Below, piece after piece: positions 1 through 40,937 of a DNA stretch of 40,937 bases. This DNA comes from Albugo candida (Eukaryota): NCBI GenBank assembly GCA_040437565.1, contig JBDOQK010000039.1:310001-350937 (forward strand), given 5' to 3'. Under the pieces are notes generated by a model. That model was given only the letters and a program-made list of their open reading frames with translations. It was not told the DNA's origin and searched no databases. The number at the start of each line of letters is the position of its first letter. Positions within the stretch are counted from its first letter, which is position 1. The translations under genes were made by a program, and so were the position numbers.

Positions 1-470
1 GATTGCTGTTGCACAACAGCAGTACAATAGTTACATGGCAATGACAGGGTTCGACCAAGTAGAACAACCAGCCACTTTTTCAACAAGGGAATTATAAATA
101 CGGCGATTATTGAGCCAACAAATGAAGACGTCGAGATAATGTTGTGTATAGAGCCACATAAATTTACGGTTTTGCCGGTAGTGTCGTAATTTGTATGCTA
201 CTCGAATGATTATCTCGTGTGTTACATTACTTTACGTAAATATGTAGCGTGTCATCGCATCATGTAGCAACTGCGTCGCGAGTAATGCATAGCAATGTAA
301 TTCTAGTTCACGTCGAACGTCTGCATTGCAAACATTCATTTTCCAAAAGGTCAAAGACTGCTCAACAGCATTATACTATCTCACTTTCTCACGTGATTTA
401 CCGGCTCTGCCCGAACACACTTTGTGTACCTTATCCAACCATTTGAAAAGAGTCTATTTCGCCGCATTGT

Positions 471-3400
471 ATGGCCATGATTGAGACTCTCACATCTACA
501 TCACTTGAAATCGGCAATGAAATTTGGATATCTGATCCAAAACAAGTTTGGCGCACTGTTAAAATAAAAAGAATTCACCAAAATGGCTTCGTTGTCGACG
601 TCGCTGGTGCGTACAAGACCGAAACTATCGATATTCGTGAAGCTGGGGGATTGTTCAAAGTGAACCCAAATGTTGTCGACGATATGACTGGTCTTTACTA
701 CATTCACGAAGCTGGTATACTACATAATCTGGCCATGCGATTGCGTCCTGAATGTTTGCGTCCATATACGTTGATGGCCAATGTATTGATTGCTGTGAAT
801 CCTTTGGTAAAAATTGTTGAACCCAAAGTGGAGGACTACATTAAAGCACAGTTGGGAGAATGCTCACCTCATCCTTATCTCATTGCGGAAATGGCATTCC
901 AGCAAATGATTTTGCAGAAGGAAAATGCTCAATCCCAGTCAATCGTTATTTCAGGGGAGTCAGGCGCAGGAAAAACAGAGACCTCGAAGGTTGTGTTACG
1001 TTTTTTGACGTCTCGGGAATATGTCTTTGCTGCAAGCAGCGAGCAATTGGTCAAGCTCCCAGCAACCAAATTGGCGGAAGTTGCGATGCCTGAGAAAGCT
1101 GATTCAATACAAAGCAGCTACGGGACTGAAATTGATAAGAGGTTATGGGACACTAATCCAATACTCGAGGCTTTCGGTAACGCGAAAACATCACGTAATC
1201 ACAATTCCTCTCGCTTTGGTAAGTACATGAATCTGCAATTTGATGATAAAAATTCCTTCAAGCTTTCGGCTGCGTTCATTGAGACATATCTGCTCGAGAA
1301 GTTCCGAGTAGTGGCACAGATCCCTGGAGAACGAAATTTTCATATCTTTTACTTTTTAATATCTGGAGCAGATGAAGAACTGCGACATGATCTCCGGCTA
1401 CATTCCGCAGAATCTTTCACATATTTGAATCGGAGTAATTGTATATCTGATCCGAACATTGATGACGAGATATTGTTTGATGAAGTCGTTAGCGCTATGA
1501 CGACAGTAAACATCGATTCAAGTATGCAAAAGGAAATATGGAAGATTTTGGCAGCTGTATTGCATCTCGGAAACATACAATTTCAATTAGCAGAGACTTC
1601 CGAAGGAGAGAGTGTCCAAGTTGCTGATCTGGACGCACTTGAGATTTGTGCTGAGTTACTGGGTGTGGACCCGGCCAACCTTTTTCGTGTCATCACGGAG
1701 CGAGAGATTGTCACTCGAGATGAGAAGATTTCGATAAAGAGAACTGTGAAAGAAGGTTGCCAAATTCGAGATACCATTGCCAAGTCAATTTATTCTCAGC
1801 TGTTCAAATGGATTGTATACAGAATTAACGTCACGCTTGGACGTAAAAGTCGGCCGCTTCCTTTTATCGGGGTGCTTGATATTTTTGGTTTCGAATCTTT
1901 TGAGAGAAATGATTTTGAACAGCTTTTGATCAATTTTGCCAGCGAGGCTTTACAAGCAACGTTCAATCAGCACGTCTTTGTTGCCGAACAAGATCTATTC
2001 AGGAAGGAGGGCATTCAGATCGGAACAATCGCGTGGCAGGATAATCGGGACTGCATCAATCTGATCACTCAAAAACTCGACGGGATATTACCACTGCTGG
2101 ATCAGGAGGCTAAGAATCCCAATCCGAGTGACAAAAAGTGGAATGCTACTTTGCATAAGACACATTGTGATCATTCGCACTTTTTACCCCCACACGAAAA
2201 AGACAAACAGTTTGTGTTTATCATAAAACACTTTGCAACGCATGTCCCCTATACAATCGGTAATTTCGTGGACAAAAACACGGATCTTATTCCTCAAGAC
2301 TTGGAGTTGTTGGTCAGATCGAGCTCGTCCCAATTATTGAGCACCTTGTTCGACTCAAAAATGGTAGTAGACCCGCAAACTAATTCTCAGAAAGAGCCGT
2401 TTTTTGATATGAAGACACTCGGAAAGAGTGTTTCTGCCAGCTTTTGCGACCAAATGCGAAATCTTGTTGATACTCTGAATTCGACGAGATGCAACTTTAT
2501 CCGATGCATCAAACCGAATTCCACAATGAAACCCAACAATTTCGATCCCGCATACGTTGTCAACCAACTTCGTTGCGCGGGAATGCTGGAGACTTGCGAA
2601 CTGCTCCAAGTGGGCCTTCCAACCCGAGTGACCTATGAAGAGATCTGCCGGATCTACAAACCTGCTTTACCTACAGCAGTAGCACCATTATTTGCCGCGT
2701 CCTCTGATAGAACGCTAACTGAAGCTATACTTTGGGCCTTCCGAGTGGACTCGGATGCCTATCACCTCGGAAGAACCAGAGTCTTCTTCAAGACAGGAAA
2801 AATTGCTTTGTTGGATGCTTTACTCACTGTCGATATGGAAAAAATGGGACCTTGGATTCTTTCTCGTCTACACAAATGGTTAGCAAGACGCCGGTGGCGA
2901 TACGCGACTGCAAAAGTTTATGGACTGCAAGCATTTAACTGGCTGCATGAGTACACAAGACAACGAAGACGAGCTGCTGTGAAAGTCCAAGCAATTTTGC
3001 GAATGGTTCAGTGTAGACGAGAGTTCCTGAGGCAACGAAATTTTCATCAGTACCTCCAAATGCGCAAGGTAACAACAAGAAAACAATTCAAACGAGCGAT
3101 GTATACCATTATTGCAAATAATGCTTTAGTGGAGCTCTGGTCGCGAGCAAAAACTCGCATCGAAATGGTTTGTAAAGTCTTCGCTTGTTTATTTGTCTAT
3201 GATTACTCACCTCCCAATCTCATTTGACGTAGCAACAAAAGCTGCAAACACAGTCAGCTGGTCTCATTCAAGCAGTTGCGCGTGGATATATAGTACGAAA
3301 AAGTTCAAAGAGTCAAAGCGTTCGAGTAAAGCAAGCCCGAGTAGGCTTGGCAGTTCAGGGAAAAACTACTGCCAAGGAACTAGAGAAAAAAATGACCGCT

Positions 3401-4903
3401 AGAAAGCGATGGCGCGTTGCTTACTGTGTAGTCAAAGTACAAAGCTACTTACAACAGCAAATGGTTTCTCGAAGTGCCGGACTACTGGCTTTGAAACAAT
3501 CCATCGTGGCTCGAAAAATTCAGCGGCAATATCGAATCTATTTGGCGCGTGCTGAGGAGCAACAGAAAACAACATTCAGAAGCGCTCAGACCGGTTCCGA
3601 AGTTGAATATGCCGCATCACAGGAACATGCTACTAGTGATGTCAAGTTGTCGCATGAAGAGGAGCTTCGTGATCTATATCGGTTACAAGATTTCAATGTG
3701 ACCAACCGTCTTAGTTCCCTTGGGCCCATGGCTACGGGAACTTTGGGAGAAGTTGGAACTGTTGGAGCACTTGGAACTGTCGAAGGTGTACATCATGACT
3801 TGAATGCGTATGAGCAAGATGCATTGAATGTCGATCCTACCAAAAACGGAGCTTATGGATCAAATGGTGTTCCCGGCTTCATGAAAAAACAGGATACATT
3901 GAAAAATGCCGATCTCAGCTGGGTTGCCGATGAAGGTCTGATTGAAGAAGGCCAGGGTGTTGCTGGGAATAGTTGCGGTGAAGAAGTGACTGAAACAAAA
4001 TGCGATTTAGACGGAGGAGGTGAAAAAACTTTGTACCGACCCTTGATGGCGGCTGAAGATGAAGCGCTCAATCCAATTGAATGCTTACAAGACTTTCCCA
4101 TTGGTCCACCTGTCCCTTACAAAGGTGGCATTTTCACATGCACATTGATTGGTCACAGAAAACAGCTAGATCAGGATTGGGGTGACGAGTATTTCGAATA
4201 CGTATTACGATGCACGTGGGGTCGTGATATACTCGAGCAATCAAAGACAGCTTGGCTTGTAGGTGGGAGATACAATGATTTTAATGTACTGCATCAAGAA
4301 TTGAAAGCAGCAGCTTCCGGTCATCGTAGAAAACGTGCTCCGTGGTTCCCTCGTTTTCCAAAACGTCATCCATTCTCAACGATGGTGGGGAAAAATCAAC
4401 GAGAACAATTTATCATCAAGCGCGAAAAAGAACTGAATCGATACATGACGCAGGTTTTGACGCAAATGCCAGATGCTTTACTCAATGTCCATTTGGATCG
4501 CTTTTTAAACCTTACGCTTCGAACACAGGATATCGGGGAGCGGGAGGCTTTTGCTGAAGCTCGAAAGCGATGGGAGGAGGAAGAACGACAAGCACTCGTG
4601 ACAGCAGCACATGCTGAACCTTTAAAGGATTCGGAGCTGCATGAGGTTGAACAACTGGTTCATCAATTATTACAGAAAATTATGCATGGAACTGGTGACC
4701 TTCGTCAGGCCACTGATCTTCAGGAAATGATTCATGCCGTCAAAGTCTTACAGCCTCGGGTCGCAGCATCAGCGCAAATAGGAGCTGGGGTTGATATGGA
4801 GCTGGTACCCTTGGCAATGCAGCTACAGGATGACATTCAAGATGCGTATAATCAATACAATGACGCATTATTGGCTGTACGACTTGGACATGATTTAAAT
4901 TAG
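471..4903 (+). CDS. Unconventional myosin, class-XXX-like (SH3-like N-terminus, motor, IQ neck, PX domain, GAT-like C-terminus); exons 471-3167 and 3233-4903, ~1455 aa
   Basis: P-loop GESGAGKT, switch I NHNSSRFGK, switch II DIFGFE, FIRCIKPN and converter LGRTRVFFK. A 65-nt phase-0 intron (GTTTGT...GACGTAG, 3168-3232) joins the two ORFs in frame and adds the IQ motif IQAVARGYIVRK. PX motifs GRYNDF..LHQEL, FPRFPKR and KREKELNRYM lie at ~4124-4513. Confidence 0.93.
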
Positions 4904-7900
4904 CTGGAAGTACCTCTGTCGAAGCGTGGTAGTTGAGAAGACCCGCTAAGAGATTTCGGCGTAGTTTCTCATCAATCTAGAAAAAATCTCGGTTGTTGTT
5001 TCATATTAGAGGCGGAATGAACGTTTCGCGATGAAGTGACTAGGAGATGTGCACTTTTATAGACGTAAACGCTGTAAAGTAAGCGTGAGCATAAAACTCA
5101 CTATTCACTTTCCAAGGGTAATGTGGTTGCTATAAAGATAAGTTTATGGAAGTGGAATTGTCTCCCTATGCATGATAGAAAAGTAATTGCACGTTGACTG
5201 GTTGCTCCAAATCTTAATTGATGGAGACTATTGGTCTCTGGCATGCTAATGTAAGAAATCGCCTGACCGGTGTTGTTGTCCCGTTCTATCGACTTTATTA
5301 TTCGAAACTAGTGACAAAATTTGCTCTAGCAACTTGTAACAAGGGACGTTAGCGTGTCTGCTGGATGAGCACCACCCTGGTCGAGCGATGCTTGAACATT
5401 TGAGCATTGGAGAATGGACCTTGTCGCACAGCTGGATAAGGCGATTTGAAGAAGATGCGAATCAAGTTAAGTCCTTCAAAAATTGAAGAAGGCCTCGCAA
5501 TGGAAGAAAAGAACGCCATATATAGATCGGTAATGAATACGAGGACGTGGAGGCTAAGGAACTTCTAAAAGATAGAGATGGTACTCGTAAAAACTTAAAG
5601 CTCGTTGAATGCATACGCCGCTAATTTATGGCTGGATAATGAAATAAGTCCATTTGGTTGTGCTTGATTTCATCACATAAGACTTCCAACCTGCTTTGTC
5701 AAGATACTTAGGCTTAGTAAACTGGTCGTGCACAAAGCTATACATTTGGCCAGTTACTGCTTCGGAAGTTTTCTTGACTCTCGAGCGCTTTGCAGCTGCT
5801 CGATGTCGATGTAGTGTACTAGTACTAGAGATGGCTGGCGCTTGTATCCAGCATCAGTATTGGATTCTGTTGACCAAAGCAGCGCGCTAATGTGACTTAA
5901 CACCATTCAATGTCACAAAGTGCTTCTTACATCAAAGTTTGTAGGAACTCAACAGGTGAATGCAGCGTAAGTTTGCAACCAATCTTTCGTTTGGCTTCGA
6001 GATATTGCCTCTTAAGGATACATACTATATAGATATTACGATATGATTTCGACCCGCTGAATTAGTTAATATGCGTCCCTTTGATCCTTGCTGTATGCTT
6101 CCATATCAATATCTCGCTCGAAGATATACTCAAAATAGAAACATGTGATTTGACCGCTTGGTATTCGATTAAGAGTCAACTGATTGAGACGTTTATCGAA
6201 GGTATCGCACACTTAGAGCTACAAGACAAAGTAAGCTACATCAATGTCGTTGGTACTTTCAGTGATGACGCTTTATTCTTTAGCAAACGTTTCTGGAGGT
6301 ACTTCGAATGGAGCTCAGTATATGGATTGATGATACCGCGATAATATGACTCATCATTCATAGCATTTTACTTTTCTGGGAAATGGCACTTGGTTTTACA
6401 TGGCCGAAACGGAAGGCAATTTTATGGTGCATAACTCATCAATCCAATTGAACAGGTTGCGCTGGTATCAGAAAATCAAAGTACTTGATATCCCAATCTG
6501 AGCGGTACACCAACAAGCCAATTCACAATATTCACAATATTCAGCAGCGACTCTACTTACGTATAAATCGGTCAATCAGGAATCAATCTATGAAGTTACC
6601 ATGCGGTTATGGTGTAGTTATACTTGATCGAATAGAATCTTCAGTGGCTAAAACCTCAATAAGGCACCGAGCAGCCTCACCCGCTATATCGACGAACACG
6701 ACACAGCTATGAAAGAGAGCTTATCGTTTCAAACCTAGTTGGGTCCTTGAACGCACTTGCATTAATATCACAATACATCGATTGCGGGAGAGTTAGACGC
6801 CCTTTTTTCGTTTGCTGCCCTATACAAAATCGCCCAATTACACTTGAAAAGCGTTATCACAAATTTCAGCCGCACGGCTCGTTTTACAATCACATGTGTG
6901 CACGAAAGCAGGCTTTGACTCTCTCAACAATATACTTGATTCCTACGCAATAACCAAAGAACCTATTTCCCAAGTAATGCAGATATTATTTTACTTATTT
7001 TATCTCCTATTCTAGCTCTATTTTCAAGTTTATTAAGATCCACCATACAGAATACTTTGCCAAGTCATACACAGAAATCCTTTGGGTTTTCAGCATCACA
7101 TAACAGACTTGTACACAAATGGCCATATGATATATGACACAAATTGTCAAGTCAAGATTTGATTGTGTAATTTGACTCACTTATAAATGATTAAGGCAAA
7201 GGCGTTTGAAGCTACCGACGATATTATAAAATATTCCGGCGAGAAATTTCATGTGGACCTGCTTAACGCGTCTTCTCGCATCCTCTTAATTGTATGAAAA
7301 GCGGCTAGAGGTAGCAATACATTGAGTGGACGCAAGTAGCTGTGGTTCTTGCTGCGCAACACGTCACGTCAAAGCGACCGAGCATCAGTAATTCAGTATG
7401 CCTCAACCAGGTATAAGATGAATATCATGCTAAGTAGGGGTGAACGAGGACAGCTTTTTTATGTATTATCCAAGTCAACGTGACAGAAGGTAAGCGCAGA
7501 AGTCGTGTATTTGAAAAGCATTTCCCTGCACCTTTTTTCGTCTCCTCCTCCTCCAATTTTTTCAGATGTTTTATCAGTCTCTGTTACTTCACTGGTGCAT
7601 GCAGTTTGGAAATGAATTTGTTTCAATTCAGCGAAGGCGGAATAATCAGGTGTGATGTTTCATTCTGACTCAGAACTACAATACTTCGTATATAAATTGC
7701 ATTCAACAGGAGCCCGAACCAAGTCGATTCATCCGCACAAATACTCACTTGAAAAGCTTTCCGTGCAACCATTATCGAACAATGATGGCCAGAAGGAGGT
7801 TGGTTCACGATATTCTGTGAGGACTACATGAATAAGAGATCCTCGAGGTCTGTTACAAATATATTGAGGTCGACGGATCTTCAGCGTACAACTTAGTGGA

Positions 7901-10900
7901 CTTCAAGTGCATACAAGACAAAGATGGATGTTTGCATTGGTGCTGCTTTCTACTGCAGAACCTTATTCCGGCTTCCGTAGTGTCATTATGCTTTATTTTG
8001 CAGACAGGCTGCATGATAATGAGCACGCTAAAAGTTCATCAAAAGTATTGGGGTTCGAGTTCGGATGGAGCGACATTATGACATGGGAAGTAGAAGCACA
8101 ATCAAGTGGATATAATCTTCATTATCATTATTGATTTGCCAGTTCCGATAAGGCTATTGATCCAAATGAAAGACATACGATCCGGTCTTCCTCTATGGAA
8201 TAGGTCATAGGGAAACAGGGACATGATGTTTTTATTCAATGTAAGGATGTGCATTAGCATCATGATCAGCGGAACCTAGGGGAGCAATTCGCGTATCGCT
8301 CAGGATGCACATTTCCAAAACGATGTGGAATATTTCATAAACACAGTGCCTTCTGATATTCTTCTGCAACACATAATATCAACCACGTGGGATAGTATAA
8401 GGCAAAGTCCCTGCGATCGTCTGATAAATCCGAGAAGCTCCGAGGCAGGAATGACATAAGTAATGCAAGTCAGTCATTTAAACTACACAGAGTACCAAAA
8501 CAAATGACGTTGTATAGAATCGACACCAAGTAATAATGTCTTTAATGGTGCAGATTCTTCGGTGCGCGTAAATGTATTTCTTCCCGTCAGATTCTGTTCT
8601 CAATGGTTACGTCTCTCGATGAAGATACTGAACCAATCTAGACATAAATCTGAATTACGGATGAAAGGACTCCAAGCAAGAGCTAACTAATGCATAATGC
8701 TCATAATGCAGCGGTAGAAGAATTCTGATCGGATGAGCTCAATTGATACTATCCTGTTGTCTCTAATGTCCGCACAGAGTATTCGATATTGCGTGTTCTC
8801 CTCTATTTTTAATAATGTCCATGCAATTGATTGGGATCGTGCTAGAATCTGCGCTCCTGTGGTATGAGGAATGCATGCCATGTCCAATAGAGCTTTCTTT
8901 AGACCAGACTTGCTCTTCTCCTGCTTTCTATTACCGTTTAATTCCCCCAGTGATAAAAATCTCGCCGGGTTTGAAATCGGATGACCTCAATGGCCAGTAG
9001 CACAATTCGTGTTTTCATATCACTGAAGAAATGTTGACTGCAAAAATGGATGTTAGCGCTGTCCTGCTAACAGGGGTTTTGACGCGCTCCTTTAAATTCT
9101 ACTTTTTTTGTGAGAAAAATGAGCGGTTAGTTACTGCGGCACTATAAGATACACATAAATGACTGACCCATTACCAGCTTGGCGACACTATATTTCGCGC
9201 ATGGTTATGCTATAATCCGTCAGAATCTATTTGACCAGGTCTTGCACGCGGACATGCCCATCGTAACTTATGGTAACATTTTTTCACGTTGTAGCACAGG
9301 ACACAGCGCCAGCCAACAAGAAGCAGAATGCACATGAAGAGCGAAACGCGCCGCTCTAGAAGTAAAAATGGGTGAGTCCCCGTGACCTTTTCCTTGTACG
9401 GGGGGGATTGAGATACCACTCGACGAATGATGGCAATATGCTCGAGATGACGGTACTGATAGCTCGTAAATAGGTATTGATTTATCAAAGACTCTCTCAA
9501 TCCATGCCCGCTCGTATTTGGTTAAGCAGGACTTCTATTACTGTACTTTTTTACTTTTTTCAAGTGATTATAGACCCTCCGTAACCTTACAATCATTTAT
9601 GCATTTTGCTTATGCTTAAGAAGACGGGCAGACTGCGCAGATACCTCGCGATCCTCGGGTCGACTTTCCTGCAGGCACTCACCTCTCACTAGGCTAGGAG
9701 TGTACAATGAATGTGTACGCTTTAGATGCCGCACTAACATAACAGAGATTCGTCCGTGGTCTCCTATAAACTGCGAAGTCACCAATCTAGAATCATACAT
9801 GGTGCGTGGCTAATAAATTACATATCAAAGCAGCATCCAGACTGCAGGAGTTGCCGGTACGTATTTGAGTGTACTATATCACTTGGTGCGGAAATGCAGA
9901 TAGCAACCACTCGATGATCAAAAGCTTATGTTACAGATCAGCAATGTGTACAGTTTCATGAGATTGACTTGTAGTCTACTTTAATTCCAGTTATAGTAAC
10001 GAAGAATACATAGCGGCATGCTCAACGTCTCAAATATTATTGTCATAATTGTATCAGAGCTGGATCGCGTGTGCTGTATGATATCCATCGCTGTTGGTTG
10101 ATCCGATCAATCCCTGTGAATTCCACTTTACTGTCATTATGCGATAAAATCAGTCAGGTGAGGAATATCCATACAAGGAACTTGACAATAATATTCTCAT
10201 TTGTTTAACGCACATCACCGTGTACAAATGATGGGAAAATGCCTGCATGAACGTGTATGCAGTATTGCCAGCCATGACGAACACGCATTGCAGCTCATCT
10301 TAGATTATTTATGGCTTTTGATAAACATCACGCGCAAAAATATGCATCCACTATCCTGCCTGCGGGACAAGTTTTACGCTATTCAGTGAGAAATGAATTG
10401 AATGAGATTTCAAACTGAAGTGCATCCTCCACCTATATCCACTGCCTCATCATATTGTTACACATTCCACATAACAAAAGAAGTACTCGATTCTGTACAA
10501 TTCCGTTGAAGTCTTCCATATTGATAGTATATGCGACCGGCACAGAAACAAAGTAGATTCTGAACTGTCGATTAATGGGACTTCTCCAGAGCTGAGCAGC
10601 CAATAGAGCTTTTGACTTGATCAAGTCGTGTGATAACTATTTTGAAGATTAGGAGACTACTCTTCATCCTCACGTACAATATTGACAGGCTCCATGGAAG
10701 AGAGTTGATGACAGATTGCACGACGATCAGTCTACCATGTGATTCATCACGTCCATTTTTCGCTGAAAAATTTGGTGGCTGGAATTATCGACATAATTCC
10801 TGTACCTGAATGATTTACTATTTTATTTGTGGTGATTCTTGACCTTCATTAACGAAGGTAATAATGCCAAATTCTACTAGAGTAGTGAATAAATTCATTC

Positions 10901-11714
10901 CAGCTCAAGAAGAATAAAGTTTGTGGTACACGAAGTGCTAGGGAATGGGATGAAGAAATTGAACGTTGCGCATTCGTAGATCAAAAGTATGGGACAAGAG
11001 TTTTGTGCATATTTTGAACGGCTGAGTAGACGGCATGCCATTTAATCATTTGAATTCGCTTCCTGTTGACTTGTAGCCCATGGTTTTGCTTGTGTGGGCA
11101 ACATGATTGTTTTGGTCTTGTACGAATATTATTTCTGAGAATTCACCTTGTTCTACGTCGCTAGATATCACGAGAATGATCGTATCTACGTCCTCTGGGT
11201 TCTGTTTAGTGGGCGAGGTCAAATTCACAATTAATTATGTGAGTACGTTTCGTTACTTCCGGTGAATTGATTGATACTGCGACATTGCGGCCGCAACTGG
11301 TTGATTATCCAGTGTGACCGTTCAAGTTTTGTCGCTAAATAGCTCAGATGCTACGTACATGTGAATCCCAGTAGCTACCTACTTTGACTTGATACAATGC
11401 CTGTATTTACTGCTGGATTTGCAGCAGCAATGACCAAAGCTTGCGTAGCTATTCGATCTTGTATCTTCCTCATGGAGCCAAGTAAATTTGATGATAGTGA
11501 CTATCCGCTGATAGTTAGAACATTAGAAATAATGTACGTAGCGTCAGGGTTGCTGAAGCGCAAGGTAATCCAGGCAGACGGGTCGTGTTTTATTCCCGTG
11601 ATAAACTGATATGAGTTATTCATTGCCCGATTCCGTCAGGTACCATTCAAAAATCGCGCCAATATTACTCGATGCAAACTTAGTTCTAATCTTATTTGAT
11701 TCAGCACTAAGAAT

Positions 11715-12178
11715 CATGCAGCTCTACCTAGACCCACTGAGTTACAATTTTTTTAGTGCTGACGTCAATGCTCTCCATTTCTACAGCAAACTAGTGGCGA
11801 AGTCTTGCAAAGCCACCTATTTCGTGCATTTCGAGTCAATGTTAGATGATGGACCATTACGAAAGACGTATAAGCGCCAGAATCTATATTAGCGGTNNNN
11901 NNNNNNNNNNNNNNNNNNNNNNNNNNNNNNNNNNNNNNNNNNNNNNNNNNNNNNNNNNNNNNNNNNNNNNNNNNNNNNNNNNNNNNNNNNNNNNNNCATG
12001 CAGCTCTACCTAGACCCACTGAGTTACAATTTTTTTAGTGCTGACGTCAATGCTCTCCATTTCTACAGCAAACTAGTGGCGAAGTCTTGCAAAGCCACCT
12101 ATTTCGTGCATTTCGAGTCAATGTTAGATGATGGACCATTACGAAAGACGTATAAGCGCCAGAATCTATATTAGCGGT
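11715..12178. repeat. Exact 182-bp direct duplicate flanking a 100-N gap (11715-11896 = 11997-12178); probable contig-overlap artefact
   Basis: One copy ends at the gap and the other starts at it; no differences seen by eye. Confidence 0.85.
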
Positions 12179-13588
12179 CATGATACCGAACACCCATGCA
12201 CACATGCCCCCTTCATGCATCTCTTGTTCGATCAAATAAGTTCCAGTATTGATTCAGCCTGCTAAATGCACATATACTCCTTGCATTCAGGTTCAATTAC
12301 TGCTGATAATTTCATCGGTGTCCTGCTATATAGAATTACAGAGAAGTAGTTCGGTAACGCAACTTGATGTTCCGATCGATATATATCTATTAAACGAGAA
12401 GTATCATCATTGTATCGGCATGTGACGGTAAGGTAAACAACACTGACCATTCGGTAGTGACAAATAAGTTTGATTAGCTATACTCATGGTGTCGAATTTA
12501 CTGAAATACTCGACCGCTGAGAACGAAGCTACTTTATTAAGCACGAGGTGGTGATATTTTCATTGAAGAACCTTGCTCTGGCGACCTTCGCATGACGATT
12601 CTTGTACTTTATACGATCATCTTTACACAGATTTGCATCGTGTATTCATTTTAGACGGGATAATAAACCACGTCACAGGCTTGCATGAGCTTCAACTCTT
12701 TCGAAATAGTGAAGTCGGTAAGTGAAGCAATAGGATTCGAGCACGTTCTTATATCTCTCAAAGATAATTTTCCGACCGATCGAAAGCTCCCTCAAATGTG
12801 GTGGCAACCGCTGATAATCAATTGATGTTTGTTCAGCAACTTTCTAAAAAGTCTTTATGTCCCTTAAGCAACACGACACCCAACAGAGATCTATCCAATT
12901 CCGCAAGCTCCAGCGCTCCAAATTGATTTACTGGTATGTTCACCACGCTTGTAGCCGGACGCATCAACTATCTATCTATATATTGAGCACCAGTGATTGA
13001 TTTTCAGAATGCTGCAAGTGGTTCGAATAGGTTTGCAATCTCTTTTTAATGGTCCTGGCAGTGTCCCCAACTTCGAACGAAAAGCTCCAATTAGAATGAC
13101 TTTTGAAATTCGCTGAATCAGGCAGGTAGATCAGTCGCCAAGTAGCGTAATTATTCTTAAAAAGGTCTTTTTCTTTGCAGTATGAGGTGTGGTTCTTGTG
13201 ATAGTATTTTGATCACAATTTACTCAGTTTGACCTTTCTATGCCCCCGTATCAGTCGAATTTGTGATCAGGTGATGCTGAAACGGGTGCTACGCACACGT
13301 ATTTTCTGCATCAACAAGCAATAAGTCTCTGAGCTGTGCCAGCACAAGATGTAGATAGTCGTCATCTCGGAATGTTTATGTACAAGTGAATATAGCGGCG
13401 ATCACTGGTGTCACCAATGTCAGCAACGCGTACCAACGGCAAGACCAGATAGCTCTCTGGATAGAAGCATGTAACTTCTTTGACCCTCCGCGTTACTGCT
13501 TATATATTGCTTAAAGTTCGATCATAGCGGGAGAAAGTACAATGCTTCATATATCATTATCCAACTGGCCGTCAATTGCAGGTTAAGG

Positions 13589-13933
13589 ATGTCAGAACAA
13601 AAGTCTACCTCAAGCGGGCCCGAAGATATCGAGGATCCGTATGCGTTAGTCACTGAATATTTGGATCAACTGGAGGACTCGGAAATTAGTGAAGAAATGT
13701 CTCAGCTCTTACAGTGGATTGCACGAGAGGAAGCCAGGCGTCTCAGTCATTGTGATTCTCAGCGCCGCTACCGCGATAAAAAGCGATCTGAGCGAATTTT
13801 ATCCTTGAAGAACAAAGTTTCATTACTGCATGATATACAGAATCTTCTACAAGAAACCATGTCACTTCGAAAAGATAATACGTACTACCAAGAGCGAATC
13901 GAGCAAATAAGAAAACTTCTACTCAAAGGTTAA
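13589..13933 (+). CDS. Small bZIP transcription factor-like protein (114 aa) with atypical basic region HCDSQRRYR
   Basis: Basic region RRLSHCDSQRRYRDKK aligns to N-x7-R with His at the Asn position. It is followed by L/L/L/Y/I heptads with an Asn at an 'a' position. Homologous to 16318-16695. Confidence 0.8.
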   Translation: MSEQKSTSSGPEDIEDPYALVTEYLDQLEDSEISEEMSQLLQWIAREEARRLSHCDSQRRYRDKKRSERILSLKNKVSLLHDIQNLLQETMSLRKDNTYYQERIEQIRKLLLKG

Positions 13934-15148
13934 ACCAGCTGGTTAACTTCATTTTACATCTACTAAATAACTAATAGAGAAGTGATGCAGTATAATAATA
14001 CGTCAGATGTTTCTCGCTTGATTCATTCGCTCGTATGTGCATTTCTCAGACTGCTCAGAAGGGTGCGTCATTCGGGCAGACTTTCTATTGGATGTTGTCA
14101 TTGATCCATACCTACGAGACTCTTGCCAATTACATACAATATTGCGGGGGAGGGGAGAGGAGATAGATGAACGAGAGTGAAGAGTATTGGCGAGAGGAAC
14201 GCACTACCTCGTTCGTTTCAATGTGTACTTGGCATTTGGGTGCGCGTTTCTTATATAAGAGCTATGTACATGCGGTGACAGGATTCTGTCCACAGAGCCA
14301 ATCTTTTACCCGACAATTAAAAAAAACATAGCATCAGCGTAGAGGCAGATTCCTCCGAATTAGGATTTTTATAGCGCGTGATCATATTGATTCGAGATAA
14401 TCCGTACACAAATTGTTTTTCTTGATGACCTTCAATCCAATTGATGATTCACCCGGTCCAGTGTACTCGATGAAGCTCACTGATATGATTGTTTTATGTG
14501 AGTCTGCGCACAAATGTGTAAAAAATAACAAGCAGAGGGTGGTGACAGCCTATCCTCCTTTCCGATCACTGTATAGCTCCTTCCAATACAAGTGACGTGG
14601 CTCACTTTGGAACGAATAAATTCTTGATGGATTGACGCTATAAACTGATCTTGATGAAATCCCCCACTAAATGAATGTGAATTTGTGTACAGTCCGCGTT
14701 GCTAGNNNNNNNNNNNNNNNNNNNNNNNNNNNNNNNNNNNNNNNNNNNNNNNNNNNNNNNNNNNNNNNNNNNNNNNNNNNNNNNNNNNNNNNNNNNNNNN
14801 NNNNNCCGTATCAGTCGAATTTGTGATCAGGTGATGCTGAAACGGGTGCTACGCACACGTATTTTCTGCATCAACAAGCAATAAGTCTCTGAGCTGTGCC
14901 AGCACAAGATGTAGATAGTCGTCATCTCGGAATGTTTATGTACAAGTGAATATAGCGGCGATCACTGGTGTCACCAATGTCAGCAACGCGTACCAACGGC
15001 AAGACCAGATAGCTCTCTGGATAGAAGCATGTAACTTCTTTGACCCTCCGCGTTACTGCTTATATATTGCTTAAAGTTCGATCATAGCGGGAGAAAGTAC
15101 AATGCTTCATATATCATTATCCAACTGGCCGTCAATTGCAGGTTAAGG

Positions 15149-15493
15149 ATGTCAGAACAAAAGTCTACCTCAAGCGGGCCCGAAGATATCGAGGATCCGT
15201 ATGCGTTAGTCACTGAATATTTGGATCAACTGGAGGACTCGGAAATTAGTGAAGAAATGTCTCAGCTCTTACAGTGGATTGCACGAGAGGAAGCCAGGCG
15301 TCTCAGTCATTGTGATTCTCAGCGCCGCTACCGCGATAAAAAGCGATCTGAGCGAATTTTATCCTTGAAGAACAAAGTTTCATTACTGCATGATATACAG
15401 AATCTTCTACAAGAAACCATGTCACTTCGAAAAGATAATACGTACTACCAAGAGCGAATCGAGCAAATAAGAAAACTTCTACTCAAAGGTTAA
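15149..15493 (+). CDS. Identical copy of the 13589-13933 bZIP; probably the same locus assembled twice
   Basis: Same 114-aa translation; lies inside the gap-flanking duplicate. Confidence 0.45.
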   Translation: MSEQKSTSSGPEDIEDPYALVTEYLDQLEDSEISEEMSQLLQWIAREEARRLSHCDSQRRYRDKKRSERILSLKNKVSLLHDIQNLLQETMSLRKDNTYYQERIEQIRKLLLKG

Positions 15494-16317
15494 ACCAGCT
15501 GGTTAACTTCATTTTACATCTACTAAATAACTAATAGAGAAGTGATGCAGTATAATAATACGTCAGATGTTTCTCGCTTGATTCATTCGCTCGTATGTGC
15601 ATTTCTCAGACTGCTCAGAAGGGTGCGTCATTCGGGCAGACTTTCTATTGGATGTTGTCATTGATCCATACCTACGAGACTCTTGCCAATTACATACAAT
15701 ATTGCGGGGGAGGGGAGAGGAGATAGATGAACGAGAGTGAAGAGTATTGGCGAGAGGAACGCACTACCTCGTTCGTTTCAATGTGTACTTGGCATTTGGG
15801 TGCGCGTTTCTTATATAAGAGCTATGTACATGCGGTGACAGGATTCTGTCCACAGAGCCAATCTTTTACCCGACAATTAAAAAAAACATAGCATCAGCGT
15901 AGAGGCAGATTCCTCCGAATTAGGATTTTTATAGCGCGTGATCATATTGATTCGAGATAATCCGTACACAAATTGTTTTTCTTGATGACCTTCAATCCAA
16001 TTGATGATTCACCCGGTCCAGTGTACTCGATGAAGCTCACTGATATGATTGTTTTATGTGAGTCTGCGCACAAATGTGTAAAAAATAACAAGCAGAGGGT
16101 GGTGACAGCCTATCCTCCTTTCCGATCACTGTATAGCTCCTTCCAATACAAGTGACGTGGCTCACTTTGGAACGAATAAATTCTTGATGGATTGACGCTA
16201 TAAACTGATCTTGATGAAATCCCCCACTAAATGAATGTGAATTTGTGTACAGTCCGCGTTGCTAGTACCTCAAAAAGAGATCTTGAGGTGCTCTTTCGTA
16301 TTGCGAAACAAGATCCA

Positions 16318-16695
16318 TCATTCCATTATGGAGTTCATGGGATTGAAGAAGCGCGGAGGCTCTTTGTGTAATTCCGAAATCCGTCTTTCATACATTGCAT
16401 TTTCATACCGTAAGTAAACAGTTTCTTGGAGCACATCTCTATAATTTTGTAGCAGCACCAAGCTTCTCTGCAAAGCTACTATTCGCTTATGTAGTTTTCT
16501 TGCCCGATAGCGCCGTTGTGCGTGGCAATGTCGTAGCCTTTTGTGCTCCTCTTTCACCATGGAATCAAGAATGTGTGAAATCTCGCCACCACTGTCGTTA
16601 TCGTCTTGCTCATTGGGTAAGGGAGCGCAAAAGATTTCTTCTTCAGCAACCTGGTCGTTCGCGTCGGTTTCGACTCCAGAATTTCGGGTGGACAT
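16318..16695 (-). CDS. Small bZIP-like paralogue (125 aa) with basic region HCHAQRRYR
   Basis: KRLRHCHAQRRYRARK followed by a zipper; LQETVYLRYENAMYERRISEL aligns ungapped with LQETMSLRKDNTYYQERIEQI of the + strand paralogue. Confidence 0.8.
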   Translation of the reverse strand: MSTRNSGVETDANDQVAEEEIFCAPLPNEQDDNDSGGEISHILDSMVKEEHKRLRHCHAQRRYRARKLHKRIVALQRSLVLLQNYRDVLQETVYLRYENAMYERRISELHKEPPRFFNPMNSIME

Positions 16696-18196
16696 TCTGC
16701 TGATGATGCTAGAATACTAATGACTTTGACAAAATCCTGCGACGATATAATCCATGAAGTGATCGATTGATCATCCGAGACCTTGCGTGACTCGCATATG
16801 GGCAACAGGTCCTGTTATCATAGTCAGGTGATCATCATATCACATTGCTTTGAGCAGAAAGTCACGGATCGAACGTGCAGAAAACGCCCAGCCTGGTCAT
16901 TTTGTGATGGCATACAGCAGGATACAGTAAGTCACGTTGGCATAATTGCTGCTGGGAAATTCGCCAGTGTGCAATGGCTTTTTCTAATTCCAGATTAACT
17001 AATACCCACCAACTTATTCTTAAATTAGATTTGTTNNNNNNNNNNNNNNNNNNNNNNNNNNNNNNNNNNNNNNNNNNNNNNNNNNNNNNNNNNNNNNNNN
17101 NNNNNNNNNNNNNNNNNNNNNNNNNNNNNNNNNNNGCTTGTTTTCTACAATTTCAGCGTGTGATCCATAAATCCTAGTAGGTTGGCAAGAGGACAATATC
17201 GCTGATAGAACGACGACCTTTCTGCCAACCGAGAACTTAACAAGACCCTCGAATCGAAAATCCATAAATCGCGCTATAGGGGGATATAATTATGTACGTT
17301 CTACTCTTTTACAGCATATGCTGCCACCACCATGGCTCAATCGAGTTGAATAAGGATAATAATAACTAATGCAAATTCTTTATCCGGATGAATGTGGAAA
17401 GAGCGCGATATTTGGCATATGGATAGCAGGGTTACACGGCCCGGCCACAATTACCGATTATGATGGGCCACCTACTATTACCAAGTAAGCAAAGGATTGC
17501 AAAATACCATTAGACTAAGTGACAACAGAGCCGATGCGATTTGACGAGATAGGTTGACAGTATGGATCATTCCAAAATCAATAAATTCATAGCGAATTGC
17601 ATGTTTGAGGCGAATGACCTTCCCTCGAATTCCTTTATCTGGAAATTGCCTGGCTGGGAGGTTTGCATCCCATCAGTATTGTAGCAACGGATTATTTGAC
17701 TTATAGCTTGCGGGTCCTATGGATATCACTCGATTTTTCTGGGAAATGAGTATCGAGAAGCTTTTTTCTCAAACCACAAGAGTGTAAAGATCTTCTACGA
17801 AATCTCTAATGCAACTGCTGCATCTAAAAATCAATTACAGCAAGAAATAGGCATAGAGATGGGAAAAAGGAATATAATGCAAAACTTTTTCCCAAATAAG
17901 CGTATTATTCACGCGTTCAGGTCAATGACGGGAAGCATTGCTAGTCGGTGCCACTACTTGAAGTTCGACATATTCTCTGCAGCTAGATTGCTTTCAAGAC
18001 ACTTATACCAATGTTGTAAGAGTTCATTTATCATTCATACTAGCTTCAACTGCTTCTACAAAAGCTTTTTAACAACTCAATGAATCTGGGGCACGAGTTC
18101 CGGATTCACCGGATTGATGTATTTGCTGTCAGTCATATTTTCTGCAAAACATTCGCCAGATACGGTAGTACTCAAGCTACACTTAACTCTAAGAAA

Positions 18197-21057
18197 ATGT
18201 CAGAATTGGCTCGAAATTCGACGTCAAATGTCCTCTATGTTATCCAGCAGAGGCTGTCAAGCATCACAGACTCCCATTTACAATCAAAAGTTCTACTTGA
18301 TTACAGTGAATTATCACTCTCGCCAACAGTACCCACCAGTCAAGTTATCGACTTTTTGTTTTCATTTCTGGAGCAACATAATCAGAAGTCCATAGATACA
18401 ACGTGTGCGTATACAAGCTTATCTCTGACATAAAGTATTTTCACAGACTCAATATTTATTTTGAAAGCTCAAACGGAAGTGGAAACCATTCCGAGAAAGG
18501 CATTGGCGGGTATCACTTGTGACTTCCAATAGATACGCCACAAACCTTACTGACGCAGGTTGTTGAGAATTTTAGGCAAGAAGAACAATCAGGCAGAAGT
18601 GGTTATCGTGTACTCTATTTTGAAAGGATTACATGACATTCTCCAAGTAAAACCCGTGATCGTGAAACCAATGATTCAGGTTGAAGGAATGAAAACACAG
18701 CTGACAAGATGTTATAGCACATCTGAGGATTTCAAATTACGTTCTGAGACCTTGAAGATTGTACTGGATTGCTTGATGATAAGCAAACGAGAAGAAGAAG
18801 CACTGGAATTGGCATTACAATGTATGAGAGATTCCAGTCACCACCAGCATGAGATTGCTCTGCATGGGTTACTCAGATTGCTTGATGACGGTTACTGCCT
18901 TAATTCACATATCGAACAGACATTGGAAGCTGTGGCCATCTTACTTCATTCGAGAGAAAGCTCCAACCTGCAGATTATGGCCGCCCAAGTATTGATTGCA
19001 ATTGCCGAACAAAATCCAATGTCAGATATCAAACTGGCTATTTTGGAACAACACAAACCTCTCCCCGTGCCGGATGCAGTATTTCTACTGTTCGGACAAG
19101 GCCTTATCTCGATGTCGCCTATATCTCGCGCCTATATTGCGATTGCCGTTGCGACCATTGCAGACCTGATTAGCACTGGTGTTATTGAGGATTCCCTCCA
19201 ACGATCTCAGATTGATGAACGCGTTCACGATGATGGGATTGATACCTTGTTGCTGACTACGACAGGAAGCATGTTGACACTTCTCGAAGATCCGTCTGAC
19301 TTTGTTGCTGCTAAAGCTTCATATGCGGTTGGAAGATTGCTAACAAATTCAGACTGTAGTATTCGAGTCGTTGATCGATCGATAAAAAGTTTTTTTGAAG
19401 TGTTTGCTCGAGCCGCTTCTGGATCTTCAGATCAAGTAAACATTGGGATGGTTCTGGCCGCCCTGAAACAAGTACTAGTTTATCGAAATAATCGATTGAA
19501 ACTCACATACCTTCTGAAAATTGATCAAGTAAGACTTTTGTGCCGCTGATACTGATCTGAGTCTTCCCATTATTACAATTTGCACCTTTCAGATGACTTG
19601 TATCTTGTCATCTCTACCGGTTCCAAACATACAGCTTTTTGAGCTCCTCAGCTCGATACTTCAACTTTGTGATGTGATCAAAGGAGATGAATTGGATCGA
19701 CTGGTACTCAATCGAATCAGAATGCAGAGACATTGGCTTTTTGAAGATCTCGACCAAGAATTATTTGTAAGTCATGACGAGCAAGCATCTCTAATACGGA
19801 ACGTTCAAGCTTGGCATCGATTATTCGTCGAACACATTTGCCAGTCACCAGATGATGTTGCTAAATTGGGATCGTTCATGTGGCGAAGTGCTGAAATTTG
19901 CGATTCTCTATTACCTGCACCGGAACTATCCCTCTTGGTGTGTCATATAGCTGCCAAGAATACGCTACCTCAAGTAATCTGATAATTCATTATGATAGAA
20001 AAACTTATTCCGGCAGGAGAACGTTGTTTGCAGCTTTTTGCAGAGCGGAAAACTGCTTGATGCCCTCGACTCAAGATTATCCAAATTTAAAAAGGATGCG
20101 TCGTCATTCAAACCGTTTACATTGGTCGACTGGCAATCCGATGTGAGCGAAGACATTCCATACCTGGGGATAGATTGCATAAAGCAACTATTTCGACATT
20201 GTCGACCGCTAGCTGAGGCATGCAAATATTTCTATGTCAAGTCTGCTCTGGATAATCTGAAGTCTCGAACTACGTTGCTACAGGTAGAACATCTGTGACA
20301 ATGGTGCAATCACTAGCTTTATATACATTGATAGATGTATGGACAATGCTGTTTACTTATTGAAATGAGTAACTTCATCGAAGTTACCTCACTCGAACAA
20401 TTAGTTTCTGGAATCAAAAAGGCACGGGCTATACAGTCATGGCAAAAATCCGTTGTAGGAGACAAATTCGACTTGGACGACGCACGTGCTGGTATACAGC
20501 ACTTGATCACGTACATGAGCATCCTTCCCAGCAATTCACCGGAAGCACATATTCTTTGGCCTCTTGAAAAGCAGCAGGAATCGTTCGACACCCTTGCCCC
20601 TTATTTGCACCAAATGGAGGTTTCTTTCGTTATGAGGAACGTTCACGATGTCTCTCGTGTGTACATCAAGGTAGTTTGGTGAATTACCCCGAAATAGGAT
20701 ATCGAGAACGCTTACTGCTACTTCCAGGCTCAGCTTTGGGATGGGACCACTCAGTATCACAAAATTTCTCGAAATGCTTATCATTGGTATAAGCTCGATT
20801 CTTGCAAAGCTCAGTACTCAATCAGTTTCCCAGTCTCACAATCAGCGGATCCGGTGTGTGTAAAAATAATCGTTTGCATTCATCATCCAATCGGCTTTCT
20901 TACACCAGATGAGGTCAGTTAGCCATTAAACGTCCGGACAATGCGTGTATTTTGCCATTTACTGTTTCTGATTTAGGAAGAAGATCAATTCAATTTTTCC
21001 GATCTTGTACCGATATCGGTAGAAGTGAAATTTTTCTTGAAACAGAGACACAAATGA
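18197..21057 (+). CDS. INTS4: Integrator complex subunit 4-like HEAT-repeat protein; exons ~18197-18402, 18447-18509, 18559-19528, 19593-19973, 20017-20283, 20335-20670, 20728-20913, 20977-21057 (~829 aa)
   Basis: Seven GT-AG introns of 43-64 nt link the ORFs in frame. ALHGLLRLLDDG, PDAVFLLFGQGL...IEDSLQR and TGSMLTLLEDPSDFVAAKA match INTS4 blocks as I recall them (AIKAMLQLHERG, DDAFGKIC...LEQTLDKK, GAFVHGLEDEMYEVRIAA) in the same order, followed by a beta-rich C-terminus. The start codon and first two introns are least certain. Confidence 0.72.
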
Positions 21058-23136
21058 ATCAATAACTCGGCGGTCTAGATGAATGTAGATACCAATGCTT
21101 TTTTTTGAACTGTAAATTTATCGTAATTTACACATTTACTACATAGAATCCGCTAAGACTCATGAACATGCTCCCGAATCGTGAACTCTAAGGAGCGTAA
21201 ACATAAAGCGCATATAATAAATGCAAGTCTCCTTGGCTAGAGAAGTTTAAAATCAACTCAGCGGTATCAAAGTAACAAAACTTTGTCTATAACAAGCTAA
21301 ACAGATTCGTCTGCACATCGCACCGCGTTAGGGATTGGATACGTAAGCTACTGACCCTACGCATAGGAATCTTTTGGCAACATGCACTTGGTATGCGATC
21401 AGTGGCTGACAAATTCGCGCTGCGTCACTAATTCCCTCCATTCTGGCATGACCACACCACTTACCAACTCAAGCCATCATCTGTTGTGCTTCGAGATTCG
21501 CCAACTCTCTCTACTAGAAGCCAGGTCAAGTACAAAGCCAAGTTCTCTTCTCTCAATCTAATTATGTCGTCGTTGCTATTACATGATGATAACGTAGTGA
21601 CCACCAGCATCTATCGGAATGCTGAGTGGATGCATGCCGAACTAATGATATTGACTGTCTCATTGATGTGATGAGCGGAAAAAGCATGCGGCTCTAAGCA
21701 AGCCTCTTTGCTACAATAAGCTGAATGTACTCATTTACTTTTTTGCGAGGTAAACAGGTTTTGAGTAGAATGCATGTAGCGCGCCGTGAGGATCACGTTT
21801 ACCAGCTTGATCTGTGTAATGAGTTTTTCGTACAAATGCGGCCACGTCAGAACGACAGGATTTCCACAGAGCACTCCAGATGAAAGCTTGATCGTTTCTT
21901 TGACTTGTCCGTGCTCCGATATAAGGTGCAATATCTTGCAGACAAAAGATAGGAGATTGCTTATCGATTTCTAACAAGAAGAGATTTAAATAGGTTCCAG
22001 CAAGAAAAGTAAAGGAATATCCAGAAGAAATCAAGTAAGATATCAGACCAATCCAGCAAGGTACTCTCCTTGATTATAAACCGAGATTTCTCCTCTATAA
22101 GTTTCATTTCGCGTGAAACTTTGCATTGCTGTCATTTCAGGCTCGGTGTTTTCTTATTTAGCCGGTGAAGTTGGTACATCTCCGACCAGGAGACTCGCTT
22201 GTTCCCGGCTGTTTTTGGCGTCGTCTCAACCAAACCATGGCACCGATGCTTCCTATTGAGGTTTATCGGGCTTGAGACGGCCGTCCATAATTCGTACACC
22301 TTACTTGTCTCCGTTTGCATACATGATGTAGCCTCTCAATCTTGTGATACCCCCCTAGGCCTTAAGCAAGAACTTACTTGTGATGGATACTTCATACGAC
22401 ATAATGCCTCTTCAGATTGTTTTCACGACAAAAGCGCCTTGTCATATTCGTTTTATTCCATGACGATGAAGTGCGATCAAGAACGGGTTCAATTGGATCG
22501 TTCGTATAGGGTGTAGTGAATCAGCTGTAATCATTCCGTCGAAGATGTGTCTGGAGCACAAGGTAATTGTACCTCACTTCTGGCCGCTTTTCGATACGTA
22601 AGGGTGCTGCATAGGATTCCATCCTTCATCGAAATAGGCTTTGTCGGGACCAATTTCTGCCAGGATCAATTCATTCATCCAATATGGAGCGGTCACGAAG
22701 ACTCGATTAGCGACTATGGGTTGAGTTGATTTCAAACTGCTTATCATCTTCGAATTCTGCTTTCTAGCACTCGGTGGTTGAATCAGTCGCCGTTGTCTAC
22801 GTCAGTTGGTAAGCACACAAAGGTTTCTTATATCTTGAGGCCGAACATCATGAAGGCTTTGCTTATACTACATCACGGTACAGTTTTTCTCTCCGGAGCT
22901 CTAGCCTAAAGTTTCTTTGGTGCTCCGTCGACTTCTCTAGTGATATGCGCTTTCATTAAGGATACTTTAAGATAGTTTCGAACCACGGTTTGTACTGATC
23001 TTTATTGTCTGTTTGCCAACTACCTCTACGCCAGCAAAGGATATTCTTTGAGAAGTGGTCAGAGCGCGACTTTTTTTCGAATAGATAGATTTTCAGCCTA
23101 CAGCATGCAAAGATGGGAGCTGATACAAGTAGTTTG

Positions 23137-23382
23137 TTTTAAGCACTTTAGATAAAATTTGGTAGTAAAAAACAAAGTACGATATATTAGATGCAGGAGG
23201 TCCTTACTTNNNNNNNNNNNNNNNNNNNNNNNNNNNNNNNNNNNNNNNNNNNNNNNNNNNNNNNNNNNNNNNNNNNNNNNNNNNNNNNNNNNNNNNNNNN
23301 NNNNNNNNNACGATATATTAGATGCAGGAGGTCCTTACTTCACTTTACCACCTAGTCTGGTTCAGGGACATCAGCTTCACCA
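23137..23382 (-). mobile_element. Solo LTR of the Copia family at 34158-38610; ~115 bp after collapsing the gap, with an ~82-bp internal deletion and 5-bp TSD GTTTG
   Basis: CACTTTAGATAAAATTTGG, GGAGGTCCTTA and TGGTTCAGGGACATCAGCTTCA match the LTRs. GTTTG occurs at 23132-23136 and 23383-23387. A 31-bp overlap (23179-23209 = 23310-23340) spans the N gap. Confidence 0.85.
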
Positions 23383-24739
23383 GTTTGACATCTCATTTTG
23401 GAGGACTGTACATTAATCTCGGCATTCAAAGATAACCCCTCGAAGACAATGCGACTATCTCAAGATGTCAGAAACACTTCCGGAGAATTTGTTATACGCT
23501 CTCTACTTTATGTACAACAAACGGAATTATACGAATCAACAGCCAGAGAGTTGCTGGAGTAAGTTCTCATCATGCTTCGGGAAGCGCGTGCTGCAGGCGA
23601 TACAGCTCATCAACTCATATTTCTTTATATCCACTTATTGAATTTTGTGTATGCATGGTGCACCGTGATGACCACCACCTACTCCTACTTCCAAGATAGA
23701 GCGTAGCGCTGAGCCTTCTGAAAGTTTGTGTAACAACTTACCTCCGCTGACTTTCATAAAAGCTCAATCGACCACGCTCAAAGGAATTGACCGTTAGTGT
23801 TGTGACCTTTGCTGGTAGCTTATTCTAATGCAGAAATTCGTGTCAGGCTATCAAGGGCATCAACTGCTTCAGAGAACACGCATGCGTGGTGATTCGATGT
23901 CGAGGACAAATCCGTTCCATCTAGTACTACTTATTGACGTCATTTCAGTGCAAAGCGTCCTCTACTTTATTTCGTTAGTCTCCTCACCCCGCTGCGCTGT
24001 AAACAAAAAGAAAAAGCAGAAATATTGATGCTGCAGATTTACAAAGTACTTGAGCAATGCCAATGCTTCATTTCGCTCGCGTGTCAGTTCGAATCCAAAA
24101 TCTTTTTCTGTTTGTTATAGAAACTGCAGTGGATGTTTCCAGAATAGCTTTTTGCGTTGTTTAATATTATAGAGCTTCCTTCCAGTTCGATATGCCATTC
24201 TCCCTAGTGATGGCGGAAAGTTCTGGAGTTCACGCACTAGAACCTGCGTGCGGTCCAGGACAATAGCATAAGCGTTGCGGCTAAAGCGGCAGTCACAATG
24301 ATTTGCTTCTATCGCACCACTTTACTTTCCACGAAGTGAAACATCCGAAATGAAAATTTTCAACACAACAATCATTGTGTGTATGTCCAAGCTGTCAAGT
24401 GGGGGTGTTTACTCGCGTGAAATACTGGTGCTAACTTATCGGCGAATTTACTGTGCTTCGAAGTTGGCTGGTACAATGAAGACAGTACATTATATATTCG
24501 ACTAATTCCGCTTATGTCACACACAACGCCAATGATGCAAAATGGTGTTGTTGGTTCTGGTTCTACGGCGACAGTTTCCGGACATTTCTATCCTCCGTTT
24601 TGATTCTTTCTATTACAGCATACATGAGTTCAGGTAACTGTCCATGGGTTAGGAGATCGCGTATTATAATGGATAGATACGGTGCATCCCCACATTGACA
24701 TGGAGCTAATAATGCAAGCATCGGTGAAGCACACTTCAA

Positions 24740-25513
24740 CTTCACAGGTATAACGAAATGGTATGCCAGTGCCAACGATTGCCTTGTACGTACTGATTCC
24801 GGTATCAATGGCCCATTCATCATGCAACCGTCGTACAGGTCCAAACACATCAATCCTGCCGCTACGACACCATCACGATCGTGTCCTGGCTTACGAACCT
24901 CAAGCTACTTGCCTCCTCCAAAACACCTAAGATTCCTACAGTGATATGTCCGAGGGAAGTATTCTGTCACAAACGCGACCAAGTTCGTTGTAGAATTCTC
25001 TTTGACGAAATTACAGAATCAATATGACAACACTTGTACCCACCATTACATTAAACATGACAACTGTACCGTCCATNNNNNNNNNNNNNNNNNNNNNNNN
25101 NNNNNNNNNNNNNNNNNNNNNNNNNNNNNNNNNNNNNNNNNNNNNNNNNNNNNNNNNNNNNNNNNNNNNNNNNNNNCTTCACAGGTATAACGAAATGGTA
25201 TGCCAGTGCCAACGATTGCCTTGTACGTACTGATTCCGGTATCAATGGCCCATTCATCATGCAACCGTCGTACAGGTCCAAACACATCAATCCTGCCGCT
25301 ACGACACCATCACGATCGTGTCCTGGCTTACGAACCTCAAGCTACTTGCCTCCTCCAAAACACCTAAGATTCCTACAGTGATATGTCCGAGGGAAGTATT
25401 CTGTCACAAACGCGACCAAGTTCGTTGTAGAATTCTCTTTGACGAAATTACAGAATCAATATGACAACACTTGTACCCACCATTACATTAAACATGACAA
25501 CTGTACCGTCCAT
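24740..25513. repeat. Exact 337-bp direct duplicate flanking a 100-N gap (24740-25076 = 25177-25513); probable contig-overlap artefact
   Basis: Identical copies abut the gap, and the left contig ends inside the minisatellite. Confidence 0.85.
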
Positions 25514-25652
25514 CACATAAACAAGATGACAATTGGACCCTCCATTACGTAATAACATGACAATTGGACCCTCCATTACGTAATAACATGACAACTGGAC
25601 CCTCCATTACATAATAACATGACAATTGGACCCACCACATACAAATGACAAG
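25461..25652. repeat. Minisatellite of ~6 units plus a partial, 31-33 bp, consensus ATGACAATTGGACCCTCCATTACRTAATAAC
   Basis: ATGACAA starts at 25461, 25494, 25526, 25557, 25588, 25619 and 25645; the central units are nearly identical. Confidence 0.9.
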
Positions 25653-25731
25653 TAAGTTTTTGATGGAATGCTCGGTTCCAGTTACAATAGCACGTTACAT
25701 CGATCAATCGTGCCTAGTGACATTCCATCGT

Positions 25732-25748
25732 ACTCATTTCGCAATTCT
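25732..25748 (+). promoter_or_regulatory. Oomycete INR+FPR core promoter element
   Basis: ACTCATTTCGCAATTCT fits the oomycete TCATTYY-N-CAWTTY initiator/flanking motif and sits immediately upstream of the phosphatase ATG at 25751. Confidence 0.6.
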
Positions 25749-25750
25749 CC

Positions 25751-27297
25751 ATGCAGCGCTTCTTCTTTTGCGTTTTATTTCATCTATTCGCATCTATCAG
25801 CGCTGATAATGACACAACATCGTTCCAGTTTCATGTGTCGATGGCTTCTGTCAAAGAAGGGAACGTCTATCTGATTGACTGGGTCTACCCCGCGCCCGTA
25901 ATCACCAAAGGAGTGCTACCAGCACAAGAAGAATCAATCATTGCATTTGGTACCGCACTAAATTCACTTAATGTATACGTAAAGGGACGATTCAATGGTT
26001 TTGTTAGTCAAAATGACGAAAATTCTGAATTTGTGGCTTGCTATTCGTCAATTATTCCATTGAGCCAGTTGGAAGGTGCTTCAAGTGTGTATTACGCTTT
26101 GGTCCAATTCGATGCTGGAAAGGAAGCTACAAAGATTTCTGCAACGATTCAGTTTGAGGTTCCAAAACCCGCGGGTATGCGTTGGGCAGTGTTTGGCGAC
26201 ATGGGAAGTACTACACAGAAAAAAGCGTCTGGAATATCGCTTCCTGCCCTTCTTAACGATTTCAAGAAAGGATTGTTCCAAGGAATACTGAATGTTGGAG
26301 ACTTGGGATACGAACTAGTTGGAGCCAATGGGAAGAATTATATCGAGTCATTTGCAACAATGACACAGCATATTCCGATGCAAATTACAGCTGGAAACGT
26401 AAGTGCTTATTTCATAGAATCGGAACAGTCACTGAGTTCATGTTGTATTTGTAGCATGAATTTATGTACGCAATGAGTCCACTTTTCTCACTGCACAACT
26501 ACCGTACCCGTTTTGCGGGTATGGGTAACGGACCTGGAACTACGAGCGGGTCCAACAGCAGCCACTACTATTCGTTCGATTCGAATACAATTCATTTCAT
26601 ATTTCTCAATTCAGAAATATACGGAGATGAACCTTACGGCAACTATGCATTCGGTCAACCGGGTCAAATGCCTACCTGGGTTCTTAGTGAAGATACCCGG
26701 AACGCTGATGCTATCCTGCAACGCAACTGGCTCGCAAACGATTTGGCTTCTGTCGATCGGTCCAGAACCCCGTTCATCATCGTGTGTATGCATCGACCTC
26801 CATTCAATTGTCCTTGGCATGTGGAAGCCGAAGGTAATGTGTTTTCTCGAGACATCGTTCCGTTATTGGACCAGTACAAGGTCAACTTGATGATTACGGG
26901 TCACGAGCACACGTCCATGATTTTTGATGAAACAATGGTATTGAATGGAAGGTATCACTTTCCCAAGCTTATTATTGTGGGTGCGGCAGGCAACAATGAG
27001 TTTCTAAGAAGTCGGGCTACAATCAACACTGCTTCGTGGAATGAGACAGTTTTGATTGAAAAATATGGGTATGGATATTTGGAGGAAACTGAAAGTGGGT
27101 TGCAATTTTGTATTGGGTCAACAGCCTCAGGCGAGACAAAGAATCCGGTGTCTACCGATTGGACGCTCCAGTCTTGCACTACAATCCAAGTCACAAGCTC
27201 TCTGACCGGATCCGCCACGAACCCACCCGCAAACAAAGCTGTTGTAACGATGCAGCAAATGGAGAGTATGTGGACCACGTGGACCGGAAGTAAATGA
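25751..27297 (+). CDS. Secreted purple acid phosphatase (metallophosphoesterase); exons 25751-26398 and 26455-27297, ~496 aa
   Basis: Signal peptide MQRFFFCVLFHLFASISA. All five PAP motifs are present: GDMG, GDLGY, GN|HE (restored by splicing the 56-nt GTAAGT...TAG intron 26399-26454), VCMH and GHEH. Confidence 0.92.
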
Positions 27298-30200
27298 TTC
27301 TTTCTCTCAGCTTGCATTTATAACAGTTTTATAGAACATATCTCTAATGGTATCTTAGTTCGTTGGTTAGTCGATTTTATCAACTAAATTTCTTTTCTTA
27401 CCTTCTCGTTGCAGGAACTTGAAACTTCTAGCTCCAACTTCTATTTTTACTCTATGATACGCGTAGAAGCAATGGAGTGATGTCACTAAGTATAGGATTC
27501 GTAGTGTCCTCATTGATACGTTAAGGGCTAAAGCGTCGTAAAAAATCGTTCTCATGTTAAAGTGGCCTTGTGGTTTCGTGGTTCCCAAGCCATGGTACCA
27601 GAAGAATCTCTGTAAACAAGGATTCTATATATGCTACAAGTGTACTAAGCTAAGGTTGGGTTTACCTGTAATAGAACAGTCAAACCATCGTTTTTCGTCT
27701 TCTAAGTCGATGTTACTTGCGGATTGCAAGGGGTAAAGATTATACAAGGTAGTCGACTTGTTGAGTCTAGTTAACATGGTTCTAAACAGCTTATCAACTA
27801 ATGCGCAGTCACCCAAACGTAAGACGTATGCAAAAAATTTGGATTGCTTCGAATTGGTATTGATACCCTTAACATTACAACTAGTTCCAGTATGAACGTT
27901 CAGGTCAAATTTCTAAAAGACGAAGAAATTGGAAACCGAACGCATTTGGAAGCGCTTATCTCTTATTCAAATTATATCAACTGCATTCTCACTTATGTGT
28001 TTTATTCTTTTTACATCAGGAAACTTGATATCTACTATCAACTATAACAAAGAATGACAGTGGTCACGAGTACTGGCTTGTAACGAAATAACTTTTTTGA
28101 GGACTGCTTTCTGACCCGAAGGCTTGTCGAATCACGTCAAATCACTTAATAGGTTACCTAATTCTAGGGATGTGATGATGATCCTTTTGGAAGGGTGTCC
28201 AGAAGAATTCAAGGTTCGGGCAGCAAACTAGAAAAATTATATAGACTTCAACATGAAGGTACAACAGACCTAACGCCGTAAAACTCGCTAAGAGGAAGAA
28301 GTGCTGTATCTTCTTGAACGAAGATTGAACATAATTCAACTCGAGTAGACTCCAAGCGCGTAAGAACGAATAAGAAGTACGGATCAAGCAATCTCCCACC
28401 CTTCTTGCTTCGCACTTATTGCCCCCACAATCGGAAGCAGTTCGGAAACAACATCCCCACTACTTATCGAAAAGGGGTAGAACTCCTTGGTGTCAAATCA
28501 ACCTAAGTAAAATTTGTAGCCCACTCTTCTCATCATATGTCATTTACAAAACTGTGGCTAGATTAAAATGTTCTTGACGGCTCTATCATCACCTAGAGGA
28601 TAAAATCCCTTCTCACACCCTGATTAGTTCGCCTACTTTCCATTTATTGGAGAAGTTTCGAAGTCACAGACGCCTATCATTGCTCCTTTATATGACTGAC
28701 ATCGGTGGAAATAGCTAGAGGCATTCTATCGGCTGACAGTATTTCCATAGCGTTCGGATATCGTACAAAAAGCACGGACCTACGCAGCAAAGCGATACCG
28801 ACGTGGTAGAGCCAACATTGCATATTGCAATAAAGTGTTCTTTAACATGAAATCGATTCGAAAGCGGACGTACTAAATTGCTTAATCCACCTCACGTCAA
28901 ATTGTAGTTCAGAACACAATAATGCGGTTTTATCCAACACTTGAATCGCTTCACTGATTCAATGTTGGGCCAAAGCAGTTGCTCCCTAAAATCAAGTACT
29001 GAAATAAGCTGAGAAGCTACAAGCTTCAAATATTAAGGGCCAATTACATCTACAGCTCGTGATACTATTGCATTTATTGTCGATATACTCATCTTCGCGT
29101 TACTACGTATAACGTCTTTTATTCTCGCAATGCCGACAGATCAATGGTGCATCATGTATAGTGAAAATGAAACTTTTGTGGTAACAATCTGATCAATCGA
29201 ACGCTTTACTTTTAATCCAAATCGCAAAACAGTCGAAACAGAAATCAGAAAAGGCAAAAAATGATATTTTAAATTCCTTACCGTCACCAGTTTCAAATAG
29301 AGTGTCTTCCGGCACCTTTCTCCAGACGCAGACACGAAATCTGCAAGCTCCCCAACGTTATCTGATCCGCAAAATTTGTCGAGTGTCCACGTACCAAGCG
29401 CTTATTACATCTTCTCATTTGTAATTAGTCCCTTCAAAGCTGCCCAAGCCACATTTATGCGTAAACTTTCGACGCTCACGTCGACTGTGCATCTTGTTAA
29501 TTCATCTTGTTAAGATGACGCTTTTTACCAATGTAAACTAATGTGCGCAGATTGCTATGCTATCACTCTTAATGCGCTGGCAACATCAATTCACCAATCT
29601 ATCGTTTCGGTCAACAATGTACTCTTCATCTCGCCACAAGTGAGCAGAAATAATGAGCCAACGCTTAGAATAGAAAGACCACCTTCAGCATTCGTCTGCC
29701 AAACAGACTTTCTCCATACGATCCAGGAAATGAAGTCTGTGTATTAGCATGCACCTTTGTAGCATGATCGACTTTGTTCGCAGTCATAATGGAAAGCTTC
29801 AAAATTACATTACGTTCAAGTCAAGTATGGATTATCCTTTACCGGTGAACGCACGATCTCTGTGGAATCTATTGGAAATGTCCGTGGTGCTGAAGAGCGA
29901 TAAGTTTCCATATTTCATTTTGGACCGCTGCAACACTTTATGGCGCTTTATGGTATTCTTTCACCGTACTGTTTACCCATGGGAATTCTTTATTATGATG
30001 AGTGATTCATCAACTTTTCAGCATTTCATCTGGATCTTTTTGTATCATGTTGGGTTCCTGTCTCTGGACCCAACACGACACACAGTAACGTTGTCGGCAA
30101 ATTACACGCCAATCTTGCAGTTCCATCAAGCTTAGCACAAATCCATCTGGTGCTTGGAGGAAGTGTACAGAGATGGGTGAGTAACAATTTAGTACAATCA

Positions 30201-30647
30201 CTGTTCGCCTTCAGGCTCCTTTGCGGGCTTTCACAGTACTCCCATCCATCGATTCGCGCGCTCATCCTCACGCTTCAGCCGTGTTTCTAGATTCTCCAGG
30301 AATGTGATCGAGGCTGAATTGTATGCAAGCAGCATCGACTTTCATCGATTGTTAATGTTAAATGCTATAGGAAAAGCAAATCGTCAGGGAGGGTATCACT
30401 GGTTCCAGCATAAAAAAGGCTTCAAAATATTGTATTACATAATGGAGATCCTCAAATGTGAAATTTGACAAAAGTTGAACCTTCCTCTTTTCCCGGCGGA
30501 AAGTCGACCTTCGAAATATGGAAACGATGAATCGAGGATGAGAAAGGCGGCAAAGACGCAAGAGAAGCGTCAGTAGTAGAAGCAAGAGGCTCCGACGACT
30601 TTATAAATTTCCATCAGCATTCAATAATCTTCCCCTCACTGTTCAGA

Positions 30648-31280
30648 ATGCCTTCTTGGAATTTATGGAGCATGAAAGTAAGCTTGATCTTGAGTCTGAA
30701 TTACGCGAAGTCTGAGCCTGCGAGTGGAAACTTTATTTTCACAGAATCGTTCCCATTGCTCAATCCACATAAAGAGCACGTGAGACATGACATTGCTGAT
30801 CTCAAAGTGGGTGAATTGCCGACGACACTGAATGAAGGAGATCTCTGTCTAGTTCTAACCAATCCGTCAGAAAATGTCGTACGTCATCTCAGAGTCGTGG
30901 TGGAATCGATTCAAGATCAAGTTAAAAATGTCTCGGTGTCGGATGCGTTTCTTGACCGCATTTCGCTTGTGCAACCCATTGCTGAAATTATAGAAACAAA
31001 ACGTTTGATTTCATATTCAGCGACCTTTCTCACCATACTTCTCAATATTGGAAAAATATACAGCAAGTACGCCCCATACGAAACCTTTGCGAAGGCGGTC
31101 GAGCAACAAAATCGAGTCTATTTGACCGAGAGTCCAGCGTCCATGGATAAAGTAAAGCTGTTCGGAAAATTTCGGCTGCACGAGAAAAGCACTTATTCGT
31201 TTCGCGACTATGAAATATATGTCGAGAAATGGACACCCCCTCGTTCTGATCGTCTACATGTCTTTAACCAGGAGAAGTAA
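30648..31280 (+). CDS. Hypothetical 210-aa protein, possibly secreted
   Basis: ATG-initiated uninterrupted ORF, much longer than background ORFs, with a short hydrophobic N-terminus (MKVSLILSLNYAKS). No recognised domain. Confidence 0.5.
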   Translation: MPSWNLWSMKVSLILSLNYAKSEPASGNFIFTESFPLLNPHKEHVRHDIADLKVGELPTTLNEGDLCLVLTNPSENVVRHLRVVVESIQDQVKNVSVSDAFLDRISLVQPIAEIIETKRLISYSATFLTILLNIGKIYSKYAPYETFAKAVEQQNRVYLTESPASMDKVKLFGKFRLHEKSTYSFRDYEIYVEKWTPPRSDRLHVFNQEK

Positions 31281-32362
31281 ATAAACATCACCGATGTGAG
31301 GTCGTTCGAGCACCAAAAACGATCAAGTGGTAAAATGAATTACCTTCTTAGAAACCGTCATGGTGTGATCCTTTTGATACGTGTGTAGTGTACGATCCAC
31401 CGAGTATTATAACATGAATACCATGCAACACACTTTGGAAAGATTGGCTCTGTCTGGAGCTTCCCCCACGTTACAGGAATCGATCGACGTATTTTTGGGC
31501 CAGGGACCCAAACACTCTTTTGCATTGCTCGACTGATCTTCAAGTGAGAAACTTTCCGTCGTCGTAGGTGCTATTCCTAGCTGCAAATGTGTCCGGATCT
31601 GTCATCCGTGTGGTCTTGATAGCGGCGGAAGAGTCATAACGCCGTGTGCTGGGATAGGAGCACTTCTGTTAGAAAATGAGACTCCCAACTTGGGCATAGT
31701 CTGAGTCTGATTCTGGGCGATTTTAGCCTGAGAGATCGTCTGAAGCTTGCATGACCGCCTAAAAGGTTGCTTGTGTGGTGGGGAAGTGATGGATTCTCCG
31801 GCATGAGTAAGACGATTTGATATGGCGGATACTAAGAGAAAACAAATCACGGCTACTTGAGTTAACAAATGCAAAACGTTGTTTCCCAGCACTTTGGCAT
31901 ATCAACTGATAGAGCTGTGATGGGCGATGTATGCGAATACGACTGTGATGGAATAGAGCTATACGTCTTGGAGTGGTTGTTTGTTTTAAGATTTGGCAAA
32001 GTACGTGTAGGAGCTGATTTAGGAGATTGTCGGTGGTAAGCTTGTGGGAAAGCTTACGTTAAAATGAATTAGCTAGAAAGGATTTTGTGTTTATATAAAG
32101 ACAAAGATTATACCGGATAAGATCCTGCAGAATTGGATGTTGTATCACGGTTTCCTTGTTGATACAGTTCAGAGTATCTTGAAAATCATGGAGCTCTTGT
32201 GGTGGTGTCCTAAAAATTTGCGGAAGCTATACGAACCGCCACATGTTTGTTTTGTACNNNNNNNNNNNNNNNNNNNNNNNNNNNNNNNNNNNNNNNNNNN
32301 NNNNNNNNNNNNNNNNNNNNNNNNNNNNNNNNNNNNNNNNNNNNNNNNNNNNNNNNNCACAC

Positions 32363-34157
32363 TACGGCTGCAAATGTATCTAGACCCACTGGATCAGGAT
32401 CTTTTTTTTCAGATCCAGATCCACCAAGACCTCATAAAAATACATTCAATTGAAATATGAGTCTATGATATTGTCAAGTAGTTCTCCCTTAGTTGGAAAA
32501 GTATTTTTTTTATTACCAGTCTCTGAGCTTGATCTACTTAAATGGTAACTAGGACTAGTTTTTTTGGACATGAGCCAATTTTTTGTGCAGATCAAAGCTT
32601 CTACTGTGGAGGGGGGGGGCTAAGCGAAGATCTAAAATCACTCAGGATTCGTCCTCCAGAGCTGAAAGCTTGCTCAGAGGCAACTGATGTTGCAGGAATT
32701 GCCATGACGTCAACAGCAATTCGAGACAATAGAAGAAACTTTTCGTGGTTTGATTTCCACCACTCTAGTATAGAAAGATCATCTTGAAAAGGGTAAGTAG
32801 GCTCTTCCTGGTATATCTCGAATTCCGACTTTGTTTGCTTCTGGCTGGTATTTTGAGAGACTTTCAGAAAGTTTGCAAATCCTGCTTGCTCACTGAAGGT
32901 AGCCTCAATAATATTTGCAACAGATGAAGAAGATTTGAGTTGCGAGATAGAGTTACTTGGTCTGAATTCACCAGGTTTGTATTGTCGAGGAATGCTAGAA
33001 AAGTAAAAGTGGTGTAATTAGCCTTTGTTTTGAGCAGGTAAAAAGTATATCCAAAAGTTACCTTGATTCCATGCCTGTCATCTATCCAATGCAGACACTG
33101 CATCAACTTGTTCAAAAACATATGAAAGTATCTCATCTTGTAACGAGGATCAAGGATAGTGGCAAAAGCAAAGATTTCCATCTGAGGGCTGACTTCTTCC
33201 ATGCTCCAAAATTTTTTCAATTTTGTCTCCATAGATTGGCTTATACTCCTGATGAAATCCCACTTTATGTTAGACCGAAACTGAAAAGCAATTGTGAAAT
33301 ACAAATAAAGAATACCCCTATGATTGACTGTTTACCGTCTCAAAGATTCCTTCGGAAGCATTCATCCCGTCATGGACTATCAAAATCAAGATGTGTGCAA
33401 TGCACTTTCCATGAAAGTATTTGGGTTCTTGGATTTTTACGTCTGGATGTTTAATAATACGGCCAACCGCCACCTCGTTTGATGAAGCATTATCAAAGGT
33501 GAGGGTCATCATCTTGGAGTTGCTGCCAAATTCATCCACCACTCCCAGGAAATCTATAGATATATCTTTGCCAGTGTGTCCTTCAAATTACGAAAGCTAA
33601 TTATCTGTTTGCAGAACTTGTATCCTGTAGTGATCCATTGTGCAGTCACTGCCATGTAGTTAATGTTTTGATTAGAAGTCCAAATATCTGAGGTAAATGA
33701 TATCCTAGAATTGGAGGCCACAATGTCAGCCATAATTTCCGCTTTCATCTTTTGGAGTTGAGTCAAAATCTTGGATTTGACAGTTATTCTGATGATAGCT
33801 TTGAAGTTTGGCTGAACAGTTTCCATCAAGATGCGGAATCCAGGAAGTTCCGCATAAGATAACGTCAACTCATGAAGAATATCATTTCGATTAGCTTCTC
33901 GTAGGCAACGTTCTGATCATATTTCCAAATTGCCTGGGAAGGTTTTGCGAGACTTAAATCTGTTCGGGTTTTCCCTTTGGTGTCCGCCTTATGCTTTTTG
34001 TAGTGCTTTATGATAGTAGATGTTCCCGTTTTGAAGCTCAGGACAGCAGAGAATTTGTTGCACTTGGCTTTCAGATCCCCCTCGGGAGATTTATACTCCT
34101 CGAAATCTTCCCAGACAGCCGAGAAGTGGCCCCGCTTTAGCATTTCCTGGTTGGCAG
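32363..34157 (-). mobile_element. Decayed, 5'-truncated hAT (Ac/Tam3-like) DNA transposon
   Basis: BED-finger remnant SAVWEDF...KAKC...TSTIIKH, catalytic SFTSDIWTS and TFDNASSN, CIAH, ATILDPRYK, and dimerisation domain ILEWWKSN...AIPATSVASEQAFSSGGRIL (~32630-32780). Candidate TIR TACGGCTGCAAA at 32363 with GATC-rich subterminal motifs. Multiple frameshifts. Confidence 0.9.
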
Positions 34158-34341
34158 TTTTGACCACTAGATAAAACTTATAAAGTAAGGTATATTAAAT
34201 GTAGGGGTTCCTTGGTTCAATTCACTAGCTAGTCTAAGCCTTCTCGTACTAGACGTCCACAGCCACTAATTTATTGTCCAATAGCTGAAAGTTGATTAGC
34301 CTGATGTGTTCCACAGTGGTTCAGGGACATCAGCTTCAATA
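34158..34341 (-). repeat. Copia 3' LTR (184 bp)
   Basis: Aligns to 38425-38610 with ~23 substitutions and one 2-nt indel by manual count (~87% identity); adjacent to the PPT. Confidence 0.9.
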
Positions 34342-37300
34342 CTCCCCCTGGGGACGATACATTCTTGATGTTGGACTTAATCAGAAGTTGCTCAAATTTC
34401 GTGGTCAGAAAATCAGCTAGCTGAAACTTGGTGTCAATCTTATGAAGCTTGATCTTTTTGGCTTTTTTTTATTTGCTCACGGATAAAATGGTACCATATG
34501 TCGATATTCTTCGCTCGACTCTGGTATCCATGGTTCTTGGCAATTGCAATTGCACTTTGGTTGTCTTCATGAATAAACACTGAATCATTGATCCTCACTT
34601 TTAACTCTGATAATAGACTTTTGACCCACATGACTCCATGACTTCCTGTATGCATAACGAGATAGCAAAGTACTCAGCTTCGGCTGTGCTGAGAGCCACA
34701 CTCTGCTGTGGTTTTGATTTGAATATCACTGGAGAGTTTTTTTTCATCACCATTATACCGGAGGTTGATATACTTGTCTCCTTGTCGCTTGCCCAATCCA
34801 CATCACTGTAAGCACTGACTTCGATATTTCCTGGCTTAATCCCATAACATATGCCTTTCATTGCGGTTGATTTTAAGTAACGAAAAACGCGGATTGCTGC
34901 ATTCCAGTGTTGTTCACGTGGTTGCTCCAGGTATCGACTGAGCTGACAAAACGTAAAAGAAATATCTGGTCTTGTGCCGGTTTCGCTGTACAGAAGATAG
35001 CCGACAAGTGAGCGATATGCTCGGTTTTCCATTCTCAAATCTTTAAATTTCCGATTTAGACCCGGAACATTTGGATTATACACTGGTCTCGAGTTTACTT
35101 GGTTGAACTTCTCGACCATACTCCGTATGCAAGCTCCTTGACTGATCTTCATTTGTCGCAACTCTTGTTTGTATTTCACTTTAAAAACCAAGGATAAATC
35201 GCACCTTTCCCACAACCTTTAGACACAAGTGACTCAAAAGTTCGTTGCAACTTTCTTTATCGAGTCGATGGTTTCGGCTCCTATCAGCATGTCATCGACA
35301 TATAATGTGACTTGGAATCTTTGCGCAAAAACATACATGAGTCTGATAGACACTTTGTAAACCCCATCTGAGCAAATACAGTTGATATTGACTTGAACAA
35401 AGTCACAGCTGCTTGTTTAAGTCCATATAGACTTTGATTAAGCTTGAAAATTTGGTTTGATTGCTTTCAACACCTTGAGGTGGATAGATGAACACATCTT
35501 CTTCCAGATAACCGTTAAGAAAGGCCGTATCAGCATCATACTGATGAATAGTAGGCCCTTGATGGCAGCAAGCTGCCAGGAAAATACGAATTGAGTTTAA
35601 ATTCGCGACTGAGGAGTACGTCTCTGTGTAATCAACACCATAAGTTTGTCGATATACGAGTGCCACCAATCTTGCCTTAAACCGCTAAACTTCACCATAT
35701 TAATTTCGTTTAATTGTGAAGACCCATTTGGTTCCAATCGCCTTTTTGTCAGGCTTCTTTGTTACGACCGTTCAAGTTTGCTTTTCTTTCAGTGATAGAA
35801 GATCGTCCTGGATTGCAGTATACCATGATTTCGATTGAGGTGACTCCAGGCCTCTTGATAGGATAATGGAGCTGCTATTGCCGCATTCCCTTGTTCGTAT
35901 TCGATAGGATAACTTTTGGGTGGACGGTTCATGGTATCAAAATTTGTTACTGGAACGATTTGAAGTAGACGCTTCCACTGTTACTGATACTTGAAACAAT
36001 TGATTTTGTGAAAATGCCAGAGGGAGATCGTGCCCAATTTGAGGGTTTCCAGAAACCGGGAACTTTCGAAATTATCCAGTCTCCCTTTGGGCACAATGGT
36101 GTGAATAGTGCTAAAATCGTCTTCCGCTGAATCCATATCGACGTTGGGAGATGTCTGGTAAGCATCAAAGAGCGCTGCTCTGAGTCGAATACCTCGTCAA
36201 ATCTTCGTGTGCATTTGTTGAATCTTCAGTCGGATCTACATCCATGCTCTCGACAAGCAAATTTCTCCTGATCGTTATTTGTTCGCTTACTTCGTCACAT
36301 TGACAATCACTTCGATTTTGCCCGGATGATTTATCTCCAATAATAACCTGAACATATTTTGTCTCGGCTAATTCTTGAAATTGCGCTGAACGAGTAATCT
36401 CAATTTTCAGCGACTCAAAATTTCATGCGCGGAATCCTTTCATATTGTCCGAACATGCGAGGAACATACATTTGACCGCCTTCTTATCCAACTTCATCCG
36501 TCTTGATTTCTCAATATGAGCAAAACCTCGTCACCAAATACGCGTAAATAAGTAAGACTTTCCTTGCTCCCAAAACACATCTTGTATGGTGTCTTGTCTG
36601 GGTAGGCGGCACATGGAACTCGATTTGTGATGTAAACTGTGGTTTACATGGCTTCAGCCACCACTTCTTCTCTATCTGCATGTGATTCATGATGGATCTC
36701 GCACGTTTCGTAATGGTACGATTTATTCGTTCAGCCAGTCCATTTTGCTGTGGTGAATACGGAACTGTTGTTTTGTGTATAATACTGGCACTTTTACAAA
36801 TATTCGCAAATCAATTGTTGATAAATTCGCCACCATTGGCGGTTCAAATACACTTAATTTCGAATTCGGTTGGTTTCCCATCATTGCTTTGAAATCGAGG
36901 AACCGATTGATCACTTCAGATTTGTGTTGAATGAAAGATGACACTACATACCTAGAGTAATCATCAATGAAAGTTACCATAAATCTTGCTCCACCTTGAT
37001 TTCGTTTCCATTGGTCCCATTACGTCACTATGTATAAGTTGAAGAACGGACTTGCTTTTTACTTGACCATAGCGTGACTTTGGGAACGGGTGAACAAAAG
37101 ATCTCCCATTGATACATCCTTCACAAATGAATTCTTCGTCTCTTTCTCGTTTTGACATCGACTTCATCTTGAAATCATCAACGCAGTGCTGCAAAGCTTC
37201 AATTTTCTTGGTAAGTAAATGTTCCAATCGGGCATGCCATACACTGGAACTTGATAATTGTTGATCATATTCCTCGTACCGGAAGTTCCAGCAAGTGCTA

Positions 37301-38409
37301 ATTCATTTACAGCAAACTCTATCACATAAACCTTCCCCTTTTTTGTCACCTGAGTTACAACTCATTCATTGTCTCTGATTTGACATCTTCCTCTTCCAAA
37401 AGAAAATCAAATCCTTTTTCTGCTAATGCTGGGATAAATAGCAATCGGCGATCCAAATCTGGTACAAATAGTACATATTCAATCCGAATTGGAGTTTTGT
37501 TCTTCAGAATAACTGGAGCTGTACCAATGCCTTCTGCCGAAACGTTGCTTCCATTGTCAATAAAGACATACGTGTTGTTCTTGAGTGGTCGGATTTCATT
37601 GAACTCCTCTTCAAATGGGCACATATGGCTGCTTGCTCCACTATCGCTAACCTTCAGCGATGTCTTCACAAACTATAAATGCTTGTTCATTGTACTGTTT
37701 GTTGTGTTTAACCTTCTTCCAACAGTCTGCCTTTTCATGTCCACTTTTGCTACAGTAACATTTTTTTCCGGATTTGTAAGGCTTCTGAAGAAATTTTCTT
37801 TCGTCGAATCTTTCCGACCTCTTCATTGTTTTTAGAGTAAATTCTCCTGTCTTTTTTACCAATAGTGCATACTCTCGATGCAGCATTTCCTTTGCTTGAA
37901 AAAGATCCATCCCTTGTAAATTTTCAATGATTTTGATTATCGGATCGTACTCATTCGAGAGACTACCAAGCAATATTACTAATTGCTCATCCATATTAAT
38001 CACATCCCCACAAGCTTGCATCGAAAGGCATAATTCATCAAATTTCATGAAATGTTCCATAATATTCTGACTCTTTTCCATTCGGAATTCATGAAGTCTT
38101 CGCTGGTTTCGTACTCTGTTGTTTATACTATTTCAAAGGTAAAAATGCTTTAAAATCCCCCATAATTGAGAGGTTGTACAAGCGCCTCTGACCATTGCCT
38201 GGAGACTCGGGCTGATTGACATTGAAATGATTGCGAAGACTTGAAAGTCGTTGACTTTCCAGATTTCCAAAGCTGCAGGATCTTCGCTGAATGATTCCGA
38301 CTTGTCAGTATGATGCAGCAAAGCCTTCTACATCAGCTTCATACGCGCGTTGAACTCCCATCTAAAGTAATTGTCCTCACCGAGGAGTTCGTCGACCGCG
38401 TTCTGAGCA

Positions 38410-38424
38410 CTTGGGCCCATAACC
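38410..38424 (-). other. Primer-binding site complementary to the anticodon region of initiator tRNA-Met
   Basis: Minus strand reads GGTTATGGGCCCAAG directly after the 5' LTR, the Drosophila copia-type half-tRNA PBS. Confidence 0.85.
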
Positions 38425-38610
38425 TTTTGCGCACTTTAGATAAAATTTGGAAAGTAAGATATATTAAATGTAGGAGGTCCTTAGTTCACTTTACTAGATA
38501 GTCTAAGCCTTCTCGTACTAGACGCCTACAGCCACTAATTCATTGTCCGATAGCTAAACGTTGATTATCCTGATGTGTTCCTCACTGGTTCAGGGAAATC
38601 AGCTTCAACA
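38425..38610 (-). repeat. Copia 5' LTR (186 bp), TGTTGAAG...GCGCAAAA
   Basis: Paired with 34158-34341 and abuts the PBS. Confidence 0.9.
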
Positions 38611-39129
38611 ACATTATCGTCTTCTTTATGTGTCACAAACTGGTTTTATGCGAGCATACCGATGATTTGATGAAACTCCCTGACAAGAATGATCACTGGA
38701 AATTGGTCCGATTGGATAGACTTCTGCTTTTTTTGAAAATTTTTGTAATCGTAGTAAAAAGATGTGATCACTCTTGCTCTACCAGGTCAATTAAGTGTCC
38801 GCTATACGCCCCACAAGATCATCTACATTTATCCGAGGGACATTATGCGTTCTAAACGAGTGTGAGCGTCTCAGCGGGGAGATAAAGAGATTGTGTACTA
38901 GACCCAAACATTCCGCAAATGGAAATCACACCATCCTTTCCCTTGATTAATAGTTTTTTGTAGCTATTTTCTTTCCTTTGCTCAGAAAGAAAGATATTCT
39001 ACTAGACTTCAATTTGTTTCGTGTTGACTTTATTCTCAAAGAATCGGTCTTGCGTAGATTTGACACACAAATGTTTTATCTCTTACTATATGCATTCCAG
39101 GCGATTGAATAAAAACTTTCATTTAGATC

Positions 39130-39347
39130 GTTTTGTGCGGTTGGGCGTAACTCGTATATTTCTGTAGCCGACAGAAGTTTCGTAAACTTCTTATCAGAAA
39201 AGACATTTCTGACTATGTCCCACAAAACTTTGTAAGCTCAATATGTCGAATCATCTCCTTCGCAAGCACACGCAATAGATCAAAGGATCATGCGGTACCC
39301 AGAAACCGTTTCAGAACTGACATGGACTTTGCTTAATTAATAAATAT
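39130..39347 (+). repeat. Diverged direct repeat, copy 1 (copy 2 at ~40722-40937)
   Basis: An identical 24-mer CTTATCAGAAAAGACATTTCTGAC (39190-39213 = 40782-40805) and CAGAACTGACATRGACTTT (39312-39330 / 40900-40918) occur at colinear spacing. Confidence 0.75.
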
Positions 39348-39559
39348 CACTAATCTCACGCCATATTGTCACGTAGGAAATTGATAAACGTTGGCTTACG
39401 TTTTGCACAGAATCCACTCTACCATCCGTTTAGATGAGATGTTGAGCTTTTTACTACATGTACTAGGCATGCAATGGAATTTTTTGTTTCAGAAAGTTTT
39501 GTGATCTCGGGTGTGACTAGTATATCTTGCAATCAACTTCATGCTCTGGGAAGGTGTTG

Positions 39560-40620
39560 TTCTGGTAGTGAGAGTTTGGAGCAACCTTTTCGTAGCATGC
39601 TTCAAGGTTTGACTCTCAGACCACCAAGTTAACATCTGCCGACGATACTAATTCTGTGCAACGCCTTCAAGCTGTTGACCAAGAACATCAACCTTGACGT
39701 CTTCAGACCACACAAAACCACAGGAACGCTCGAAGAAACCAACTTGTCACACAAACTCTTTGCCCCATTCAAGGAACCCACTCCGAAGTTTTGGTACAGT
39801 TCTTTTCCGTCTAAAAGATGCAGCGACAATTTCGTTGGCGACCATCTAGTCCGCACCTGCCCAGGTGATAATAACCAGGACCCGGTATACGCATACCTTG
39901 GTTCAAGCTGCCTATGAAGGCCAGCACAGGTCTCTGTCCCATTTCACAGCTGCCATCCGCCTGGGCCAGTGCATAAATCATATCCCCAGCATAAGCTGCT
40001 TGCCGACATCCTACTTTGGTTCCCGACTAAGCATCCGGCGAGCGTTTGGGAGGAGGGGATTACTTCAACGTTTGGAGGTTGATAAGTGACCCTTGTCCCA
40101 AAACACAACCGAAAGTTCTCAACTCCGCAGAGTCCTCGTGATGTTGGCTGGCTAGCCGGCTCACGAGGATTCAATCCTACACATCCGCTCCGACACGTCA
40201 CCACGCATGGCGAGCATTTTGTACAGTGACTCCGCGAGCGCTGCCGACCTTGCTTTCAATTGCTGGTAGAAGTTGTGTCCTGACCATCGACCACCACACT
40301 GGGTGAACCTTGTTGACCTGCGCCGCCAGCACATTCCTTTGGGCTCATAACCCGTTGAATCTATTCAAAATGCACTTGTTGCAATAGAGGTCGTAAAAGT
40401 TAAATGTGCTCAGCATTAACCTTATTTGTCAGCAGTTTAACATGCACCTGACACCACAAACTTGACTATGTCCCGTTGAACGTGACGTCTGTTTGGTCCC
40501 ACGCGATAACCATCTCTCCACCTTCCACCTTCCACTTTCCACCTTTCATATTGTCACCAAACAGCCGATCTGGTGGGGTGGGACTTAACCTGTTCCAGGT
40601 CTTCCAATCGGAGCGTAAGC
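39560..40620 (-). mobile_element. Probable heavily decayed non-LTR (LINE/L1-like) reverse transcriptase relic
   Basis: Motif remnants in the expected order on the minus strand: PDRL (~40565), LRPLLQQV (~40390), GQGSL in frame (through stops) with AAYAGD (39982-39999; YADD-like), RYAYTGSWL, FVW and LGGLRV. Each match is weak alone. Confidence 0.45.
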
Positions 40621-40721
40621 ACTTGACGATTTGCAAGCAAACAGTATCGTATAACGGTATTCCCTAAACCCATCAATAATCTCCGTCGGGCTCGATAAAG
40701 CTATGAGAAATTATTTCAAAA

Positions 40722-40937
40722 TGTTTTTTACGGCTGGGTGGACTCGTTTATCTTACAAACCGAGCGACGTCTCAGACATTCCTTATCAGAAAAGACATTT
40801 CTGACGACGTCATCCAAACTTTGTAGTTCAGTACGTGAAATGCTTCCCTTTGTAAGCCAACACTGTCGATGAAAGAAAACTAAAACACCCAAACCATTCC
40901 AGAACTGACATAGACTTTCTTTACTCCATAAAGATAA
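40722..40937 (+). repeat. Diverged direct repeat, copy 2 (runs to the window end)
   Basis: See 39130-39347. Confidence 0.75.

Follow-up and report, generated by a model that had tools for sequence, protein, structure and literature searches.

The class XXX myosin gene of Albugo candida at positions 471-4903 on the plus strand of the window (the 40,937 nucleotides of contig JBDOQK010000039.1 that were analysed) encodes, after splicing, a protein of 1455 amino acids that is probably a minus-end motor (probability around 0.7), its neck combining a single reverse gear with a long arm in which, as sequence comparison and structure prediction suggest, three Ca2+-calmodulin-type sites alternate with three IQ motifs. 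Judged by its sequence, the protein belongs to the class XXX myosins of oomycetes and bears a PX tail. The reverse gear meant here is insert-2, which is described in sections of three sources as reversing the direction of myosin VI (10.1101/078626; PMC5762158; PMC13448217). The gene is organized as follows:

471..3167 (+): exon 1, Met1 to residue 899, open reading frame from the ATG at 471 (model; Pfam), containing an N-terminal SH3-like beta domain, motor, converter, insert, IQ1 and the unit 2 motif
675..2792 (+): myosin motor domain (PF00063, E=6e-202), with P-loop, switch I and switch II intact and without insert-1
2832..2882 (+): probable proximal insert-2 homologue, single, D788-L804 (AF2 secondary structure, VIA overlay, HHalign)
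2883..2945 (+): unit 1 calmodulin-type motif, the probable distal insert-2 homologue, basic 1-8-14 (W809, V816, F822)
2985..3020 (+): IQ motif 1 (Q840; PF00612 E=0.0042, below cut-off; HHalign 97.9% to the myosin VI IQ)
3075..3140 (+): unit 2, a duplicate of the distal motif alone, 1-8-14 (F873, I880, L886), degenerate in this protein
3168..3232 (+): intron of 65 nt, GT..AG, phase 0
3233..4903 (+): exon 2, residues 900-1455 and stop
3266..3301 (+): IQ motif 2 (Q912; PF00612 E=7.8e-5 for exon 2; HHalign 95.7% to the myosin VI IQ)
3398..3451 (+): unit 3, a duplicate of the distal motif alone, basic 1-8-14 (W959, V966, L972)
3518..3550 (+): IQ motif 3 (Q996; second IQ stretch in Pfam; HHalign 69.9%)
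4238..4510 (+): PX domain (PF00787, E=1.5e-9)
4655..4870 (+): C-terminal helical region with a weak GAT-like signal, regarded as a lead (PF03127, E=0.055, below cut-off)

The stretches quoted in the original prediction were all located at their places. Concerning the intron which it had postulated, one contig of sequencing run X1 (probably RNA) omits exactly these 65 bases and contains no other joint between positions 300 and 4987, the contigs of runs X10 and X11 retain the intron, and those of run X5, the last of the four runs compared out of 11 listed, are too patchy to judge splicing. Since none of the listed runs is recorded as RNA, and X1 is taken as such by guess, expression of the gene rests on this single spliced contig. 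A second intron as the cause of the short spacer before IQ3 is ruled out by the single joint of the X1 contig. In the paralog L017 the reading frame is likewise interrupted just after unit 2. The SH3-like domain is visible as beta strands of residues 18-55 in the model and has no Pfam match. The GAT-like signal (E 0.02-0.055, 14-16 bits vs a cut-off of 31) is found in the A. candida protein and in 6 of 12 orthologues, and a PDB search with the C-terminal region matched designed helical proteins alone and nothing relevant. In the ESM Atlas, the tail falls into a PX cluster at 0.75 and the neck into generic myosin/IQ clusters only.

In the motor-only tree, class XXX forms a clade (100/100) with oomycete motor-PX proteins, which are also the nearest matches; the tree, from which MyoJ/MyoK are absent as well, contains no reference labelled Myo30, and the class XXX name rests on architecture. 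A sequence labelled Batrachochytrium salamandrivorans (label unchecked) nests within this clade, and Chrysophaeum taylorii is among the distant relatives. Class VI is recovered at 100/100 with the A. candida protein outside, and class VI plus the VI-like proteins at 100/96. Class XXX joins the latter group at 93/87 relative to 10 other myosins of this genome, in agreement with the proximity to class VI that had been assumed, on a branch that is not starred and with a narrow outgroup. Insert-2-like necks mark a wide protist clade, placed as sister to class VI with moderate support.

At least four insert-bearing paralogs exist in the A. candida genome, the canonical paralog L017/L038 among them. 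The copy described here and its A. laibachii match exhibit a longer branch, and its units 2 and 3 reach matrix scores of 8-9 vs mostly 12-32 in the orthologues; it is best explained as an Albugo paralog that evolves faster, its units 2 and 3 being worn and its arm shortened. Long branch and low scores, together with the loss of the charged helix that precedes IQ3 in the orthologues, a Ser at a relay-helix position that is Asn in all others (1 of 39), and a canonical paralog in the same genome, would also suit a family with a reversed lever in which this copy has become a weakened motor or a tether, with vestigial units 2 and 3, and L017/L038 does the transport. This appears unlikely: the frame is intact and spliced in the probable RNA contig, the nucleotide-binding motifs are preserved, the units are spaced as in the orthologues (64 and 86 residues), the 1-8-14 anchors are kept, and unit 3 passes the complex prediction described below.

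Between converter and first IQ the protein carries an insert of 43 residues. From the converter Gly to the first IQ Gln, 64 residues are counted in all 24 orthologues and 60 in 101 of 118 myosin VI sequences, vs 21-22 in seven of the nine ordinary myosins of the genome, the other two having the IQ in the same place. In the PDB, the neck finds its best matches in myosin VI (8w41, E=4.8e-7; 2bki, E=2.5e-6), which align across the converter, the insert and the IQ; as the gaps are three and amount to 4 residues, the match to insert-2 plus IQ was roughly correctly described as almost ungapped. The homology to insert-2 itself was also borne out: the insert alone (47 aa, without converter or IQ) scores z 3.5-5.5 over shuffles in three of four myosin VI comparisons (only 1.7 for Xenopus) and z 5.4-7.0 in five of five class VI-like proteins, vs z 0.2-2.2 for the equivalent site in eight ordinary myosins of the same genome. 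HHalign matches the proximal insert, last converter helix included, to the proximal segment of myosin VI at 74%. The Trp of unit 1 is in register with myosin VI and the VI-like proteins. Profile similarity between myosin VI proper and the three distal motifs is weak (27%, 33% and 2%), and unit 1 fits the 1-6-14 pattern in none and the 1-8-14 pattern in all of the 24 orthologues, the 1-14 anchors being common with myosin VI. Insert-1, as had been noted, is absent: the motor aligns gap-free to delta-insert-1 constructs of myosin VI, which constitute its top four PDB matches. The best explanation is that this class XXX myosin possesses one true insert-2 homologue, predicted to wrap the converter.

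A model of converter and neck does not exhibit the straight conventional lever that would have spoken against the original prediction. The AF2 model of residues 689-869 (pLDDT 93.3) breaks the last converter helix at model residues 98-100 (T786-D788), from where a helix follows the path of myosin VI around the converter and continues unbroken through the insert and IQ1 to residue 868, ending 5 residues before the unit 2 anchor. In the Foldseek search with this model, every match at ranks 1-23 is a myosin VI (rmsd 5.0-7.7 A), and the class II and V chains among the matches listed lie at 11.8-21.2 A. The top 20 rows of VIA-align are likewise all myosin VI, with 126 residues superimposed on 8w41 at 2.6 A (Z 11.9; model 28-158 on chain 705-830). 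Of the 28 non-VI rows, 27 end at model residue 100-107 and one goes on at 12.4 A only, several non-VI PDB chains lacking a lever and thus being unable to align beyond the converter anyway. AF2 was trained with myosin VI structures, and its 104-row alignment is without named class VI and includes about 12 rows of class VI-like appearance, two of these entries (P0194, relatives of P0237) grouping with class VI; owing to this knowledge and these rows, the model is not independent of myosin VI likeness. An earlier AlphaFold model of 900 residues, built with 39 close homologues (pLDDT 56.6, converter below 50), was not used for direction.

The insert might instead consist of a degenerate first IQ and a non-IQ calmodulin site in a straight lever, which would leave an ordinary plus-end myosin. 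The proximal insert does align gap-free to IQ1 of myosin Va, the converter Gly-to-Trp spacing is 27 in both (26 in myosin VI), and the basic residues of the IQ register are kept. However, the position of the IQ Gln is occupied by Gln in 0 of 24 orthologues (V in 21, L in 3) and that of the Gly by Lys in all 24; the linker bears a proline in 22 of 24 orthologues vs none of the nine ordinary myosins, and according to PMC4914028 IQ motifs contain no proline. As the helix, moreover, is broken in the model, which superimposes on myosin VI alone, a straight lever is considered quite unlikely. With the proximal insert on the predicted myosin VI path, the lever would point the myosin VI way, and the motor would travel toward the minus (pointed) end of actin.

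Concerning the neck beyond the insert, the comparison of sequences indicates that the distal, calmodulin-type half of the insert is repeated twice, whereas the converter-wrapping half occurs once. With a matrix built exclusively from unit 1 segments of other proteins, units 2 and 3 are the two highest-scoring sites of the neck (p=0.007 and 0.003 vs shuffled maxima). In each of the 24 full-length orthologues these two units likewise come first, and in 22 of them both reach p<=0.007. The scan found no repeat in two single-unit paralogs and one myosin VI, and a repeat is present in 1 of 116 sequences of the myosin VI control set. The repeated piece measures some 22-30 aa and covers only part of the insert. 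By HHalign the three distal motifs match each other at 95.7-95.9% (unit 2 vs unit 1 at 95.8%), and unit 1 with IQ1 matches unit 2 with IQ2 at 97.1% in a profile-profile alignment with an 8-residue gap; the stretches before units 2 and 3 reach at most 2% when compared with the proximal half of unit 1 or with that of myosin VI. In most orthologues the unit 2 anchors are Trp or Phe (column counts). Unit 3 is followed by its IQ after 24 residues here vs 51-65 in 17 of 23 orthologues, the other six representing a pattern artefact.

All three units conform to the calmodulin-target definitions of PMC7072818 (Table 2): the 1-8-14 pattern is present in units 1, 2 and 3 of 24, 21 and 24 of the 24 orthologues, and its basic form in 24, 8 and 21. 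Beyond unit 1, 1.25 basic 1-8-14 sites per neck are observed vs 0.054 in shuffled sequences. A predicted complex of unit 3, without its IQ, with the species' own calmodulin and four Ca reaches an ipSAE of 0.72 (best of three controls 0.02), the controls being other than matched basic helices. In the calibration, which covered no peptides, the score mark was attained by 51 of the 78 solved pairs and by 2 of the 108 that were mismatched. At least 95% of contacts recur between the runs, the partner has a pLDDT of 68 or more, and W959 is placed against the C-lobe; because calmodulin-peptide complexes are textbook cases, the score may be owed to their resemblance to known structures. A PDB search with an eight-sequence profile of the units returned nothing at E<=10. 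The units may resemble the calmodulin site of myosin light-chain kinase.

Units 2 and 3 could alternatively be convergent calmodulin sites in a basic helical neck and not copies of the insert, since basic 1-8-14 motifs are short and common among calmodulin targets, and the extra sites stand at different offsets after the first Trp in different sub-clades (53; 64 and 150; 112 and 167 residues). Against this, the units have letters beyond the anchors in common and in register (Ala at -3, 4 and 10; Gln/Asn near 11-12), and their profiles match ungapped over 27-29 columns at about 96%, whereas the IQ controls remain at or below 1.5% in five of six cases (14.7% in the sixth); convergence is thus rather improbable, and the functional reading is the same in both cases. 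The triple repeat originally predicted accordingly holds for the distal motif and fails for the proximal half. Three complete modules of insert-2 and IQ with the lever bent at each, to which the motif-IQ succession in this protein and the agreement of the first two motif-IQ pairs would conform, are highly improbable, as the proximal half is unrepeated and would have no converter to pack on further along, a single helix leads to just before the unit 2 anchor (useful model confidence ending before units 2 and 3), and unit 3 lies far from its IQ in the 17 orthologues mentioned.

A single proximal half and one helix to residue 868 thus argue for a single reverse gear and two additional sites for light chains. 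In the arm proposed here, the distal half of the insert would bind Ca2+-calmodulin via its 1-8-14 motif, and the two copies would provide extra calmodulin sites alternating with the IQ sites. Together with the intervening charged helices, these would build a long arm carrying up to six light chains, the extra sites stiffening or regulating it without redirecting the lever. More tentatively, the PX tail might tie the motor to phosphoinositide membranes, and the motor might pull or anchor endocytic vesicles inward like myosin VI, without insert-1 gating.

Myosin VI is still called the only minus-end actin motor in a passage of PMC10593786. Our literature search, which left subscription papers and supplements largely outside, found no paper on insert-2, direction or a repeat in class XXX, and one supplementary file of PMC5583752 yielded nothing relevant. 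Class XXX would be a directly testable second minus-end family, of which this one genome holds four or more insert-bearing paralogs, and, being without insert-1, a natural experiment on what reversal needs. Two alternating kinds of calmodulin site suggest a new way to build, and perhaps to regulate by calcium, a long arm. If minus-end directed, a PX-tailed motor would be a candidate carrier of vesicles travelling inward in oomycetes and would differ from the plant myosins VIII and XI. On a wider scale, and at somewhat less than even odds, the reverse gear may be ancestral to a pan-eukaryotic supergroup (class VI, the VI-like PH/RUN myosins, class XXX with its stramenopile relatives, and probably MyoJ/K), so that minus-end myosins would be common in protists and no peculiarity of animals; oomycetes and some algae would have repeatedly copied the calmodulin half, forming a lever that calcium could tune and in which Ca2+-calmodulin and IQ sites alternate, a design undescribed before.

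The surprise is tempered by Plasmodium, for which the accessible text of PMC13448217 already reports VI-like myosins with predicted reversed levers. According to this text, the apicomplexan class VI-like MyoJ and MyoK possess an insert-2-like sequence after the converter, and their AlphaFold-3 converter-neck models align with minus-end motors, the direction being predicted and unmeasured; they differ from the A. candida protein in lineage and tails, and no repeat is reported there. The VI-like myosins with PH/RUN tails (Capsaspora, Fonticula, Stygamoeba and other protists) also exhibit an insert-2-like neck, and their distal motif stands between those of class VI and class XXX; in the tree these myosins fall with class VI, and the two that were scanned lack a PX domain.

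With myosin VI, the A. candida protein has in common the insert between converter and IQ, its predicted path, the Trp/large-hydrophobic 1-14 anchors, and the best PDB match of both motor and neck. Unlike myosin VI, it has no insert-1, possesses three IQ motifs and three motif copies of the 1-8-14 instead of the 1-6-14 type (the latter given for insert-2 in the portion of PMC4914028 available), and matches MYO6_lever, the profile for the three-helix-bundle lever extension, only at E=0.28, below the cut-off and over profile positions 9-61. A Pfam match to the myosin VI cargo-binding domain was not found in the protein, which bears PX instead. Concerning class XXX (Myo30), motor, IQ and PX are all present in A. 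candida. The available portions of the published Myo30 descriptions make no mention of insert-2, non-IQ calmodulin sites or direction, whereas in this sub-clade the stretch annotated as coiled coil contains three IQ motifs and three 1-8-14 motifs. Compared with Ca2+-calmodulin targets of the 1-8-14 and 1-5-8-14 types, the units fit the motif definitions but are situated within a lever arm.

The myosin gene of the window comprises two exons and encodes a spliced product of 1455 aa (residues are numbered from the Met at 471 as residue 1). Together with a further ORF, its parts are as follows:

471 (ATG)-3167, + strand, exon 1 of the myosin gene (ORF)
3168-3232, + strand, intron of the myosin gene (65 nt, GT..AG)
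3233-4903 (stop), + strand, exon 2 of the myosin gene (ORF)
26464-27297, ORF with a match to calcineurin-like phosphoesterases (Pfam E=2.4e-6)

Three other ORFs of at least 200 aa each (18671-19549, 25751-26476, 30648-31280) gave no Pfam match. In the myosin, Pfam recognizes the motor domain, IQ motifs and a PX domain (E=1.5e-9), the match to MYO6_lever being below the cut-off (E=0.28). This architecture is that of myosin class XXX, whose domain make-up is described in the accessible parts of PMC2375034 and PMC3942036. The closest named relative is an Albugo laibachii protein (78% in the neck region); numerous oomycete motor-PX proteins come next. A paralog from this genome resembles, over the stretch compared, a protein labelled Albugo candida, so that the window probably derives from Albugo. 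After the PX domain, a GAT-like Pfam signal (4655-4870) is weak and below the cut-off, and recurs at similar weakness in 6 of 12 orthologues; TOM1 is given as a myosin VI partner in the available excerpts of the literature, and if the signal is real, a TOM1-like cargo module would be situated inside the motor's own tail.

The splicing presupposed by the original prediction is borne out by one contig of sequencing run X1 (presumed to be RNA), which spans 300-4987 and omits precisely 3168-3232, contigs from 4 of the 11 runs having been compared; the intron is retained in contigs of X10 and X11. X11 represents a diverged strain or relative, with a 6-base in-frame insertion at 3627 (low-complexity tail) and an 8-base deletion at 4978, 3' of the myosin stop. 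In the motor, a Glu at about 1722-1724, 16 residues ahead of a conserved upper-50K motif, is near-invariant in the family and, following the TEDS rule, presumably makes phosphorylation unnecessary at that site.

Judged from its sequence, the myosin carries a homologue of the myosin VI insert-2 between converter and first IQ, as originally predicted. The top PDB matches of the neck are myosin VI and span converter, insert and IQ. In all 24 full-length orthologues, 64 residues lie between converter glycine and first IQ glutamine (of 31 matches, 7 truncated or fused ones were left out). This distance is 60 residues for 101 of 118 myosin VI and 21-22 for 7 of the 9 ordinary myosins compared from this genome. 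The insert alone (47 residues) exceeds shuffled sequences against three of four myosin VI (z 3.5-5.5 with 11-14 identities; the fourth, from Xenopus, has z 1.7 with 7 identities) and against all five VI-like protist myosins (z 5.4-7.0), the values for eight ordinary myosins being 0.2-2.2. Insert-1 is absent from the motor in the alignment to myosin VI, likewise as predicted.

The proximal, converter-wrapping half of the insert aligns gap-free with IQ1 of myosin Va and might thus be a worn IQ1; however, the orthologues uniformly possess V or L at the IQ glutamine position and K at the glycine position (24/24 each), and 22/24 have a proline in the same stretch. In an AlphaFold2 model of residues 689-869 (pLDDT 93.3), moreover, the last converter helix stops at L785 and, after a break at T786-D788, the next helix begins at M789. 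The underlying alignment of 104 sequences excluded named class VI, about a dozen rows looking VI-like, and AlphaFold2 itself knows myosin VI; an earlier 900-residue model was poor (pLDDT 56.6). With Foldseek, places 1-23 are all myosin VI (rmsd 5.0-7.7 A), whereas class II/V rows range from 11.8 to 21.2 A. With VIA-align, 126 residues from model positions 28-158 superpose on positions 705-830 of the 8w41 chain at 2.6 A; in 27 of 28 non-VI rows, by contrast, the match ends at model residue 100-107. Some of these non-VI chains are leverless, but many have a lever. The model thus overlays myosin VI through insert and IQ instead of showing a straight conventional lever. In myosin VI, the reversal of direction is due to insert-2 (10.1101/078626, PMC5762158 and PMC13448217, each in its available part), and the modelled homologue makes movement to the actin minus end probable (about 0.7).

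Concerning the predicted threefold module, the distal calmodulin-type motif is repeated three times (units 1-3), but the proximal half is not: profile-profile comparison gives no match to it for the stretches ahead of units 2 and 3 (at most 2%). A matrix of 50 non-redundant unit-1 segments, excluding the window and its closest match, found units 2 and 3 as the two best sites in 24/24 orthologues, both with p<=0.007 in 22 (exceptions 0.060 and 0.057; window 0.007 for unit 2, 0.003 for unit 3), and no extra site in three further proteins, two of them single-unit paralogs and the third a myosin VI. First-Trp spacing between units is 64 in 24/24 and 86 in 21/24 orthologues. Profiles of the three motifs match one another at 95.7-95.9% over 27-29 ungapped columns (IQ controls at most 1.5% in five of six, 14.7% in the sixth); since the register of the compared segments was set by hand, the blind scan is the stronger test.

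The 1-8-14 pattern (PMC7072818, Table 2, as far as accessible) fits units 1, 2 and 3 in 24, 21 and 24 of 24 orthologues. For myosin VI insert-2, a 1-6-14 pattern is described in the accessible part of PMC4914028; unit 1 fits it in none of the 24, and anchors 1 and 14 are likewise present in 117/118 myosin VI. Profile similarity of the units to the distal insert of myosin VI is weak (27, 33 and 2%). Unit 3 without its IQ is predicted to bind calmodulin of this genome with four Ca (score 0.72, best control 0.02; the mark is reached by 51/78 solved and 2/108 mismatched pairs), with at least 95% of contacts shared between runs and partner pLDDT of at least 68; the complex is of textbook type, and its score may reflect likeness to solved complexes.

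Concerning unit 3 and its IQ, the motif is present, but the close spacing of the predicted module reflects a local deletion, because the window copy has lost the charged helix separating unit 3 from IQ3 (gap of 24 residues vs 51-65 in 17/23 orthologues). This copy also exhibits low matrix scores for units 2-3, its branch in the motor-only tree is longer than that of the canonical paralog, and its relay helix (about 1941-1943) has Ser where Asn occurs in 38 of the 39 class XXX proteins aligned, A. laibachii included. Among 34 motor-domain matches in this genome are three more insert-bearing class XXX paralogs (L017, L018, L019): one three-unit, one single-unit, and one from a third sub-clade, in the relatives of which the units sit at different offsets. 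Database proteins P0003, P0011, P0015 and P0028 and paralog L017 stop right after unit 2, at the window's intron site, suggesting that the intron position is conserved and that these gene calls are truncated.

Among 1.84 billion representatives searched, 86 matched, mostly with an insert-2-like neck. Additional motif copies occur in 15/49 scanned relatives (offsets 53, 64 or 112/167), including the alga Chrysophaeum, vs 1/116 myosin VI. In myosin fragments such as P0196, P0198, P0206 and P0214, a proximal insert-like stretch is followed by an alanine-rich charged helix, with no calmodulin motif or IQ after it; they are possibly light-chain-free reversed levers, and fit an insert of two separable halves. 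In the motor-only tree (35 proteins; 28 of 63 prepared rows, among them partial or odd ones, left out), class XXX with relatives (100/100) and class VI with VI-like PH/RUN proteins (100/96) form clades, united at 93/87 vs ten other myosins of this genome (93 and 87 in quick trees). This is compatible with a single origin of the insert, the joining branch being unstarred and the outgroup narrow; on deep class VI relatives the accessible parts of PMC3942036 (for) and PMC5583752 (against) are split. P0203, labelled Batrachochytrium salamandrivorans, sits within the class XXX clade, likely through mislabelling or contamination.

Built on the observed insert, repeat, intron and domains, the proposed mechanism would combine a reversed lever (predicted by the model) and minus-end motion, free of insert-1 gating, with calmodulin on unit 3 (predicted) and an arm of roughly 200 residues, in which Ca2+-type and IQ sites alternate for up to six light chains; PX-mediated membrane binding would serve inward vesicle traffic. 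Five intronless 149-aa calmodulin paralogs (L001-L004, L006) lie within about 20 kb of the same genome (G000:C68:128759-147873), with myosin gene L040 about 4 kb beyond; some may be dedicated light chains.

Class XXX itself is already known, and the partly accessible literature, with subscription journals mostly outside coverage, yielded no report of insert-2 in this class or of the repeat. The motif of the VI-like proteins is intermediate between myosin VI and class XXX. Beyond animals, insert-2-like myosins with predicted minus-end motion are described in the available text of PMC13448217 for Plasmodium MyoJ/K, the direction of which is termed unclear in that of PMC6851706.
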